DNA from: Fibrobacter sp. UBA7003
GTDB taxonomy: Bacteria; Fibrobacterota; Fibrobacteria; Fibrobacterales; Fibrobacteraceae
Reading direction: 5' to 3' (one strand)
DNA: 64,000 nt
Assembly: GCF_002449765.1 (NCBI RefSeq)
Contig: NZ_DJXN01000008.1
In this document: positions 1 to 64,000 of the stretch, piece by piece
Layout: every line of letters begins with the position of its first letter
How positions within the stretch are numbered: the stretch's first letter is position 1
Position numbers and translations under genes: made by a program
The notes under the pieces: generated by a model
Database searches by the model: none
What the model saw: only the letters and a program-made list of their open reading frames with translations
What the model was told of the DNA's origin: nothing

Positions 1-2
1 TG

Positions 3-725
3 TTCGATTTCAGGATTTGGCGGATGGGCGAACAGGCGTCGGCGCAGATGGTATCGCCACGCAGGACCAGGTTGCAGAATGGCGTGCGCTATGACCTTTA
101 CTTCTATGGCGGCGAAGACGAGGTGCTGCCTGCCGTGGGTGATTCGGTGCGGCTCATGCCGGGCGCGATCCGGGACCTGGGCGGGAACGTGCCCCATGCG
201 AACAATCCGTGGGTGAGGGTCATTGGCGGCCAGAGATTGCTGGTGGACGTGCCGGGCGTGGTTACGCTTTCGCAGGAGACTGCGGAACAGACTGCATCCT
301 GGGAAGGCGGCGTGCACACGTTCGCTATTCCGCCCGAGATGTCCTTGAAGGATGCCGTGGAACAGACGGGCCTTCCGGGGCAGCTTTTGAACTACGATTT
401 GCAGGAACTGGGCCTTACGGCGAGCGATTCGGTGTCCATCGATTCTATCCGCATCGAATGGGAAGTGAGCTATTTTTCGAACCTTGGCCAGTTTGTGAAC
501 CGGGCGAAGGGTTCCGTGGCTTGTTCCGACACTGCGGTGTTCAATGGAGACTGCCGCTCGAATCCGGCGAAGGTATTCCTCGCATGGAACGCCCGCAGCG
601 AGAATGGAAGGCTCGTGGGCACGGGCGCGTATGTATCGAAGCTCGAATGGCGCGTGAAGGCGGGGCGCGAGACTGTCGGCAAGCGCGACGACACGTTCAC
701 GATGGGGGTAAAGCGCGGGAAGTAG
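3..725 (+). CDS. 3' part of a hypothetical protein whose frame is open to the left window edge (first in-frame ATG at 24)
   Basis: No stop from nt 3 to TAG 723-725. Composition looks coding. No family recognised. Confidence 0.5.
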   Translation, partial: FDFRIWRMGEQASAQMVSPRRTRLQNGVRYDLYFYGGEDEVLPAVGDSVRLMPGAIRDLGGNVPHANNPWVRVIGGQRLLVDVPGVVTLSQETAEQTASWEGGVHTFAIPPEMSLKDAVEQTGLPGQLLNYDLQELGLTASDSVSIDSIRIEWEVSYFSNLGQFVNRAKGSVACSDTAVFNGDCRSNPAKVFLAWNARSENGRLVGTGAYVSKLEWRVKAGRETVGKRDDTFTMGVKRGK

Positions 726-726
726 C

Positions 727-1680
727 CTAGCGGCCGACCTGCGCGTGGGACAATCCGTTGTTCCTGTAGAAGGGGATGTCGGCAAGGACATCCTGCACCC
801 AGCCGTTCTTGAGCGGGCTCTTGCGCCACTCGGCGTTTAGCCCCTGGATGCTGTTTTCGGGATAGAAGGCGGCGATGGCGTCTTCTTCGCTCTTGGCGGT
901 ATCGAGGGCTGCCTTCAGCATGCGCGCCCCGGTGCGGATTTGCGCGAGGCCGTCTCCTGAATCCAGTGCGAGCAGGCCGCGTCCGGTCTTTTCGCCTTTG
1001 TAGTTGAAGTCGAATCCCGAAATGTGGCGGATGATGGACATGAGCATGGCGGGGTCGACCTTTTCGCGGAGGCTTGCTTCCAGGACGGGAAGGGCGCAGA
1101 GCTGTTCGTTGTCCCAGGGGCTTCCCCTGTATGTGATTTCGAGCTCGTGGCTTTCGCCCTTGCTTTGCATCCTTATGGAATAGCGCGGGCCGAGTCTTTT
1201 TTGCACGCCCTTCGTAATCTTGATAGTCCTGTTCTTGAATTGCTTGTAGCCGTCGAAGGAGAGGACCAGCGTGTCGTCGAGGCGCACGAGCCTTGCCGTG
1301 GTGGGCCTGTTGACCATTTCGTGGTAGACTTCGACGAGGACGGGGAGCGTGTGCGCAAGTTCGGGCTTCGGGCTTTCGAGGTTGCACCGGGAATCGATCG
1401 CGATGGCACCGCTTGCTTCCATTGCGGAGACGAGCGTGCGGGAGTAGCTCTCGAATATGTGCCTTGCGTCCAGCGGTTCGGGGGCGGCTGGCTTCGGATG
1501 GAGCACGAAGATGGTGGCGATGGCGATGATCGCTACGACAGCCGCGGCGCACGCGATGCGGATTTTGCGGCTGCGCCACAGGATTTTCAGCATGGCCCTC
1601 CCTTTCGGTGTCGAGAGGACGATACCGAGCATGCCGATGGATATGGCAAACCAGAGCGCTATGAGAATTGCGATGACCAC
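727..1680 (-). CDS. membrane-anchored protein with a degenerate SLT-like (lytic transglycosylase fold) C-terminal region
   Basis: 317-aa ORF with N-terminal hydrophobic segments. IIRHISGFDFNYKGEKTGRGLLAL and AIAAFYPENS align by eye with the SLT signature (E-S-x-F ... G-x-x-G-L-M-Q ... A-Y-N-x-G), but the Glu position is Ile. Start codon uncertain. Confidence 0.45.
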   Translation of the reverse strand: MVIAILIALWFAISIGMLGIVLSTPKGRAMLKILWRSRKIRIACAAAVVAIIAIATIFVLHPKPAAPEPLDARHIFESYSRTLVSAMEASGAIAIDSRCNLESPKPELAHTLPVLVEVYHEMVNRPTTARLVRLDDTLVLSFDGYKQFKNRTIKITKGVQKRLGPRYSIRMQSKGESHELEITYRGSPWDNEQLCALPVLEASLREKVDPAMLMSIIRHISGFDFNYKGEKTGRGLLALDSGDGLAQIRTGARMLKAALDTAKSEEDAIAAFYPENSIQGLNAEWRKSPLKNGWVQDVLADIPFYRNNGLSHAQVGR

Positions 1681-1710
1681 AGCTGCAATATAAATTCTAT
1701 TTTAGCGCCC

Positions 1711-2094
1711 ATGATGGATGCTTTGAAAAATGTTGTTGTAATTGGCGACCGAGTGTTGATAAAGTCCCTGGAGGCGTCGAACCGAACGGGGAGCGGGCTA
1801 TACCTGCCGCCGAGCGTGAAGGACCATGACGCCGTGCATGCGGGGCTCGTGATGCGGGTCGGACCCGGATACCCGATTCCCGCGAACCGCGATCCGGATT
1901 CCATCTTTACGGGCGAAAGGGAAGATGCGGTGAACTATGTGCCGCTCCAGGTCCATGAAGGCGACGAGGCGCTCTACCTGCATGCGAGCGGAACCGAAAT
2001 AGAAATCAACGGCGAAAAGTATGTCATCGTCGGGCAGAACGCGATCCTGCTCGTGATGCGAAACGAGATTCCCGACAGTATCGATAACCTCTAG
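1711..2094 (+). CDS. GroES/Cpn10-like co-chaperone family protein
   Basis: An internal ATG of ORF 1024..2094 gives 127 aa. IGDRVLIK ... GSGLYLP ... GLVMRVGPG ... EGDEALY ... YVIVGQNAILLVM follows the Cpn10 pattern. No groEL adjacent. Confidence 0.6.
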   Translation: MMDALKNVVVIGDRVLIKSLEASNRTGSGLYLPPSVKDHDAVHAGLVMRVGPGYPIPANRDPDSIFTGEREDAVNYVPLQVHEGDEALYLHASGTEIEINGEKYVIVGQNAILLVMRNEIPDSIDNL

Positions 2095-3560
2095 GACGCC
2101 TTGCCGTCGAGTTTGGCGTGCGCTTCCTTGATTTTGGAAATCAGAACGGAAGTCGCGTCGAATTCTTCCTTGATTTGTCCGAGGATTTCGTCAAAGAGCT
2201 GCTGGTTACAGAACAGCTCGTTGCGGTTCTGCTTGAGGCTGCGGTAGGTATCGCGCAGGCTCAGGAGCGTCTTGGATTCGCGTTCCATGGAGGCGTTGAC
2301 TTCCTTCCGGATTTCTTCGCGCTGGATTTTCTTTTGCGCGATGATGTCGGGGTCGTTTTCGCTCAGGATATAGGTCGGGAGCGTTGCGTAATCTTCGAAC
2401 TTGCCTGTCTTGAGGGTGCTGTTGCTGGAACGGACCACGTTGGTGCGCAGCCCGATGCCCTTGACTGCGGAGTCGATGGCGATGGAACAGTTGGAAGTGC
2501 CGTGATAGTTGCAGCGCACGCGCTTTTCGACCTGGCGCAGTTCGTTGTACGGGTTGAAGTCGCCATCCGTTTCGATATAGCGGAGCGGAACATAGAGCGG
2601 CGTGGATTCGCCGGCGATTGTAACTTTGTACATAACGCAGGCTTCGTTGTTGAATTCCCTGGTGTCGTATTTGTTGTTGCTGCTGTTCAGCAGCCTGTCG
2701 ATGCGGGCGAGGAGGTCGTCGGCATCGTAGCGCTTTTCATGGATTTCCGGGATGTTTTTCAGGAGGATTTCGAGGGCTATCTTCTTGTAGCCTTCGACAA
2801 TAATCTTGTTCGAAATGGTGCGGCCCCAGATGTTTGTGCCGAGGAAGAAGGTGTCCATGAGGCTGGCTTCGGTGCGCCCGTTGAAGAAGGCGGCGGCCTT
2901 TGCGATGTTGCTTAGGACCATCCATTTCTTGATGGAGACGTAGATGTTGTTTGAGTCGCAGAGTTCGGCGAGCTTGCCGATCATGTCGAGCGCATCGGCA
3001 GAGAATGCAATCTTGTTGATTTTCTCTTTCCATTCCGCGGATTCTTCTGGCGTGATGGTGAGTTCTGCGGGGATGTCGGTCAGGGTCACATCGCGGGGGG
3101 TCGTGAGCAGCTGACAGAGGGCGCTTGCCGAGATGCTGTCGGGGAGGGCGACGGTGAGCGCTATCTTGTCTACAATCTCACCGCGGGTCAGGGCCACTTC
3201 GGGGCGCAGGTCGCCCGAAATGATGACCGGCGTGCCGGCGCGATCCTGGAGCGCAATCTGCACGCTCTCTTTTTGGCGCTCGTTCGTGACGTCGTAGCTC
3301 TGGAATACGATAAGGTTATAGTCGCTGAGCTTGGAGGGAATTTCCTGGATGCGCCTGCCGATGCGGAGCACCTTGGCGTTCTTGAATGCGGCGACGAGCC
3401 TGTCGATGACGATGGCCTTGCCGGAGCCGGAGCGGCCGTAGAGGTAGAACGGTTCACGGACGATGGTCGTGAGAAAGGCAAGTTCGATACAGAATTCGCG
3501 TTCGGGGATGCCTGCGGAGAGGGCGTTCATCAAATCCTTAATACGCGTAGAGAGATTCAT
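2091..3560 (-). CDS. AAA+ ATPase-like protein (RavA/MoxR-like N-terminal layout) with a non-canonical Walker B
   Basis: 489-aa ORF. Walker A-like GRSGSGKA follows a RavA-like leader (IKDLMNALSAGIPEREFCIELAFL). The expected hhhhDE position reads LIVFQS. Confidence 0.55.
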   Translation of the reverse strand: MNLSTRIKDLMNALSAGIPEREFCIELAFLTTIVREPFYLYGRSGSGKAIVIDRLVAAFKNAKVLRIGRRIQEIPSKLSDYNLIVFQSYDVTNERQKESVQIALQDRAGTPVIISGDLRPEVALTRGEIVDKIALTVALPDSISASALCQLLTTPRDVTLTDIPAELTITPEESAEWKEKINKIAFSADALDMIGKLAELCDSNNIYVSIKKWMVLSNIAKAAAFFNGRTEASLMDTFFLGTNIWGRTISNKIIVEGYKKIALEILLKNIPEIHEKRYDADDLLARIDRLLNSSNNKYDTREFNNEACVMYKVTIAGESTPLYVPLRYIETDGDFNPYNELRQVEKRVRCNYHGTSNCSIAIDSAVKGIGLRTNVVRSSNSTLKTGKFEDYATLPTYILSENDPDIIAQKKIQREEIRKEVNASMERESKTLLSLRDTYRSLKQNRNELFCNQQLFDEILGQIKEEFDATSVLISKIKEAHAKLDGKAS

Positions 3561-3620
3561 TTTCTATTCCTTCTTGCGGTTTGCGCGTTGCATAAAAAAT
3601 AATAACGTGAGGTCATCCGT

Positions 3621-4514
3621 TTAGCGCCCTGTGTTCGCGCGGGCTGCGATAAGCGCGTTTTTGGCGGAGTCCGAGACGAGAACCCGCTGGCGGGCGATAA
3701 AGACTGCATGTTCATTTTGGAGTTCCGGGGGGAGCCTTGCGAAGTCCTTCTCGGTGATGACGACTTGTTCGCCATCGCGGAGAAGGGCCTCGAGGATACG
3801 CCGCAGGCGCCTGTCGTGGTCGCGGAGCGCGATGGTGCGGGTCGCGCGGATTCCCGAAGCGGCGACGTCGCTTGCGAACCGGGACGGGTCGGCTATGCCG
3901 CAGAGGAGGACCGGGTCGCGGCTGAGGGAATTGCCCGCTGCGTTCTCGATGCCCGCGATGCCGAAGGTGACATCGGCATCGGCGCCCGTATGCGCGCTCG
4001 CGCAACGGAGCGCGATTGCGGGCGCCGCATGATCCGTTGCCATGCTCCGGAACATGCCCGCGGGCACGAGGCTTTCGGTGTGCACGGGCGGGTCTTCCCA
4101 GTCGAGGCGGATGACTGTGGCACCGGAAAGTCGGGTGTCCTCGAATCCGTCGTCGCAGACGATCGCATCGAATTCGCCGTCGAGTTCGTGGGCGGTGCGG
4201 TAGCGGTTGCCTGTCGAGAATACCTGGACCTGCGGCAATTGCGCGAGCCTTCGCCGTAGCATTTGCGCTTCGTCGCGGGCTTTCGCATGGCAAAGGACCG
4301 CGATACGCCCGGCGCCCTGTTCGCGGAGGAAGCGGACGAACCACGCGGTGAACGGACTCTTGCCCGCGCCCCCGATGCGGAAGCTTCCTATTACATACAA
4401 GCTAGAATTTTGGAGCGGCTGCCCGGGCTTGAGGCAAAGGCGGTGGTGGAGCCGGTATGCGGCATGGTAACAGGCGGCAAGGCATGTGAGCGGGAAGCGC
4501 GTTAATGTGTTCAT
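3621..4514 (-). CDS. lpxK: tetraacyldisaccharide 4'-kinase
   Basis: IGSFRIGGAGKSP, DDGFED, VPAGMFR, CGIADPSRF and ITEKDFAR match the E. coli LpxK blocks VGNLTAGGNGKTP, DDGLQH, LPAGPMRE, AGIGHPPRFF and TEKDAVK in the same order. Confidence 0.75.
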   Translation of the reverse strand: MNTLTRFPLTCLAACYHAAYRLHHRLCLKPGQPLQNSSLYVIGSFRIGGAGKSPFTAWFVRFLREQGAGRIAVLCHAKARDEAQMLRRRLAQLPQVQVFSTGNRYRTAHELDGEFDAIVCDDGFEDTRLSGATVIRLDWEDPPVHTESLVPAGMFRSMATDHAAPAIALRCASAHTGADADVTFGIAGIENAAGNSLSRDPVLLCGIADPSRFASDVAASGIRATRTIALRDHDRRLRRILEALLRDGEQVVITEKDFARLPPELQNEHAVFIARQRVLVSDSAKNALIAARANTGR

Positions 4515-4544
4515 GTCGTTGCGGCGTCCTGGCCGTAGGCCATG

Positions 4545-5627
4545 CTACAGGCAGTGGCGTTTCTGCTGCAGGTAGAGGTCGGCAAGCACGATAGCGGCCA
4601 TGCTTTCGACGATGACCGGCGCGCGTACCGCGACGCACGGGTCGTGGCGGCCTTTGGCGGCGAGTTCTCCGTTCTCCCCTCCGCGGCCGGCGGTCTTCTG
4701 CGCTTGCGCGATTGTCGCGGTGGGCTTGAACGCCATGCGGCAGAGGATGTCTTCGCCGTTGCTGATTCCTCCGACGCAGCCGCCCGCGTTGTTTGTGCGC
4801 GTGCGGTATTGCTTGCCGTCGAAGTAGATTTCGTCGTTGTGGCGGCTGCCGCGCATGCGCGCGGCGGCGAACCCGCTGCCGATCTCGAAACCCTTGCAGG
4901 CGGGGATGCTGAGCATCGCCTGGGCGAGCAGCGCGTCGAGCCTGTCGAACACGGGTTCGCCGAGTGCGGCGGGGACGCCGCGCACCAGCAGCCGCACCGT
5001 GCCGCCGATGCTGTCGGCGTTCTTCTTCGCGTCGAGGATTTCTTCTTCCATTTTCATGCCCGCTTCGGGAACGGGACAGCGGACGGGAGAGGCTTCGATA
5101 GATTCGTGCGTGAGTGTACCGATGTCGAATTCGGGGCAGTCGATGTTGCCGACGGAATCGACCCACGCGATAAATTCTGTTCCGGCGACCTGTGCGAGGA
5201 ACTTGCGTGCGACGGCGCCCGCGCAGACCCTGCCGATGGTTTCGCGTGCGGAACTGCGTCCGCCGCCGCGGTAGTCGCGGAACCCGTACTTCATGTCGTA
5301 GCAGAGGTCGGCATGTCCCGGTCTGTACCATTTCTCGATATCCGCGTAGTCATGGCTTCGCTGGTCCTCGTTGAATACGGCGAACGAGATGGGAGTCCCG
5401 GTCGTCTTGCCTTCGAAAACGCCGCTCAGGATCCTGACCTTGTCCTTTTCGTCGCGGGCGGTGGTCATCGCGCCCTGCCCCGGGCGCCTGCGGTCGAGGT
5501 AAAACTGGATGTCTTCTTCGCAGAGGGGAAGCCCTGCCGGGCATCCGTCCACGACGGCGCCTACTGCCGGACCGTGGGATTCGCCCCAGGTCGTCACGCT
5601 GAAAATTTTGCCAAAAGTGCTAGCCAT
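4545..5627 (-). CDS. aroC: chorismate synthase
   Basis: From an internal ATG (complement of 5625-5627) the protein is 360 aa and starts MASTFGKIFSVTTWGESHGPAVGAVVDGCPAGL, the canonical AroC N-terminus. The upstream 200 codons of ORF 4545..6233 are non-coding-like. Confidence 0.9.
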   Translation of the reverse strand: MASTFGKIFSVTTWGESHGPAVGAVVDGCPAGLPLCEEDIQFYLDRRRPGQGAMTTARDEKDKVRILSGVFEGKTTGTPISFAVFNEDQRSHDYADIEKWYRPGHADLCYDMKYGFRDYRGGGRSSARETIGRVCAGAVARKFLAQVAGTEFIAWVDSVGNIDCPEFDIGTLTHESIEASPVRCPVPEAGMKMEEEILDAKKNADSIGGTVRLLVRGVPAALGEPVFDRLDALLAQAMLSIPACKGFEIGSGFAAARMRGSRHNDEIYFDGKQYRTRTNNAGGCVGGISNGEDILCRMAFKPTATIAQAQKTAGRGGENGELAAKGRHDPCVAVRAPVIVESMAAIVLADLYLQQKRHCL

Positions 5628-5723
5628 GTTGCAAAATATAGATAAAGAGGCCCTAAAACCGTCCGGACGGCCCATTTTTGCTGAAAGTTTACTATCTTTT
5701 ACAAAGGTTTTAGGAGATAGTCC

Positions 5724-6305
5724 GTGTCCATGTTTAGAAATATCATCGTCTTGTTGCTGCTGGCGCTTTCCATGGAAGCGTTCGCGCAGCGCAATGGCGA
5801 ACTCGAATTTGCCGGTATCCCCTTTGGCGCCTCGCGCGAGACAGTGATTGAAGAGGTGATGAAGATGGGCTACGAGCCCTTCGGCCAGATGGGCAAGGGT
5901 GAGCGGGTTGTGCTTCCCATGTTCAATTTCGGCGAACTGCCGGTTCAGGTTTCTTTCATCTTTAACGCGAACGACAAGTTCTACGCTTTTGAAATCCGCA
6001 CGGGCAAGGTGGAGGCGAGCCGCAGGTTCAAGGCCATCGAGGCTGCGGAATACATGTCGGAACAGTTTACGCTCAAGTACGGCAAGCCTTCGCAGGCGCC
6101 GACGCTTGTTGAATCCGCCATCAAGGAAGGCCGCAACAACTACCAGGAATGGTTCGGGGTCAAGGTCCTGAACGCCTTTACGGCTGTCGTCGGCAAGTCC
6201 AACCGCTATTTCGTTCTTGGCTACGTGGAGCACCGCACCCTCGCGAAGGAAGGGCTCGCGCAGAAGAAGGGCAAGGAAAAGGGAAGCGACCAGCCGGTGT
6301 TCTAG
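5724..6305 (+). CDS. secreted hypothetical protein
   Basis: 193-aa ORF with a signal-peptide-like N-terminus (IIVLLLLALSMEAFAQ). Followed by a terminator hairpin. Confidence 0.6.
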   Translation: MSMFRNIIVLLLLALSMEAFAQRNGELEFAGIPFGASRETVIEEVMKMGYEPFGQMGKGERVVLPMFNFGELPVQVSFIFNANDKFYAFEIRTGKVEASRRFKAIEAAEYMSEQFTLKYGKPSQAPTLVESAIKEGRNNYQEWFGVKVLNAFTAVVGKSNRYFVLGYVEHRTLAKEGLAQKKGKEKGSDQPVF

Positions 6306-6350
6306 GTCGGACCTCGCCCCTAAGTCTAAGATAGATAATAAGTTAAAAAG

Positions 6351-6381
6351 AAAACCCCGCCTATGCGGGGTTTGTTATTTT
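6351..6381. terminator. bidirectional rho-independent terminator between convergent genes
   Basis: Stem AAACCCCGC (6352-6360), loop CTAT, stem GCGGGGTTT (6365-6373), with T-runs on both strands. Confidence 0.6.
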
Positions 6382-6413
6382 GTTCTGAAAAAAATAAACT
6401 TATGTAAACTTTG

Positions 6414-6827
6414 TCACACGTCGCGGTCCCTGTTGCACTGCGGGCAGAGCCCGAACATGTAGAGCGACGCTCCGGTGAGCGAACAGCCTTCGGGGAGCAT
6501 CTGTTCGCAACCTTCCGGGACGCTGTCGATGTCGATGACCCTGCCGCATTTTTCGCATCGGAAATGGCTGTGCGGTTTGGTCTCGCCGTCGTAGCGCAGG
6601 AACCCTTCGCCGAAGTCCAGCGAGAGGGCGAGCCCTTTTTCCGCGAACAGTTCGAGCGTGTTGTAGACGGTCGTCCGCGAGAGCCCGGGATTGCCTGGCA
6701 GCAGCGCCTGGTAGATGGAATCCACCGACGGGTGCGAATGGACGCTTTTCAGGTAGTCGAGAATGAGGACCCGCTGTAGCGACGGGCGGATCCCGCATTC
6801 TTGAAGCATGACGGAAGCGGATGCCAT
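6414..6827 (-). CDS. Fur-family transcriptional regulator (PerR-like by context)
   Basis: 137 aa. Wing-helix RTTVYNTLELF, HSHFRCEKCG and a C-terminal CPQC metal site. Starts 3 nt after the rubrerythrin stop. Confidence 0.8.
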   Translation of the reverse strand: MASASVMLQECGIRPSLQRVLILDYLKSVHSHPSVDSIYQALLPGNPGLSRTTVYNTLELFAEKGLALSLDFGEGFLRYDGETKPHSHFRCEKCGRVIDIDSVPEGCEQMLPEGCSLTGASLYMFGLCPQCNRDRDV

Positions 6828-6830
6828 CGC

Positions 6831-7385
6831 TTACTTGAAGTAGCGTCCGAGCAGGCCCTGGAAGGCTCCGCCGTGGCGGGCCTCGTCTTTGCACATTTCG
6901 TGGACGGTATCGTGGATGGCGTCGTAGCCGAGTTCCTTCGCACGCTTCGCGAGGGCGAGCTTGCCTTCGGTGGCGCCCGCTTCGGCGGCGACGCGGAGTT
7001 CGAGGTTCTTCTTGGTGTCGGGGTAGACGACTTCGCCGAGGAGTTCTGCGAACTTGGCGGCATGTTCGGCTTCCTCGAAGGCGATGCGCTTGTAGGCCTC
7101 GGCGACTTCGGGGAACCCTTCGCGGTCGGCCTGGCGGCTCATGGCGAGATACATGCCGACTTCGGTGCATTCGCCTGCGAAATTCTCGCGCAGTCCCTGG
7201 ACGACCTCGGCATCGAGACCCTGGGCGACTCCGATCTTGTGTTCGTCGGCCCATACGATCTTGCCGCTAGACTTGTCCTCCTTTTCGAAGAACTTGCTCT
7301 TGGGAGCGTGGCACTGGGGGCATTCGTCCGGAGCCTCGGGGCCCATGTGGACATAACCGCAGACTTTGCAAACCCATACTTTCAT
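6831..7385 (-). CDS. rbr: rubrerythrin with an N-terminal rubredoxin-like domain (reverse rubrerythrin arrangement)
   Basis: N-terminal CKVCGYV ... CPQCHAPK, followed by ferritin-like E..H motifs (FEEAEHA, DEARHG). Confidence 0.85.
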
Positions 7386-7490
7386 TTGTGTCTCCTGTCC
7401 CGCTTGGCGGGGGTTTGGGTGTTTGTAACTGTGATTATGGAAATTATAAAATCACGATCGCGCTTTGTCAATCGTTTTGTTATAAATTTT

Positions 7491-7503
7491 TGTAATTATT
7501 ACA
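7491..7503. promoter_or_regulatory. Fur/PerR-box-like palindrome upstream of the rbr/Fur-family operon
   Basis: TGTAAT-T-ATTACA is a perfect 6-1-6 inverted repeat about 106 nt upstream of the rbr ATG. It resembles the AT-rich 7-1-7 Fur-family box. Confidence 0.35.
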
Positions 7504-7538
7504 GGAATTCTGTTTTTTCGGCTTGCGGCGGGTCCCTG

Positions 7539-8195
7539 CTAGCCCTTGAAGTCGTCGAGGGCGTCGTTCGGGCCCATGAGGAACAGCACGTCGTTTTCCT
7601 TGAGCACGTAGTCGGCGAGGTTGCCTATCTTGGGCTTGGTCTCGAGCGGGTCGCGGATGGCGATGACCTGGATGCCGTACTTGTGCGTGAGCGAGAGGTC
7701 CTTGAGGGTCTTGCCCTGGAACTTTTCGGGGCACACGACCTCGACGATGGAGAAGCCTTCCATGAACGGCAGGAAGTCGAGCATGTTCGGCCTGTTCAGG
7801 CGTTCGGCGAGCGCGATGGCGCTGTCGCGTTCCGGGTGGAAGATGTCGGATACGCCGAGCTTCTCGAGGATGCTCGAGTGGGCGGCGCTAGAGGACTTCG
7901 CGATGATGTGCTTTACGCCGAGTTCCTTCAGGTTCAGTACGGTAAGGAGGCTTGCTTCCAGGTTCTCGCCGATACAGACGATGACGGAGTCCGCCTTCTG
8001 GAGCGGGATGCTCGCGAGCTGCTTCTTGCGTGTGGAGTCGGCGACCATGGCCTGCGATACGGTGCTGGAGATGTCCTGCACCTTTTCGGGGTGGTTGTCC
8101 ACAACGAGCACGTCGTGGCCGAGGCTCGTCAGGTGACGGGCCAGAAAGATGGCGGAGTTGCCGAGCCCGATGATGATGTACTGTTTAGATGCCAT
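7539..8195 (-). CDS. trkA: Trk/Ktr potassium uptake system, NAD-binding peripheral subunit
   Basis: 218 aa. Rossmann motif IIIGLGNSAIFLARHL, an RCK-C-like C-terminus, and an adjacent TrkH gene. Confidence 0.85.
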   Translation of the reverse strand: MASKQYIIIGLGNSAIFLARHLTSLGHDVLVVDNHPEKVQDISSTVSQAMVADSTRKKQLASIPLQKADSVIVCIGENLEASLLTVLNLKELGVKHIIAKSSSAAHSSILEKLGVSDIFHPERDSAIALAERLNRPNMLDFLPFMEGFSIVEVVCPEKFQGKTLKDLSLTHKYGIQVIAIRDPLETKPKIGNLADYVLKENDVLFLMGPNDALDDFKG

Positions 8196-8237
8196 GGGCT
8201 ATAATTTAGTAATCAATCCCTAATTATCAATTGATGA

Positions 8238-9641
8238 TTAGCCCACCATGATGTCTTCTTCGGCATACCAGGTAGTGTTCTGGACCCTGCCGGCGACCGC
8301 CGAAATGAGGAAAAGCGGGCCCATACGGCCGATAAACATCACGCAGCAGATGACAATCTGGCCTACGGTGGAAAGTTCGCCGGTAAGCCCCATCGAGAGT
8401 CCGCAGGTGCTGTAGGCGCTGATGACCTCGAAGAGGATCTTGAGGAAGGGGGTGCCGTTCTCGTTGAACCCGGTGCCCGCCGGAATCTCGGTGATGAGGA
8501 GGACCATCGTTGCAAGCGCTATAACGACGATGGCGACCACGAAGATTCGCACGGCCTTGTCGACCGTGGTTTCGGGGATGGTACGGCCCATGACCTGGGT
8601 CTTTTCGCGGCCGAGCAGGCGGTTGAACCCGAGCAGCCCGATGACCGCCGCGGTCGTTACCTTGATGCCGCCGCCGCAGCTGCCGGGGTTTGCGCCGATG
8701 AACATGATGATGGCGAAGAAGAACAGGGAGCTTGCGCACAGGGCCGGGGTGTCTACCGTGTTGAGGCCCGCGGTGCGGCTTGTGAAGGCCATGAAGAACG
8801 TGGTTTGGAGCTTGTCGAAGAAGCTTAAGCCGTCGAGCGTGTTGCCCCATTCGGTTATCATGAAGGCGACGATGCTTGCGCCGATGATGACGAACGTGCA
8901 GAACGTCGCGATGCGGGTATGGAGCGAAATCTTGCGGAACTTGCGCTGCTTGAAGTCGAAGGAATACTGCAGCTCGGTGATGGCGAGGAACCCGAAGCCC
9001 CCGGCCAGCGCGAGGATGCAGGTGGTGATGTTCATGACCGGGTTCAGCTGGAACTGTACGAGCGAGTCGGGGAACAGCGTGAACCCGACGTTACAGAACG
9101 AACTGACTGCCTGGAATAGCGAGCAGAAGATGCGGTCGTGGAGCTCCATGTCTCCAAACTGCGTAAAGTAGAGCACGCCGCCGATGGCTTCCAGTATGAA
9201 CGTGAAGGGGAGGACGGCCATGAGGATGCGCTTCGCGTCGACGTTTCCCTCTTGCGTGAAGTCGGCGAGCAGCACGGACTGGTGGTTAAAGCCCGGGTGC
9301 ATGCCCGCAAGCAGGATAAGCACGGTAGACACGGTCATGATGCCGAGGCCGCCCAGCTGCATGAGGACGACGAGCACCCAGTTGCCGAATGTCGAGAAGG
9401 TCGAGCTGATGTCGATGACGGAAAGGCCTGTCACGCACACTGCGGATGTGGCCGTGAAGAGCGCCTGGAGAAAGTCGATGGGCTCGCGGGTGGAGACCGG
9501 CAGGCGCAGGAGTACCGCGCCGACGGTTATAAGCATAAGATAACCGAGCACCACCAGGGTAATCGGGTTTGCCTGTTTTTTCGGTTTGAAGACGTTCTCG
9601 GACGTCGTATCCGAGAAGGCTTGGTACTTGGAACGAAGCAT
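8238..9641 (-). CDS. trkH: TrkH/KtrB-family potassium transporter membrane subunit
   Basis: 467 aa and polytopic. Repeated selectivity-filter-like motifs (VTGLSV, CNVGFT, RTAGLNT, STCGLS). Confidence 0.85.
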   Translation of the reverse strand: MLRSKYQAFSDTTSENVFKPKKQANPITLVVLGYLMLITVGAVLLRLPVSTREPIDFLQALFTATSAVCVTGLSVIDISSTFSTFGNWVLVVLMQLGGLGIMTVSTVLILLAGMHPGFNHQSVLLADFTQEGNVDAKRILMAVLPFTFILEAIGGVLYFTQFGDMELHDRIFCSLFQAVSSFCNVGFTLFPDSLVQFQLNPVMNITTCILALAGGFGFLAITELQYSFDFKQRKFRKISLHTRIATFCTFVIIGASIVAFMITEWGNTLDGLSFFDKLQTTFFMAFTSRTAGLNTVDTPALCASSLFFFAIIMFIGANPGSCGGGIKVTTAAVIGLLGFNRLLGREKTQVMGRTIPETTVDKAVRIFVVAIVVIALATMVLLITEIPAGTGFNENGTPFLKILFEVISAYSTCGLSMGLTGELSTVGQIVICCVMFIGRMGPLFLISAVAGRVQNTTWYAEEDIMVG

Positions 9642-9679
9642 GGAGCGAAATGTAGCAATTTTCTACATTTGGGCACGCT

Positions 9680-10609
9680 ATGAGGAATTTGCGGTCCATA
9701 TTGATGCCGCTGGCGATTGTTCTCGGGATTCTGCTCCCGCAGGCGCACGTGCTTTCGCCTATGATGCCCTTCCTTATCGGCTCGATGATGTTCCTGACGT
9801 TTGTCACGAAGATCCCGCCGCAGACTCACGGCTACACGTTCAAGATCGAGGCCCGCGCGTTTGTCGCAAGCCTTGTGCTGATTGCCGCCCTGTGGGGTAT
9901 CGTGGAACTGTTCGGGCTCCCGCGCGAGGTGCTGCTGGGCGGTGCCATCATCGCTCTCTGCCCGCCTGCGAATGCCGCCCCCACGATGGCCAAGATGCTC
10001 GGCGGATCGGCTTCGCTCGCGCTCAAGATTTTTTTGAGCGGGAACTTGCTCGCGTGCTTTTCGATCCCCGTCATTTTCGGGTGCCTTACCGGCGCCGATG
10101 CGAGCCTCTCCGAAATCGCGATGAAGATTTTCAATACCATCCAGCCCATCATCAGCATACCGCTCGCGTTTGCGCTGGGCCTGCGCGCGTTCTACCCGGA
10201 GCTTGCCGACCGCGCCGCGAAATTCCAGAAGTACACGATGTTCATCTGGACGTTCTCGGTGTTCGTCATCATTTCGAAGGCGAGTTTCGATATCCGCGAG
10301 ATGGGGTTCACCGACTTGTGGAACAGCGGCAAGCTCCCGATGATGGCGGGGGTCTCGCTGGTGCTCTGCATTTTGCTGTTCTGGCTCGGCTGGTTCTGTG
10401 AACGCAAGCGCCGCCCCATCGAGGGGTCGCAGAGCATGGGGCAGAAGAACACGACGCTCGTCATCTGGGTATCTACCTTGTTCGCAGGCCCGGTGGTGGC
10501 GCTCGCCCCGACCTGTTACGTTATCTGGCAGAACCTGGTGCTCACCTGGATGAGCCGCGAAAAGACCCGCGAACGGATGCTCCGCGGCCAGGAAAAGAAA
10601 AATCCCTAG
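9680..10609 (+). CDS. polytopic membrane transporter, possibly bile acid:Na+ symporter (BASS/SBF)-like
   Basis: 309 aa with about 9-10 hydrophobic helices. The family call is a weak pattern impression only. Confidence 0.4.
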   Translation: MRNLRSILMPLAIVLGILLPQAHVLSPMMPFLIGSMMFLTFVTKIPPQTHGYTFKIEARAFVASLVLIAALWGIVELFGLPREVLLGGAIIALCPPANAAPTMAKMLGGSASLALKIFLSGNLLACFSIPVIFGCLTGADASLSEIAMKIFNTIQPIISIPLAFALGLRAFYPELADRAAKFQKYTMFIWTFSVFVIISKASFDIREMGFTDLWNSGKLPMMAGVSLVLCILLFWLGWFCERKRRPIEGSQSMGQKNTTLVIWVSTLFAGPVVALAPTCYVIWQNLVLTWMSREKTRERMLRGQEKKNP

Positions 10610-10627
10610 TTTTATGTGCCCTTTTTT

Positions 10628-10682
10628 TGTGTTCCAGGAATACAGCCGTGTTCCGAGAATACACTTTTGTGTTCTAGAATAC
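10628..10682. promoter_or_regulatory. three tandem inverted-repeat boxes (GTGTTC-n2/3-GAATAC) upstream of a TIGR02147 gene
   Basis: TGTGTTCCAGGAATACA at 10628-10644, CGTGTTCCGAGAATACA at 10647-10663 and TGTGTTCTAGAATAC at 10668-10682. Start-to-start spacings are 19 and 21 bp. The array lies 105-160 nt before ATG 10788. Confidence 0.4.
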
Positions 10683-10787
10683 TGAAATTTTATAAGAATT
10701 CTCCAAAAGTGTAAAATTTGAAGTAAAAACGGCATTTTTGTGCTCTATTCCGTTGCACAGCCCCGGAAAAAGGCTATATTTGTAGTG

Positions 10788-11657
10788 ATGAATGCGATTG
10801 TAGAATACACTGATTATCGCAAGTTCATTCGTGACTACTACGAGGAACGTAAGCGGAGTTCGGCATTTACCTGGCGAGATTTTGCCCGGGATGTCGGTTT
10901 TTCGTCGGCGGTGTACCTGAAGTATGTCAGCGAGGGGAAAAAGAACCTGAGCGTGTCGGCTGCGGGTTCGGTCGCGCGCGCCATGGGGCTTGTCGGTTTC
11001 GAGGCCGAATATTTTGTGCTCATGGTCTCGTATGCGCACGCGAAAAACGACAAGGCGAAGCGTGCGGCGTTCGAACAGCGGTGCGCGCTCGCGATGGCGC
11101 ACAAGGTGCGCGTTCTGGGCAACGAGGAATTCGACTATTTCAAGTCGTGGAAAAACCCGGTGATCCGTGAACTCGCATCGCACATGCCCGGCGCGAAGCC
11201 GCTCGATATCGCACGTGCCTGCAAGCAGAAGATTTCTGCGGCGGAGGTTGCGGAGACGCTCGATTTTTTGGTGAAGGCGAAACTCCTGAAGAAGGACGGG
11301 AGCGGTAACTACCAGCAGACAGACAAGGCCATTTCCATGGGGAAGGTGGACGCGGTTCCGGTGGCGGCTCGCGAGATGCAAAGGCAAATGGGGGAGTTTG
11401 CGGTTAGTGCATTGGATTTGCCGCTATCGGAACGCGACATGTCGGGGCTTACCATGGGGATAACGAGCCGTGCCTACGAGCGCATAAAGAACGAGCTTGC
11501 GGAATGTCGCAAGCGCATCATGGCCATTGTCGTGGAAGACGACGAGACGGAGCGGGTGTATCGCCTGAACATGCAGCTGTTCCCGGTGAGCGAAAACATC
11601 AAGGACAAGGACTATTTGAAAAGGGGCTGGACGGATGATGAAAATAAAACTGTTTAA
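10788..11657 (+). CDS. TIGR02147-type Fibrobacter paralogous family protein, predicted DNA-binding
   Basis: MNAIVEYTDYRKFIRDYY ... FTWRDFARDVGFSSAVYLKYVSEGKKNLS has a Cro/C1-like HTH pattern. A second wHTH-like segment is ISAAEVAETLDFLVKAKLLKK. It is a paralogue of 46022..46879. Start chosen by alignment with that paralogue. Confidence 0.7.
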   Translation: MNAIVEYTDYRKFIRDYYEERKRSSAFTWRDFARDVGFSSAVYLKYVSEGKKNLSVSAAGSVARAMGLVGFEAEYFVLMVSYAHAKNDKAKRAAFEQRCALAMAHKVRVLGNEEFDYFKSWKNPVIRELASHMPGAKPLDIARACKQKISAAEVAETLDFLVKAKLLKKDGSGNYQQTDKAISMGKVDAVPVAAREMQRQMGEFAVSALDLPLSERDMSGLTMGITSRAYERIKNELAECRKRIMAIVVEDDETERVYRLNMQLFPVSENIKDKDYLKRGWTDDENKTV

Positions 11658-13074
11658 GTGTGTCGGTGGCGTTTTGCCGGTCTTGTTGCTGCCTCTGGCC
11701 ATTTTGTCGTTTGTAGTTGTGGGTTGTGGCGACAGCGAGGTCGCGGGCGGCGTTACAGAAGATGCGGGCATTGTCGCCGACGTATCGGGCGTGTTCCAGA
11801 AGGGCCCGTTTGTCGAGGGGACTCCCGTGAAGGTGAAGGGCGTTGACTGCGAGACTCTCGAACCGACGGGCGAGATTGCCGAGGGCTCGATCGCGAACAG
11901 CAGGGGCGAATTCAATTTCGCGAAACTTACTTTGTCTACATCGTGCGCCATATTCGAGGCGACGGGCTATTACCTGAACGAACTGACGGGCGAGCGGACT
12001 GCGGACAAGTTTACTCTTCGCGCGGTGACAAGGCTTACGGACCGCAACAGCGTGAACGTGAACCTGTTCACCCACATGGAATATGGACGCGTGGTGCGCC
12101 TGGTGACCGCGAAGGGCATGGACTTTGACGACGCGAAGGAACAGGCCGAGGCCGAAGTTCTGGCGGCGTTCGGAATTGCGGGCGAACTTGAAGAGTTCGA
12201 GGACATGAACATCGCAGAACCGGGAGATGGCAATGCAGCCCTGCTTGCCGTGAGCGTGATGATGCAGGCCGATGGCGGTGTCGCGGAACTGGCAGAACGC
12301 CTCGACAAGTTCGACGACGCATTTGTCGCGGCCGGCTCGTGGGACGATGCCGAAACGAAGAAGGCTATGGCAGGCTGGGCGCGCGCGGCCGAGGCAAACG
12401 GCGGGTTCGACGCTATCCGCAGGAATGTCGAAAGCTGGAGCGAGGGCGGCGTGGCGCCGACGTTCGAAAGCGTCGTGGACGAGATTGTCGAGGAAGTTTC
12501 CAGGAACCCCTACCTGAACCCCGAAGTGGAATACGGGACGCTCGTGGATGCCCGCGACGGCCATGCCTATGCGACGATAAAAATCGGTGGCCAGACGTGG
12601 ATGGCCGAGAACCTGAACTACTTCGATACCGTGGCGGTGCCCGGACTCAAGGACAGCAGCTGGTGCTACGACAACAATCCCGCGAAATGCGCGGAGGCGG
12701 GGCGCCTCTATACCTGGAGTGTCGCAAGGGCGGCCGTTTGCCCCGATGGTTGGCATTTGCCCGATACGACGGAATGGAACGCCCTGATGGCGGCGGCTGG
12801 GGGGAGCGCGGCTGCATCTGCGCTCAAGTCGGCAGCAGGCTGGGATAGCGGCGCGGGCACGAACGGGACCGGGTTCTCGGCGGTCGCTGTCGGCGAACGC
12901 TACCGCAGCGGTTCGTTCGATTCCGAAGGGCTGAAGGCGTACCTGTGGAGCGCCGAAAATGATTCGGAAGACCGTGAGTCCGCTTATGGAATCCTTGTCG
13001 GGAGTGACGATTCGGTCACTTTGAAGGCATTCCCCTTGGCAAACGGGTTTGCGGTCCGTTGCGTAATGGATTAG
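11635..13074 (+). CDS. lipoprotein with a C-terminal Fibrobacter succinogenes major paralogous domain (TIGR02145-like)
   Basis: Lipobox VVGC. Contains GQTWMAENLNY, WCYDNNPAKC..GRLYTW, CPDGWHLPDTTEWNAL, GFSAV and YLWSA. Overlaps the upstream gene by 23 nt. Confidence 0.75.
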   Translation: MMKIKLFKCVGGVLPVLLLPLAILSFVVVGCGDSEVAGGVTEDAGIVADVSGVFQKGPFVEGTPVKVKGVDCETLEPTGEIAEGSIANSRGEFNFAKLTLSTSCAIFEATGYYLNELTGERTADKFTLRAVTRLTDRNSVNVNLFTHMEYGRVVRLVTAKGMDFDDAKEQAEAEVLAAFGIAGELEEFEDMNIAEPGDGNAALLAVSVMMQADGGVAELAERLDKFDDAFVAAGSWDDAETKKAMAGWARAAEANGGFDAIRRNVESWSEGGVAPTFESVVDEIVEEVSRNPYLNPEVEYGTLVDARDGHAYATIKIGGQTWMAENLNYFDTVAVPGLKDSSWCYDNNPAKCAEAGRLYTWSVARAAVCPDGWHLPDTTEWNALMAAAGGSAAASALKSAAGWDSGAGTNGTGFSAVAVGERYRSGSFDSEGLKAYLWSAENDSEDRESAYGILVGSDDSVTLKAFPLANGFAVRCVMD

Positions 13075-13087
13075 GAGAGTATATATT

Positions 13088-16000
13088 ATGTTCATGATGT
13101 CGGTGAGGAACGCAATGAAAATCAGGCTTGCTTTTGTAGCCGCATTGTCGCTGCTTGCGGTTTGTTCGTTCGCGGCGAACGGTACCATGAAGGGCGAAGG
13201 TACCATCGAAAGCCCATTCCTGGTCGATGACTACGAAGACCTGAAGATGATAGGCAAGGGTGCCTACCTGTATTCTTCAGCCTATATGCTGACTGCCGAT
13301 ATCGACGCTTCGGCCTCGTATGGCGAATGGTGCAGTGAAGGCGTGTGCAACGGGTTCATTCCCTTGGGACTTGAGAAGGATGCTGCGGACGCTTCCGTTT
13401 TCACGGGCTATTTTTGGGGGCGTGGATTTACGATCAGGAATATGCGCATATGGACGCCCTGTGCGCACAACGTGGGTTTTTTCGCGAACCTGGGTCAGGG
13501 TGGACTGGTCTCACATTTGAACTTTGATTCCCTTGTGGTGTGGGGCGGCCTGGATGATATCTATGCGCCCCATTCGAAATATGTCGGCGCCGTTGCGGGC
13601 ACGGCTACCGGGTATATCCTCGATGTGCACGTTACAAATGGCGAAGTGCAGGGCCGTGAGTATGTGGGCGGTATCGTGGGCGACATGGAAAAGACGACGG
13701 CCAATTTGGATAATGTCTCGTATGAGGGCGTTGTCCGGGGCGGATCCAGTGTAGGGGGGCTGGCCGGAAGATCCCGTGGTACGATTGCCGAAAGCAAGGC
13801 GGATGTCAAGATATATGCGAAGGGAAGCGATATTGGTGGCCTTGTTGGCGAAAATAAAGGAGATATTGAAAAAAGCGAAGCGGCTGGTTTAATCCTCCCC
13901 ATTGCCGGAAGTTCAATCACCGAAGTCGGCGGGCTTGTGGGGTATAACATAAGCGGTGGCTACATCACTTCATCCAGGGCATCTGTGGATATTCTGCCTT
14001 TGACTACTGCGGTTCCCAAAAGCAAATTGGGCGGTCTGATCGGAGCCAACTATGGTTCTATTGAGCAGTCGTATGCTACGGGCAGCGTCACTGGGAGCGA
14101 GTTCGATATTGGCGGCCTGGTCGGTAAGAACTATGATGGGACTATCCGTAATTGCTTTGCTACGGGAGCGGTGAGGGGGAATAGGTATGTAGGCGGACTC
14201 GTTGGCGATGCATCGGGAGCGGTAAGCACGTCGTACTCGGTCGGGCCTGTTGAAATTTTTGATACGACGGAAGTCGAGGAGGTAGGCGGCCTGATCGGTT
14301 CGGGCGAGGCGGACAGCTCCTACTGGAACGTGGAATTTTCCGGATTGGATACAAGCAGCGGCGGGACGGGACTTTCCGATGTCGCCATGAAAAAGTTCGA
14401 AAGCTTTTTCGGATGGGACACCGAAATCTGGACTATCGACGAGGGGGAATCGTACCCCTACCTGGCTGTGTTCGGCAAGAAGCCCGATGCTGTCGTCTAT
14501 GCGATTCCCACGACGGCAGCGAAGTGGCAGGAAAATCCGGTTGTCGCCGCGAAAGACGATACCGGCCGTGAATTGTTCGGCAAATGGACTGGCGCGAACT
14601 ACCTGAATGCGGCGCGCGATTCCATCTACTACGGCTACAAGATTGGCTACGTCAAGGAATCCGATACCGTCTGGAGTACGTCGAGCTACATGGCGGTCCC
14701 GAACCGTATCGAGATTGCGACTCTCGAAGACCTGCAGAAGATTGGCAGGCATGTCGGCTTCCCGCTGTTTGCAAATTACGAGCTGACGGCCGATATCGAT
14801 GCGTCCGGGGTTGATTTCGAACCTATCGGTGACGAGCGTGTCTTGTTTACGGGTAGCTTCGACGGAAAGAACCATACCATCAGTGGATTCAGGATTGATG
14901 GCCGCAAGAAGGATTATTCCGGACTCTTCGGGAAGGCGGAAAAGGCTGTCTTCAGGAACATTGTTTTCAGGAACGCAAATGTCAATGGTAAGAAAATAGT
15001 TGGCGTGCTTGCGGGCCAGATTGACGGGTCGATTGTGAGCAACGTTGTCTCGTATGACGCAACGGTCAATGGCCATAGCAATGTCGGTGGGCTTATCGGT
15101 ATCGCGTTCTCAAACGACATGGAGCGCCTTGCAAGTACGGGCGCCGTCACGGGAGATACCTGTGTCGGAGGTCTTTTCGGGGCGTTCGCGTCGAAGTTGA
15201 CAGATGCCTATTCCGTGAATGTCGTCAAGGGGCATTATTGGGTTGGGGGCGTTATGGGCGGTGCGAATTTGGATTTCCATAATGCCGATACCGTCCTCAA
15301 TGTTTACTCCGCGAGCCTTGTGAAGGGCCCCCGCAAGCGTATCGAGGGAATTGCCGGATCCGTGGAGAATTCCTACTACGACGAGAAGTATGCGGACATA
15401 TACTTCGACAGCACGCTTATGCCTTCCGAATGGCAGGTCGATCGGTACGAGTTGGGTGAAGCGCTCCCGACTGATTCCCTGCTGAAGCGGGCCACGTTCA
15501 AGGGGTTCGACTTTGAGTCCGTGTGGACTATCCAGGAAGGCGTGTCGTATCCTTATTTCAAGGGAATGGACCCCTCGCTTCCGGGAACATTGGTCGATGA
15601 CGGAACGAGCTATGCCCTGGTGGGCGAAGGTACGGCGGAAAAACCGTTCCAGATTACCAGCTACGATGACCTCAAGAATGTCGGCAAGCATGAATTCGGC
15701 CTGGACGCCCATTACGAATTGCAGGGATTTTATGCAAGCGAATCCGCGACGGACAACTGCGTCGACGGCGTGTGTGCCGGTTTTGAACCCATCGGCGGAA
15801 CCGAAGGTTTCAGCGGGACGTTCATCGGACACAGGGACGGCATTTTCAAGCTGACCATCAACCGCCCCGACGAGGATTACGTCGGCTTGTTCACGAAACT
15901 CAATCCCGGTGCCAAGGTTTCGGGAATAGGGTTGGGCGAGAGCACCATTATCGGCAGGAACTATGTGGGTGGTATTGCCGGGCTGGACAAGGGTGCCGAC

Positions 16001-18160
16001 CTTGAGAGCATGGGTACGGAACGCGACCTGGTCGTTCGCGGCAACAACTATGTCGGTATGGTTGTCGGGGCGAAGGAAGGTGGTACCGCGAAGTACGACC
16101 ATGTCAACGGTACGGTTGAAGGCAACGATTATGTCGGATCCTTTGCCGGAAGCTCCAAGAACGCTTCCTATACAGACAACCTTTCCTGGGCGAGTGTTCA
16201 GGGCAATGCCAATGTCGGCGGCTTTGTCGGTATCGATTCCGCTTCGGCGTACACGAACATCTACAGCATAAGCCAAGTGCGCGGAAACGAAAATGTCGGG
16301 AACCTGGCGGGATCAAGCGAGAAGTCGACCTACAAGTCGGTCTACTACGATGGCGAAGTGTGGCAGTTCGACAACAGCAGTGTCGGAAAGTCGCTCACGA
16401 CGGCCGAAATGCTGGATTCGGCTTCTTACGAGGGCTGGGAATTCGGGACGGTGTGGCTGAAACATGCCGCAGATGCCTATCCCATCCTCGCATGGACAGA
16501 CGGTGTCAAGTTGATTTACCCTGTCAGGACACACGATGTGAAATTCCAGATGGAAGGTTCCGGCACCGAGGAAGACCCGTTCCTCGTCAAGACATACGAC
16601 GACCTCAAGGCGATAGGCTATGGGAAATACAAGCTCTCGGCGGTTTACCGTCTTGCAAACGATATCGATGCGTCGGCCTCCTCGGATGAATTATATTATG
16701 TGGATTCTGCCAGCCATCCGCAGCTGAATTTCACCATCGGTTTCCCGTCTATCGGGAAGTATCGCGAAAATTCCAAGGGCCTGTTCGGGGGTTCCTACGA
16801 ACACGGGACGGATACGACCTTTACGGGCAAATTCCACGGGAACGGCCACGTGATACATGACCTGTATATCTGTACGCTCCAAGCGTACCGCAATTCGGGA
16901 TTCTTCCTTGCTATCGATTCTTCGGCAATCGTGGATAGCCTTGAAATAAGGTTTGTGGAGTTCTCCGGCGTTACAGCAGGCCTTGCCTATGTGAACAAGG
17001 GAATTGTAGACAACGTAAATGTCAAGTGCGACAATCTGGAGGCCGATGTGGGGCTTGTCTACCGGAACGAGGGTACCATCCGGCAGAGTTCCTTCGAGGG
17101 GTTCTTTGGCGGTTACGGGCGTTTCGGCCCTCGCGGGGGTGGCCTGGTCTATATCAACGAGGGAACCATATCGGAATGCTACGTTAATGCGGATGTCGAA
17201 CGGGATATGCCGTATGTCATAGCTGGCTTTGCCGTGGAGAACCACGGGACAATCGAAAATTCGTTCTCGATGGGTGATGTGCTCGGAATGAACGATTCCG
17301 CCTATTCGGCTGTTTATCTGAATACGGGTGTCATCAGCAAGTCTTATTCTGTCGGAAAGGGCTATCGCGCCTTTGCATACGAGAACAAGGGTTCCATCGA
17401 AAATTCGTATGCTCTCAAGACGAGGTATTTTGTGGAACAGTCCGACAACGGGAAGCCTGTCGATGGTACGAATTACCATACGCCCCAGGGAACTACCATG
17501 GGCTCCATGTACATGCAGGATGAGTACCGCGGTTTCGATTTTGATTCCGTGTGGTACATCAAGGAAGGCTTCTCGACACCGATGCTGCGCGGTTTGCCGA
17601 ACATGCCATTCCCTGCGAGTGTGAATCTGAAGCTTGAAGGGAACGGGTCCCTCGAAAATAGGATCCGCGCCAAGATACTCGAAGATGCCATCGTGATGGA
17701 TTCGACGATGACGAAGGTGGTCCATCTGGATGTTACGAGTATCTTCCTGATTGATTCTCTGGAAAAGGCGGAGAACCCTTCCGGGATGTTTGAGATTTTG
17801 TACAGCGTGGGCATGGTACTCGGCAAGGATACGATTTGGAGCGACGAAGCCGTAGCTAGACTCGGTGTCCTGAAGTCGGTTGGCTTGAGCAAGGTTGCCA
17901 CCCCGTCGGGAGCCCGCTTCGGTGCCGCCTTCCGAGGCTCGAATGTGGCGCTCCGTTTCGAAATTCCTGCCGCGGGTGCCGTGAAGTTTATGCTCATGGA
18001 CATGCAGGGCCGTGTCGTCCGCACGTTCAACCTGGGCAACCGTGCCGCGGGTGCGTATAGCGAAACGCTCGATGCCGGTGCGATTGCCCGAGGCCGCTAC
18101 ATCGGCGTGTTGCAGGTGAACGGCAAGGTGATGGAAAAAGTTTTGATGGCTAGAGACTAG
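13088..18160 (+). CDS. giant secreted GLUG-motif repeat protein with a T9SS-type C-terminal sorting domain
   Basis: 1690 aa with a signal peptide. About four modules each open with G.GTE.PF.I..YDDLK.IG ... DIDAS, followed by many VGG(L/I)(V/A)G repeats. C-terminus: VKFMLMDMQGRVVRTF ... GRYIGVLQVNGKV. Alternative start at 13115. Confidence 0.8.
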   Translation: MFMMSVRNAMKIRLAFVAALSLLAVCSFAANGTMKGEGTIESPFLVDDYEDLKMIGKGAYLYSSAYMLTADIDASASYGEWCSEGVCNGFIPLGLEKDAADASVFTGYFWGRGFTIRNMRIWTPCAHNVGFFANLGQGGLVSHLNFDSLVVWGGLDDIYAPHSKYVGAVAGTATGYILDVHVTNGEVQGREYVGGIVGDMEKTTANLDNVSYEGVVRGGSSVGGLAGRSRGTIAESKADVKIYAKGSDIGGLVGENKGDIEKSEAAGLILPIAGSSITEVGGLVGYNISGGYITSSRASVDILPLTTAVPKSKLGGLIGANYGSIEQSYATGSVTGSEFDIGGLVGKNYDGTIRNCFATGAVRGNRYVGGLVGDASGAVSTSYSVGPVEIFDTTEVEEVGGLIGSGEADSSYWNVEFSGLDTSSGGTGLSDVAMKKFESFFGWDTEIWTIDEGESYPYLAVFGKKPDAVVYAIPTTAAKWQENPVVAAKDDTGRELFGKWTGANYLNAARDSIYYGYKIGYVKESDTVWSTSSYMAVPNRIEIATLEDLQKIGRHVGFPLFANYELTADIDASGVDFEPIGDERVLFTGSFDGKNHTISGFRIDGRKKDYSGLFGKAEKAVFRNIVFRNANVNGKKIVGVLAGQIDGSIVSNVVSYDATVNGHSNVGGLIGIAFSNDMERLASTGAVTGDTCVGGLFGAFASKLTDAYSVNVVKGHYWVGGVMGGANLDFHNADTVLNVYSASLVKGPRKRIEGIAGSVENSYYDEKYADIYFDSTLMPSEWQVDRYELGEALPTDSLLKRATFKGFDFESVWTIQEGVSYPYFKGMDPSLPGTLVDDGTSYALVGEGTAEKPFQITSYDDLKNVGKHEFGLDAHYELQGFYASESATDNCVDGVCAGFEPIGGTEGFSGTFIGHRDGIFKLTINRPDEDYVGLFTKLNPGAKVSGIGLGESTIIGRNYVGGIAGLDKGADLESMGTERDLVVRGNNYVGMVVGAKEGGTAKYDHVNGTVEGNDYVGSFAGSSKNASYTDNLSWASVQGNANVGGFVGIDSASAYTNIYSISQVRGNENVGNLAGSSEKSTYKSVYYDGEVWQFDNSSVGKSLTTAEMLDSASYEGWEFGTVWLKHAADAYPILAWTDGVKLIYPVRTHDVKFQMEGSGTEEDPFLVKTYDDLKAIGYGKYKLSAVYRLANDIDASASSDELYYVDSASHPQLNFTIGFPSIGKYRENSKGLFGGSYEHGTDTTFTGKFHGNGHVIHDLYICTLQAYRNSGFFLAIDSSAIVDSLEIRFVEFSGVTAGLAYVNKGIVDNVNVKCDNLEADVGLVYRNEGTIRQSSFEGFFGGYGRFGPRGGGLVYINEGTISECYVNADVERDMPYVIAGFAVENHGTIENSFSMGDVLGMNDSAYSAVYLNTGVISKSYSVGKGYRAFAYENKGSIENSYALKTRYFVEQSDNGKPVDGTNYHTPQGTTMGSMYMQDEYRGFDFDSVWYIKEGFSTPMLRGLPNMPFPASVNLKLEGNGSLENRIRAKILEDAIVMDSTMTKVVHLDVTSIFLIDSLEKAENPSGMFEILYSVGMVLGKDTIWSDEAVARLGVLKSVGLSKVATPSGARFGAAFRGSNVALRFEIPAAGAVKFMLMDMQGRVVRTFNLGNRAAGAYSETLDAGAIARGRYIGVLQVNGKVMEKVLMARD

Positions 18161-18171
18161 GAGAGAGAAAG

Positions 18172-21100
18172 ATGATGAAGTTACGTTTTGTTTTCGCTGC
18201 CGTTCTGTCGCTGCTTGCGATCCATTCGTTCGCGGCGAACGGCACCATGAAGGGTGATGGTTCCGCCGAAAAGCCTTTCCAGATTGAGGATTACGAAGAC
18301 CTGAAGGCGATAGGCAAGGGCACTTACCTCTATTCTTCGAACTACGTGCTGACTGCCGATATCGACGCTTCGGCCTCGGCGCACGAGATGTGCAGTGACG
18401 AGGGCGGCTGCAACGGCTTTATCCCTATCGGCAAGAACAAGGATGCAGCCGACAGCGTGGCGTTTTGGGGAACTATCGACGGCCAGAACCACACGATTCT
18501 CAATTTAACAATCTGGCTACCCTGTGAACAGAATGTGGGCTTTATCTACGCACTTGTCGGTTCTGTCAAGAACTTGAATTTTGACCATCTCCATGTGACG
18601 GGGAGGGTGAGCGAAACCGACCATGTGGGTGGCGTTGTCGCAAGGCTTGTCGGTACGATTGAAAATGTGCATGTGACGAACGGTTTTGTTCAAGGGAAGA
18701 AGCGTGTCGGCGGCATTGTGGGTGCTGCGATGAGGGCTATCGGGTATTCCGGTATGATTCCCGCCTTGAAGGATGTTTCGTTCCAAGGAGAAATCAAGGG
18801 TACGGAACGGGTTGGCGGAATTGTGGGTGAAACAGACGAGGCGACAATCGATAGCGCCGTTGCCGATGTGAATATCATTGCTATGGACGGGCGTGTCGGC
18901 GGTATTGTCGGGTTCAATGACGGGCGTATTACTAACAGCCGTTCCAATGGAACGATTGTCCCGGGAGAATCCGATGTGAATAATGTCGGTGGCATCGCCG
19001 GAGAATCCGAAGGTGATGTTCAAATGTGCGTGTCTACAATGGACTTGGTACGTTACGGCTATGAATTTGATGAAGATATTGGCGGCATTGTTGGCGATAA
19101 CGATAAGGGAACGGTATCCCATTCGTATGCCATCGGAAAGGTAGAAGGAGAACGCTATGTGGGTGGTGTTGTCGGGAGCGGTGGCTTTGTACAGAGTTCG
19201 TTCGCCATGGGCGAGGTGCGCGGAAACAACAAGGTCGGTGGCGTTGCAGGCTCCGGTGCTTCCATTTTCAATTCCTATGCGGCAAACAAGGTCTTGGGCG
19301 ATTCGCTTGTAGGCGGGCTTATTGGATATTCGCCCGATACAATTTTTAGCTCCTACTGGAATACCGAAATTTCGGGACTCGATACGAGTGCAGGCGGCAC
19401 GGGGCTTTCTACCGCGAAGATGATGAAGCTCTCGTCGTTTGCGGGCTGGGACACTCTGGGTTATGATGAGTATGTCGTTGATGGTACGGATACATGCGAA
19501 TACTTTATATATGAAGGCGCTTGCTATTCGCCTACGGGGAACTTTATTCGTTATTGGGACATAGACGAAGGCAAGACTTTCCCGTACCTGGCGAACAACC
19601 CCTATTCGAAAAAGTCGTTTATCCCGATTGCGACTCCGACTGTGGCGGCAAAGTGGCAAGAGCAGCCGCCTGTTGCCTCGCTTACCGAGGTCGATGGCGA
19701 ACTTGTCGGCAAGTGGCTCGGCTGGGTGAATCTGGGCGATAAATATGATACCGTTAGTGGCGATTATACAAGTTTTATATTAAGGAGAGATACGCTCTAT
19801 TATGGCTATAGAATCGGCGTGGTAAACGAAGGCGATACCGTCTGGGGAACGTCGAGCTACGTGGCTGTACCCAACGGGATAAAGATTTCGACACTTGCGG
19901 AACTCCAGAAAATCGGAAACGACATGGCCTACCCGCTGGTGGCAAGTTACGAACTGACTGCCGATATCGATGCTGCCGGGGTCAATTTTAGGCCCATCGG
20001 CGATAGCGTGCATGTGTTCGCGGGAGTCTTCGACGGAAAAAACCATACCATCAAGAACCTGACGATTGTCGACCCGTATCGTGACTTTGCGGGAATGTTC
20101 GGGGTGGCGGATGACGCTGACATCAAGAACCTGAAACTTGAAAACGCGAAAGTCGAAGGGGATTGGTATGTCGGTGCGCTGGCGGGTGAAATCGATAACT
20201 CCCGTGTCACTAACGTTGTCTCCTTGAACGGGAACGTGTCGGGGATGTCGTTTGTCGGCGGATTGATGGGTGCTACCCGCATAAGTGAAATCCATGTGGT
20301 CGGGACTACCGGCTATGTAACGTCGGGCGATATTGTCGGTGGAATTTTTGGCGCTTCCGCTTCGAGGGTTGTAGACGCGTTCTCGGTGAATGTCGTCAAG
20401 GGTTACGAGAACGTGGGTGGCGTTATGGGCATTTCGGATGAGTTTTCATCGGGCACCTTGCAACAGAACATCTATTCTGCGAGTATCCTGAAGGCTCCCG
20501 ACCCGGAAGGAATTATCGGAGGAAACTTCTTCGGGTCGGGCGAACACATCAAATCATGTTATTTCGACAGTACTGTTACAGGAAACGTGTACGGAGGGAA
20601 TACCACCGAAGAAATGTTGAAACAGTCAACATACGAAGGTTTCAACTTCGATACCGTGTGGGCTATCCAGGAAGGCGTTTCTTACCCGTACTTCAAGGGC
20701 ATGGACCCGATATTGCCGGGCACGCTCGAAGACGACGGTACGGTAAATATGCTCGCTGGTACCGGTACCGAAAGGAACCCCTACAAGATTTACGATTACG
20801 ATGACCTCAAGTATATCGGCAAGTACGAATACGGGCTTGACAAGTATTACAAGCTGATGAGCAATATCAATGCCGCGAGTTCGTTCAGGGAGAACTGCAA
20901 TGCCGACAGCACTCTTTGCAAGGGCTTCGAACCGATTGGAGAATTCAGCGGCGTGTTTGACGGGAATAACAAGTTTATTGCGGGCTTGAACATCAACCGC
21001 CCCGACGAGGATTCCGTAGGGCTTTTCCGGGCTCTGGCGGCGGGTGCCAAGGTGAGCGGCGTCGTCTTTGATACGGCTTCGTATCTTGGAAAAGATAATT

Positions 21101-23976
21101 CGTATGGGCCTGCGGATACTAGGGGTGCCATCCATGGCAAGAACTATGTCGGTACCCTCGCCGGTGTCGATAAAGGTGCTACGCTCGAAAAAATCTTTGT
21201 AAAGTATGATGTTTCTGGCGAAAATTACGTAGGCTCCGTTGTCGGTAAGAAATCTTCGGGATCTCTCGCAAAGAGCGCATCCAGGTTCCTCGTTTCGGGA
21301 AACGAAAATGTGGGCGGCCTCGTAGGGCATTTGGGCGCGGCTAGCGTAGCGGATTGCTATTCGATTGCGAATGTCGTGGGTACAAAGAATGTCGGTGGTC
21401 TGTTTGGCTACTCCGACAATGCAACCGTGAAAAACTCCTTTGCCGCAGGCCGTGTAGTGGGGTCTTCTAAATGGGGAGTTGTTGCAGGGGATGCCGACAA
21501 GTCGACTTATACGTCGGTGTATGGCGATAGCTCTCTTTGGTTTGTTAATGTAACGGCTGGTGGGAAACTCCGCACTACGCGGCAGATGGTTACGAAGGAA
21601 AATTACAAGGATTGGGATTTCGTTTCAACTTGGAGCATTGCTGCAGATACAACCTATCCCTATTTGTCTTGGTTTACTTCGGCTTACCGTATATCCAAAA
21701 CAATGAAGGAAAAAGTCTATCCGAATTTGGATGTTGACCAGACGATGCTCAAAATGGCTGGCTCCGGTACTGAGAGCGATCCGTTCCTGATCAAGACATA
21801 CGGTGACTTGAAATCAATCGGGTACGGAAAGTACAAGCTTTCGTCCGTCTATCGTGTGGCTAATGATATCGATGCTTCTGCCTCAAAGACCCAAACCCTT
21901 TTCAGCGGGCGAGGCATTGGATTCAACCCTATTGGCAAGATTGAAATACTCGAAGATTTTTGCAATTGCTATGGTGTTGTTTTGGGCGGATATATACCGC
22001 AGGATACCTCGAGATTGTTTACTGGAAAAATTCACGGCGGCGGTCACAGTATCAGCGACCTTTATATGGACTTCTGGGACAGTGAACCCACGGGGCTTGT
22101 GGATACGATTGCAAAAACAGGTGTAATCGATAGCTTGTCCTTCAAGAGGTATGAGATAAGCAGAGAAGAAGGAAATGTAAATAAAGTTGGCGCCTTGGCC
22201 GGCGTGAACATGGGGACTGTAAGCCATGTTGATATGGATGTCTTGTTCAAGAAAACTTTTGGCGGTGCGGGTCTTGTTTACGATAACAAGGGGCTTATAG
22301 AAAATTGTTCAGTCAAGGGAATTTTTGGCGGGTCATCTTTGGCGGGTATTTCCGTGATAAACGATGGCGATGTCCTCAACGTGAATGTTGATGCTGTCTG
22401 GAGCGATAGCTCGGGACTCGTTGGTGGAATTGCTCTTGTCAACAGGGGACTTATCAAGCTTTCGTCTGCCAAGGTGTCGTTGAATAATGGCCGTGGCCCG
22501 ATTGGTGGAATTGCCGCCATGAATACGGGAACCGGGCGTATAGTCGACGCATCTGTAAATATTGATGCGAAACAGATTATCCAAGAACGCGGCGTGTATT
22601 ATTATGTTGACCACAAAATAAAGGATTACGAATACGAGGATTTTTATATTGATGGAATAGGTGGCCTTGTCGCGATTGATAGCGGGACTATAACGAACTC
22701 TGCTGCAACGGGCGTTATTGACGCGAAGGATGGGGCCTATGTCGGTGGCCTGATCGCTAAAGCTTATAGCAAGGAATTGAAAGGGCTGCATGCGTCTGTC
22801 GATGTTGGGGGCATGTATTGTGTCGGTGGCTTTGTGGGCTTGAACCAGGCGACTATTTCTGAAAGCTATGCTGCCGGAAATGTCAAGGGGAGTGGAAATT
22901 ATTCCTATTCTGGAGCATTTGTCGGCAAGAACGAAGGCGTGATTGAGCGTTCGTTTGCGATGGGGAATGCAAGCGCGGCTGCCGGTTTTGTCGGCGAAAA
23001 TGATGGAACTATCAGGCGGTCCTATTCTACGGGAAATGTAGAGGAGGCTGGCGGTTTTGCCAATATCAATCAGGCTGTAATTGAAGATTGCTATTCGACG
23101 GGCGATGTGTCGGCGAATGAAACGCCATATGGCTTTGGATTTGCCAGTGTCAACGGTAGCGCTACGAAGGTGAGGGGGTATGCTTCCGGAACGGCCGTTA
23201 AGGACGGAAACCGTTTTTGCGTTGACTTGCCCAGAGGGTCGATGCCTTCGGATGAGTTCTACTTCCTTGCCGACGGCTGTATCGATACACTGGCGACGAA
23301 TACCGGACTTTCGCCCTCGGCAATGCGTAAGCAAAAATCCTTCTCCGCGTTCGATTTCGATTCCGTGTGGTACATCAAGGAGGGTGTGAGCTATCCGCTG
23401 CTGCGCGGCATGCCGAACCCGCCGATGCTTGCAGAAGAGAATGCCGTGTACAATAGCAACACCGGGATTGCAAAGAATGTCCGCGCCAAGCTTCTCGAAG
23501 ATGCCTTCGTGATGGATACGGCGGCAACGAAGGTACTCGCGCTGGATTCTGCAAGCGAGGCCCTGCTCGATTCGCTCGAAAATGTCGAGGCGCCGTCTGG
23601 GAAGTTCGAAGTCTCCTACCGCGTGGGCGTTTTGCTCGGTTCCGACACGCTCTGGAGCAAGCCCGCTACGATGCAGCTTGAAATCGAGAAGACGGTCGGG
23701 AACTTCGAAATTGCGGTTGCGTCTGGACTCGGGTTCGGTGCCGCATTCCATGGCCCGCATGTGGCGCTCCGCTTCGAAATTCCTGCCGCGGGCGCCGTGA
23801 AGTTCGCGTTTGTAGACATGCAGGGTCGCGTGGTGCGCTCGTTCAACCTGGGGAGCCGTGCCGCAGGTGCGTATAGCGATGCGCTCGATGCCGGTGCGAT
23901 TGCCCGCGGGCGCTACGTGGGCGTGCTGCAGGTGAACGGCCGCGTCGCCGGAAAGGCGCTTTTGCTAAAAAGGTAG
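18172..23976 (+). CDS. giant secreted GLUG-motif repeat protein, tandem paralogue of 13088..18160, with a T9SS-type C-terminal domain
   Basis: 1934 aa. The N-terminal 70 aa and C-terminal 90 aa are near-identical to the upstream gene, with the same module grammar. SD GGAGAG before the ATG. Confidence 0.8.
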   Translation: MMKLRFVFAAVLSLLAIHSFAANGTMKGDGSAEKPFQIEDYEDLKAIGKGTYLYSSNYVLTADIDASASAHEMCSDEGGCNGFIPIGKNKDAADSVAFWGTIDGQNHTILNLTIWLPCEQNVGFIYALVGSVKNLNFDHLHVTGRVSETDHVGGVVARLVGTIENVHVTNGFVQGKKRVGGIVGAAMRAIGYSGMIPALKDVSFQGEIKGTERVGGIVGETDEATIDSAVADVNIIAMDGRVGGIVGFNDGRITNSRSNGTIVPGESDVNNVGGIAGESEGDVQMCVSTMDLVRYGYEFDEDIGGIVGDNDKGTVSHSYAIGKVEGERYVGGVVGSGGFVQSSFAMGEVRGNNKVGGVAGSGASIFNSYAANKVLGDSLVGGLIGYSPDTIFSSYWNTEISGLDTSAGGTGLSTAKMMKLSSFAGWDTLGYDEYVVDGTDTCEYFIYEGACYSPTGNFIRYWDIDEGKTFPYLANNPYSKKSFIPIATPTVAAKWQEQPPVASLTEVDGELVGKWLGWVNLGDKYDTVSGDYTSFILRRDTLYYGYRIGVVNEGDTVWGTSSYVAVPNGIKISTLAELQKIGNDMAYPLVASYELTADIDAAGVNFRPIGDSVHVFAGVFDGKNHTIKNLTIVDPYRDFAGMFGVADDADIKNLKLENAKVEGDWYVGALAGEIDNSRVTNVVSLNGNVSGMSFVGGLMGATRISEIHVVGTTGYVTSGDIVGGIFGASASRVVDAFSVNVVKGYENVGGVMGISDEFSSGTLQQNIYSASILKAPDPEGIIGGNFFGSGEHIKSCYFDSTVTGNVYGGNTTEEMLKQSTYEGFNFDTVWAIQEGVSYPYFKGMDPILPGTLEDDGTVNMLAGTGTERNPYKIYDYDDLKYIGKYEYGLDKYYKLMSNINAASSFRENCNADSTLCKGFEPIGEFSGVFDGNNKFIAGLNINRPDEDSVGLFRALAAGAKVSGVVFDTASYLGKDNSYGPADTRGAIHGKNYVGTLAGVDKGATLEKIFVKYDVSGENYVGSVVGKKSSGSLAKSASRFLVSGNENVGGLVGHLGAASVADCYSIANVVGTKNVGGLFGYSDNATVKNSFAAGRVVGSSKWGVVAGDADKSTYTSVYGDSSLWFVNVTAGGKLRTTRQMVTKENYKDWDFVSTWSIAADTTYPYLSWFTSAYRISKTMKEKVYPNLDVDQTMLKMAGSGTESDPFLIKTYGDLKSIGYGKYKLSSVYRVANDIDASASKTQTLFSGRGIGFNPIGKIEILEDFCNCYGVVLGGYIPQDTSRLFTGKIHGGGHSISDLYMDFWDSEPTGLVDTIAKTGVIDSLSFKRYEISREEGNVNKVGALAGVNMGTVSHVDMDVLFKKTFGGAGLVYDNKGLIENCSVKGIFGGSSLAGISVINDGDVLNVNVDAVWSDSSGLVGGIALVNRGLIKLSSAKVSLNNGRGPIGGIAAMNTGTGRIVDASVNIDAKQIIQERGVYYYVDHKIKDYEYEDFYIDGIGGLVAIDSGTITNSAATGVIDAKDGAYVGGLIAKAYSKELKGLHASVDVGGMYCVGGFVGLNQATISESYAAGNVKGSGNYSYSGAFVGKNEGVIERSFAMGNASAAAGFVGENDGTIRRSYSTGNVEEAGGFANINQAVIEDCYSTGDVSANETPYGFGFASVNGSATKVRGYASGTAVKDGNRFCVDLPRGSMPSDEFYFLADGCIDTLATNTGLSPSAMRKQKSFSAFDFDSVWYIKEGVSYPLLRGMPNPPMLAEENAVYNSNTGIAKNVRAKLLEDAFVMDTAATKVLALDSASEALLDSLENVEAPSGKFEVSYRVGVLLGSDTLWSKPATMQLEIEKTVGNFEIAVASGLGFGAAFHGPHVALRFEIPAAGAVKFAFVDMQGRVVRSFNLGSRAAGAYSDALDAGAIARGRYVGVLQVNGRVAGKALLLKR

Positions 23977-23979
23977 CCC

Positions 23980-24696
23980 ATGACCCATGCCGAACTCCTA
24001 AAGCGACTGCAGGCCGAACAGGATTTGAAGTACCGCGACTTTCATGCGTCGCTGTTGCCGAACATCGACAAGAAATCGATTATCGGCGTGCGGGTGCCTA
24101 CCATGCGAAAGATTGCGAAGGAGTTCGCGGCGGCCGATGTCGCCAAGTTTTTGGACAAACTGCCGCACAAGTACTTTGAAGAAAACCAGGTTCACCTCTT
24201 CGTGGTCGAACGCATTAAGGATGCGGACGAGTGCCTGTACCGCATCGAACAGTTCCTGCCCTACATCGACAACTGGGCGGTATGCGATGGCAAATCGCCA
24301 AAGGCATTGCTCAAGGACGAAAAGCGGTTCGTGTCGTGCATCGAAAAATGGCTCAAGTCAAAGCACCCTTACACGGTTCGCTTCGGCGTGAACATGCTCA
24401 TGACGTTCTTTTTGGACGTGCGATTCGACAAGAAGTTTTTGAAGTGGGTCGCGGCTATTGATGAATCTCTGTTTAATGACGACGGCCGCGCGGAATGCCC
24501 CACCGACCGCTACTACGTGCAGATGGTCGTCGCCTGGTATTTCGCGACCGCGCTTGCCAAGCAGTGGGATGCGACGTTCCCCTACATCGAGGGCCGAAAG
24601 CTTTCGCCGTGGATTCACGCGAAGTCCATCCAGAAGGCGTGCGAAAGCTACCGCATTACCGATGCGCAGAAGGCTATCTTGCGTCGCCTGAAGTAA
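23980..24696 (+). CDS. DNA alkylation repair protein (AlkD-like HEAT-repeat family)
   Basis: 238 aa. The pattern YRDFHASLLP ... IIGVRVPTMRKIAKEF ... NWAVCDG is typical of the DNA_alkylation family. Confidence 0.7.
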   Translation: MTHAELLKRLQAEQDLKYRDFHASLLPNIDKKSIIGVRVPTMRKIAKEFAAADVAKFLDKLPHKYFEENQVHLFVVERIKDADECLYRIEQFLPYIDNWAVCDGKSPKALLKDEKRFVSCIEKWLKSKHPYTVRFGVNMLMTFFLDVRFDKKFLKWVAAIDESLFNDDGRAECPTDRYYVQMVVAWYFATALAKQWDATFPYIEGRKLSPWIHAKSIQKACESYRITDAQKAILRRLK

Positions 24697-24718
24697 AAAT
24701 TCTATTATTTCATTCCGT

Positions 24719-26434
24719 ATGCGCATCAGCCAGACATTTTGCGGAAGGCGGTTTACGTCGATGCTCTTTACGGCATCGTTTTCGGTCTGTGCTGAACTCG
24801 TGAACATCTTCATCGACAAGGTGGTCGCGGCCCGGTTCCTGGGCGAAAATGCGCTGGCGGCGATATCCTTCTTCACGCCGATGTTCTCGTTCATCCTGTT
24901 TCTGAGCGCGATGGTCATGGTGGGGAGCCTCGTCTGCTATTCGATTGAGCTGGGGCGCCTGAACAAGCACCGTGCGGACCGTTTTTTCGGACAGGGGATA
25001 ATCCTTTCTTTTGCGGTCGGGATCCTGATGGTGGCTCTTTTTGCTGTCGGGCGCCTGTTCCTCGATACGTCGGGAATAGATGCCGAACAGCTGAAATTCG
25101 TGAACGAGTTTTACGGATGGTTCCTGGGACTTGCCTTCGTAATCCCGCTGAACAATATCTTGCAGGAGATGGTGTATGTCGACGGTGACATGAAGACATG
25201 CAATATCTCGTATGCGGTGCTGCTGCTTGGAAACCTGGTCTTCTCGTGCGTGTTCTGCAAGTTCTGGGGAATGTCGGGAATCGCGCTCGGGACGGTGCTT
25301 TCCGTTGTTCTCAGCATCCTTGTGCTTTGTTCGCACTTTGTGCGGAAGGGCAATACGCTCAAGTTTGTGTGGTATTTCAAGATCCGCGATGTCGCGAAGG
25401 TTGTCCGGTTCAGCATGGCGGAAGCGTGCGAGTATCTTTTCTTTGCGCTGTTTGCCGCAGTCATGAACTTCTACTTCGTCACCCATTTCGGCAGCGACAG
25501 GATTGCCATCCTCTCGGTTATTTACGAAATCCTTGAACTCAGCGTCGTATTCAATGGCATCTGGATGGCGGCCGAGCCGATTATCAACATCTACCGAGGC
25601 GAGGAAAACGGTAACGGGGTCGCGCAGATGATGAAATTCGTGAACTGGGTGTCGCTCAAGGAGACTCTGGTCGCTACCGCGCTCCTGCTGGCGTTTGCGC
25701 CCCTGCTCGCGCGCCTGTTCCACATCAGTTCGGCAAGCGCCGCGGACGAACTCGCCTTTGCGATTCGCGCCTGCGCTGTCGGGCTGTGTCCGCTCGCTTT
25801 TGTGAAGATATATGCGGCCTATCATGTCCACGAAAAGCCGATTCTCTCGTTCCTGTTCATCTTTGTCGCGGTGTTCCTCGGCCCGGTAGCCTGTGTCCTG
25901 GGCGGTGTGCCGCTCTGGGGCGATGGTAATGTGTGGCTCGGATTTGGCGTTTCTCCGTTTGTTGCTTTTGCAGTGTGCTGCATTGTCCAGCTCGTGCTCT
26001 ACGGTAGATCCGGTTTTCCGCTCCTTCTCGAAGAATCCGAAGGAACGGGACACTGGTATATGTACGATCTGTTGCTGAATCCCGAAAACCTGGTCAAGTA
26101 CCGCGATATCATCGGGAAGAAGCTGAAGGATGCGTCCGTGGATGACGCCGGAATCGTGAAGGCGATGCTCCTGCTCGAGGAACTCGGCATGACCGTCTAC
26201 GAGAGCAATGCGGGACGGAAGGTTTACATGGAAGTCTCGCTGCAGGTGCTGCAGGGCGAATTCCTGCTTGTCATCAAGGACGACGGGAAACTCATGGACC
26301 TGACAGACCTGGAGCGTTCGGTGACGGGACTTCGTGCCTACCTCGTGAACATGTTCATGAAGGTCCAGCGCGACAAGCATTACCTGCTTACCACGAGCTG
26401 CAACCGCCATGTGTTCCGCTTTGCGCAGGAATAG
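24719..26434 (+). CDS. MATE-like polytopic membrane protein with an extra cytoplasmic C-terminal domain (GHKL/anti-sigma-kinase-like?)
   Basis: 571 aa. The N-terminal 440 aa or so is MATE-like (IDKVVAARFLGENALAAISF ...). The C-terminal 130 aa or so contains LLLEELGMTVYESN and LLVIKDDGKLMD, resembling the N-box and G1-box. Confidence 0.5.
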   Translation: MRISQTFCGRRFTSMLFTASFSVCAELVNIFIDKVVAARFLGENALAAISFFTPMFSFILFLSAMVMVGSLVCYSIELGRLNKHRADRFFGQGIILSFAVGILMVALFAVGRLFLDTSGIDAEQLKFVNEFYGWFLGLAFVIPLNNILQEMVYVDGDMKTCNISYAVLLLGNLVFSCVFCKFWGMSGIALGTVLSVVLSILVLCSHFVRKGNTLKFVWYFKIRDVAKVVRFSMAEACEYLFFALFAAVMNFYFVTHFGSDRIAILSVIYEILELSVVFNGIWMAAEPIINIYRGEENGNGVAQMMKFVNWVSLKETLVATALLLAFAPLLARLFHISSASAADELAFAIRACAVGLCPLAFVKIYAAYHVHEKPILSFLFIFVAVFLGPVACVLGGVPLWGDGNVWLGFGVSPFVAFAVCCIVQLVLYGRSGFPLLLEESEGTGHWYMYDLLLNPENLVKYRDIIGKKLKDASVDDAGIVKAMLLLEELGMTVYESNAGRKVYMEVSLQVLQGEFLLVIKDDGKLMDLTDLERSVTGLRAYLVNMFMKVQRDKHYLLTTSCNRHVFRFAQE

Positions 26435-26471
26435 GATTGCTCCGCCGGATTCGAATTGCTAATTTTTCGGT

Positions 26472-27254
26472 ATGGATAGAGCACGCCGCCGCAAATTCGG
26501 CCAAAACTTTCTGGATGTACCTACCGCGCAGATGATTGCGGGGGACCTGCCTGCAGAGGCGGGCGACTACGTGCTTGAAATTGGCCCCGGGCACGGGGCG
26601 CTGACCGAGCATCTGCTCGGGCGCGCCGTGCAACTCACTGCCGTCGAGATCGACGAGCAGTGCGTGGAATTTCTGGAACAGAAATTCCGGGGCCGGGAAA
26701 ACTTCCGCATCGAGAATATCGACTTCCTGAAGTTCGACCTGCAGGGATTCCTGGATGCGCACGCAAAACCGTGGGTCACCGGCAATCTCCCGTACAACGT
26801 TTCCACGGCGATTATCGCGGGGCTCATGCCGAAGCTCCATCTGACCAGGGGATTCATGGGGATGGTGCAGCTCGAAGTCGCTGAACGCATCTGCGCGTCG
26901 CCCTGCAGCAGCAACTACGGAAGTTTATCCGTACTCGTGTCCGCGTTCGCCGATACGCAGATACTGAGGAAGATCGGCCCGGAACACTTCACGCCGCGCC
27001 CGAACGTGGACAGCGCTACGATGCTCCTCACGCCCAAGGAATGTCCGCTCCAGGTCCCCGAGGGTTACTTCGACTTCGTGCGGGCCGCGTTTACGCAGAA
27101 GAGGAAGACGCTCGCGAATTCCTTCGGTCGCGCCTACGACAAGAAGAAAATCCAGGAAGCCATCGAACTTCTGGATTATCCTACGACGGTCCGTGCCGAG
27201 GAACTTTCGCCTTCGCAGTTCCTTGAATTCTACAAGGTCATTGTCGGGGAGTAG
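26472..27254 (+). CDS. rsmA: 16S rRNA (adenine1518/1519-N6)-dimethyltransferase
   Basis: RRRKFGQNFL ... VLEIGPGHGALT ... GNLPYNVST is the canonical KsgA/RsmA motif set. Confidence 0.9.
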   Translation: MDRARRRKFGQNFLDVPTAQMIAGDLPAEAGDYVLEIGPGHGALTEHLLGRAVQLTAVEIDEQCVEFLEQKFRGRENFRIENIDFLKFDLQGFLDAHAKPWVTGNLPYNVSTAIIAGLMPKLHLTRGFMGMVQLEVAERICASPCSSNYGSLSVLVSAFADTQILRKIGPEHFTPRPNVDSATMLLTPKECPLQVPEGYFDFVRAAFTQKRKTLANSFGRAYDKKKIQEAIELLDYPTTVRAEELSPSQFLEFYKVIVGE

Positions 27255-27256
27255 CT

Positions 27257-29062
27257 TTATTTTTCGGCGGCGGCCTGCTCGAAATCGGTCGCGATGAGGT
27301 CGCTTACGTCGACCCTGCCAAGATCCGGGGAAGCTGCAAGGCGGTTGGCCTGCTTCTCGATGACTTTTTCGAACAGGTTGCGCACGTAGCGTCCGTTTCC
27401 GAACCGGCTGTCTTTCTTGCTGACGGCATCGGCGATGCAGCGCTTCATGGCGGCCTCTGCGGCTTTGCCTATCTTGTAGTCGTATTTCGCGAGGAACGAC
27501 CTGAAAATCTGCGCGAGCTCGTCTTCCGAATAGTCGGGGAAGTTGATGTACCTGTTGAATCGCGAAGAGAGGCCGGGATTCGAGTTCACGAAGCGCTTGA
27601 TTTCGTCCGTGTAGCCGGCGATGATGACCACGAGCCTGTCACGGTCATCTTCCATGCGCTTGAGGAGCGTGTCGATGGCCTCCTGCCCGTAGTCGTTTTC
27701 GGCGCTTCGCGCGAGCGTGTAGGCTTCGTCGATAAACAGGACTCCGTCCAGGGCGTCGTCTATTACTTTGTTTGTCTTGATGGCCGTCTGTCCCATGTAG
27801 CCTGCGACCAGGTCTGCCCGCGTCGCCTCTACCAGGTGGCCTTTGCGGAGAACGCCCAGGTCCTTGAAAATTTCGGCCATGATGCGCGCGATTGTCGTCT
27901 TGCCCGTGCCGGGATTTCCGGAGAACACCAGGTGGTACGATGTCGGCGGAACGGAAAGCCCTTTCTTCTTGCGTTCGTTCTGCACGCGGATAAAGTTGTA
28001 GAACGTGACGACTTCCTTCTTCACCGACGAAAGGCCGATGAGCGAATCGAGCTGCTTCACCGCCTCGCCCTGCGGGACGCGTTCTTCCTTTGCGGGTCGC
28101 ATGTTGCGCGAGACGGCTTCTTTTAGAGGCGTGTTCTTGTAGTTCACCGGTCGCGTGGAGCACTTGACGAATCCCGGGCGCCATGCTGCCGAGCGGTTGT
28201 TCCCGATGTGCCTTTCCAGGTACTGCAGCCATTGCACCTCGTCCGGAGTGAGCTTGCCGTCGATGTTTGCAAGCGCCGCGGAATAGTCATAAAGGAGCCG
28301 CGAGTACTTGCGGACGGCATCGGGAGAAAATCCTCCGAATATCGAACTGAACAGGAATATCTCTCCGGTGGTCTCTATCTGGGCGTGGTTCCTTTCCAGG
28401 TTTTGCACCAGGGGACCCATCTCGATTTCTTTGTCGACGAATGACTGGAGAACAAGGCGGTTCCAGTCCGTCGTGGCGGGTGCGTTTGTCCGCAGGCGCA
28501 GCAGTAGCGAAACAAAACCGCAGGACTCGAACGAGTCGAGGCTCATTTCGTGGCCGAGCTTTTCGGAAAGGTAGTTGATGTCCGAGAGGAATATGGTCGA
28601 AAGTTCCTGGAACGTGTCGCTGCCTTCGCCCAGTTCAAAGTGGTTGCGCAACTTTTCGGCCACGCCGTCGTAATATATGAAATCCTTGAAGAAACTTGCG
28701 ATGGCGTTTACCGTGGGCGCAAGCTTCGTCATGTATTTCGTGAGCCTCGGGTCTATCTGGCCGTTCGGCTTCACGGCAACGGCATACTGCGAATCTCCCG
28801 AAAGATTCTTCTCCATCGGGGATGTCATCACCTCTTTCATCAGGTCGGCAACCTGCTGCGCCGTCTCGGTGGAACGGTAGCGGGTCCACAGGAGGAACCC
28901 GGTTACGGAGATAATGAGGACGAGCGCGATGAAGAGGAGGTAGGCGGACGCTCCCAGAACGGAGGAAAGCTTGATGATGGCCACGGTGGCGACCATCGTG
29001 AGCATCAGCATGACGGAGCTGATGCCTGCGAGAAGAGTCTGGTTCGTCTTTCTTTTTGGCAT
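27257..29062 (-). CDS. membrane-anchored SpoVK/CbbX-type AAA+ ATPase with a TerB-like middle segment
   Basis: 601 aa with two N-terminal TM segments. ALANIDGKLTPDEVQWLQYL is TerB-like. Also GNPGTGKTT, VLFIDEAYTL and GYTDEIKRF ... NPGLSSRF (CbbX/SpoVK signature). Confidence 0.8.
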   Translation of the reverse strand: MPKRKTNQTLLAGISSVMLMLTMVATVAIIKLSSVLGASAYLLFIALVLIISVTGFLLWTRYRSTETAQQVADLMKEVMTSPMEKNLSGDSQYAVAVKPNGQIDPRLTKYMTKLAPTVNAIASFFKDFIYYDGVAEKLRNHFELGEGSDTFQELSTIFLSDINYLSEKLGHEMSLDSFESCGFVSLLLRLRTNAPATTDWNRLVLQSFVDKEIEMGPLVQNLERNHAQIETTGEIFLFSSIFGGFSPDAVRKYSRLLYDYSAALANIDGKLTPDEVQWLQYLERHIGNNRSAAWRPGFVKCSTRPVNYKNTPLKEAVSRNMRPAKEERVPQGEAVKQLDSLIGLSSVKKEVVTFYNFIRVQNERKKKGLSVPPTSYHLVFSGNPGTGKTTIARIMAEIFKDLGVLRKGHLVEATRADLVAGYMGQTAIKTNKVIDDALDGVLFIDEAYTLARSAENDYGQEAIDTLLKRMEDDRDRLVVIIAGYTDEIKRFVNSNPGLSSRFNRYINFPDYSEDELAQIFRSFLAKYDYKIGKAAEAAMKRCIADAVSKKDSRFGNGRYVRNLFEKVIEKQANRLAASPDLGRVDVSDLIATDFEQAAAEK

Positions 29063-29121
29063 ACGCTCTTCAAATCTATATTATTTTACTGGAAACGAAA
29101 CGGGAAAATAGCCCTGCGCCG

Positions 29122-29922
29122 CTACTTGCAGGAAAAACCCTGCAATTCGAGACCGGCACGCATTTCGCCATAGGTCGAAGTGCGTTTCATGTCCATCGCC
29201 TTCATGAATCGGCAATCGTTGTCGATGTGCATGCGGAATCCAGTCATGGTCGGCTCGACCTCGCCCTTGCCGCTTGCACGCACGTGTTCTATCATCTGTT
29301 CGCGCCTGTCGCTCAGTTCGGGCGGCACGAACACGTCGGTGACGATGTCGACATTCTTGATTTCGTAGTCACCGAACACGAACGAAATGGTGACGAGGTT
29401 CTTGAGACCGTTGAACTGGCCGTTTACCTTGCAGACGAGATTCTTCTGCGTGTTCTTGACTTTTTTCGGCCTTGCCGCATTTGCCTTCACTTTCGGGTCC
29501 GGCGTATACTGCAGGGCGTTCAACAGATCTTCTTCCTTGACTGCCCCGACGAGCTGGTTGATAAACTTTCCGTCGCGGATGAAGAAGAATGTCGGAAACG
29601 CTTGAATCGGGAGTGAAGCCTTTATCTTGTCTATGTTCGGCTCGTCGATTCCCACGGTCGCAATCTTGATGTCGCTGTAATTTTTGGCGATGCCGATGAG
29701 GGTCGGAATCATGATGAGGCAGGGCGGGCAGCTTGTGGAAGTGATGTCCAGAATCACTGGCTTTTTCGACTGCAGGATTTCTTTCTCGAAGTTGCTGTCG
29801 TTTATCTTGACAATCTTGATGTCTTCGGCCGCCTGTGCGTTCCCTTTTGCAAACGCGAAACTGGCCGTGGCCAGAGCCACGGCGCAGATATTCGCGATTA
29901 CCTTTACGAAGGAGGTTCTCAT
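29122..29922 (-). CDS. secreted thioredoxin-fold protein with an additional C-terminal domain
   Basis: Signal peptide, and VILDITSTSCPPCLIMIP with a CPPC active site. Confidence 0.7.
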   Translation of the reverse strand: MRTSFVKVIANICAVALATASFAFAKGNAQAAEDIKIVKINDSNFEKEILQSKKPVILDITSTSCPPCLIMIPTLIGIAKNYSDIKIATVGIDEPNIDKIKASLPIQAFPTFFFIRDGKFINQLVGAVKEEDLLNALQYTPDPKVKANAARPKKVKNTQKNLVCKVNGQFNGLKNLVTISFVFGDYEIKNVDIVTDVFVPPELSDRREQMIEHVRASGKGEVEPTMTGFRMHIDNDCRFMKAMDMKRTSTYGEMRAGLELQGFSCK

Positions 29923-29931
29923 CTTCGGGAA

Positions 29932-31209
29932 TTACACCTTGTCCAAAGCCTGCGTGAGGTCCGCGATGATGTCTTCGACGTTTTCGATACCGACGCTGAA
30001 GCGGATCAGGTCCGGAGCAACGCCTGCCTCGATCAACTGTTCGTCGCTGAGCTGACGGTGCGTGTGGCTTGCCGGATGCAGCACGCAGCTGCGGGCATCG
30101 GCCACATGGGTCACGATGCAGATCATCTTGAGGTTGTCCATGAACTGGATGCTCTTTTCGCGGCCACCCTTGATACCGAAGGTGAGCACGCCACACGGGA
30201 GCCCGCCCTTGAACTGCTTCTTGGCAAGTTCGTGGTACTTGTTGCCCTCGAGGCCCGCGTAATCGACCCAGGCCACCTTCGGGTGGTTCTGCAGGAACTT
30301 CGCGCAGGCGAGAGCGTTTTCGCAGTGGCGCGGCATGCGCAGATGGAGCGTTTCAAGGCCAACGTTCAGGAGGAACGCGTTCTGCGGAGCCTGGATGCTG
30401 CCGAGGTCACGCATCAGCTGGGCCGTAGCCTTCGTGATGAAGGCGCCCTTGCCGAAAGCCTTCGTGTAGGCAAGGCCGTGGTAGCTCGGGTCCGGTTCGG
30501 TGAGACCCTTGAACTTGTCGTGATGGGCTTCCCAGTCAAAGTTACCGCTATCCACGATGCAGCCACCCACAGCCATCGCGTGACCGTCCATGTACTTGGT
30601 GGTGGAGTGAGTCACGATGTCCACGCCGAATTCAATCGGGCGGCAAAGAATCGGAGTCGGGAACGTATTGTCCACAATCATCGGCACGCCGTGCTTGTGG
30701 GCGATGTCGGCGAAGCGCTTGAGGTCCAAAATCTTGCCGGCGGGGTTTGCCACCGTCTCGCCGAAGAAGCACTTGGTGTTCGGGCGGAAAGCCTTCTCGA
30801 TTTCCTCGTCGCTAGCGTCCTGGTCCACGAACGTGCATTCGATACCGAGCTTCTTCATGGTAACGCTGAAGAGGTTGCTCGTACCGCCGTAAATAGCGCT
30901 GGTGCTGATGAAGTGGTCGCCCGCCTCGCAGATGTTGAACACGGCGAAGAAGTTCGCCGCCTGACCGGAACTCGTGAGCATCGCAGCGACACCGCCTTCC
31001 ATGGCCGCAATCTTGGATGCCACGGCATCGTTGGTCGGGTTCTGCAGGCGCGTGTAGAAGTAGCCGCTGGCCTTCAGGTCGAACAGGTCGGCCATCGCGT
31101 TGCTGGACTCGTACTTGAAAGTGGTGCTCTGGTAGATGGGAAGGACGCGCGGTTCGCCGTTTTTCGGCTGCCAGCCGCCCTGTACGCACAAAGTTTCGAT
31201 CTTGGACAT
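29932..31209 (-). CDS. metY: O-acetylhomoserine sulfhydrylase (PLP-dependent Cys/Met metabolism family)
   Basis: 425 aa. ETLCVQGG, PIYQSTTF, YTRLQNPT and HSTTKYMDGH (PLP lysine motif). Confidence 0.85.
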   Translation of the reverse strand: MSKIETLCVQGGWQPKNGEPRVLPIYQSTTFKYESSNAMADLFDLKASGYFYTRLQNPTNDAVASKIAAMEGGVAAMLTSSGQAANFFAVFNICEAGDHFISTSAIYGGTSNLFSVTMKKLGIECTFVDQDASDEEIEKAFRPNTKCFFGETVANPAGKILDLKRFADIAHKHGVPMIVDNTFPTPILCRPIEFGVDIVTHSTTKYMDGHAMAVGGCIVDSGNFDWEAHHDKFKGLTEPDPSYHGLAYTKAFGKGAFITKATAQLMRDLGSIQAPQNAFLLNVGLETLHLRMPRHCENALACAKFLQNHPKVAWVDYAGLEGNKYHELAKKQFKGGLPCGVLTFGIKGGREKSIQFMDNLKMICIVTHVADARSCVLHPASHTHRQLSDEQLIEAGVAPDLIRFSVGIENVEDIIADLTQALDKV

Positions 31210-31348
31210 TTTTGCCTCTTGTTTGTTATAGCCTTAAAATATAGATAGACGAAAGACGTGGTTCGACAAGCTCACCAACCTAGACGATAGATAATCTCAT
31301 CGTATGGTCTTCGAAAAAGGCCGCCTTAGCATATCTTTTCGGTAGGTA

Positions 31349-31376
31349 AATATAGAAAAAGACTATACCTTGTCAA
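31349..31376 (-). promoter_or_regulatory. sigma70-like promoter for metY
   Basis: The minus strand reads TTGACA (31376-31371), a 16-nt spacer, then TATATT (31354-31349). This lies about 140 nt upstream of the metY ATG. Confidence 0.4.
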
Positions 31377-31380
31377 TGCG

Positions 31381-31402
31381 TTTATGCAAATATTTGCATA
31401 AA
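31381..31402. promoter_or_regulatory. perfect 22-bp palindrome in the metY / DMT-transporter divergent region
   Basis: TTTATGCAAATATTTGCATAAA equals its own reverse complement. It ends 5 nt upstream of the metY -35 element and 50 nt before ATG 31453. Confidence 0.4.
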
Positions 31403-31452
31403 TTTAAAATCAACCGACGGCTAAGCATCCCTTTTTTCTATCTTTGTGGCCG

Positions 31453-32367
31453 ATGACACCCGCGCGCAACAACATGGCCCTCTGGCATATCCTCGCCATC
31501 GCGACGATTGCGTTCTGGGGCACGAGTTTCGTGAGCACGAAGGTGCTGCTGAATCACGGTTTTACCGCGGTGCAGATTTTTACGTTGCGGTTCGCGGTCA
31601 CCTACCTTATCCTGCTCGCGGCATCCCACAAGAAGTTCCGCTGCAAGAACTGGAAGCACGAAATCATCCTGTTCGTCTGCGGTATCACGGGCTGCACGCT
31701 CTATTTCTGGGCCGAGAACACGGCCCTCTCGCTTTCACCCAGCAGCAACGTCTCGCTCATCGTGTGCACGAACCCGCTGCTCACCATGATTTTCGGGGGC
31801 ATCCTGTACAAGGCGGAGCGCCTCGGCAAGCGGCAGGTTGTCGGGTGCCTGATTACGTTTGTCGGGATGGTGCTCGTGGTGCTGAACGGGAAATTCATCC
31901 TGAAACTTTCGCCCGTGGGCGACATGCTCGCGTTCACCTCGTCCGTCATGTGGGCCATCTATTCGCTGGTCGTGCGCCAGTTCAACGGCGTGTATTCTAC
32001 TTTGTTCATAACCCGCAAGATGTTCTTTTACGGGGCACTCATGTCGCTGCCCGCGCTATTCTTCGAGGCGGGTGGCGATATCCACAAAACGTTCGATATC
32101 CCGTGGCAAAATTTCGCGGAACCGGTCGTATCGTTCAACTTCGTCTGCCTCACGGTTTTCTCGTCGCTGCTCGGCTACCTCGCATGGAACAAGGTGCTGA
32201 AGCAGCTCGGCACGGTGCTCGCGAGCAACTACATCTACGCCATCCCGCTCGTCACCATCATCACGGCGGTCATCGCCCTCGGGGAACGCATCACGCCTGT
32301 CGCCATCGCGGGTGCGGTAGCGATTGTCGCGGGCATGGTCATGGCCGAGATGAAACGCGGTTCCTAG
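31453..32367 (+). CDS. DMT-superfamily (EamA-like) transporter
   Basis: Ten hydrophobic helices and an EamA-like N-terminus (ILAIATIAFWGTSFVSTK). The start is ambiguous (TTG 31444, ATG 31453 or ATG 31474). Confidence 0.8.
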   Translation: MTPARNNMALWHILAIATIAFWGTSFVSTKVLLNHGFTAVQIFTLRFAVTYLILLAASHKKFRCKNWKHEIILFVCGITGCTLYFWAENTALSLSPSSNVSLIVCTNPLLTMIFGGILYKAERLGKRQVVGCLITFVGMVLVVLNGKFILKLSPVGDMLAFTSSVMWAIYSLVVRQFNGVYSTLFITRKMFFYGALMSLPALFFEAGGDIHKTFDIPWQNFAEPVVSFNFVCLTVFSSLLGYLAWNKVLKQLGTVLASNYIYAIPLVTIITAVIALGERITPVAIAGAVAIVAGMVMAEMKRGS

Positions 32368-32385
32368 TCCGCGCTTCCTGATTTA

Positions 32386-33219
32386 CTATTCCTTGACGCA
32401 ACGCACGGCGTAGGCATAGTACCCGCGCTGCATGGATTCCTTCTCCATGTCGTACTGGTTCGAGAGTATCCAGGCGTAGTGATTCATGTTGTCTTCGCCC
32501 CAGAAATAGGCCTTGGTGCCCTCGCCGTCGCATTCGCCCGTCTTGGCGCGGTAACCTGCCGGGAGAGCGGAGAACCCGCTTGCGTTCGTGGCCGTTACGT
32601 TGTCTCCAAAAATCGTATTTTCCCATTCACCCACAGCGCGCAGGGAGCCGTTGTTGTCGCCGAACTCGCTCTTCGCCGTAGTGGTCAGGTCGCGCCAGTC
32701 GTCCGCAGTGGGGAGGCGCCAACCCTCGGGGCACACGGCCGTCGCGGCGTATTCCTGGTAAAGGCGGCCATACTTTTCGCAGTTCGCGGGAATGCCGTCG
32801 TAGCAGAAGCTTGAATCGATGGAACCCGTGGCGGTAGCACTGTTGTCATAGTTCAGGTTCTCGGCCATCCACGTGAGGCTGCCGATTTTCACGGTCTTGT
32901 AGCTCTTGCCGTCGCGGGAATCGGCGAGCGTGCCGTATTCCACGTTCGAGACGGCTGCGCTAGATGAACTGGACACACTTGTCTCGCTGCTGCTCGATTT
33001 TTCGCTACTACTCAGAACGACGTCCTTCGGTGTGGCGCTGGAGCTTGAAACCAAAATAATTTCGCCATAACTAGTAGGGCCAACGCTGACGCGGTCATAC
33101 GCATTCGAAGAGGCGGGGTCATTTTGCGGGCCGGAAGACGAATCGGAATCGCAGGCGACAAGCGCAATCCCGAAGGCAAGAGCCGCGATTACAATGCTGC
33201 TGGAGCGTTTGAAGTTCAT
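32386..33219 (-). CDS. lipoprotein with the Fibrobacter succinogenes major paralogous domain (TIGR02145-like)
   Basis: Start at MNFKRSS, with GGAGAAG upstream. Lipobox LVAC and a Ser-rich linker. Contains GSLTWMAENLNY, CPEGWRLPTADDW, GFSALPAGY and YFWG. Confidence 0.75.
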   Translation of the reverse strand: MNFKRSSSIVIAALAFGIALVACDSDSSSGPQNDPASSNAYDRVSVGPTSYGEIILVSSSSATPKDVVLSSSEKSSSSETSVSSSSSAAVSNVEYGTLADSRDGKSYKTVKIGSLTWMAENLNYDNSATATGSIDSSFCYDGIPANCEKYGRLYQEYAATAVCPEGWRLPTADDWRDLTTTAKSEFGDNNGSLRAVGEWENTIFGDNVTATNASGFSALPAGYRAKTGECDGEGTKAYFWGEDNMNHYAWILSNQYDMEKESMQRGYYAYAVRCVKE

Positions 33220-33284
33220 ATTATCTTCTCCTACAAGTATTTTGTGTGCAATAAACAAATATAAAAACTAAATTTGACGCTGCA

Positions 33285-34238
33285 ATGGTTTCTCGAAAAT
33301 GTCTGATGGTAGCCTTGGGGCTTGCGACGGTGGCGGCGATGCTTGTCACGGCTTGGTGGTCTTTGCGCCCCGAAATCCCACCGGAAGTTCAGGAACAGAT
33401 TGAAGACGATCTTGAAAAATGCGGCGGTGAACTGAAAGAGGCCCGCTGTGCGGTGAACGGCGTTGACGACTGGATATTCCTGCAGGAAAGTCTTGTCAAC
33501 CTGGTGGTGGACTGGAAAGAAAACTTGAATTCCTTTGTCGCCTTCAACGATTCGCTGGAAGTGCGCGGTATCAAGCTGGTTGTGGTGCCGGTTCCGGACA
33601 AACTGCAAATCGAGGCGGAACATTATTCGGAAGAATTGTCGGGTGGGATTGTTGCTCCGCAATATGAAGAATGGGTGGATGCTTTGCAGGACGAAGGTGT
33701 TGTCGTTGTAGATGCCGTGGAGGAGTTTCTCGAAAAGAACGAGGAAACGCCCATGTTCGAGGCGTACGAAAGCCACTATACCAGCGCTGGCCGGCAATTG
33801 CTTGCCCAGATGATTGCCGATACCATCAACGAGATGGATTTGGATGTCCCGAGGGGAGAGTGGTTCCTGCGCGATACGGTTGTCCCCGGCTCTGGGAATC
33901 TTTACCACCTGAAGTATAACAGCTATCCCGATTACGACGTGCGTGTGCTGAAGACCGTAGATGCCGAAGGTAAACGCTACCATGGTTCCAAGGACGCTCC
34001 CATCGTGGTTATCGGCGACAGCAATGCCGATTTTGGCTGGAACAGTTCTTCCAATATCGGCGCTTACATAGCGCAGGCGACAGGGATAAAGACCTTTACC
34101 CGCAGCCGAATCGGTGGGGGGAACCTGGGCCCGACCTTGTTCAAGGGCCGTTCAAAATTCCTGGAAGGCAAAAAGATGGTTGTCTGGGTATTCGACGGCC
34201 GCGAGCTTTACGGCGATTTCAGCATGCCGGAATTCTAG
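33285..34238 (+). CDS. AlgX/AlgJ-type SGNH-like protein (polysaccharide O-acetylation family)
   Basis: N-terminal anchor. GVDDWIFLQE, VVVPVPDKLQIE, YESHYTSAG and VVIGDSNA follow the AlgJ/AlgX block order. Confidence 0.5.
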   Translation: MVSRKCLMVALGLATVAAMLVTAWWSLRPEIPPEVQEQIEDDLEKCGGELKEARCAVNGVDDWIFLQESLVNLVVDWKENLNSFVAFNDSLEVRGIKLVVVPVPDKLQIEAEHYSEELSGGIVAPQYEEWVDALQDEGVVVVDAVEEFLEKNEETPMFEAYESHYTSAGRQLLAQMIADTINEMDLDVPRGEWFLRDTVVPGSGNLYHLKYNSYPDYDVRVLKTVDAEGKRYHGSKDAPIVVIGDSNADFGWNSSSNIGAYIAQATGIKTFTRSRIGGGNLGPTLFKGRSKFLEGKKMVVWVFDGRELYGDFSMPEF

Positions 34239-34240
34239 CT

Positions 34241-34573
34241 CTAGTGGATATCCATCTTCGAGAAAAGATTCAGCACGGCAACGCCGGAAATAATCAGGAC
34301 GAGCCCGATAATGGCGCCCAAATCCGGCATCTGCTTGAAAAAGAAAATGCCGCTGACGGTAATGAGCGCGATGCCGAGCGCCGACCAGGTGGCATATGCG
34401 ATGCCGATGGGGATAGTCCGCATGCAAAGGCTTAGCAGATAAAGCGACGCCACGTAGCAGACGAGCGATGCGATGGAAGGGACGAGTTTGGTGAACTGTT
34501 CCGACATCTTGAGCAGTGTGGTGCCGGCGGCTTCCGCAACAATGGCGAGGATAAGGAATACGTAGTTGAGCAT
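34241..34573 (-). CDS. SMR-family small multidrug efflux protein
   Basis: 110 aa from the ATG (the listed ORF begins at an upstream TTG). MLNYVFLILAIVAEAAGTTLLKMSEQF carries the conserved membrane Glu, and there are 4 TM segments. Confidence 0.8.
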   Translation of the reverse strand: MLNYVFLILAIVAEAAGTTLLKMSEQFTKLVPSIASLVCYVASLYLLSLCMRTIPIGIAYATWSALGIALITVSGIFFFKQMPDLGAIIGLVLIISGVAVLNLFSKMDIH

Positions 34574-34609
34574 AGGGAGAATATACAAATTAATTGTTAT
34601 ATTGTAACC

Positions 34610-34948
34610 ATGCCGAGTTCAGAGAAGTTTCGTGACCACGTTTTGGAGCAGTTCAATGGGGAGCTGCTTGAAGGTGGTTTCCGCGTGACCACCCGCAAGA
34701 TGATGGGCGAGTACATTCTGTATGCCGACGGGAAAATCTTCGGCGGGATTTACGATGACCGCCTGCTGGTGAAGCCCGTGCCGGCGGCTGTGGCGATGCT
34801 CCCCGGCGCAAAGAAGCAATTACCCTACGATGGTGCGAAGCCCATGCTCCGCGTGACCAACGAACAGATTGAAGACAGCGAATTTTTGGCGAAGCTTCTG
34901 GACGCGATGCTGCCGGAAGTGCCCGCCCCGAAAGCGAAGAAGAAATAA
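34610..34948 (+). CDS. TfoX/Sxy N-terminal domain family protein
   Basis: 112 aa. RKMMGEYILYADGKIFGGIYDDRLLVK is the typical TfoX_N pattern. Confidence 0.7.
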   Translation: MPSSEKFRDHVLEQFNGELLEGGFRVTTRKMMGEYILYADGKIFGGIYDDRLLVKPVPAAVAMLPGAKKQLPYDGAKPMLRVTNEQIEDSEFLAKLLDAMLPEVPAPKAKKK

Positions 34949-35032
34949 TCCCGACGAACGCACGGAATTTGCTGATAACCTACGCTCATTTTCAAGTGCG
35001 TTAATATATCTTCATGGATATGGGGGTTAGGT

Positions 35033-35755
35033 ATGTTCTCGCCGAAACACAATTTGCGGATTGTTCTAGCATGCGTGTGCATGCTTGTTTTTCCGGCATG
35101 GGCGGGTTCCTCGAATTCGAACAGTGATGATAAGCCTTCTGTGCTGGATGTGATTTTTGGTATTGCCGAATGGGCGACTTCGTGCAGAGACGACGATTAT
35201 GATTGTAAAAAGCGCCAAGGTGAATATCACAAGCGCGAAAATGATGAAAATGCGCGCCGAGCCAAGGAAAATCAGAAAAAATGGCGCGAGAAGAATCGAA
35301 ATTACAAGACGGGCTACTTGGGAATTGCGCTGACCATGCCTTTCTTTGCTGAAGAAAAAGATGTGGCGGGAGGTGCGGAACTTGTTTGGGCTTTTGTTTC
35401 CCGGTTTGGTGAACTTTTTATGTCGTTTGGTGGCGGCACTAATTTATCGATGGCATTTGTCGATGCAAACGTCTTTTACAGGCCGCCAATCGACATGAAC
35501 GGTATTTGGAAAATTGCGCCCGAAGTCGGTATTGGCGTCACGTCTTATGAGCCGTTCGATAGCGACGATTATGTTGAACCCTTGTACCATTATTCAGTGG
35601 GCGTGCGCTACGAGCATACCCTGCAAAGCCGCAAGAACATCATCGAGGACGAGGACGTGCTTATCAACGGCGTGAGCGCCGGTTGCGCCGTGTGGATGAA
35701 CTACGCCGATTTTGCCGGCGTCAAGTGCGACATCCGATTTGGATTGTATTTGTAA
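35033..35755 (+). CDS. secreted hypothetical protein
   Basis: 240 aa with a signal peptide (ACVCMLVFPAWAG), a charged K/R/E-rich linker and a beta-rich C-terminal half. No family recognised. Confidence 0.45.
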   Translation: MFSPKHNLRIVLACVCMLVFPAWAGSSNSNSDDKPSVLDVIFGIAEWATSCRDDDYDCKKRQGEYHKRENDENARRAKENQKKWREKNRNYKTGYLGIALTMPFFAEEKDVAGGAELVWAFVSRFGELFMSFGGGTNLSMAFVDANVFYRPPIDMNGIWKIAPEVGIGVTSYEPFDSDDYVEPLYHYSVGVRYEHTLQSRKNIIEDEDVLINGVSAGCAVWMNYADFAGVKCDIRFGLYL

Positions 35756-35835
35756 GTCCGTTTTATTTGATGAAGTCCACGAATTGTTGGATGGGATGAA
35801 TCCGGGTTTTGCCTAGATATTCTATTTTATAGATA

Positions 35836-36477
35836 ATGGCCCGCGGAATTTTATGGATTGTGTTGGTGGTGTGCGCCCTGCTGCTTGCGGGGTGCTCAAG
35901 TCATCCGCCTTCTGCGGCGCAGTTCATGAATGTGAAAGAAGACGAAGGTGATATTGTTGTTGGAGGGACCGCTAAAATCGGAGACCTCCATCGAGGCAAG
36001 AATCGGTTGCAGAGTGACTATTCTGATGTAGAACTCTTTGGTGATTTAGATGTTTCTCTTTTGTTTAGATACAGCCATTTGGTTCTGGGACTTTATTCGG
36101 AAAATCTTTATTCGATAAGCGGCCTTGCTGGTTCCCGATGGGAATATGTAGGAATTCAAGGCTGGTTCGGTATGTCTGTTTTAGTGGTTGACAAGCAAGT
36201 CCCTATTTACGGCGGATTGATGTTGATCGAAGAATATCCTGTAAGTAAAAATCTTAGAGTGGGGCTAAGTGAACACATTTCGCGTAATGCCCACGGTGTA
36301 GATAAGAATGAAGCTGGTTTAGGTTCTCCGGCTACGGGTTTTTATCATGAGTTTGGTACCGGAATTTATTTGGCGTATAAGGCCTTTTCGGTAGAGTTGC
36401 GATATGGACGGGAAATTGATGAACCGAGAAATCGCTTTTATTTTATGATAAATTATGGCTTTGATTCTGATGGCTAG
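35836..36477 (+). CDS. hypothetical lipoprotein (AT-rich gene)
   Basis: 213 aa with lipobox LLAGC. The local GC is clearly lower than in flanking core genes. No family recognised. Confidence 0.45.
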   Translation: MARGILWIVLVVCALLLAGCSSHPPSAAQFMNVKEDEGDIVVGGTAKIGDLHRGKNRLQSDYSDVELFGDLDVSLLFRYSHLVLGLYSENLYSISGLAGSRWEYVGIQGWFGMSVLVVDKQVPIYGGLMLIEEYPVSKNLRVGLSEHISRNAHGVDKNEAGLGSPATGFYHEFGTGIYLAYKAFSVELRYGREIDEPRNRFYFMINYGFDSDG

Positions 36478-36513
36478 TTTTTTAAAAAGGGCGGTCCCCC
36501 CCCGTCTATGCTT

Positions 36514-37155
36514 TTACGAAAAGCAGTTCTTGACGCATGCTTCGAGGATTGCGGCGAATGCGAGCAGGGTTATGCCGTACTTGGGGCGGAGCCTCTTGAT
36601 TATGGGGAAGAACGCGTTGATGATGTACAAAGTAGATGCGACCAGGTAGCCTAACGCGATGATGTATGCAGGCTGGCCCAGGCCGGAATAGAACAGGCCG
36701 TCGTATTCCCCGCGGGCGAAAGTTTCTAGGGAAAAGAAGAAAAGGAACGATGCGATGCTTAGGGCAATCTTGAAGTTCCTGAGCCAGAAATCTTCGGGAG
36801 GGAGGTTCGCTGACGGATCCTTGTCTTTCCAGATGTGCTTATTGAAAAAGGGGATGCATGTCGAATACCAGATGAAAATCCCGAATGCGGGGAGGAACTT
36901 GGCAAATTCGAAAACGTGCCAAAGTTGAAGGCTCTTGATTACGGAGGGGTCGCTGGCGATGGAGAACAGTAAACCGTCTTCAAGGCGGCCGCGTGGTCCG
37001 CGAAGTAAAACGAGAACGTAAATTGCGAATACGATTCCGAAGAGTATCAGGAACTGCTTAAATCCCTTTTTGTCGGGCAGGGGCTGCGGCTGCTTGAGGA
37101 TTTTTTCCTCGTAAATTTTGAGATCTTTATCGGTAAAATGTGTCATATTTTGCAA
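36514..37155 (-). CDS. hypothetical polytopic membrane protein
   Basis: 213 aa with 5-6 hydrophobic segments. No family recognised. Confidence 0.5.
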   Translation of the reverse strand: MQNMTHFTDKDLKIYEEKILKQPQPLPDKKGFKQFLILFGIVFAIYVLVLLRGPRGRLEDGLLFSIASDPSVIKSLQLWHVFEFAKFLPAFGIFIWYSTCIPFFNKHIWKDKDPSANLPPEDFWLRNFKIALSIASFLFFFSLETFARGEYDGLFYSGLGQPAYIIALGYLVASTLYIINAFFPIIKRLRPKYGITLLAFAAILEACVKNCFS

Positions 37156-37240
37156 TAAATGTAACTTAAAAGGGGAAGATTTGCTTTTTTCGGGGCAATT
37201 TTTGTATTTTAATGTCCGTAAAAATTTTAGAGGTACACTA

Positions 37241-38224
37241 ATGGATATTCAGGAACTTTCGGAAAAGGTGCGCCAGCAGAGTGCTTTTTGCATGAATTTG
37301 CTGCGTGAAGTGGAAGGGACGGTGATTGGCCAGAAGGCTCTGGTCGAAAGCATTCTGACGGGTATTTTGGCGGACGGTCACGTGCTGCTGGAAGGCTTGC
37401 CGGGCCTTGCCAAGACGACTGCGGTGAAGGCTTTTGCCGATGCTGTGTCGCTGGACTTCAAGCGCATCCAGTTCACTCCCGACCTGTTGCCGGCCGACTT
37501 GCTGGGTACCACGATTTACAACGCGAAGGAAGCGAAGTTCGAAACCCGTAAGGGCCCGCTCTTCACGAACCTCGTGCTCGCCGATGAAATTAACCGTGCT
37601 CCGTCGAAGGTGCAGAGCGCCCTCCTCGAAGCCATGCAGGAACGCCACATCACGATTGGCGACGAGACGTTCAAGCTGGACGAGCCGTTCCTGGTGCTTG
37701 CCACGCAGAACCCCATCGAGCAGGAAGGTACGTATCCGCTGCCCGAAGCCCAGGTGGACCGTTTCCTGTTGAAGGTGAAGGTCAGCTACCCGAACAAGGC
37801 CGACGAAATGAAGATTCTCGACGCCGTTGCCGGTGCGGGGCTGCGCCAGCCGCAGGCTGTCGCCACGAAGGAAGATATCCTTGCCGCCCGCCAGCTCGTG
37901 AAGCAGGTGTACGTGGACGAACGCGTGCGCGAATACATCGTGAACCTGGTGCTTGCGACCCGCGATCCGGGCAGCATCAAGCGCAGCGACCTGGTGGGCT
38001 TTGTGGAAGTGGGCGCCTCGCCGCGTGCATCCATCGGCCTTGCCCAGGCTTCGAAGGCTCATGCGTTCATCCAGGGCCGCGCCTACGTGACGCCGGAAGA
38101 TGTGAAGGCCGTCGCGATGGAAGTGCTCCGCCACCGCATTATCCTCAGTTACGAGGCCGAAGCGGAAGAAGTCTCCGCCGAGACTGTGGTGCAGAAGATT
38201 CTGGATTCTGTTGAGGTTCCGTAG
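37241..38224 (+). CDS. moxR: MoxR-family AAA+ ATPase
   Basis: Starts at MDIQELSEKV. GQKALVESILTGILADGHVLLEGLPGLAKT, LADEINRA, LATQNP and a RASI...A C-terminal block. 327 aa. Confidence 0.9.
   Translation: MDIQELSEKVRQQSAFCMNLLREVEGTVIGQKALVESILTGILADGHVLLEGLPGLAKTTAVKAFADAVSLDFKRIQFTPDLLPADLLGTTIYNAKEAKFETRKGPLFTNLVLADEINRAPSKVQSALLEAMQERHITIGDETFKLDEPFLVLATQNPIEQEGTYPLPEAQVDRFLLKVKVSYPNKADEMKILDAVAGAGLRQPQAVATKEDILAARQLVKQVYVDERVREYIVNLVLATRDPGSIKRSDLVGFVEVGASPRASIGLAQASKAHAFIQGRAYVTPEDVKAVAMEVLRHRIILSYEAEAEEVSAETVVQKILDSVEVP
38106..38224 (+). repeat. copy 1 of a 119-bp diverged direct repeat (functional 3' end of moxR)
   Basis: Aligns without gaps to 40589-40707. The first 38 nt are identical, with about 16 mismatches overall. 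Nearly all mismatches are synonymous, and the encoded peptides differ at one residue (V/F). Confidence 0.85.
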
Positions 38225-38278
38225 TCGCGGCCATCTCTAACCGACATTGTTATCTCGCACTCGTTGCGGGATCTCCAC

Positions 38279-38914
38279 TTACATAAGCCGGGCCTTGAGC
38301 TCGGCTTTCACTTTTTTGAGGTCGCCGCTGGTGAGAATGGGAATGAGACTGTTGATTTCGTCGATGGGCTTGTCCCACCACTTGAACTTGAGCAGAAGTG
38401 CGGTGAGTTCGTCGTCGAATCGCTTGCGGATGAGTTTGGCAGGGTTCCCTGCCACGATGGTGTAGGGCTCCACGTCGCTTGCTACGACGGAGTTTGCCCC
38501 GATGATGGTACCGTCGCCGATGTGAACGCCTGGGAGAATCGTCACATTCTGCCCGATCCACACGTCGTTCCCGATGACGGTATCGCCTTTGAACGGCATA
38601 TCTTCGCGGGCGGGCGGTGCCATGTCCCAGCCCTGCAGCGTGTAGAACGGGAAGGTGGAAACCGCATTCATCTGGTGGTTCGCCCCGTTCATGACGAATT
38701 CCACGCCGGAGGCAATTTGGCAAAATTTGCCGATGATGAGTTTGTCTCCAATGAAGTTGTAATGGTGCGTCACGTGGCTCTCGAAATCCGAATCGGCAAT
38801 GTAGGTGAAATCGCCCACGATTATATTCGCTCTCTTGAGCGTCGGCTTCACGTAGATTTCCTTGTCGTAGCCCGCGATGGGGTGGATTGTATTCGGGTCG
38901 GGTCTTGTTATCAT
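38279..38914 (-). CDS. vat: Vat-family streptogramin A O-acetyltransferase (xenobiotic hexapeptide acyltransferase)
   Basis: From MITRPDPNTIHPI. DKLIIGKFCQIASGVEFVMNGANHQMNAVSTFPF, KGDTVIGNDVWIGQNVTILPGVHIGDG and KWWDKPIDEI are collinear with VatD blocks (GKFCSIGPG ... NGANHRMDGSTYPF ... KGDTIIGNDVWIG ... KWWNWPID). Confidence 0.85.
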   Translation of the reverse strand: MITRPDPNTIHPIAGYDKEIYVKPTLKRANIIVGDFTYIADSDFESHVTHHYNFIGDKLIIGKFCQIASGVEFVMNGANHQMNAVSTFPFYTLQGWDMAPPAREDMPFKGDTVIGNDVWIGQNVTILPGVHIGDGTIIGANSVVASDVEPYTIVAGNPAKLIRKRFDDELTALLLKFKWWDKPIDEINSLIPILTSGDLKKVKAELKARLM

Positions 38915-38980
38915 AGCGGGAAACCTTTTGCTAAACGTCACTTTTCTTTTTTGCGGTTTTTCAAGCACGTCTTTTGCTTT

Positions 38981-39262
38981 TTATGGGCGTGTTTCGTCAT
39001 GGGCAGATGAAATTGTAATAATGTCATCGAAACAGCAATCCTCTTCGTTGACTTCGCATGCGCAGCCACACATGCCAGATAATTTTGGGATGATGAATTC
39101 TCCCTTGCTCCACCGGGTGTATAGGGAATCGTCTATCGTCTGGATTTTCTTTTGCAGGGAAGGATCCGACGATATGTCGCATTTGAATCTGCCAAAATGC
39201 AGTGCAGGCTCGGCATTTATGAAGCATGCCAGAAAGAGGATTGTTTTCAGCACCGATTTCAT
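38981..39262 (-). CDS. small secreted Cys-rich hypothetical protein
   Basis: 93 aa with a signal peptide (ILFLACFINAEP) and 7 Cys, including the cluster GMCGCACEVNEEDCC. Lies between the 292-aa gene and vat on the same strand. Confidence 0.4.
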   Translation of the reverse strand: MKSVLKTILFLACFINAEPALHFGRFKCDISSDPSLQKKIQTIDDSLYTRWSKGEFIIPKLSGMCGCACEVNEEDCCFDDIITISSAHDETRP

Positions 39263-39280
39263 CTCAAGAAGAATAATAGT

Positions 39281-40096
39281 TTAATTCTGTTGGCGGTGGG
39301 CGTCCTGTTCGAAAATCGTCTTGATGTATGCCTGCACCTGCTTGACGGAGAGAGGGGTGTTGCCGCTTTCGAAGGTGGCGATGAAGTTCTTGCCGAGGAT
39401 GTAGCCGCTGGCGGCGTATCGGGAGATTTTCTGCACGGCGTTTTCGGTGTAGTCGGGGTCGCCCATCAGGCCGAAGTGCTCCCAGATGATTTCTTCGCGG
39501 GAGCTGGTGCGCAGGCAGGTGAAATCGGGGTAGAGCGTACCCCAGCCTTTGACGCTGGTAGGGTATTCGTAGCGGAAGGGGATGCCTGCGCGATTGAGCG
39601 CGTCTGCGATGATGACTTCGGATTTTGAGCGGACGCGCACGCCCGTGCTCGTGAAGAATTCGGGTGCGTTGATTTCGAAGGGCTTGCCGGTGTAGGGGAG
39701 GTGCTGCCATGCAGCGATGAAATCCTCGTCGGGCTCGCGCACGGGCGTCACAAGGGGGCGGCGGCCGGGGTGTAGCCCCGTGAACGCGGTGTCGATTTCT
39801 TCGGGATGGTAATTCTCCGTCAGGTTGTTGAGTGCGATGATTTGCCTGCCGATGATGCCTGCGACAGCCGCGTTGTAATCGCGTTGCGCGATTGCCGCCG
39901 CCCTGCGTCGTTCCTTGCGGGGGAGGTATTTTCCGTTAGAGTTGCTGCCCTTGTCTACGAGATAGTATTGCGACCGGTCATGGTTGGTTATGACTCGCAA
40001 TCTTCCTGTGGGTTGCTTTCCCTTGGGGAGTTTAGCCTTCAGTGCGATCAGTTGCTGAATCCGCTCGTTGGCGATTTGAATGAGTTGGTCTGCCAT
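39281..40096 (-). CDS. hypothetical protein with a C-terminal PD-(D/E)xK-like (restriction-endonuclease fold) motif arrangement
   Basis: ATG at 40096 with a purine-rich stretch upstream (alternative TTG at 40159). VRSKSEVIIADALNRAGIPFRYEYP ... LYPDFTC ... IIWEHFG resembles the S-x-x-E / PDF / h-E-x-x-G layout of TnsA, Vsr and DUF559-type nucleases. Confidence 0.5.
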   Translation of the reverse strand: MADQLIQIANERIQQLIALKAKLPKGKQPTGRLRVITNHDRSQYYLVDKGSNSNGKYLPRKERRRAAAIAQRDYNAAVAGIIGRQIIALNNLTENYHPEEIDTAFTGLHPGRRPLVTPVREPDEDFIAAWQHLPYTGKPFEINAPEFFTSTGVRVRSKSEVIIADALNRAGIPFRYEYPTSVKGWGTLYPDFTCLRTSSREEIIWEHFGLMGDPDYTENAVQKISRYAASGYILGKNFIATFESGNTPLSVKQVQAYIKTIFEQDAHRQQN

Positions 40097-40269
40097 TTCC
40101 GTTCCCTTTTTCTGTGAAACAAAAAAGCGCTGATACGCCGTTTTAACGGACGATATCAACGCTTATGTGTCCCTAATATACAAAGTGTGTGGCAAAAAAA
40201 CAAGTTGATGCTTTAGGCGGCAGTTGGATAGCATTTTTTTTGACTTTTGAACGTCTGTTTTGCGGGGGC

Positions 40270-40508
40270 TTACATACCAAAGACGTAAATAGTGGTGGTT
40301 GGTATGTAAAAAAGGTTGCGAAAGAGCGAAAAGTGTCCCAAATGGGGTCGCGGATGACGAAATTAGGGCGATTTTTGCTTAGTTTGTCTGTGTTTTGGCT
40401 ATTTTTTACATACTAAAACATTGCTTCGGGAAAATAGGTATGTAAGGTCTGTGAATGCTGGTTGCGGATTGCATACTAATTGAACTTTTTTGGTGTTTTA
40501 GTATGTAA
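40270..40508. repeat. three 40-bp units, each with 11-bp inverted arms (consensus TTACATAC[CT]AA) around an 18-bp non-conserved spacer
   Basis: Unit 1 is 40270-40280 / 40299-40309, unit 2 is 40406-40416 / 40435-40445, and unit 3 is 40469-40479 / 40498-40508. The spacer is exactly 18 nt in all three. Confidence 0.8.
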
Positions 40509-40588
40509 ATAGATGCGTTTTCCCCGCTCCTAGACGACTTCTCTGAGGTTCGCGGGCGTTATTTTGCAACCTATAGGCGGTTTTCCGC

Positions 40589-40707
40589 AGGCCGTCGCGA
40601 TGGAAGTGCTCCGCCACCGCATTATCTTAAGCTACGAGGCCGAAGCGGAAGAAGTCTCCGCCGAAACCTTCGTGCAGAAGATTCTCGACAGCGTCGAAGT
40701 GCCGTAA
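40589..40707 (+). pseudogene. orphan 3' fragment of moxR (copy 2 of the 119-bp repeat)
   Basis: Encodes AVAMEVLRHRIILSYEAEAEEVSAETFVQKILDSVEVP-stop with no upstream moxR body. Homology starts abruptly at 40589. Confidence 0.8.
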
Positions 40708-40771
40708 ACTTCGCGATCATCTTTGGCGCATTAAACCTGCGCAGGAATCGCACAGAAATCATATGAGAAAG

Positions 40772-40810
40772 AAGAACGCCCCGACAAGAGGCGTTCTTTT
40801 ACTATTTTAA
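40772..40810 (+). terminator. rho-independent terminator following the orphan moxR 3' end
   Basis: Stem AAGAACGCC (40772-40780), a 9-nt loop, stem GGCGTTCTT (40790-40798), then a T-rich tail. Confidence 0.6.
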
Positions 40811-40815
40811 AAATT

Positions 40816-43560
40816 ATGAAATCCTGGCAACTCCTATTTATGCTGAATAGCGCCATTCTTGCTTTGGTACTTTTGGGGGCGTGCTCTAATTCTCAAATGG
40901 ATGAGGGATTGGACGACGAAAGCCGGTCTGCAGAACGCGATGTAGCGGTTCCCGAAGTTGAACTGGATTCACTGCGGCCAGGAATGATGCGAATTAAGTC
41001 GAACGGTGCCTCGGTTTTGCTGGGTGACGACCGAATGCGGGTGAAACTGGATTACGATTACTCGCTCGGAATTCACGAGGTGACGTGTGGGGAATTCGCT
41101 CAAATTTCTGAAAAGGAAACGTGGTATTTTTATTTGGACTGTACGCAAGACGACTTGCCTGTGACTAATGTGTCTTATTTCGATGCGGTCCTTTTTGCGA
41201 ACGCTTATGGTAGAGTGCATGGTTACGATTCGGTTTATGTCTATCACCGTGCGGTCTTTAACTCGAAGGGGCACTGCGTTAATCTCGAGGGACTGAATGT
41301 TCGGACGGATGTAGATGGCTTTCGTTTGCCGACCGAAGCGGAATGGGTGATGGCGGCATCGTTGTCGTGGGATCCTGAAAGATACGGCTGGACTTCCGCT
41401 AATTCGAATTACGAACTCCATGCTCCTTGCGCGTTCCCGGATTCGATGGGCTTCTGCGACTTGGCGGGTAACGCTCTCGAACTGACAAATGATTGGCTTG
41501 GTAATCTCGGCGACTCCGTTGTAAAAAACTTTGTTGGTCCCCCGACGGGAAACGCCTTGTTCGAGAAGGTGGTCAAGGGCGGAACGGCGTATGGGCTTGG
41601 TGTTGAGATGAATTGGAATAATCGGGTCGACGTCTATCCTGTGACGGCCTCGACGATTTCTGTTTACATGGGTTTTCGTTTAGCATTTGGAAAGATTCCT
41701 GATGCTGTCTGGATGGATGGGCGTGGTGATGTCGCGACGGAGCTGATAAAAATGAAAGCATTCTCATTGGACATGCGCGAAAAAATCGGGACTGTGCATG
41801 CGAAGCTCGCTTTTCGGAACGATATGACGGGTAACCTGGTTTATGTGGATTTTGGGGGTGGTGCGCCGGGTGCGGTGGAAATTCTCGATAGTGTTCCTGT
41901 ATTCCATCCTGAAATTTCACCGGATGGAAAGAAAGTTGCGTTCTGCACGGGTGTTGAAGGTGTTGATGCGCCTTCGGCTGTTTATGTGAGGAATTTGGAT
42001 GTAGCTGGTAGCGGGCTTGTTAAGCTTGAAGTAGAGAATGCGGCAATTCCGCGATGGAACGTGGATTCGAATGGGGATACCTCTATTGTATATGTAGATA
42101 ATACCGGGGACAATACGGACGATGCGAATTTTCTTGCTGCAGCGACATGGCTGGTGCCTTTCTCTGACGGACGTTTCGGTGTGCCAAGAAAACTGATGGA
42201 TGGTGCTTACCATGGCGGTTTGTCGCCAGACGGAAGTCGTGCTGTTTCAGGTGCTCGACGGCTGCGTGCGCATGTGGATGGAACAGACGAAATTTGGTAT
42301 GACGGTGAACAGGCCTGCAATGCTTCACTTTCGAAGGATGGCTCGAACCAAACGCTTTTCTTGGATTTTGGTGGCGATGCCGGCAGAATGTTTGCACACG
42401 AAAAATATGGAGTTCACGAACGTTTACTTGTTGTCGATAGTACGGGGTCGCTTGTTCGAGCTATCCCTGCACCGGAAGGTTATTCCTTCGACCATACAGA
42501 ATGGGTGGATCGTGAAAACTGGGCTGTCGCATCGCTCGCGGATTCGGATGGAAAACATTCAAAAATAGTGTTGGTGAGCATCGCAGATTCTAGCGTGGTG
42601 GCTTTGGTCGAGGGGGAAGAACTTTGGCATCCGAATTTATGGGTGATGCCCCGGGTTGCGTCGGGAACGACATATCTTGACTTGGACAGTGCTGGCGTGT
42701 ACTGGGATCCCATTTTACAAAGTGGTTCAAAATCTGCTGCGTTGAAGATGCGTATGTTCTGGGATACGTTCGACTCCCTGGAGGTAATTGCCGTCGGAAG
42801 TTCGCGTACGGAGAGGGGCTTTGATCCTTTGAAGATTTCGAGGCCTGCCTTTAATTTTGGCTTTATAGGCGAAGACTTGTGGGGCGAACTTTATTTGTTA
42901 GAAAATTATGTTGTTCCTCATGCTCGTAATCTTAAGTATTTGATTGTCGAAATTTCGCCCGACTTGATGACCAATGATCCTTTTGCGAGAATGCGTGAGG
43001 TGTTTGAACAGGCTCCAGGGTATTTCTACGATAGAAACCATGGATTCTGGAACGATAGCGTACCCGAAGCCTTTGTTCGCCTAGTTGATATCAATGTCGT
43101 CTATACGTTGAATGACTCGACGCAATATGTCAATACGCGTGGCTTGAATAGGATGGAATCGGGCGGTTGGGGTGAAGATCCTGAGATAAAGCAGGGTGCT
43201 ATATTGTTCGATAGCAAACGTAGACATTATGCGAACGTGGTCGATAGCTTGGTTGCTTTTGTCGACCGCATGCAAGGTAAGGGCTTTGTGATAATTGGTC
43301 TCATTTATCCGCAGTCTCCAAAATATGCGGACACGGAATGTTTCGGTCGACACGGAACGCCCAGGGATTTGGCGGAGGAAACTGTGGCGTATCTTGACTC
43401 TCTTGCCGGGGGGTATCCATACTTTGTCTTGATGGATGAGAACAAGTTTGGTGCGCACGATTATCCGGACTCGATGGCGAACGATTATGACCATCTCAGC
43501 GCAGTCGGGGCGGAACGCTTGTCTGTTCGGCTGGATTCCTTGATAAAGACGTTGGAATAA
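40816..43560 (+). CDS. large lipoprotein with an N-terminal SUMF1/FGE-like domain, a TolB-like beta-propeller segment and a C-terminal domain (resembles Fibrobacter family TIGR02171)
   Basis: 914 aa with lipobox LLGAC. FRLPTEAEWVMAAS, GNALELTNDW and VVKGG are FGE-sulfatase-like. HPEISPDGKKVAFC is TolB/WD40-like. The family name comes from memory of TIGRFAM descriptions. Confidence 0.6.
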   Translation: MKSWQLLFMLNSAILALVLLGACSNSQMDEGLDDESRSAERDVAVPEVELDSLRPGMMRIKSNGASVLLGDDRMRVKLDYDYSLGIHEVTCGEFAQISEKETWYFYLDCTQDDLPVTNVSYFDAVLFANAYGRVHGYDSVYVYHRAVFNSKGHCVNLEGLNVRTDVDGFRLPTEAEWVMAASLSWDPERYGWTSANSNYELHAPCAFPDSMGFCDLAGNALELTNDWLGNLGDSVVKNFVGPPTGNALFEKVVKGGTAYGLGVEMNWNNRVDVYPVTASTISVYMGFRLAFGKIPDAVWMDGRGDVATELIKMKAFSLDMREKIGTVHAKLAFRNDMTGNLVYVDFGGGAPGAVEILDSVPVFHPEISPDGKKVAFCTGVEGVDAPSAVYVRNLDVAGSGLVKLEVENAAIPRWNVDSNGDTSIVYVDNTGDNTDDANFLAAATWLVPFSDGRFGVPRKLMDGAYHGGLSPDGSRAVSGARRLRAHVDGTDEIWYDGEQACNASLSKDGSNQTLFLDFGGDAGRMFAHEKYGVHERLLVVDSTGSLVRAIPAPEGYSFDHTEWVDRENWAVASLADSDGKHSKIVLVSIADSSVVALVEGEELWHPNLWVMPRVASGTTYLDLDSAGVYWDPILQSGSKSAALKMRMFWDTFDSLEVIAVGSSRTERGFDPLKISRPAFNFGFIGEDLWGELYLLENYVVPHARNLKYLIVEISPDLMTNDPFARMREVFEQAPGYFYDRNHGFWNDSVPEAFVRLVDINVVYTLNDSTQYVNTRGLNRMESGGWGEDPEIKQGAILFDSKRRHYANVVDSLVAFVDRMQGKGFVIIGLIYPQSPKYADTECFGRHGTPRDLAEETVAYLDSLAGGYPYFVLMDENKFGAHDYPDSMANDYDHLSAVGAERLSVRLDSLIKTLE

Positions 43561-43588
43561 ATCTCGATGTTGGTAACCTAAAGTCAAT

Positions 43589-43619
43589 AATCCCCAGCCG
43601 AGGTGGCCGGGGATTTTTT
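43589..43619 (+). terminator. rho-independent terminator between convergent genes
   Basis: AATCCCCAGCC / GGCCGGGGATT is an 11-bp stem with one mismatch and loop GAGGT, followed by TTTTTT. Confidence 0.6.
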
Positions 43620-43640
43620 GGAGGTGTGTTGCTTCGAGAG

Positions 43641-45806
43641 TTATCGCCTTACGGCCTTGAATATCCCGAGGGTCCTGTTGCCTTGCGAGACTTTGACGAG
43701 GTAGGCGCCTTGACGCAGGGTGATGTGGAGTTCGTTCCCCTGCACTGCGCGAAATTCCGCGATGCGGTGGCCTTGCATGTCGAAGATGCTGATATCGTGC
43801 GCGCCGCCGTCGATGCCCTTGAGAAGGAGCGTGCTACCGTCGATACGGCCGCTAATTGCGTTGCGCGGTGTCAAGGATTCGACGGCGGTGGTGCCCTCGG
43901 TTCCTTCCGCGCTGGAAGATGTGCCTTCTGCTGCGCTGGAAGACTGTGGCCCGACGATTTCTGCGCTTGAGGAGTTGACGTCGGCGAAGGATTCTTCGCG
44001 TAGTCCTCCGACAATCTCGATATCCGGTTTCGGGGGCATGTCCATGCCGTAGCCGAGGAAGTAGTCGAGCATGCTTGCCTGCACATAGCCCTTCGCAGTA
44101 GTCCCCATGCGGTAGCAGGGGTTCTGCATCAGCGAGTAGAAGCGGTGTTCGCTTGCGATGTCTGTCGTGAATATCACGAGTTCCTTCGTGTCGTAGTTCA
44201 CGAGGATTGATTCTTCGCGCCAGTCACCGAAGATATCCCCGTGGAACATTCCCACGCCCCTCTCGCTCCCGCTGCTGCCGTAGATTTTCCATGTGGTTGC
44301 CACACGGCCAACCGACTTGTTCTTGTAATCCCACTTTTCGATTTTTCCGTCATTGTAGCTTTCTGCCGCGAGATCCCCGTCCCACCAGTAGCGGAGTACG
44401 GGGTACAGGTAGTTGCTGGCGATAAGTTTGTTGGTGACGCCGTTGTAGGTTCCCTGGAAACTCCAGACTTCGAATCCGTCGTAATCGGGGTCGATGTCAC
44501 CGATGTTCCCGCGTGCGACGTCGCACTGGCCTGCGCAGGACTCGTCGCCGTAGTGGGTCCAGATGACCTTGCCGGTGGAGGCGTTGTAGTAGTATTCGAG
44601 CAGGTTTTTCGGATGGTCCTGCTGTATTCCGTAGCCCATCATCACCTTGTCGCCCTTGTTGAATGCCCCTACGTACCAGCGGTCACCGTGAACGACTTCG
44701 GGAATCTGGTAACGCAGGCTTCCGTCGCCGTTCAGTGCGTAGCCCATGTGCAACACTTCGTCCTTGCCGTCGTAATCCACATCGGCGATTCTAATCTGGT
44801 GCGCTTCGGCTCCGCCGCCGCTTTTGCGTGCATCGTGCTTCCACTGCTGCGTGAGCTTTCCCTTCTCGACGCGGTAGGCGACGGTCATGCTGTTGAAGCT
44901 CTTGTCCGCATTCCTGTTCTTTATCCACGTGACGACGCTCGGGGTTTTTCCGTCGAGATAGGCGATTTCCATCATGCAGGCCATCGGACCGATCGAGATG
45001 TAGTCATCGGGGACAGGAGCGTATGTTTTCAGTGCGCCGGTACGCCCGTCCAGGACGGCTATGGCCTGGGCGTTTGTTCCACTGAGCGTGAATTTTTTGC
45101 CATCACCGAAGGTGACACCGTCGGCTATTCGCACGATAACGTCGGCAAAGCCGTCGGAATCGATATCATAGACGGTTGCCCCGTCCCACATGCCCACGTC
45201 GAGCGTTGATGCGCCCGGTGTAATGTTGTTCTTGTTCTCGCTGTTCGGGCCAAGATCAAGAGTCCACAGGTACTTTCCCTGGCTCGAGTATGCCTGCAGT
45301 TGCTGGTGGTCGAGTGCGGGCTGGTCGAGCAGGTAGTCGTATGCGCCATCCCCGTCAAAGTCGCCCACCCACACGAAATGGACGGTGGATGTGATATTTG
45401 GGACGGGAACGGTGACATACGCTCCGATTCCCTTGTTCGCGGGCATGGTGTAGCTGCCGTTTGTTCCGAGTTCTACGCCGTTCAGTACCTTCTTGACGGA
45501 GTAGGTGTTGGCCTTCGAAAAGTCGGCGGTACCGTCGGTGAAATTTGTACCCTTGGTAAGTACGGTCTGGTTCAACTTGACGGTTTTTCCATCGGTTGTT
45601 CGGTAAACGTTGAATCCGAGGTCGCTTTCGTCGGTGGCGAGGCTTCGCCAGCTGACAAGTGCGCTGGAATTGTTCTGCCGTACGGCGACAACGCCCCTGT
45701 CCAGGTATTCAAATTGCCTTTTGACGAGAGCCTCGCCTGCGGCGAGAGATTCGCTTGCAATGCCTGCCCCGGCAATGCATGTGGCGAGAAGGGTCTTGCG
45801 TAACAT
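43641..45806 (-). CDS. rhamnogalacturonan lyase, polysaccharide lyase family 11, with a T9SS-type C-terminal domain
   Basis: 721 aa with a signal peptide. QFEYLDRGVVAV ... SWRSL ... GFNVYR, VGDFDGDGAYDY and LGDWREE-like blocks are collinear with B. subtilis YesW/YesX. C-terminus: ISIFDMQGHRIAEF ... GAYLVKVSQG. Confidence 0.85.
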   Translation of the reverse strand: MLRKTLLATCIAGAGIASESLAAGEALVKRQFEYLDRGVVAVRQNNSSALVSWRSLATDESDLGFNVYRTTDGKTVKLNQTVLTKGTNFTDGTADFSKANTYSVKKVLNGVELGTNGSYTMPANKGIGAYVTVPVPNITSTVHFVWVGDFDGDGAYDYLLDQPALDHQQLQAYSSQGKYLWTLDLGPNSENKNNITPGASTLDVGMWDGATVYDIDSDGFADVIVRIADGVTFGDGKKFTLSGTNAQAIAVLDGRTGALKTYAPVPDDYISIGPMACMMEIAYLDGKTPSVVTWIKNRNADKSFNSMTVAYRVEKGKLTQQWKHDARKSGGGAEAHQIRIADVDYDGKDEVLHMGYALNGDGSLRYQIPEVVHGDRWYVGAFNKGDKVMMGYGIQQDHPKNLLEYYYNASTGKVIWTHYGDESCAGQCDVARGNIGDIDPDYDGFEVWSFQGTYNGVTNKLIASNYLYPVLRYWWDGDLAAESYNDGKIEKWDYKNKSVGRVATTWKIYGSSGSERGVGMFHGDIFGDWREESILVNYDTKELVIFTTDIASEHRFYSLMQNPCYRMGTTAKGYVQASMLDYFLGYGMDMPPKPDIEIVGGLREESFADVNSSSAEIVGPQSSSAAEGTSSSAEGTEGTTAVESLTPRNAISGRIDGSTLLLKGIDGGAHDISIFDMQGHRIAEFRAVQGNELHITLRQGAYLVKVSQGNRTLGIFKAVRR

Positions 45807-45844
45807 GGGTTACTCCTTTTTGATTTTTTAACATCCCTGATGAC

Positions 45845-45999
45845 GATACTACGTAGTGTACTACCTTTTTATCGTTAATGTACTACAAAATGTACTATAA
45901 AAATTTATAAAATGCAAGAAAAAATTGAATAATTCTCAAATTTTAGCAAAAAAATGGGTAAATAGCATATATCTTTGTTTTTACTATACTATGTACTAC
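45845..45999. promoter_or_regulatory. cluster of TGTACTA(C/T) octamer repeats in the divergent PL11 / TIGR02147 intergenic region
   Basis: Exact TGTACTAC at 45857, 45879 and 45992. TGTACTAT at 45891 and GATACTAC at 45845. Palindrome ACTACGTAGT at 45848-45857. Confidence 0.4.
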
Positions 46000-46021
46000 A
46001 TTTTTATGTATATTTAATATC

Positions 46022-46879
46022 ATGAATACCTTCGTAAACATTTTCGAGTTTACCAAGTTCCGCAAGTTCCTGGCAGAATACCAGGAGCGCCGTCAGGCGG
46101 CGGAGCCTTCGTTTTCGCGTACCGAGTTCTGCAACTTGCTGGGACTCCCGAATACCCGCAGCTATTTCAACGACGTGGTGCAGGGCAAGCGCGTGACCGA
46201 CAACATGCGCGAGCGCTTTATAAACGTTATCGGGCTCAAGGGGAACGAGGCGAGGTATTTCGAGGCGATGGTCGATTTTGACCAGGGGAAGACTGCCCAG
46301 GTGCGCGAAGCGGCGTTCGATGCCATGATGCGCCTGAACAAGAACCCGCAGGCGATTGTGGACCCGGACAGCTACGAGTTCTTTGGCAACTGGTACAACA
46401 GCACGGTCTACGCGATTCTCGAGGTGATGGATGTGGGCGACGACGTATCGGAACTTGCGGCGAAGATTTTCCCGCCCGTGTCCGAGAAGCGCCTGAAGGC
46501 AAGCCTTGAACTCATGCAGAAGATGTCGCTCGTGCGCAAGGACGAACGCGGATTCTGGAAGCCGACGAAGGATAGTCTTGCCACGGTGCAGCAGAGCAAG
46601 AGCCAGATGGTACTCCAGTTCCAGAAGCAGTGCCTGGAACTCTCGAAGCAGGCGCTGGAGTCCGAAGGGAGTGAATCCCGCGACATGACTACGTTCACGT
46701 TCGCGGTTTCGAAATCCGCACAGGCGAAGGTCGAGAAGGCTGCCGAAAAATTCAAGGCGCAGGTGCGCCAGATTGTGATGGCCGATAACGAGACGCCGAC
46801 CGTTGTGGAACATGTGAACCTGCACGTGTTCAGCAACATCCGCGAAAACAATAAACCGTCCGGAACGGACGAGGCGTAG
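46022..46879 (+). CDS. TIGR02147-type Fibrobacter paralogous family protein, predicted DNA-binding
   Basis: MNTFVNIFEFTKFRKFLAEYQ ... FSRTEFCNLLGLPNTRSYFNDVVQGKRVT. Paralogue of 10788..11657 over its full length. Confidence 0.7.
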   Translation: MNTFVNIFEFTKFRKFLAEYQERRQAAEPSFSRTEFCNLLGLPNTRSYFNDVVQGKRVTDNMRERFINVIGLKGNEARYFEAMVDFDQGKTAQVREAAFDAMMRLNKNPQAIVDPDSYEFFGNWYNSTVYAILEVMDVGDDVSELAAKIFPPVSEKRLKASLELMQKMSLVRKDERGFWKPTKDSLATVQQSKSQMVLQFQKQCLELSKQALESEGSESRDMTTFTFAVSKSAQAKVEKAAEKFKAQVRQIVMADNETPTVVEHVNLHVFSNIRENNKPSGTDEA

Positions 46880-46892
46880 GGAGGAAGGAATT

Positions 46893-48242
46893 ATGGAATG
46901 CTTTAGGAATATGATTGGTTCGGGGCGACTCGCGTTTGCTTTTGCCGCGGTGTGCGTGCTCGCCTTCTTTGCGGGCTGCAGCAATACGTCTTCTACGGAT
47001 TCCGCGGGGATTTTGATTGAGACGAATACGGGCAACAAGGGCGTTGCGCGGATTCTTGTTTCTACCGAAAATCTGGATGTTGTCGTGGGCGATACCGTCG
47101 TGGTGTTCAAGGCGAGCGCCGATACCGTAGACGATACTTTGTATGTAGATACGGTGGACTACAGGCATGTGACGACCTCGATTGAGTGCGCATCGGGCGT
47201 GATGGCGCTCGATAGCCTGCCCGTGGGCAATTACGAATCCGTTTCGGTGCACCCTCTGGAAGGTGACGTGCGTTCCGTGGCTGTTTCCTGGAACGTCGAG
47301 GAAAATTCCACGAATATCGACCGTGCGCTGGAAGCTGAATTCAAGGGCGCTGTCGCGCTCGTGCTTCCTGAGGGTTTTGAAGATTTGGCCGGTTCGGACG
47401 AGGTGTTCGAAAGCATGCCTTTCGCGGTTCGGCTCCCGGATGTGAAGAACCCATGCCTGCTGGATGCTGACGGCAACATGGTGCGTCTCAGCCGTACCGA
47501 GCTTGCAGATGCCCCTACGGCGAATGTTTCCGATTCTGCTGTTTATTGGGGCGTGCTGCCGCGGGTAGCCTTCGACGAGAATGGCGCGATTTCCCTTGAC
47601 ATCGTGGAATCGTGCCAGTCCAGCGACCGGATTAACTTGGCTCTGGCCCGCTATGTGGAGCATTTCGATTCGTTCAAACCTTCCGAGGCGGTGCTCGCTA
47701 CCGGCAACGGGCTTGCGTCTGTGCTCGGCAATTCACGCTGGACGGATTCTACCGACAACTGGTTCTACATTCCCGATTTCAAGCCCTTCTCCGAAGACGG
47801 CTACTACATGGGGCTTTCCATTTGGTTCAATATCGATTCCATGCAGGTGAGCGAGTACGCGCAAATTATTTCTGCCAAGAATGACAGTACGGGTTTTGCA
47901 CTGCAGAAGCGCGGTGCTACGGGTGCGGTGAACCTCAGGCTCGATACCAAGACGGGGGCGTATAACGCCCTGTTCGGTCGCGCAAACGGGGTGCTCGACG
48001 GTAAGTGGCATAACTACTCGTTCAAGATTCACGGCGATAGCGTAACCACGTTCATTGACGGAACGCTGCTGGAATCCAGGCAGTTTGATTCGGGCGAAGG
48101 CTTTGCTGCCGCATTCAACCCCACAATCGGTTATGGCGGTATCCGCGGTGGTGTCGACGAGGTATTCTTCTTCGATGGTACGCAGTCCAACAACTGGATG
48201 CGGCTCTTCTACGCCCTGCAATATGCGGTTATAAAGGAATAA
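46893..48242 (+). CDS. lipoprotein with a C-terminal LamG/concanavalin-like domain
   Basis: Lipobox FFAGC. The C-terminal segment LSIWFNIDS ... DGKWHNYSFKIHGDSVTTFIDGTL ... VDEVFFFD is a typical Laminin_G_3-like pattern. Starts 13 nt after the TIGR02147 stop, with a GGAGG SD. Confidence 0.6.
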   Translation: MECFRNMIGSGRLAFAFAAVCVLAFFAGCSNTSSTDSAGILIETNTGNKGVARILVSTENLDVVVGDTVVVFKASADTVDDTLYVDTVDYRHVTTSIECASGVMALDSLPVGNYESVSVHPLEGDVRSVAVSWNVEENSTNIDRALEAEFKGAVALVLPEGFEDLAGSDEVFESMPFAVRLPDVKNPCLLDADGNMVRLSRTELADAPTANVSDSAVYWGVLPRVAFDENGAISLDIVESCQSSDRINLALARYVEHFDSFKPSEAVLATGNGLASVLGNSRWTDSTDNWFYIPDFKPFSEDGYYMGLSIWFNIDSMQVSEYAQIISAKNDSTGFALQKRGATGAVNLRLDTKTGAYNALFGRANGVLDGKWHNYSFKIHGDSVTTFIDGTLLESRQFDSGEGFAAAFNPTIGYGGIRGGVDEVFFFDGTQSNNWMRLFYALQYAVIKE

Positions 48243-48408
48243 ACGGGCGTTTAAGGCGCCTTTCGTGGCACATCTTGCGAAATGTAGACTTTTTTTAAGC
48301 AAAACGTTGTTAAAATCTCATAATATTATTCTAAAATATTGTAAAACTATTGACTTTTAATTGCCAAAAGTGTAGATTTTTTATATATTCTCTGGAAAGG
48401 AGTGTGGT

Positions 48409-51318
48409 ATGGGTGTATTGGAAACATTCAGGGCGGCGTGTGTCGCCTTATCTCTCGCGGCTGTTGCCGCATTTGCGGCCTCGGTCGCCGTTCACGATCC
48501 TTCCGTCATTGTGGTCTATAAGGACGCGGGCGGGAATTCGTATCCTGAAAACGATGCGGCCAAGTCGCGGACGAAGTATTATTACATATTCGGGACCATG
48601 AACGGGGCGGCATATTCCCGCGATATGCTGGACTGGACCCCGTTTACGCCGCAGCTTTCGAGGGGCGGCACGGTGTATGTCACTGGCAACGAGGCCAAGG
48701 ACGATTACTACAGCGTGTTCAAGGCGGAAGCCGACTATGCGGAACATACGAATTCCGCGACCGCCAAGGGGAACCTGTGGGCGCCCGATATCGTGTGGAA
48801 CAAGAAGCTGAAAAAGTGGTGCCTGTACTTTTCGATGGCGGGCGAGGACTGGAAAAGTTCCATTGTGCTCCTGACATCCGACAAGATCGAGGGGCCGTAC
48901 GAGTACAAGGGTGCGGTCGTCTACGGCGGGATGGACAAGCAGACGGCGGGTTCTGCCGCCAATGCCGACTACGCGAAGGTGACCGGTTCTTCGACAATCG
49001 ACGAGCGTTACTATATCGCGAACAACGGTGTCACTAATTTGGGCAAGTGGGATGGCGGCTATGGTTCCAGCTGCATCGACCCGAACGTGTTCTACGACGA
49101 GGACGGAAACCTGTGGCTCCTGTACGGTTCGTGGAGCGGCGGGCTTTTCCTGGTCAAGCTCGATGAGTCTACCGGTCTCAGGGACTATTCGTACAAGTAC
49201 GGGAACAATGGCGCTGCCAAGTGGAGCGGGACTTCGATGCTCGAGGACCCTTACATGGGCATCCACGTGGGTGGCGGTTATTATGTGAGTGGCGAGGGTT
49301 CGTACATCCAGTATTTCAAGGATGCGGATGGCAATGGCTACTACTACCTGTTCGTGAGTTACGGGTTCTATTCGCCCGAGGGCGGCTACACCATGCGCGT
49401 GTTCCGCAGCAAGGACGTGAAGGGGCCCTATGTCGATGTGGATGGGACTCCTGCGATTTTTGAAAAGTTTATCCTGAACTATTGGGGCAATACTGACCGC
49501 GGATTCCCGATTGTCGCGAATTACCGCTGGAGTTTCTGGGCCGAAGACCGTGCCGAAATTGCGGATGGGCACAATTCGCTGTTGCGCGACGACGATGGTG
49601 GCATGTACCTGGTTTATCACCGCAAGTTCAACAACCATACGGGTTGGCACAATGTCGAGACTCACCAGCTGTTCTTTAACAGGATGGGCTGGATTGTGGC
49701 GGCACCTTTCGAGTATCACGAGGGTTACGGGCTACCGGCGCGTTCGCTCGACCGCAGCGATATCGCGGGCCCGTACAAGGTGATTATGCATAACCCGCCC
49801 AGGAACAACCCGCAGACCTGGGAAGATTCCGTGGCGGTGAACCAGGAACAGAACATGCAGCTCAATGCCGACGGTACGGTGACAGGCGCCTACACGGGAA
49901 CCTGGGATTACGACTATGCGAAGGGCCGGAGCTACGTGACGCTTACTCTGGGTGGAACTGTCTACGAGGGCGTGGTGCTTGACCAATTGCAGAACGATAT
50001 GAGCAAGCGGACGCTTACGTTCTCGGCGATGAACAAGGCGGGGAACCGTGCCTTCTGGGGTTACCGTGTGCCGAAAACCGAGGTGCTGCAGGATGCCCGC
50101 TATTACGGCGACAGCGTGAAGTTCGTTGGGAAAAAGGACTTTAGCACGGCATGGGATGCCTACGACGAATTTGAGTCCGTGAAGGTAAGCGGAAACTTTG
50201 TCACGGAATTTGAATTCAGGAACAAGGTAAAGAGCGGTGCCGAAAACTGGAACAACTGGGTGCTCGTCTTTAGGAACGGTGGCGACATGTGGTACCTGCG
50301 TGCCGACGGCTATTCCGTGGAAACGCTCGGTGGCGAAAATACGGTGCACTACTGGAATGCCTGGGGTGAAAACTGGGATGCCTTCAAGAAGATGTATGAC
50401 GGTGCAAAAGTCCGCCTGCGTGCAGAAAAGGACGGCTACCTGATCAATGTGTATGCGTTCTTGCGCGGTGCGGCGAAGGATGGATCCGACTCGCTAGTGT
50501 ATGCGGTTACGGCTACGGGGACACCGGTTGGCGATTACGAAATCTTGCTCGGTGCCGACGCGGCGTCGCTCGAGTTGAGCCGCGTTGCCTACGGAGCACT
50601 TGAAAATCGCATCGTGGCGGGTACGATAAACGACGGTGGCGAATACAATGTAGCGTTCAATGCGCAGAAGACGGCTGAATACAAGGTCTCGGGCGACTTT
50701 AGCGCAACATTCCGCTTTATGAATTACGGAAACAAGCCGGTCTATGGGCTTGCCGATGCGAACAAGGTGAACAACTGGGACAATTACATTGTGCGTGCGA
50801 CTGCCGGCGGGGCGACGACGCTGTTGCGTGCCGATGCCTTTGCGATGGATAACGCGGGGACGTTCGATTACAATTTCGACTGGAACTGGGACGATTTCGC
50901 TGGCATCATGCGCAACGCCGAAGTGGTGATGGATGTCTCGCGCGAAAAGGATGTCGTTACCTACTCGGCCCGCATCACGGCGCAAGATGGCAAGGCGTAT
51001 CACTACAAGGCGGTAAACAGGGGCGCATCGACTGCCGAGATGTCGCTCGGGTTTACTTGTGAGAAGAGTGTGGTCGACCTGCTTTCGGTTTCTGTGAATA
51101 GCGTGGCGGGCGACAGCACGCAAATCCATGTGGAAGATCCTGATTCTTCGACCACGTCGTTTGCGGTTCGCAATGGCGTTGAAACGGGACGCAGCCTGCA
51201 GGATATGCGTGGTGCGAAGGTTTACGATGTTCGCGGTCGCCTTCTGGGAACTGCGGACAGCCCGCGGGTAAAGGAAATGCGTTTGCGCAAGGCCCGACAG
51301 CCCGTTTTTGCGAAGTAA
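48409..51318 (+). CDS. glycoside hydrolase family 43 (arabinanase-like) with C-terminal accessory modules and a basic/T9SS-like tail
   Basis: 969 aa with a signal peptide. VHDPSVI, NLWAPDIVW, CIDPNVFYDEDGNLWLLYGSW and EGSYIQY are the GH43 catalytic blocks. AAGGAG SD present. Confidence 0.8.
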   Translation: MGVLETFRAACVALSLAAVAAFAASVAVHDPSVIVVYKDAGGNSYPENDAAKSRTKYYYIFGTMNGAAYSRDMLDWTPFTPQLSRGGTVYVTGNEAKDDYYSVFKAEADYAEHTNSATAKGNLWAPDIVWNKKLKKWCLYFSMAGEDWKSSIVLLTSDKIEGPYEYKGAVVYGGMDKQTAGSAANADYAKVTGSSTIDERYYIANNGVTNLGKWDGGYGSSCIDPNVFYDEDGNLWLLYGSWSGGLFLVKLDESTGLRDYSYKYGNNGAAKWSGTSMLEDPYMGIHVGGGYYVSGEGSYIQYFKDADGNGYYYLFVSYGFYSPEGGYTMRVFRSKDVKGPYVDVDGTPAIFEKFILNYWGNTDRGFPIVANYRWSFWAEDRAEIADGHNSLLRDDDGGMYLVYHRKFNNHTGWHNVETHQLFFNRMGWIVAAPFEYHEGYGLPARSLDRSDIAGPYKVIMHNPPRNNPQTWEDSVAVNQEQNMQLNADGTVTGAYTGTWDYDYAKGRSYVTLTLGGTVYEGVVLDQLQNDMSKRTLTFSAMNKAGNRAFWGYRVPKTEVLQDARYYGDSVKFVGKKDFSTAWDAYDEFESVKVSGNFVTEFEFRNKVKSGAENWNNWVLVFRNGGDMWYLRADGYSVETLGGENTVHYWNAWGENWDAFKKMYDGAKVRLRAEKDGYLINVYAFLRGAAKDGSDSLVYAVTATGTPVGDYEILLGADAASLELSRVAYGALENRIVAGTINDGGEYNVAFNAQKTAEYKVSGDFSATFRFMNYGNKPVYGLADANKVNNWDNYIVRATAGGATTLLRADAFAMDNAGTFDYNFDWNWDDFAGIMRNAEVVMDVSREKDVVTYSARITAQDGKAYHYKAVNRGASTAEMSLGFTCEKSVVDLLSVSVNSVAGDSTQIHVEDPDSSTTSFAVRNGVETGRSLQDMRGAKVYDVRGRLLGTADSPRVKEMRLRKARQPVFAK

Positions 51319-51323
51319 CAAAA

Positions 51324-51338
51324 GCACCGCAGGTGCCC
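51324..51338 (+). repeat. 15-nt intergenic element GCACCGCAGGTGCCC (copy 1)
   Basis: Identical 15-mer at 54435-54449. Each copy is followed 27-42 nt later by GGACAAC[CT]GGAA. Contains the mini-hairpin GCACC-GCA-GGTGC. Confidence 0.7.
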
Positions 51339-51472
51339 ACGAAGAAACTTGTCTCCGTTGTCTATGGACAACCGGAAGTGTGGTGGTGAAGGTACTATTT
51401 GGAGTGCCGGAGATATATTATAGGTGCAGGTTCCCGGTGGTGCGGGGGCCTGTAATTCAAAAAAAGGATTGG

Positions 51473-54382
51473 ATGATGAAAAAGTTGTGGATGTTTGGGC
51501 TTTCGCTCGCGCTTGGAGTGGGCATGTCGCAGGCGGCTCGCCAGATGGAATGGCTGAACCGCGGGCTTGTGGCGGTTAAGACCGGCGGGGGCGTGTTCCT
51601 CAGCTGGCGCGTCCTTGGGACCGATGGCTCCGAGACGGGCTTTAACCTGTACCGCGATGGCGAGAAAATCGCGAGCCTCAGCGGGACACAGGCGAGCAAC
51701 TATATCGACGCGAAAGGGACAACCTCGAGCAGGTATTCCGTAAAGGCAGTCATAAACGGCAAGGAACTTGCATCTGACGATGCCGTACCCGTTTGGGGCG
51801 AGCAGTTCTTGACTGTGAACCTGGACAGGCCTGCAGGCGGTAGCGACTACACCTACAGTCCCAATGATATTGCCGTGGGCGATGTGGATGGTGATGGCGA
51901 GTTCGAGTTGGTTCTCAAGTGGGATCCGAGCAATTCCAAGGACAATTCCCAGAAGGGAAAGACGGGCAACGTCATCATTGACTGTTACAAGATGAGCGGC
52001 AAAAAACTTTGGCGCATCGATCTGGGCGTAAACATCCGTGCGGGGGCGCACTACACGCAGATGCTCGTGGGTGACTACGATGGCGACGGCAAGGCGGAAC
52101 TTGCCGTAAAGACAGCGCCGGGAACGAAGGATGCCAGCGGAAAGTACCTGAGCAAGGGCGCAGCGGCCAATGCGGCACATACCAGCGATTACCGCAATTC
52201 GAGTGGATACATTCTGACCGGTGACGAATACCTCACGGTTTTCAACGGCGAAACGGGACTTGAAATGGCGACCGTCGCCTATAATCCAGGGCGCGGTACG
52301 GTAAAGAGCTGGGGAGACAGTTACGGGAACCGCGTCGACCGCTTCCTTGCGACAAATGCCTATCTCGATGGCAAGAAACCGAGCATGGTTTTCCAGCGCG
52401 GCTATTACACGCGCATGGCGCTCACGGCCTACGACTGGGACGGAAAATCGCTGACGCAGCGCTGGTACCACAATTCGGCGACGAGCGGCAAGGAATGCTA
52501 CGGGCAGGGAAACCATAACCTTTCGGCGGGTGACGTGGATGGCGACGGATTTGATGAAATCATGCAGGGTAATTGCGCTATCGATCACGATGGTAAGTTC
52601 ATGTACCGTGTAGGTTACGGTCACGGTGATGCAATCCACTTTGGCGATTTGGACCCCGACAACGAGGGCCTCGAGGTTTGGCAGGTCCACGAGGAAAAGC
52701 CCTACGGCTACAACTTGCACGACGCACGTACTGGCAAGGTGCTTTTCTACGAAACCAGTTCGGGCGATAACGGGCGCGGTGTCGCGGGCGACGTTGATTC
52801 CAACAGCCGCGGACATGAGCTCTGGTCTGCTGCAAACTGGAACACCTATACGGCTAAGGGAAAAATCTGGAAGTCCGACAAGCGCCCCGCCTACAACTTC
52901 CGTATCTACTGGGATGGTGACCTGCTTGACGAACTTTTGGACAATACGACTATCAGCAAGTGGGACCATGCAAAGCAACAGAGCAATACGCTTTTCCAGA
53001 TGCAGGGCAACAGCTGCAATACCACCAAGGCGACACCGAATTTCAGCGGTGACATTCTGGGTGACTGGCGCGAGGAAGTCATCTTGCACGATGGAGCCTC
53101 CAAGCTTTACATTTACACGACGACCGCGCCTACCGAACATCGCATGTACACGCTTGCGCACGACCCGGTTTACCGCAATGGCATGAGCTGGCAGAATACC
53201 GCCTACAACCAGCCGCCGCATCTGGGTTTTTGGCTGCATGGCAACAAGGGCAAGTTCCCGAAGCCGGACATTGTGCTGATAGGCGACAACACGCCGAAGG
53301 CGGCCGCGATTGTCAAGCAGGGCGCAGGTAGTTCGAGCCAGGTGATTGTGAAGGGTGATTCGATTGTCCCGTTCACCTTCGCGATCCAGCATGCGGACGG
53401 GGCGAATGTTGACGGGCTCCCGGCAGGCGTGACGGCCGTGTGGAATGCGACGACATCATCGCTCTATTTTAGCGGGACTCCCGTTGTCGAGGGCGAGTTT
53501 ACCTATACGATTACGACGAAAGGCGGGAATGCTGACTTTGGCGAAGCGACTCGCAACGGAAAATTCACCATCCTGAGTGTCGTGGAATCGGGGCCTGCTC
53601 CTCTTATGGTTCGGAGCGATATCGAGGCGGCGGTACCGACCGATGCAAAGGGAGCCTTTGCCGACAATCACGAGAATTTCCGCGGCACGGGATTCTACGA
53701 TTTCGAAAACAGTCTCGATAGCTACGGCATTTACCACCTGGTTTCGCCGAAGGAATACAAGAATGCAACGATGGTGCTGCGCTACGCCCACGGCAAAACG
53801 GATACGCGTCGCATTATGGTGAAGATGAATGAAGACCTGGTCGGTTCGCTGACGTTCAAGCCCACTGCCGATTGGGATACCTGGGATAGCGTCTCGGTGG
53901 GTGTTTCGCTCCAGAAGGGGTTGAATGTGCTTTATCTGAAATCGCTGGAAGAGGCGGGTGCACCGAACATCGATCAGATCGGTTTTGATGTCGAAGGCGT
54001 GGTGCTTTTTGAGGATTCAACGCAACTCTCGGCGATAGACACCTTGAGCGCTGAAGTCGCGGGAGACTCTTCGGGAACGACGGGACTTACCCGTGGCGAT
54101 TACACCGCAGAAGACGACTTTGCAGGTAACATTCGCGTTGCTGCCGGAATACACCTGAATCTTGCAGATGGTACGCTGATTGCCCGCGAATCGGGGTATG
54201 CCCAGGTGGATTTCTTTGACATGACTGGCCACCAGGTGGCGCGCCTTGCAAGAAATGTTCCGGCAGGAGCGTCTGACTTGTCCCGCGAAATCAGGGCTCT
54301 CCCCGAGGGCGTCTACATGGTCCGTGTCAAGTTCAATGGTCGCACGATGCAGAATGCGGTGCAGGTAAGAGTCGAACGGTAG
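51473..54382 (+). CDS. rhamnogalacturonan lyase, polysaccharide lyase family 11, with a CBM-like module and a T9SS-type C-terminal domain
   Basis: Starts at MMKKLWMF. ARQMEWLNRGLVAVKTGGGVFLSWRVLGTD ... FNLYRDG, VGDVDGDGEFELVLKWDPSNSKDNSQ, NIRAGAHYTQ and GDWREEV are nearly collinear with YesW. C-terminus: VDFFDMTGHQVARL ... GVYMVRVKFNG. Confidence 0.85.
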   Translation: MMKKLWMFGLSLALGVGMSQAARQMEWLNRGLVAVKTGGGVFLSWRVLGTDGSETGFNLYRDGEKIASLSGTQASNYIDAKGTTSSRYSVKAVINGKELASDDAVPVWGEQFLTVNLDRPAGGSDYTYSPNDIAVGDVDGDGEFELVLKWDPSNSKDNSQKGKTGNVIIDCYKMSGKKLWRIDLGVNIRAGAHYTQMLVGDYDGDGKAELAVKTAPGTKDASGKYLSKGAAANAAHTSDYRNSSGYILTGDEYLTVFNGETGLEMATVAYNPGRGTVKSWGDSYGNRVDRFLATNAYLDGKKPSMVFQRGYYTRMALTAYDWDGKSLTQRWYHNSATSGKECYGQGNHNLSAGDVDGDGFDEIMQGNCAIDHDGKFMYRVGYGHGDAIHFGDLDPDNEGLEVWQVHEEKPYGYNLHDARTGKVLFYETSSGDNGRGVAGDVDSNSRGHELWSAANWNTYTAKGKIWKSDKRPAYNFRIYWDGDLLDELLDNTTISKWDHAKQQSNTLFQMQGNSCNTTKATPNFSGDILGDWREEVILHDGASKLYIYTTTAPTEHRMYTLAHDPVYRNGMSWQNTAYNQPPHLGFWLHGNKGKFPKPDIVLIGDNTPKAAAIVKQGAGSSSQVIVKGDSIVPFTFAIQHADGANVDGLPAGVTAVWNATTSSLYFSGTPVVEGEFTYTITTKGGNADFGEATRNGKFTILSVVESGPAPLMVRSDIEAAVPTDAKGAFADNHENFRGTGFYDFENSLDSYGIYHLVSPKEYKNATMVLRYAHGKTDTRRIMVKMNEDLVGSLTFKPTADWDTWDSVSVGVSLQKGLNVLYLKSLEEAGAPNIDQIGFDVEGVVLFEDSTQLSAIDTLSAEVAGDSSGTTGLTRGDYTAEDDFAGNIRVAAGIHLNLADGTLIARESGYAQVDFFDMTGHQVARLARNVPAGASDLSREIRALPEGVYMVRVKFNGRTMQNAVQVRVER

Positions 54383-54399
54383 TTTCCTAACTAAACGAT

Positions 54400-54434
54400 A
54401 CGTCCCGGCGGAAAGCCGGGGCGTTTTTTTTTTT
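54400..54434 (+). terminator. rho-independent terminator
   Basis: ACGTCCCGGC (54400-54409), loop GGAAA, GCCGGGGCGT (54415-54424, one G-U pair), then a T11 run. Confidence 0.7.
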
Positions 54435-54449
54435 GCACCGCAGGTGCCC
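54435..54449 (+). repeat. 15-nt intergenic element GCACCGCAGGTGCCC (copy 2)
   Basis: Exact copy of 51324-51338, placed immediately after the terminator T-run. Confidence 0.7.
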
Positions 54450-54537
54450 GCCGTAGTCCGCGGACAACTGGAAATTTCTTTTATCCTACCCCCGGAGCAA
54501 ATCCGAGGGTATTTTTGTGGGCAGAAAGGAGTTTTGT

Positions 54538-57360
54538 ATGGGATGTTTGAATTCTATTCGCGTATTGGGCCTCTCGGCGGCGCTTGCCTTTGCCGCATCG
54601 CCCGTCATCAGGGTCGATTTTGACATGAGCGGCCGCAATTCGAGCGAGGTTACGGAACCGAATTACGTGCCCTGGGTGGTTTCGGGTGTCGCTTCGAAAG
54701 ATACGACGCTTTCGGGCGTGAAGGTGAATGTCGCCGGAAGCGCGAACCTCAAGGCCAACTGGTACAAGGCCGGGGTGCAGTCCCCGAGCTATGCGCGCCT
54801 TGTATGCGATGGCGTGATGGTTGAAAACGGCGGGGCGATTACGCTCACCTTCTCGAATCTTGCGGCAGGAACGCACAGCCTCCTTTTGTACCTGAACAAT
54901 GTCGATGGGACGGCGGCAAGCAACAGCATCGATGTCTATGTGAACAACTCGAAGCAGGCGTCGGTCAAGCCCACGAATCGTGCGCTCTCGACAGGCGAGG
55001 CGGCGATTGCCTACGTGACTTTTAATGTAAGCGGTACGGGTGCTTCGACCGCGATAAAGTTGAATACGGGCACGGTTACCCTGAACGGCTTTGAACTGGA
55101 CGTGCCCAATGCGGCGGCACAGGCGACAGGGCCTTCGCCTGCGGATCTGGATTATCACGCTCCGCACGAAAACGGAGCGCTGACGCTTTCGTGGACGGCG
55201 GCGAAGTCGGCCGTAAAGCATCGCGTCTATTTCGGGACGGATTCGGCGGCTGTGCTTGCGGCAACGCCCTCGAGCACTGCGATTTACAAGGGTGAACAAT
55301 CCGGCAGTTCGTATAAGGTGAGCGGTACGACTCCGCTCCAGACATACTACTGGCGCGTAGATGAGGTCGATGCGAACGGAACGGTCACGGCAGGGAATGT
55401 CTGGTCGTTCAAGCCGGGCCGCGTCGCGTTCGAAGGTGCCGAAGGTTATGGCCGCAACGCCTTGGGTGGCCGCGGTGGCAAGGTGGTGTACGTGACGAAC
55501 CTGAACGATGACGGTGCAGGCTCCTTGCGCGAGGCGTGCACGGCGGAAATTGGCCCGCGTACCATCGTGTTCAAGGTGTCGGGCATGATCCAGCTGAAAT
55601 CGCGCCTGGTCTGCAATCAGGATTACGTGACGATTGCGGGGCAGACGGCTCCCGGCAAGGGTATTACCATCAAGAGCGCCCCCATCGGGTTCACGGGCAA
55701 GGACATGGTCATCCGCTTCATGCGCGTGCGCCTGGGCTACGGCGCCACCTACGACGGTATGGGGCTCACCGGCGGCGACCACAGCATATTGGACCATGCG
55801 AGTATCAGCTGGACGATTGACGAAGCCTTTAGTAGCCGAGGCGGCAAGAACCTTACGCTGCAGCGCACGCTGATTTCGGAAGCGCTGAACATTGCGGACC
55901 ACCAGAATTACCCCGTCGGGACGGGACACGGGTATGCGGCGACTATCGGCGGCGATATCGGCAGTTTCCACCACAACCTGCTTGCGCACAATGCGGGCCG
56001 CAACTGGAGCCTGGGTGGTGGCCTCGACGGGAACGGCTACTATGCGGGTCGCCTCGACATATTCAACAACGTTGTCTATAACTGGGTGAGCCGCGTGACC
56101 GATGGCGGTGCGCACGAGGTGAACTTCGTGGGCAATTACTACAAGGAGGGCGCCGCCACTACCTTGCATGGCTATACATTGCGTGCGCAGTTCGAAGGTA
56201 CGGGCAAGGGCTCGCAGGCGTATTACTACCACAACAATATTCTCGAGGCTGCGGGCGGCAAGTTCACCTGCGACGGCACCAACGACAATTGCGGTCGCGA
56301 GTATTCGCTTTCCGGCGGGCAGGTGCTGGATTGGGAACCATGGAACAGCAAGCCCTTCTTTGCCTCGTATGCGACTGTCCAGAGCGCGAAGGCCGCCTAC
56401 AAGGATGTGCTGAGCGATGTGGGTCAGCGCATGCCGGTACTTGACAATCATGACACCCGCGTGATAAACGAGACCAAGAACGGAACCTACAGCATGAAGG
56501 GCTCCGTGGGTGGCATGGCGGGTATTCCCGACCGCGAAACCGACGTGAAGGATACGGCGAACATCAAGGGCTGGGAACCTTACCCGAGCGAAATCCGGGC
56601 CGACGACTACGACAGCGATTTGGACGGGCTTCCGGATTGGTGGGAAAATATGTACGGGTACAATCCGAAGTCGAAGAGCGGTGACTTTAGCGAAGCGAAC
56701 AGGGACCGCCTGGGCGATGGCTGGACGGAACTGGAACGCTACCTGGAATGGATGGCCCGCGCGCACTACACCTTCGCGAAGGGCGAAACCCAGGTGATAG
56801 ACCTTTCGCAGTTTACCCGCGGTTACGACGGCGGAATTTACACCGTGTCGGCCCCGAGCGGCGTGACGGCGACCGTGAGCGGTTCCAGGTTGACGGTGAA
56901 ACTCGCCGACAGTTTTGCAGGTGCGGGCTACGTGCAGTTTACGCTCAAGGACAACGCGGGCGATACCTTTAGCCGCTACATCGGCGTGACGCAGGGCCTA
57001 GCCTTGAACGCCTCGCAGGGCGAACAGGATGAAAACGATACGACATCTATTGTCGCGGACGATTCGACGGCAACGGATTCTTCGACGACTTCGATTGCGA
57101 CGTTCTCTCCTGTGAAAATTTTCCACTACACCGTTTCGGATAACATCGTGCGCCTCTACGGCATTCCCGCAAATGCACAGATCCGCGTGACGGACCTGAG
57201 CGGCAGAAATCCGATGCTCGGCAAGAATGTGCTGACCGCAGACGGAACTGCTTCGGTGGATCTGCAACCCTTCGGCAGGGGCGTCTATATAGTGAACGTC
57301 CGCGGAATGGCCCGCGACGGTTCCCGCCTGAACAAGACCATCAAGGTCATGCGCAAGTAA
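54538..57360 (+). CDS. pectate lyase (PL1-like) with N-terminal accessory domains and a T9SS-type C-terminal domain
   Basis: ATG 6 nt after AAGGAG. AFEGAEGYGRNALGGRGGKVVYVTNLNDDGAGSLREA ... IVFKVSG ... VTIAGQTAPGKGITI ... FMRVRLG is the pectate lyase beta-helix pattern. C-terminus: IRVTDLSGRN ... GVYIVNVRG. Confidence 0.8.
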   Translation: MGCLNSIRVLGLSAALAFAASPVIRVDFDMSGRNSSEVTEPNYVPWVVSGVASKDTTLSGVKVNVAGSANLKANWYKAGVQSPSYARLVCDGVMVENGGAITLTFSNLAAGTHSLLLYLNNVDGTAASNSIDVYVNNSKQASVKPTNRALSTGEAAIAYVTFNVSGTGASTAIKLNTGTVTLNGFELDVPNAAAQATGPSPADLDYHAPHENGALTLSWTAAKSAVKHRVYFGTDSAAVLAATPSSTAIYKGEQSGSSYKVSGTTPLQTYYWRVDEVDANGTVTAGNVWSFKPGRVAFEGAEGYGRNALGGRGGKVVYVTNLNDDGAGSLREACTAEIGPRTIVFKVSGMIQLKSRLVCNQDYVTIAGQTAPGKGITIKSAPIGFTGKDMVIRFMRVRLGYGATYDGMGLTGGDHSILDHASISWTIDEAFSSRGGKNLTLQRTLISEALNIADHQNYPVGTGHGYAATIGGDIGSFHHNLLAHNAGRNWSLGGGLDGNGYYAGRLDIFNNVVYNWVSRVTDGGAHEVNFVGNYYKEGAATTLHGYTLRAQFEGTGKGSQAYYYHNNILEAAGGKFTCDGTNDNCGREYSLSGGQVLDWEPWNSKPFFASYATVQSAKAAYKDVLSDVGQRMPVLDNHDTRVINETKNGTYSMKGSVGGMAGIPDRETDVKDTANIKGWEPYPSEIRADDYDSDLDGLPDWWENMYGYNPKSKSGDFSEANRDRLGDGWTELERYLEWMARAHYTFAKGETQVIDLSQFTRGYDGGIYTVSAPSGVTATVSGSRLTVKLADSFAGAGYVQFTLKDNAGDTFSRYIGVTQGLALNASQGEQDENDTTSIVADDSTATDSSTTSIATFSPVKIFHYTVSDNIVRLYGIPANAQIRVTDLSGRNPMLGKNVLTADGTASVDLQPFGRGVYIVNVRGMARDGSRLNKTIKVMRK

Positions 57361-57392
57361 ACCGCAAAAGAATACATCACGCATCCTCGAAA

Positions 57393-57426
57393 CCTAGGCT
57401 CAAACGAGCCTAGGCTTTCTTATTTC
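57393..57426. terminator. hairpin between convergent PL1 and KilA-N genes, also the approximate left edge of the low-GC island
   Basis: CCTAGGCTC (57393-57401), loop AAAC, GAGCCTAGG (57406-57414), then CTTTCTTATTT. Overlaps the KilA-N stop. Confidence 0.5.
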
Positions 57427-58229
57427 AAAAGCTTGTTCTCTCCGATAGATTCCAGTACTGTCATCTGCGAAATCGCAATCTGGTTCAGCTTTTGCAATCG
57501 TTCTGGCTGCGGCAAGCCTTCCTTGATCAGGACGGAATTCAGCGATTCCATATTCGAAAGGCATATAAGCTGGTTTACCGTCGCATAGTCGCGGACATTG
57601 CCCTGCAAATCGGCGTGTGCATCGCGCCATTCCTTAGCCGTAAATCCGAATAAAGCAACATTTAGAACATCGGCTTCGTTTGCGTAAACCATGCTCATCT
57701 GTTGCTTTGTAAGTGTTGCCGGAATCAAATTCTGCTTGATGGCGTCCGTATGGATATGGTAGTTGATTTTTGAGAGTTCACGACGTAGTGACCATCCTAA
57801 TTGAGCTTGTTCCGCAGCCTTGAGGCGTTGGAACTCCTTAACCAAGTACAATTCGAATTCGACAGAAACCCAACTTGCAAATTTGACGGCGATATCATAT
57901 TGTGCGAATGTCCCGCCGTTAACACCATTTTTAGAAATGAGTCCAATTGCACCAGTTTCTTCAATCCATCGAGAAGGGCTCATAGTGAACGAATGGCTAC
58001 CAGCTTCTTTTAAAAAGGGGTCGAATTCGACCCCTTTGAAGTCGGGATTGTTCAACATTTCCCATAAACCTAAGTATTCTATTGTATTTTTTGACCTCAT
58101 CCAATTTTTCACAACATCCTTAGGCTCCACAGGATTCTTTTGCCGAGCAATATCAGTAATGCAGACATAATCGACGCCGTTAACGAGCATTGTTTTGATT
58201 TCACGGTTCATGACGTTTATTCGTTTCAT
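57420..58229 (-). CDS. KilA-N domain-containing DNA-binding protein
   Basis: 269 aa. VNGVDYVCITDIAR ... NWMRSKNTIEYLGLWE ... GGTFAQYDIAVKFASWVSVEFELYL is the typical KilA-N pattern. Confidence 0.8.
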   Translation of the reverse strand: MKRINVMNREIKTMLVNGVDYVCITDIARQKNPVEPKDVVKNWMRSKNTIEYLGLWEMLNNPDFKGVEFDPFLKEAGSHSFTMSPSRWIEETGAIGLISKNGVNGGTFAQYDIAVKFASWVSVEFELYLVKEFQRLKAAEQAQLGWSLRRELSKINYHIHTDAIKQNLIPATLTKQQMSMVYANEADVLNVALFGFTAKEWRDAHADLQGNVRDYATVNQLICLSNMESLNSVLIKEGLPQPERLQKLNQIAISQMTVLESIGENKLLK

Positions 58230-58443
58230 CTTTTACTCCTTTTTTGCTACGGACAAGCGTAAAAACCGTAGTGTTTGAAATTTTGGGCACTAGAACGTTT
58301 GTGCACTAATAAATATAACTCCACAAGGGGTGAATGTCAAGAGATTTTCGTTTTTTTTTGAAACGAGATTTGAAAAAATATAAATTGTCATTTTATGACA
58401 GTTTATGAATATATATTTGTGGTATAACCAAATGGAGGCTATT

Positions 58444-59097
58444 ATGGAACAGAATCAGAAAACTATTAGAGTTATGGGGACGGGCTTTGTCAAAATCTCT
58501 CCGGACACCACGAGACTCACTTTTTCTATAGATTCCAAGCACGATTCCTATGAAAAGGCATATAACGAGGCCTCCCTAGGTAACAAAGGTTTGAGGGATG
58601 CTCTTGAAAAGCTGAATATTCCGAAGGAATCTCTTAAGACATCAGATTTCTCGATAAGTAAACATCGGGAATGGATTAGCAAGGAAGTCCGGTGGCTTGT
58701 CGAATATCATTTGAATCAAAGTCTCTCTATTGAGTTGCCTTTGGATAGTGTTCTTACATCAAAGGTTATGTCGACTTTGGGAGCCGCGTGGCCTGAACTC
58801 GAAGTGAACATATCTTTTATCAGGAAAGATTCTCACGATGTCAAGCTTCAAATTCTCGAATCGGCAGTCAAGGATGCCCGCGAAAAAGCCGAGGTGATCG
58901 CCATGACGCTTGGACATAAGCTAGGCGGTATCGTAAGTGTCGATTACTCCAGACGTAGCATTGACGTTTATGTTGGTCGGGAAGATTATAACATGGTGGC
59001 TGATTTAGCAGAAAGTTCCGGCTCGCAATCTGTTGATTATACCCCTGATGATATTGAAGCAGGAGATACTGTTGAAACAGTCTGGTATTTGGATTAG
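58444..59097 (+). CDS. SIMPL (DUF541) domain protein without a signal peptide
   Basis: ATG 5 nt after GGAGG. IRVMGTGFVKISPDTTRLTFSI ... AYNEAS ... AVKDAREKAEVIA follows the SIMPL pattern. Confidence 0.65.
   Translation: MEQNQKTIRVMGTGFVKISPDTTRLTFSIDSKHDSYEKAYNEASLGNKGLRDALEKLNIPKESLKTSDFSISKHREWISKEVRWLVEYHLNQSLSIELPLDSVLTSKVMSTLGAAWPELEVNISFIRKDSHDVKLQILESAVKDAREKAEVIAMTLGHKLGGIVSVDYSRRSIDVYVGREDYNMVADLAESSGSQSVDYTPDDIEAGDTVETVWYLD
59070..59097 (+). repeat. 28-bp perfect direct repeat, copy 1 (last codons plus stop of the SIMPL gene)
   Basis: TGTTGAAACAGTCTGGTATTTGGATTAG is identical to 59500-59527. Confidence 0.95.
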
Positions 59098-59149
59098 ACA
59101 AAATAGAGGATTGATTTTATTGTTGATAAAATCAATAAGGCAACAATAT

Positions 59150-59449
59150 TCAATCTATGATGATGCCTTTTGTAAACATTTTGTCGCGATGCTTGAAGTA
59201 TTTGTCAAGTTCTTTTTCGACTGCTTTGAAAAATTTTTTCGCATTCGGGTCTACATGCAGTAGCATACTAGCTAAATCACGCATCCAATTAAAGCGCACC
59301 ATCGAATCTGCGGTGTCGAAAAAATCGCGTGTAATATGTTCTCTAGTCGATTTATGCTCCTTCAAAAGTTCATCAATGGCTTCGTCATCGCCAAAATCGT
59401 ATATGGTCTTTTCTCCCAAATTAGAGAAATCTGTACTGATGAGTTTCAT
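59150..59449 (-). CDS. small acidic hypothetical protein (single-gene cassette between the 28-bp repeats)
   Basis: 99-aa ORF on the opposite strand to its neighbours. An AT-rich hairpin at 59110-59136 lies downstream of both converging genes. Confidence 0.5.
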   Translation of the reverse strand: MKLISTDFSNLGEKTIYDFGDDEAIDELLKEHKSTREHITRDFFDTADSMVRFNWMRDLASMLLHVDPNAKKFFKAVEKELDKYFKHRDKMFTKGIIID

Positions 59450-59499
59450 AAAATAACACCTTTCCTCCCTAATATACCACTTTTTTTATAGAAAGTCAA

Positions 59500-59527
59500 T
59501 GTTGAAACAGTCTGGTATTTGGATTAG
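59500..59527 (+). repeat. 28-bp perfect direct repeat, copy 2
   Basis: Identical to 59070-59097. Flanking bases differ on both sides. Confidence 0.95.
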
Positions 59528-59576
59528 TATATTACTGAATTTGCGTTCTTTCCTATTTTTGCAGTAAGGGCGCCTT

Positions 59577-60008
59577 ATGTCAGATCGGAACATCATAAAT
59601 CTTAAATTGTCGATGCGGGCAAGTCAAAAGAGCAGAATTATAGCCATAGTGGCGGCAGTCCTGCTTATTGCTGTGCTGTTTGTAGAAAATTTCTGCCTTG
59701 ATTTCGATTGTGTGTATATGGGAGTTTCAATCTTTGTGTTTGTCGGAATATCTTATGTTCTCCGTTTCTTCTCTGATATTTTTACAGACATGTTTGCTGG
59801 TCTGTTGGCGGCTTCGCTAGGTGCATTTGCAGAGGCTATAATAATATCTATCGCCATCAATTCGATTTTCGACTGTAAATTCGATAAAAACTTTGGAACG
59901 CTATTTTTCTTTTGCTACTGTTTGTGCTTATTGTTTATGGTCATTATGCTCATGTGGAAAGAAAGACGCAAAGAAGAACGGAAAAATACTAGCGTCGATA
60001 ACGGTTAA
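59577..60008 (+). CDS. small four-helix membrane protein, function unknown
   Basis: 143 aa with four hydrophobic segments and a basic C-terminal tail (KERRKEERK). Ends 15 nt before the next ATG. Confidence 0.55.
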   Translation: MSDRNIINLKLSMRASQKSRIIAIVAAVLLIAVLFVENFCLDFDCVYMGVSIFVFVGISYVLRFFSDIFTDMFAGLLAASLGAFAEAIIISIAINSIFDCKFDKNFGTLFFFCYCLCLLFMVIMLMWKERRKEERKNTSVDNG

Positions 60009-60023
60009 GCAAGGCTGGTCAAT

Positions 60024-61523
60024 ATGGACAAACGATACATTAATAGATTTGGAGATTTCTATCGCCATAGGGCATCCCTAGTTTGGTGCATGGGCTCTTT
60101 GGCATATTGCTTTGAGAAAAAAAAGGAATTGCTTAGCGTTCCTGAAAATCTTTGGTCAGCCATTCTTTATCAGATTTCAGATTGTGTCATTGATTTGTAT
60201 CAGTTCGATTTGGCAATGGAAGAACGCATCAATAATATGGAACGATACTTTAACGATGGCCGAGATGTTGTTAATGATCTTGTTCAGAATGACTCGGAAC
60301 TTAAGGTTAAAACAGATGCGCTATACGAATATTTGTGGAATGTAAGAGGGTTTACATATGAAATTATAGATTTACACGGAATCCCTTATACAGATAGGCT
60401 CTCCACAGAAGAACAAGTAGAATTTGAAAATACTTTTTGGAAAAAGGCAACCCCAAAATTCAAGAAAGCCCATAAGGCCTATCGTGATTTGCTCGCGATA
60501 ATGGATGATCGGGTTTACAAGATAAGGAAAAGTCTTGTAAAAGACAAAGTCCCTATATCCTTGCCGCATACGCCGGAAAGTGCCATGTTGCCCGAAGAAA
60601 AGGCTTTTTACCACCAGGCCAAGGCGATTTGGGATAAGGAAGAATACATTGATATCGAAGAAAATGTAAACTACCTGTGGGTTTATGTTCAGGAACTTCT
60701 TGCCAAAAGACAATCGGCGACATTCGAGTTCTTAAAAGGGATTCTCATGCGTCTTTGCGAACGCTACTATACGGAGGAAACGTTCTTCATATCGTGTGGG
60801 CCTTATATTGAGGATTTGGCCCTTGAACGTGGTGATGTCAAGTGCTATTTGGACTGGTCAGAAATGCAACGTGTCTATGGACATTGTTCATTAGAAAGTG
60901 AATCGCGGGTGGGTGTCGCCATGCGCGAAAATATTCCGCTCCATCCGATGGATATCATAATGGCTACGGGTGGTTATTATTCCAAGTTCATTCGCGATAA
61001 CTATGCCCTATACAAGTTCTGCCTTTATCAAAAGTTCTCTGAATATGACAATGCGAAGGGCTGGTATAATCTACTCAAGAAACTTCCGAAGGCAGGACAT
61101 ATAAATGCGGTTCAGTGCTATTTGGGCTTGCCTGGTGTCGTATGCGAGTCGAAAGTTTACAATCTGTTTGACGCTTCGGCGGAGCCTGTCTGTAAAACAA
61201 TAGTTTCTGTTTGCCAAGATGCCGAAAAGATGGCTATTGAAATGAAATCAAACGGTGACTCATGGGAAATAGAGCGTCACGAGCGGATATTTGAGTACTT
61301 AAAGGGATATCTTCCTCAGTTAAAGATGTTCCTAGAAGCAAGGCCGCTGTTTGCGAATGGTGAAGTTATTCCCATCTACATTCCTTATAGGGATATAGCG
61401 ATTTGCCGTGCCGGTGTGGAATCTAAATGCGATGCGGCCGAGATCCAAAGACGGAATATCCGGTTTGTGAACATCGATTCTGAACCCAATCAGGTTGTCG
61501 AAGAAATAAAAAGTCTCTTGTAG
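60024..61523 (+). CDS. 499-aa protein of unknown function (weak TerB-N-like and endonuclease-fold-like hints)
   Basis: Long AT-rich ORF with coding periodicity. Segment EKAFYHQAKAIWDKEEYIDIEENVNYLWVYVQELL and C-terminal segment IPIYIPYRDIAICRAG ... RRNIRFVNID. No confident family. Confidence 0.6.
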   Translation: MDKRYINRFGDFYRHRASLVWCMGSLAYCFEKKKELLSVPENLWSAILYQISDCVIDLYQFDLAMEERINNMERYFNDGRDVVNDLVQNDSELKVKTDALYEYLWNVRGFTYEIIDLHGIPYTDRLSTEEQVEFENTFWKKATPKFKKAHKAYRDLLAIMDDRVYKIRKSLVKDKVPISLPHTPESAMLPEEKAFYHQAKAIWDKEEYIDIEENVNYLWVYVQELLAKRQSATFEFLKGILMRLCERYYTEETFFISCGPYIEDLALERGDVKCYLDWSEMQRVYGHCSLESESRVGVAMRENIPLHPMDIIMATGGYYSKFIRDNYALYKFCLYQKFSEYDNAKGWYNLLKKLPKAGHINAVQCYLGLPGVVCESKVYNLFDASAEPVCKTIVSVCQDAEKMAIEMKSNGDSWEIERHERIFEYLKGYLPQLKMFLEARPLFANGEVIPIYIPYRDIAICRAGVESKCDAAEIQRRNIRFVNIDSEPNQVVEEIKSLL

Positions 61524-61561
61524 CCCGTAGGGCTGTTTCGGCTAAGCCATATATTTGCGTT

Positions 61562-61586
61562 AACCGGCCCCTTAGGGTCGGTTTTT
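61562..61586 (+). terminator. rho-independent terminator after the 499-aa gene
   Basis: AACCGGCCC, loop CTTA, GGGTCGGTT (one G-U pair), then TTTTT. Confidence 0.5.
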
Positions 61587-61889
61587 GCAATATTTGCCAT
61601 TCCAATAATCTATATTGCACGATAAATAGCCCCGTACCGAATGGTTCGGAGCGACCGGAATTTTTGAGTATTTGCTCTAATCTCTGTTTCGAAATCTAGC
61701 AGTTTCACAACTTACGAGAATAGGGCAGACTGCTCACGTCCCAATTGGGGCGTGGGTTGTTTGCAGTTATTGGTAAGTTGGGCTTTGCTAGAGCCTCGAA
61801 ACACAGTAACTTGCAGGCAACTTCGCGCCCTTTTTTTATTGGGTAAATCGTAAGTCAAGTAGAGCGGATCTCGCAACGTTGGAGCCGCC

Positions 61890-64000
61890 ATGGCCGATTT
61901 GGACAAGAGCAAGATTCAAGCCGTCGCACAATACATCGACGAGGTTTCCAAGCAGTTTTCTACGGGCAAGGCGACCGAACACAGTTACCGCCCAGCACTT
62001 GCGAAACTGCTTGGCGACTTGCTCCCCAAATTCACCATCACGAACGAGCCCAGCCGAATCCAGTGCGGAGCGCCGGATTACATTATCGCGAAAGGGAAAG
62101 GAGCAACATCGATTCCTGTTGCCTTCGTAGAGGCTAAAGACATTGGCGATAGTGACCTGGATGGCAACCGCCAGCACAAGGAACAGTTCAACCGCTATAA
62201 GAACTCGCTAGACCATATCCTTTTCACGGATTACCTTGATTTTCATCTTTATGAAAACGGTGAATTTGTCAATAGCATCCGAATCGCAGAAATCAAAGGA
62301 AATAAGATTGCGCTGATAGACACCAATGTCCCGATGTTTTTGGAAATGGTGGCGCATCTCGCGGAATCAATGCCGCAGAAGATAACGAGTTCTACGAAAT
62401 TAGCGCAGATGATGGCCGCCAAGGCGCGCCTCCTTGCCGAAGTGATTGAGAAGACTCTCGAAACTGATAGCGAAAAGACAGGTGAGTTGGCGGGACAATG
62501 GAAATCTTTCCAGAAAGTGTTGATTCACGATTTGACGGAACGGCAATTTGCCGATATTTACGCACAGACAATCTGCTATGGAATGTTTGCAGCAAGGCTC
62601 CATGACGATACTCCCGACACTTTCAGTCGAGAAGAAGCGGCTACACTCATTCCCAAGACAAATCCGTTCTTGCGCAAAGTTTTCCAGAATGTTGCCGCAT
62701 TCGATGTAGATACAAGCATCGCATGGATTGTTGATGACCTGGCAGAAACATTCCGGGTGACGGACATGCCGAAGGTCATGAAAAATTTTGGAAAGGCTAC
62801 TGGTCAGGCCGATCCGATGATTCACTTCTATGAAGATTTTCTGCGCTATTACGACCCTAAGCAGAAAAAGGCTTGCGGTGTTTACTACACGCCCGAACCC
62901 GTTGTTCACTTTATCGTCAATGCTGTCGATGAAATTTTGAAATCCAGCTTCAATTTGAGTGATGGTCTCGCCGACACAAGCAAGGTGACGATTCGACAAA
63001 CTTCGAACCTGTATACGGACAATCGCACCAAAGACCACAAGAAATACGAAACGCGAGAATACCATAAGGTTCAAATTCTCGACCCTGCAACAGGAACGGG
63101 AACATTCCTTGCCGAAGTGGTCCGTAAGATATATTCTGGCATGGAAAACCAGAAGGGAGCTTGGCAAAACTATGTAGAAGAGCATTTACTCCTACGCTTG
63201 AACGGTTTTGAATTCATGATGGCTCCATACGCCGTTGCGCACTTGAAATTAGATATGGTGCTGGCGCAGACGGGTTACAAGGCAAAGCAGGACAAGAGAC
63301 TCCGCATATTCCTTACCAATTCCCTCGAAGAATGTGACCATGACACGGGAACGCTGTTTGCACAATGGCTTGCGCAAGAAGCGAGCGAGGCGAACCTTGT
63401 CAAGCGCGATACTCCCGTGATGGTGATGATTGGCAACCCGCCGTATAGCGTGAGCAGTAGCAATAAAGGCGCTTGGATTCAGGAATTATCGGAAACCTAC
63501 AAGAAAAATTTAAACGAGAAAAATATCCAGCCGCTTTCGGATGATTATATCAAATTCATTCGATTAGGCCATTACTATGTAGAAAAGAATGGCGAAGGAA
63601 TTCTCGCATATATTTCAAACAACAGTTTTATAGATGGAATCATCCACCGACAAATGCGAAAAGCATTGATGGAAACTTTTGATGAAATCTACATTCTTGA
63701 TTTGCATGGAAACACAAGAAAAAAAGAAACCGCTTTTGATGGTGGCAAAGATGAAAATGTTTTCGACATCATGCAAGGCGTAAGCATTAACATCTTTGTT
63801 AAGAAAAAACAGGGCGTCATCCTGAGCGAAGCTCGTAAGGGCGAAGTCGAAGGATTTCTAGCCCGCGTTTATCACTATGAACTCTTCGGCAAACGTTTTG
63901 AAAAGTACGCTTTTCTGGCTAAAACATCATTCAGCGATATTCCTTGGAAAGAACTCTCTCCGCAAGCACCACAATATTTCTTTGTCCCTAAAGATTTTTC
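61890..64000 (+). CDS. Type IIG-like restriction-modification enzyme: N-terminal PD-(D/E)xK nuclease fused to a gamma-class N6-adenine DNA methyltransferase (3' end outside window)
   Basis: I translated this frame codon by codon from ATG 61890 (GGAG SD) to nt 64000 and found no stop. It is absent from the supplied ORF track. Motifs: GAPDYII ... VAFVEAKD (PD ... ExK), GVYYTPEPVVHFIV, ILDPATGTGTFL (SAM motif I) and MIGNPPYSV (motif IV). Confidence 0.8.
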   Translation, partial: MADLDKSKIQAVAQYIDEVSKQFSTGKATEHSYRPALAKLLGDLLPKFTITNEPSRIQCGAPDYIIAKGKGATSIPVAFVEAKDIGDSDLDGNRQHKEQFNRYKNSLDHILFTDYLDFHLYENGEFVNSIRIAEIKGNKIALIDTNVPMFLEMVAHLAESMPQKITSSTKLAQMMAAKARLLAEVIEKTLETDSEKTGELAGQWKSFQKVLIHDLTERQFADIYAQTICYGMFAARLHDDTPDTFSREEAATLIPKTNPFLRKVFQNVAAFDVDTSIAWIVDDLAETFRVTDMPKVMKNFGKATGQADPMIHFYEDFLRYYDPKQKKACGVYYTPEPVVHFIVNAVDEILKSSFNLSDGLADTSKVTIRQTSNLYTDNRTKDHKKYETREYHKVQILDPATGTGTFLAEVVRKIYSGMENQKGAWQNYVEEHLLLRLNGFEFMMAPYAVAHLKLDMVLAQTGYKAKQDKRLRIFLTNSLEECDHDTGTLFAQWLAQEASEANLVKRDTPVMVMIGNPPYSVSSSNKGAWIQELSETYKKNLNEKNIQPLSDDYIKFIRLGHYYVEKNGEGILAYISNNSFIDGIIHRQMRKALMETFDEIYILDLHGNTRKKETAFDGGKDENVFDIMQGVSINIFVKKKQGVILSEARKGEVEGFLARVYHYELFGKRFEKYAFLAKTSFSDIPWKELSPQAPQYFFVPKDF

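Follow-up and report, generated by a model that had tools for sequence, protein, structure and literature searches.

A one-gene, phage-related cassette between 28-bp direct repeats at the 3' end of a Fibrobacter SIMPL gene

The movement of single accessory genes (morons) between phages and chromosomes is poorly understood, and the SIMPL locus described here is a clean natural case. The moron concept of Hendrix and Juhala reportedly refers to independent promoter-gene-terminator units located between phage genes, and we know of no morons that are flanked by repeats. Homology-facilitated illegitimate recombination (HFIR), said to have been described by de Vries and Wackernagel, leads in most cases to the loss of recipient sequence and not to its duplication. 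It is established bacterial genetics that replication slippage or RecA recombination can precisely remove the DNA between short direct repeats. A literature search on repeats flanking morons, and on Fibrobacter cassettes or phages, returned nothing specific. The term homology-facilitated illegitimate recombination is used in PMC6382021 and PMC8116780. CIMEs are elements that retain attL and attR without an integrase (PMC5704250), and in the PeSL cassettes of T4-type phages, recombination between promoter/stem-loop repeats shuffles and removes the ORFans that they enclose (Arbiol et al. 2010, PMC2839356).

The window considered here, a stretch of 64,000 nucleotides (64 kb) from Fibrobacter sp. 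UBA7003, carries the 28-mer TGTTGAAACAGTCTGGTATTTGGATTAG at exactly two sites, both on the + strand. The first copy (DR1, 59070-59097) supplies the last 9 codons and the TAG of a SIMPL (DUF541) gene on the + strand (58444..59097, 217 aa; PF04402, E 1.3e-31), and the second (DR2, 59500-59527) repeats the SIMPL 3' end as a non-coding orphan. These positions agree with those given in an earlier note on this DNA, which had also argued that such a repeat does not plausibly arise by chance; 100 shuffles of the sequence gave 0 matches, and a rough calculation gives about 1e-8 expected exact 28-mer pairs in 64 kb. No further match is present in the window, even when 3 mismatches are allowed. The SIMPL C-terminus encoded by the 28-mer is conserved, its codons, (T)VETVWYL(D/E) and stop, being kept in distant SIMPL homologues. 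The bases adjoining the two copies differ on both sides, GAGATAC (DR1) versus AAGTCAA (DR2) on the left and ACAAAAT (DR1) versus TATATTA (DR2) on the right, and the sequence outside the 28-mer is indeed unrelated, as had been described. No microhomology is visible at either junction.

DR2 is intact (28/28) in 20/20 occupied loci. In L066-68, DR1 carries a single synonymous change (ACA -> ACT), the two copies thus matching at 27/28 positions, and no process keeps them identical. Outside the SIMPL locus, the 28-mer was not found in a search of 185,579 species genomes, with one genome per species, which returned a single contig, L001. Given that it is also absent from the cassette copies found elsewhere, the 28-mer is a sequence of the target and not of the cassette.

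The copies are spaced 430 bp apart, that is, one 28-mer plus a 402-bp body, and this spacing is identical in all 20 occupied loci. The body (59098..59499, - strand, GC 35%) is composed of a promoter, a ribosome-binding site, a 99-aa gene and a 3' UTR with a hairpin, in agreement with the earlier description of 402 bp holding one 99-aa ORF on the opposite strand and an AT-rich hairpin. No terminal inverted repeats were found in the cassette, and no inverted repeat joins its two ends. The promoter and the ribosome-binding site occupy 59459..59499 on the - strand, where the -35 element TTGACT (59499-59494) is followed by a 17-nt spacer and TGG-TATATT (59479-59471). This is a strong sigma-70-like match (10/12), with a TG before the -10 (extended -10), and the -35 starts at the very base that adjoins DR2. 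The segment AGGGAGGAAAGG lies at 59470-59459 on the - strand, and the ribosome-binding site AGGGAGG precedes the 99-aa ORF (59150..59449, - strand), which encodes a member of a helical protein family.

The AT-rich hairpin (59110..59136) is located between the convergent SIMPL and 99-aa genes and has perfect 11-bp arms and a 5-nt loop, with a predicted RNA folding energy of -10.2 kcal/mol (z -2.9). It is possibly a candidate weak bidirectional terminator, not called a terminator here because it has neither a G+C stem nor a T run. Neither this hairpin nor the exact cassette ends were found in viral contigs, and no source of the hairpin-bearing 3' UTR was found among the phage relatives and viral contigs compared. 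Integron cassettes resemble the unit in having one small gene each and in their presence/absence variation among strains. However, the perfect 11-bp AT hairpin is the only palindrome here, and imperfect palindromes of the attC type, with GTTRRRY cores, are lacking. In addition, the unit carries a promoter of its own, its flanks are direct repeats of the target, and no intI is found nearby. The absence of attC, the own promoter and the lack of a nearby IntI indicate that it is not an integron cassette.

A second promoter-like site, TTGAAA-17-TAGTAT (59502..59530, + strand, 9/12 matches), lies almost wholly within DR2, being composed of DR2 and the next three bases, and its equivalent in DR1 has a destroyed -10 (TAGACA). 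It faces two genes on the + strand, one encoding a 143-aa membrane protein (59577-60008), which stands directly 3' of SIMPL in the empty allele, and after it one encoding a 499-aa protein without a family (60024-61523), and it may serve both of them. The 99-aa gene is expressed, since RNA contigs cover its ORF. These metatranscriptome contigs stop at 59447 and 59454, a short way inside the transcription start predicted near 59464, which is consistent with transcription from the gene's own predicted promoter. For the empty allele, one RNA contig connects SIMPL with the 143-aa gene.

All these genes are located in an island of low GC content that begins at about 57.4 kb, where GC drops from 55-60% to 37-47%. 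The island comprises a KilA-N gene that matches the PADLOC candidate PDC-S22 very strongly, followed by SIMPL, the cassette, the 143-aa and 499-aa genes, and an MmeI/type ISP-like restriction-modification gene. On the 211-kb contig matching the window, no recombinase, integrase or transposase was found among the genes called up to 10 kb on either side, no cas1 gene lies within 10 kb on either side of the cassette, and the window is free of tRNA genes.

The presence or absence of the cassette varies between strains of gut and rumen Fibrobacter. Its occupied form was recovered on 20 contigs, and since these were assembled independently, the arrangement is not an assembly artefact. The empty site, for which the earlier note had proposed a search, was found in exact form in L001, a Fibrobacter MAG in which the SIMPL stop is followed by TATATTACTG (TATATTACTGAATTTGCG), and junction unitigs or contigs were also found in three public runs (X8, X11 and X28). 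The cassette body is missing from L001 and from the empty-allele contigs. In X8, a sheep-gut run, the repeat is the exact point at which the assembly graph forks, with a depth of 11.8 for the 462-bp cassette unitig versus 11 for the 32-bp empty-junction unitig and with flank unitigs common to both alleles. Flank unitigs are likewise shared in X11, where the depths are 4.2 for the cassette and 4.3 for the empty junction. In the metatranscriptome X28, a 1166-nt contig jumps from 59069 to 59500, and a cassette contig is also present. The isolate-like run X5 (117x) shows the occupied form only, the alleles of this and the other public runs being read from assembled contigs, in which rare variants are dropped and rare excision products or circles would go unnoticed. 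None of the 20 occupied loci shows other cargo or tandem accretion at the SIMPL site. The insertion of a cassette at the 3' end of a gene, which was the core of the earlier claim, is supported by these alleles.

The flanks of the locus, in which differences were counted against the window as reference, are more diverse among occupied loci than between the window and the empty L001. The occupied L025 differs at 14/827 positions on the left and 70/922 on the right, and the occupied L047 at 1/827 and 46/927, respectively, compared with 11/827 and 8/927 for L001. The empty allele is found on at least three flank haplotypes. In X28 it is joined to a right flank that has diverged in the manner of L025 and L047, with 41 differences in 552 bases, and in X8 the empty and occupied alleles share a left-flank unitig with SNPs that are not in L001. 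Moreover, the cassette is still in place in a lineage with a SIMPL protein only 87% identical (L066-68, in which DR1 has changed and DR2 has not). These three observations suggest that the insertion dates far back and was probably a single event, and the empty state arose, or was transferred, repeatedly.

The 99-aa protein has homologues in 56 clusters (60-97% identity), with every named match being from Fibrobacter, and no member of the family was seen outside Fibrobacter and its Mu-like phages. Its AF2 model is confident and helical (pLDDT 91). No fold matches to this model were found in PDB or BFVD, a PDB sequence search returned nothing, and no Pfam, PHROG or PADLOC family could be assigned, with a weak PF08780 match in 2/19 homologues. 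In Mu-like prophages, the homologue is found on the opposite strand between Mu_F-like and tail_S-like genes, and in related Mu-like phages this moron slot is filled by other small genes, one of them DUF7675-like, behind the same leftward promoter. Other homologues have a KilA-N gene as their neighbour in arrays composed of small modules, or are located between a DUF7675 gene and a RelB/YafQ pair. Counting further contexts that were seen, the family occurs in at least six contexts outside the SIMPL locus, all of them without the 28-mer. A search for the gene together with the same 28-mer elsewhere, as had been proposed, therefore gave a divided answer: the gene is present in unrelated contexts, but the repeat does not accompany it.

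The window promoter, TTGACTTTCTATAAAAAAAGTGGTATATTAG, matches the promoter of phage L027, TTGACTTTGAACAAAAAAAGTGGTATATTAG, and the homology between them begins at the -35, at the first base past DR2. In the chromosomal copies L016 and L036, the 3' end of Mu_F and the initial bases of the tail_S-like gene survive as remnants of the phage neighbourhood, which indicates that phage DNA passed to the chromosome and that its ragged ends differ among the copies. No duplication of target sequence was found around other copies of the family, and the SIMPL end has no homology to the phage flanks, only 11-12-nt chance matches being present. The 430-bp unit is thus described here as a phage-derived one-gene transcription module, with a sigma-70-like promoter, a ribosome-binding site, the 99-aa gene and a short 3' UTR.

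Among known systems, phage morons resemble this unit in several ways, given that the cassette is self-contained, with its own sigma-70-like promoter, that its homologues lie on the opposite strand between Mu-like structural genes, that the slot is variably filled among related phages, and that the 99-aa gene is probably accessory. Unlike a phage moron, the unit of the window lies between duplicated 28-bp stretches of host sequence, whereas the phage copies have no repeats, and because it is located in a chromosomal island it is better regarded as moron-derived than as a moron in place. In the SIMPL context, the 99-aa gene occurs in three mosaic forms within identical flanks, with clustered substitutions, and since these clusters sit within otherwise identical DNA, they point to gene conversion from paralogues. 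This patchy conversion, the phage origin, and the company of KilA-N/PDC-S22, restriction-modification and toxin-antitoxin genes suggest that the 99-aa gene has a role in phage-host conflict, and such a role is testable.

The same window contains a second duplicated gene end, which had been described as having the same topology, and this comparison proved sound, since the 3' end of moxR is duplicated around an insert. The insert, 2.4 kb long and with a 292-aa gene, lies between two copies of the final 118 nt of moxR that are 87% identical. An identical MoxR protein was found in 863 blocks of the collection, and the region downstream of it was highly variable in the 8 contigs examined. The moxR 3' end circulates as two synonymous variants, A and B. 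The functional end in the window is variant A, as in L065, and a hexapeptide acetyltransferase gene follows variant A in both; the orphan copy corresponds to variant B, which L060 also has. Empty sites were found in L060 and L061. Because the two copies are diverged, they did not come from a staggered cut; a donor segment, anchored by homology in moxR, was joined to the recipient 118 nt before its stop. Orphan 3' ends thus arise in this window through recombination of diverged alleles.

For the SIMPL locus, the reading that we consider probable on balance is that a phage-derived moron module was inserted once by illegitimate recombination, with duplication of 28 bp, and was then lost by means of the repeats. 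A single illegitimate recombination would have placed the module at the SIMPL stop of a low-GC, defence-type Fibrobacter island, duplicating the last 28 bp of the gene. A homologous crossover inside SIMPL would bring in a donor segment with the SIMPL 3' end and the convergent cassette, and a second, non-homologous join would land 28 nt before the recipient SIMPL stop, as in homology-facilitated illegitimate recombination; alternatively, a fragment may have been captured in a break staggered by 28 nt, the fill-in of which gave the duplication. The first route is favoured because the moxR orphan end arose in this way in the same window. A homologous anchor combined with a non-homologous join explains a duplicated gene end beside foreign DNA, and moxR shows such an outcome. 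On the other hand, the 28-mer copies are identical in the window, so that donor and recipient copies cannot be distinguished, and the donor arrangement itself (SIMPL followed by the cassette without DR2) was not found. A staggered-cut integrase would also leave an exact 28-bp duplication, which counts against this reading.

The earlier note had proposed either a site-specific core or a microhomology-mediated event. The site-specific core is disfavoured by the restriction of the 28-mer to one locus, by its absence from the relatives of the cassette, by the lack of a recombinase up to 10 kb on either side and by the 27/28 drift; the second option, a microhomology-mediated or illegitimate insertion, fits better, although the junctions show no microhomology. 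The duplication could have persisted because of what each copy retains, DR1 keeping the SIMPL C-terminus and stop, and DR2 the -35 and spacer of the promoter-like site, and an insertion without duplication would presumably have cut one or the other. The locus may in this way illustrate how an insertion is tolerated at a tightly packed gene junction, with an upstream C-terminus and a predicted downstream promoter-like site both retained.

Once in place, the two 28-mers would be substrates for precise deletion, by means of replication slippage or RecA-mediated recombination, and homologous recombination in the flanks would carry either allele between strains. The presence/absence polymorphism is attributed to these two processes, and repeat-mediated deletion suffices to explain the empty alleles. 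In addition, the 99-aa gene may have been patched by gene conversion from paralogous copies. Under this reading of insertion followed by repeat-mediated loss, the cassette is an accessory gene of the moron type that illegitimate recombination fixed in a chromosomal island and that now segregates through the loss of DNA between its repeats. The SIMPL locus offers both alleles, exact junctions, and a promoter-gene module that can be traced from a Mu-like slot to defence-type islands.

Also counting against the main reading, the empty alleles, with a frequency of about 50% and a spread over several haplotypes, may just as well be a product of active excision, and a recombinase could act in trans from elsewhere in the genome. 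In a site-specific explanation, the 28-mers would be the attL and attR of an integrase-less, CIME-like element that is excised and reintegrated at the SIMPL 3' end by a tyrosine or serine recombinase encoded elsewhere. Integrative elements are classically recognised by identical direct repeats of which one rebuilds the 3' end of the target gene, the empty site of L001 is exact, both alleles occur together in three runs and on several haplotypes, and CIMEs by definition have kept attL and attR and lost the integrase (PMC5704250). The likeness to CIMEs and other integrative elements therefore extends to the direct repeats at both ends, the completed target gene, the empty site and the missing internal integrase. 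This site-specific explanation is nevertheless unlikely. The 28-mer is found at no other locus and, unlike an attachment site, it is not carried by the cassette elsewhere; its absence from the relatives of the cassette in phages and islands indicates that the original element had no attP-like copy. Neither a recombinase within 10 kb on either side nor a cognate integrase or full-size relative was seen. The 402-bp, single-gene body has no arm-type repeats, and there are no inverted repeats around the core. Furthermore, the 20 loci show no other cargo and no tandem accretion, the 117x clonal isolate-like assembly shows the occupied form only, and the repeat copies drift apart, as seen in L066-68 (27/28).

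A true, long target-site duplication, produced by an enzyme acting in trans (Cas1-family, casposase or IS1634-type) that cut the strands 28 nt apart, is very unlikely. It would account well for an exact duplication with clean ends and no microhomology. IS1634-type transposases leave long duplications, and 28 bp falls in the range of CRISPR-repeat duplications; however, a 402-bp insert is, to our knowledge, far outside the size that known Cas1-Cas2 complexes integrate. The same organism also has arrays of phage modules with a 34-nt hairpin repeat, and the same staggered-cut enzyme might build the 34-nt-repeat arrays of related genomes as well. Against this explanation, the cassette has neither terminal inverted repeats nor conserved ends, other copies of the family have no target duplication, and there is no cas1 or transposase gene up to 10 kb on either side. 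The 21-bp repeat of L016-type loci is part of the 34-nt motif rather than a duplicated target. As a transposon or MITE, the cassette can be set aside, since it has no terminal repeats and its other copies have no duplications.

More speculative still, and highly improbable, is the existence of an unrecognised Fibrobacter machinery that captures gene-sized modules of Mu-like phages and duplicates about 20-35 bp, with the 34-nt arrays as its regular products and the 28-mer cassette as an off-site event. If it did exist, such a capture machinery would be an integron-like system, or one resembling a gene-sized CRISPR adaptation. An old fixed duplication without mobility, or an assembly artefact, is next to impossible, even though the same 430-bp spacing and the same cassette are found in 20/20 occupied loci, because the former is refuted by empty alleles in one MAG and three runs and by the many unrelated contexts of the gene family, and the latter by many independent assemblies together with the 117x isolate-like run.

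The arrays are chromosomal, and in them phage-derived modules, separated by the 34-nt hairpin repeat, house homologues of the 99-aa gene. They look similar to PeSL cassettes, unlike the repeat of the window, which is a piece of a host gene and not a regulatory module, and which occurs only twice. A relationship between the 28-mer and the 34-nt motif was considered, given that they have CAGTCT and 10/20 positions in common, and was judged to be a matter of chance (about 0.3 shared hexamers expected, by a rough estimate). A search of the arrays for Rfam families gave no relevant match. The 21-bp repeat at L016-type loci was also considered as a second target duplication, and it was rejected because it belongs to the 34-nt motif, which recurs 4-6 times per L016-type locus. 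These 34-nt-repeat arrays may merit a separate study.

Mu-like Fibrobacter prophages carry a variable slot for a single accessory gene, the moron slot (examples are loci L012-L015, L027, L031-32, L044-46 and L054-L057). The slot is flanked by the Mu_F-like and tail_S-like genes, and its gene lies on the strand opposite to theirs, under a conserved predicted promoter. Which gene fills the slot varies by phage: it can be a member of the 99-aa family, a DUF7675-like gene or another gene. This phage slot is the source of many of the modules found in the small-module arrays of related Fibrobacter genomes, including an organism with a window-type locus. Array modules occur in either orientation and are set apart by a 34-nt motif, TCTTATAGGGGCTCTTTatGAGCcGAGGTAAAAC, which is always on the same strand and contains a conserved 4-5-bp stem. 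The motif is found on the contigs L016 (at 1215, 1599, 2267, and 2687), L018 (five copies), L036 (six copies within 134-1610), and L052 (at 201 and 561), and another array lies on a 38.6-kb contig of the public sequencing run X5. In run X38 the array occurs in coexisting variants from which one or two units are missing, and the junctions of these variants fall at the 34-nt motifs. A search of the arrays against Rfam gave no relevant match, no recombinase was seen with them, and the motif was not found in the window.

The 99-aa gene of the cassette (59150-59449, minus strand) exists in three mosaic forms when compared with loci L047-L051 and L074. Substitutions are clustered at roughly codons 10-70 in the L047 type and at 59207-59315 in the L074 form, and the flanks, promoter and repeats around all three forms are identical; this clustering of differences inside an identical surrounding indicates gene conversion from paralogous copies.

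To the right of the cassette body, a promoter-like site (TTGAAA-17-TAGTAT, 59502-59530, plus strand) faces the 143-aa and 499-aa genes (59577-61523), and nearly all of it is contained in the second repeat copy (59500-59527). In the empty allele, one RNA contig of the metatranscriptome X28 links SIMPL with the 143-aa gene, and thus insertion of the cassette may uncouple the 143-aa and 499-aa genes from SIMPL transcription. None of the RNA contigs of runs X25 and X26 lies over 59455-60084.

A further duplication in the window affects the final 118 nt of moxR (38106-38223 and 40589-40706, 87% identity), and the insert between the copies (38224-40588) carries a hexapeptide acetyltransferase gene together with two genes that have no family assignment. 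In other strains the moxR end occurs as two alleles that differ synonymously, matching the two copies of the window, and empty sites are seen at L060 and L061, where an FGE-sulfatase gene is directly 3' of moxR. The moxR gene acts as a conserved anchor, and the genes next to it are hypervariable.

The low-GC stretch from about 57.4 kb on looks like a defence island. It contains a KilA-N gene (57420-58229, minus strand; its protein matches the PADLOC candidate defence family PDC-S22, E 5e-126) and an MmeI/type ISP-like restriction-modification gene, which starts at 61889 on the plus strand and runs off the window end. The gene content of the island depends on the strain: in L047 and L066 it includes type I HsdR or other genes.

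Elsewhere, between 13115 and 24000, the window has several direct repeats of 40-220 nt with 73-85% identity and a spacing of about 5.0-5.8 kb, which indicate two or three putative large paralogous genes in tandem.

Follow-up and report, generated by a model that had tools for sequence, protein, structure and literature searches.

The window, that is, the whole stretch of 64,000 nucleotides analysed here, comes from a gut or rumen Fibrobacter and carries two adjacent open reading frames on its plus strand, gene 1 at 59577–60008 and gene 2 at 60024–61523. Both start with ATG, and the TAA stop codon of gene 1 (60006–60008) is followed by an intergenic gap of 15 nucleotides (GCAAGGCTGGTCAAT) before the start codon of gene 2 at 60024, in line with the layout given in a preliminary description of this DNA. 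A weak σ70-like promoter candidate (TTGAAA-17-TAGTAT, 9 out of 12 positions) is located on the plus strand at 59502–59530, 47 nucleotides 5′ of gene 1 and inside the second copy of a 28-bp repeat; promoter-like sites are no more numerous in the region than in shuffled sequences and the site is only a candidate. The hairpin and T-run noticed earlier at 61562–61586 (plus strand), 39 nucleotides past the stop codon of gene 2, indeed folds, with a G+C-rich stem of 9 bp, a loop of four nucleotides and U-rich sequence thereafter, and the 81-nucleotide stretch containing it has a minimum free energy of −31.3 kcal/mol (z = −2.95 relative to shuffled sequences). Since it is absent from the output of a simple consensus terminator scan, we refer to it as terminator-like and not as a proven terminator. 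From this arrangement, gene 1 and gene 2 are probably co-transcribed.

The two genes are part of a low-GC island (GC content 0.41 over positions 57400–61900 vs. 0.55 over 1–57000, representing the host), which is foreign and of the defence type. The KilA-N and Type IIG genes reported in this setting are both recovered by profile searches. The KilA-N domain gene (57420–58229, minus strand) matches Pfam with E = 6e-17 and the PADLOC candidate PDC-S22 with E = 4.9e-126. It is followed by a SIMPL/DUF541 gene (58405–59097, plus strand; Pfam E = 1.5e-31) that is co-oriented with gene 1; a weak match to an "oxidative stress defense protein" was also observed for its product. The cassette insertion scar noticed earlier corresponds to a window-specific insertion of 402 bp (59098–59499) between this gene and gene 1, bounded by a perfect 28-bp direct repeat (59070–59097 and 59500–59527) and encoding an ORF of 99 residues on the minus strand (59150–59449); inverted repeats were not found at this insertion, only the direct repeat. 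On the other side of the pair, 366 bp downstream of gene 2, a gene for a Type IIG/ISP-like restriction-modification (R-M) fusion of endonuclease and methyltransferase begins at 61890 on the plus strand and runs past the window end at 64000 (PADLOC E = 2e-217). The enzyme comprises 1071–1090 residues in related loci and has the full-length MmeI_Mtase, Eco57I and Type_ISP_C architecture. Considering this locus together with the related ones, the defence-type neighbours include Type IIG/ISP R-M, KilA-N/PDC-S22, AbiEi, RhuM/PDC-S05 and AAA_14-DUF4143/PDC-S01 genes, a defence-island context that is drawn from about a dozen contigs, mostly short, metagenomic and from closely related organisms.

For gene 1 (143 residues), hydropathy and charge agree with the four hydrophobic helices and basic tail proposed from the sequence: the predicted transmembrane segments extend over residues ~21–41, 45–65, 72–95 and 107–127, the C-terminal tail reads KERRKEERK, and the N-terminus is basic too. 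The family consists of just six clusters at ≥68% identity, without any Pfam domain, and is confined to the Fibrobacter subclade with at least this level of identity. Searches against Pfam, NCBIfam, PADLOC and PHROGs yielded nothing meaningful (no PADLOC family at E ≤ 1). Matches to LMP1, PTPLA and phrog_2034 (E ≥ 0.0025) were discarded as compositional noise of transmembrane segments, and no likeness to any known effector was found.

For gene 2 (499 residues), too, searches of Pfam, NCBIfam, PADLOC, PHROGs and the PDB yielded nothing directly, and the absence of both proteins from named families and known defence systems is upheld by the Pfam, NCBIfam, PADLOC and PHROGs searches. No family among the component models of PADLOC-DB 2.0.0, which dates from 2023, was matched at E ≤ 1, nor was Pfam TerB_N (PF13208) at the same threshold. 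None of the sequences in this clade (the copy in the window, P0010 and P0011) matched TerB_N, and gene 2, its core alone, P0010 and P0011 did not match the Shango component SngA at E ≤ 1. PDB sequence-profile searches with three alignments (A1, A3 and A4) found nothing. A first AF2 model, built from 10 close homologues, reached a pLDDT of 71.6, was poor outside the N-terminal domain and gave a meaningless Foldseek result; an improved model (pLDDT 83) had no significant match in the PDB or BFVD. Homologues of gene 2 were also looked for in 50,697 phage records, IMG/VR contigs and PHROGs without any match, on which ground a phage or prophage origin was rejected.

The earlier designation of gene 2 as an ORFan has nevertheless to be abandoned. 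A phmmer search gave 45 matches, including ~40 remote relatives spanning residues ~180–465, and hhalign relates residues 184–498 to this remote family with a probability of 99.8% (E = 8e-28). The relatives form ~40 clusters of ~360-residue proteins annotated as "hypothetical" and mostly encoded by stand-alone genes; a profile search of 5.8 billion proteins (alignment A2) returned the close clade alone and did not enlarge the family. Nine of the 28 aligned sequences match Pfam TerB_N at E ≤ 0.01, with P0017 alone exceeding the gathering cut-off (26.2 vs. 25 bits) and with matches restricted to model positions 51–146 of 207, and 22 of the 28 match PADLOC SngA (best E = 8e-11), positions ~100–216 of the model corresponding to the first ~130 residues of the relatives. 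The hint of a TerB_N-type domain probably holds, by transitive homology through the remote family and with partial coverage of the model. The nuclease domain of these relatives displays the invariants G-x-G-W..E, Q-H-x-D, A-x-E-x-x-G-x-Q-H, FGG and D..K, with the C-terminal pattern D...(A/V)-E-(Y/F)-H-G-x-Q-H. It is matched by PHROG families, including "HNH endonuclease" and "homing endonuclease" ones, down to E = 9e-27, and seven of 20 relatives weakly match DUF2726. The relatives are found in mobile, plasmid or island settings, one of them being paired with a Mrr_cat-like gene next to an integrase fragment. As judged from these alignments, gene 2 is not an orphan but a diverged offshoot of an uncharacterised family of TerB_N-like plus nuclease proteins.

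Combining alignments and models, four regions can be distinguished in gene 2. Residues 1–170 (60024–60533, plus strand) form a clade-specific, fast-evolving domain that is all-helical in both AF2 models and has no counterpart in the ~360-residue relatives. The TerB_N-like region (residues ~177–300; 60552–60923, plus strand; VPISLPHTPE...FYHQAKAIWDKEEYIDIEENVNYLWVYV...) is the most conserved part, with invariant residues in alignment A1 and pLDDT values above 90. It is followed by a middle helical region with a β-hairpin (residues 301–409; 60924–61250, plus strand), delineated by alignment, AF2 model and hhalign and containing the invariant block HPxD..MATGGYYSKFIRDNYALYK, and by a degenerate PD-(D/E)xK/Vsr-like domain (residues 410–499; 61251–61523, plus strand) defined by the alignments and by AF2 topology. 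The latter had been described as Vsr/DUF559-like without an obvious catalytic triad, and both halves of this description stand. The core topology of the PD-(D/E)xK fold, α-β-β-β-α-β, is present in the AF2 model with pLDDT values above 95 (helix 414–429, strands 436–439, 449–453 and 458–461, helix 465–477, strand 480–483). The catalytic signature, an acid at the start of β2 and (D/E)-x-(K/H/Q) in β3, is missing. Throughout the gene 2 clade, the positions of D289 and E300 of the relative P0016 are occupied by P450 and C461, and Q305-H306 falls into a deletion that removes the Q-H/FGG segment. Matches of the domain to "restriction enzyme" models in BFVD are local and non-significant; in view of the lack of a significant Foldseek match, the assignment of the nuclease fold is founded on homology and topology. 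The domain contains other invariant residues (D457, C461, C469, D470, E473 and R476-R477), which could constitute an alternative active or metal-binding site. Since such a site is possible, it is from the motifs of the parent family that we infer a nuclease domain that is probably catalytically dead while its fold is kept.

Loss of catalytic residues could also mean that gene 2 is a decaying, functionless remnant of a TerB_N-nuclease gene, and two natural variants may be cited in this sense, namely L012, where an A8 tract of the gene carries a frameshift, and L011, with a deletion at the 5′ end. The selection data make such an explanation hardly credible. Values of dN/dS amount to 0.17–0.30 for gene 1 and 0.06–0.27 for gene 2, which identifies both ORFs as real genes under purifying selection and led us to reject their reading as chance ORFs or pseudogenes. 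Selection is strong in the gene 2 core (ω of 0.03–0.07, at saturated dS) vs. 0.15–0.57 in the N-terminal domain, and the amino acid identity to the L003 copy is correspondingly 97% in the core vs. 54% in the N-terminal domain. An intact gene 2 ORF is kept by 13 of 14 near-identical loci and also by homologues of as little as 35% identity. The tract has eight adenines in 13 of the 14 loci and seven in a single metagenome-assembled genome, and phase variation at this site was therefore rejected. In the L011 variant (P0007), gene 1 and the N-terminal domain of gene 2 are deleted together, and the product is represented by 38 member sequences; this joint loss is compatible with gene 1 and the N-terminal domain working as a unit.

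The proposal that the two genes form a module is confirmed in one direction only. In every locus with gene 1, distributed over three chromosomal contexts, gene 2 follows 15–32 nucleotides on, and gene 1 was never seen without gene 2. More distant homologues of gene 2 (35–71% identity) have no gene 1 and are found either behind a gene for a ~820-residue NPPY methyltransferase-like protein or alone. The ~820-residue gene precedes gene 2 by 27–76 nucleotides in five loci (L001, L005, L006, L010 and L016), a linkage that holds down to 35% identity of gene 2, and the two solo homologues (L021 and L002) are located among housekeeping genes, the one in L021 being flanked by yidC-like and glycosidase genes. 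The conserved unit is not the pair of gene 1 and gene 2. Our preferred though tentative reading is that gene 2 may be the sensor or adaptor of an anti-mobile-element module that would act through an exchangeable partner encoded upstream, here gene 1; the solo homologues imply that such a partner is not obligatory. They are equally at the origin of a different explanation, in which gene 2 has an autonomous single-gene function, in defence or otherwise, and gene 1 and the ~820-residue protein are incidental or accessory, for instance as a membrane anchor. Nucleotide homology between contexts starts and stops exactly at the gene 2 ORF (an observation that we also count in favour of the preferred reading), the remote ~360-residue relatives are mostly stand-alone, and the L011 variant persists without gene 1, all of which would be expected of an autonomous gene. 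The occurrence of gene 1 exclusively with gene 2, the maintained spacing and the purifying selection on gene 1 speak in the opposite sense, as do the joint transfer of the pair into three contexts and the persistence of the ~820-residue linkage at 35% identity, and we regard full autonomy of gene 2 as possible but on the doubtful side.

The nature of the alternative partner raises the question of whether gene 2 could be an accessory subunit of an R-M enzyme, either the ~820-residue protein in other lineages or the Type IIG enzyme in this one, with a role in regulation, specificity or DNA binding, its dead nuclease fold then being used to bind DNA. The ~820-residue protein encoded upstream of gene 2 contains an invariant D35...E44-A-K46 motif and motif I/NPPY signatures, together with a weak match to MTase_II (E = 1.5e-5), and retains 72% identity between loci at which gene 2 itself is conserved to only 35%, a contrast expected of a fast-evolving specificity or sensor partner. 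Moreover, a Type IIG gene comes after gene 2 in the window and in many related loci (L007, L012, L013, L019, L020, L022, L023, L027–31). This enzyme is, however, full-length and self-sufficient and lies behind the terminator-like hairpin, and a kinship with the ~820-residue protein was rejected, the two having nothing in common beyond motif I. Elsewhere the pair of gene 1 and gene 2 is found beside AAA_14 or zinc-uptake genes without any R-M gene, and homologues of the ~820-residue protein on the small plasmids examined have no gene 2-like neighbour. An R-M accessory role thus appears unlikely.

A stress-response or addiction module on a mobile island, with either a Ter/SIMPL-type function in membrane or oxidative stress or gene 1 as membrane toxin and gene 2 as its large antidote, was considered as well. 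TerB-type domains were first linked to tellurite and stress resistance, and a SIMPL/YggE-like gene is co-oriented directly upstream of the pair in most related loci, at ~50 nucleotides from gene 1 (L007, L008, L012, L019, L020, L027–32); a small hydrophobic protein encoded before a larger one also recalls some toxin–antitoxin layouts. In L003, L004, L025 and L026, on the contrary, all that is left of the SIMPL gene is a remnant of 44–55 residues that travels with an intact pair. An antitoxin of 499 residues would be unusual and the neighbours are overwhelmingly of the R-M/Abi type, which makes this explanation quite improbable.

The reading of gene 2 as a sensor or adaptor with exchangeable partners can be confronted with validated defence systems that include TerB-type proteins, namely Shango, Bunzi and Dionysus. 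In Shango, an ATPase and a DEAD/DEAH helicase are the partners of the TerB-like protein SngA. Residues ~184–300 of gene 2 are homologous, according to hhalign, to the SngA-matching region of its relatives and the defence-island setting is shared, whereas genes for the SngB ATPase and the SngC helicase were not found in the gene 2 island, and outside the region matched in SngA gene 2 further contains the degenerate nuclease domain and the novel domain at its N-terminus. Dionysus consists of DinA (MAEBL and transmembrane segment), the TerB-like DinB and DinC, a four-transmembrane pore-forming toxin, for which membrane surveillance plus a pore-forming effector has been proposed (bioRxiv 10.1101/2025.09.30.679545). 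The present locus resembles it, by description, in encoding a soluble TerB-type protein together with a small four-transmembrane protein, but has two genes instead of three and no DinA-like ORF, and gene 2 combines its TerB_N-like region with a dead nuclease domain where DinB has a TerB-type domain. The hosts differ too, Beta- and Gammaproteobacteria for Dionysus (bioRxiv 10.1101/2025.09.30.679545) and Fibrobacter for gene 1 and gene 2. With Bunzi, the locus shares a TerB-type domain associated with the membrane; the transmembrane helices are inside the TerB protein in Bunzi and on a separate protein here, and no Bunzi component was matched in the PADLOC search. The closest comparison is with the ~360-residue relatives (P0016, P0017; WP_017501905.1 of Sphingobium plasmid pYGP1), which are homologous over residues 184–498 with the domain order kept. 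Unlike gene 2, they retain the D, E, Q-H, FGG and D..K motifs, and they have neither the 170-residue N-terminal domain nor the four-transmembrane partner.

Taking these observations together, it is plausible, from comparative sequence analysis, that the two genes represent a new anti-phage module. The ancestor of gene 2 would have been a single-chain protein with a TerB_N-like region and a PD-(D/E)xK/homing-endonuclease-type domain. The gene 2 clade would have kept the nuclease fold, lost the invariant catalytic residues and gained the fast-evolving helical N-terminal domain of 170 residues. Such a protein would no longer kill alone and would work via the partner encoded just upstream, gene 2 presumably sensing the invader and interacting with gene 1 as the effector. 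In Fibrobacter, the four-transmembrane gene 1 product, once released or activated, might damage or depolarise the membrane and bring about abortive infection, and in other lineages the partner would be the ~820-residue protein with its nuclease motif and N6-adenine-methyltransferase-like part. For gene 1, a role as anchor or as immunity factor would be just as possible. The broader proposal of a new modular family of anti-phage systems, in which a dead-nuclease TerB_N-like protein serves as a portable sensor with a hypervariable N-terminal domain and varied upstream effectors (a membrane-disrupting four-transmembrane protein in Fibrobacter, a nuclease-methyltransferase fusion of ~820 residues not described before in other lineages), is one that we would put forward as a somewhat unlikely, though conceivable, generalisation.

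TerB-type domains recur in Shango, Bunzi and Dionysus, and the locus described here is a compact two-gene natural experiment in which a small membrane protein accompanies a TerB_N-like protein with a disabled nuclease. For comparison, nature provides relatives with an active nuclease, the L011-type variant, methyltransferase-coupled versions and solo versions. Protection against phages by the pair, if it occurs, would throw light on the way in which sensors of the TerB_N type pass their signal on to effectors and on the exchange of these effectors, and would provide a function for a widespread family of "hypothetical proteins" as well as for a plasmid-borne family of ~820-residue enzymes. If it does not, the pair would be one more unannotated set of cargo genes in a Fibrobacter genomic island. 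Should the modular reading be true, the gene 2 family would illustrate how a defence protein that unites sensor and nuclease in one chain may give rise to a system of several components once its effector domain has been inactivated.

The two open reading frames lie on the plus strand at 59577–60008 (gene 1, 143 aa) and 60024–61523 (gene 2, 499 aa); both start with ATG and the 15 nt between them read GCAAGGCTGGTCAAT, so that positions, strand and spacing are exactly those of the preliminary description. The gene 1 protein has a basic N-terminus, four hydrophobic segments and a KERRKEERK tail. Downstream of gene 2 a terminator-like hairpin with a 9-bp G+C-rich stem and a U-run is found (61562–61586); an 81-nt stretch at this site folds at −31.3 kcal/mol (z = −2.95), and the hairpin is not among the calls of a consensus terminator scan. 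The pair belongs to a low-GC island that extends from approximately 57.4 kb to the end of the window (GC 0.41 vs. 0.55 elsewhere in the window), is inserted 3' of the gene for a 947-aa secreted-type protein and comprises a KilA-N gene, a SIMPL/DUF541 gene, a 402-bp insertion, gene 1, gene 2 and a Type IIG restriction-modification (R-M) fusion gene. The host is an uncultured Fibrobacter, and the same island is present on two MAG contigs. The KilA-N gene (57420–58229; Pfam, 6e-17) covers the PADLOC candidate model PDC-S22 nearly end to end (E = 4.9e-126) and, among PHROGs, matches a "transcriptional regulator" family (1.7e-53). No other gene is found so consistently at the left edge of the island. 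The Type IIG fusion gene (61890–64000; PADLOC, 2e-217) begins 366 bp past gene 2.

The insertion (59098–59499, 402 bp, 35% GC) is missing from L007, L008, L012 and every other related locus. It is bordered by a perfect 28-bp direct repeat (59070–59097 and 59500–59527) duplicating the final 28 nt of the SIMPL gene, and contains on the minus strand a 99-aa ORF (59150–59449) with a strong −35/−10 match (TTGACT-17-TATATT with TG, 59499–59471); a search of the insertion for inverted repeats and for a family match found neither. Within gene 2, codons 32–34 contain an A8 homopolymer (60117–60124), which in the MAG contig L012 is A7 and shifts the frame. Phase variation at this tract was considered and is unsupported, A8 being kept in 13 of 14 near-identical loci; the A7 of L012 reflects a rare slip or else an error of assembly.

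That both genes are real follows from their dN/dS values, computed against homologues on other contigs (0.17–0.30 for gene 1 and 0.06–0.27 for gene 2). Within gene 2, the TerB_N-like core (residues 136–340) is under very strong constraint (ω 0.03–0.07), the C-terminal third is intermediate (0.07–0.18) and the N-terminal 135 residues evolve several-fold faster than the core (0.15–0.57); in the same pairwise comparison, amino acid identity is 54% for the N-terminal part vs. 97% for the core. This selection speaks against gene 2 being a decaying remnant, the explanation to which we give the least weight.

The gene 1 family comprises just six clusters (identity of at least 68%), and in every locus recovered a gene 2 homologue is located 15–32 nt 3' of gene 1. 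The most divergent gene 1 homologue (L024, 201–545; 68%) shows a reading-frame switch in the last ~30 codons that puts other sequence in place of hydrophobic helix 4 and the basic tail; its new frame is the counterpart of an alternative ORF at 59893–60081 of the window. The pair occupies three chromosomal settings: the KilA-N/SIMPL...Type IIG island (window, L007, L008, L012, L019, L020 and L027–L032), a position upstream of an AAA_14-DUF4143 gene (L003, L004) and a position beside a zur-znuABC-zip zinc-uptake cluster (L025, L026). As gene 1 is always followed by gene 2 in these three settings, the pair moves as a unit, and a 44–55-aa remnant of the SIMPL gene travels with it. The two-gene module proposed initially thus stands as seen from gene 1 but not from gene 2, whose homologues also occur with another partner or alone. 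Those at 69–71% identity (L001, L005, L006, L010), and likewise one at 35% (L016), lie 27–76 nt 3' of a gene for an ~820-aa protein, and solo copies reside between housekeeping-type genes (L021, 64%; L002, 41%). Nucleotide similarity between contexts begins at the gene 2 ATG and stops at its stop codon.

A natural deletion in L011 (3530–3600), equivalent to loss of 59097–60498 of the window, removes both gene 1 and codons 1–159 of gene 2, i.e. its N-terminal domain, and joins the SIMPL stop to Met160 by a TAATG stop/start overlap. The product, P0007 (340 aa, 38 member sequences), resembles in size and architecture a remote family of ~360-aa proteins. This double loss is compatible with gene 1 and the N-terminal domain working together; it is also compatible with an autonomous core, and that gene 2 acts by itself with its neighbours as accessories is the rival explanation to which we give the most weight.

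The ~820-aa protein (L001 1699–4131; L016 224–2686; L005 229–2638; L033 6846–9242; L034 1106–3493) contains an N-terminal D...E-A-K motif, a motif I region G-A-(F/Y)-Y-T-P / D-M-C-C-G-V-G-N and NPPY, all invariant in four homologues. It weakly matches MTase_II (1.5e-5) and beyond this nothing in Pfam, NCBIfam, PHROGs or PDB; these proteins possibly form a new Type IIG-like nuclease-methyltransferase family. Kinship with the Type IIG enzyme of the window was considered, but the two are unrelated beyond motif I. Gene 2 could be read as an accessory subunit of R-M-type enzymes, the second rival by weight. The ~820-aa protein is 72% identical between loci where the gene 2 copies share only 35%, and small Acinetobacter and Fluviibacter plasmids carry its gene without a gene 2-like neighbour.

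Gene 2 has no direct match in Pfam, NCBIfam, PADLOC, PHROGs or PDB, and its close relatives form just 10 clusters (41–99% identity), all of metagenomic origin. It is nevertheless not the ORFan that had been supposed: when 1.84 billion representatives were scanned exhaustively with HMMER, 45 matched, ~40 of them remote (20–28% identity, mostly ~360 aa, spanning residues ~180–465), and when the profile of the close clade was aligned with one built from the remote family alone, the probability was 99.8% (E = 8e-28, residues 184–498). All remote relatives are annotated "hypothetical protein" and they are found on plasmids of many phyla. Some have recurring partners of their own (L017 9151–11101, L018 302–2252, L014 7887–8873): in L017 and L018 the relative is preceded at 46 nt by an Mrr_cat-like gene (267 aa), which is located beside an integrase fragment, and on the Sphingobium plasmid pYGP1 (L014) the relative is directly 3' of an imuA-imuB-dnaE2 error-prone polymerase cassette.

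The N-terminal ~130 residues of this family match Pfam TerB_N in 9 of 28 aligned sequences (P0017, 26.2 bits for a cut-off of 25) and positions ~100–216 of PADLOC SngA, the TerB-like component of Shango, in 22 of 28 (best E = 8e-11). The C-terminal ~110 residues contain invariant G-x-G-W..E, Q-H-x-D, A-x-E-x-x-G-x-Q-H, F-G-G and D..K motifs, weakly match DUF2726 (7 of 20), a family of the PD-(D/E)xK clan, and strongly match phage families (PHROGs, E down to 9e-27), some annotated "HNH endonuclease" or "homing endonuclease". Throughout the gene 2 clade, P450 stands at the invariant D position, C461 at the invariant E position and the Q-H...FGG segment is deleted, only the upstream E417 surviving from the nuclease set; the fold has lost the catalytic residues of the family. 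AlphaFold with a deeper alignment (pLDDT 83, pTM 0.76) models residues 414–483 as an α-β-β-β-α-β core (pLDDT >95) of predicted PD-(D/E)xK topology. Foldseek with this model found no significant match in PDB; its sole matches in BFVD are local, span ~100 residues and involve models labelled "restriction enzyme" or "homing endonuclease", with high probability but weak E values (0.2–1.6). Gene 2 thus begins with a clade-specific helical N-terminal domain (residues 1–170), followed by a TerB_N-like domain and, past a helical linker, by the nuclease fold, and the motif-level hints of a TerB-N-type core and of a Vsr/DUF559-like C-terminus devoid of a catalytic triad proved right. We regard this anatomy as well established, both in its homology and domain layout and in its dead catalytic site and pattern of partners.

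Across loci, mostly short contigs from related organisms, the neighbours include Type IIG/ISP R-M genes (MmeI_Mtase, Eco57I, Type_ISP_C), KilA-N/PDC-S22, AbiEi (5.5e-72), RhuM/PDC-S05, AAA_14-DUF4143/PDC-S01 and an HD-domain protein, a suggestive set of typical defence-island genes; a search of phage genomes and viral contigs found nothing related. L027 (7575–8114 and 8539–9084; also L028–L032) carries a gene for an AbiEi-like antitoxin (PADLOC, 5.5e-72), next to which no AbiEii was called, and a KilA-N gene shortened to 181 aa (269 aa in the window). The downstream Type IIG/ISP gene, compared among the window (61890–64000), L012, L013, L019, L020, L022, L023 and L027, varies between 78% and 100% amino acid identity (e.g. 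L019 92% vs. L020 78%) whereas other island genes are 91–99% identical, a spread suggestive of replaced alleles or of reshuffled target-recognition domains.

The parent architecture, a TerB_N-like domain with an active nuclease, would be a one-protein sensor-effector. In the clade of gene 2 this effector portion is disabled yet strongly conserved, a fast-evolving N-terminal domain has been gained, and the gene immediately upstream varies with lineage. The most economical reading is that gene 2 is a sensor or adaptor now acting via an exchangeable partner; in the Fibrobacter window this partner would be the four-helix gene 1 protein, which may compromise the membrane. As a defence system, this sensor-plus-membrane-effector model is tentative, and we give it somewhat less than an even chance. 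A stress or addiction module comes third by weight among the rivals. A precedent for the logic of a TerB-type protein with a four-TM protein is the validated Dionysus system, which includes a four-TM pore-forming toxin as well as a TerB-like protein (bioRxiv 10.1101/2025.09.30.679545); the present locus has no DinA and is set apart on the basis of gene content. Membrane surveillance has been proposed for the TerB-type proteins of Shango and Bunzi. Unlike Shango, gene 2 itself has no SngA match and the locus has neither ATPase nor helicase; nor is the pair a member of Bunzi, and it fits none of the PADLOC systems. Within the broad class of "TerB-type protein plus effector" defence candidates it is a previously undescribed variant; it derives from an uncharacterised family, and its own spread is narrow (Fibrobacter-type gut and rumen metagenomes). 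Many comparable candidates exist; what lifts this one above the ordinary is the inactivated nuclease, the swapping of partners and the natural comparators already at hand.
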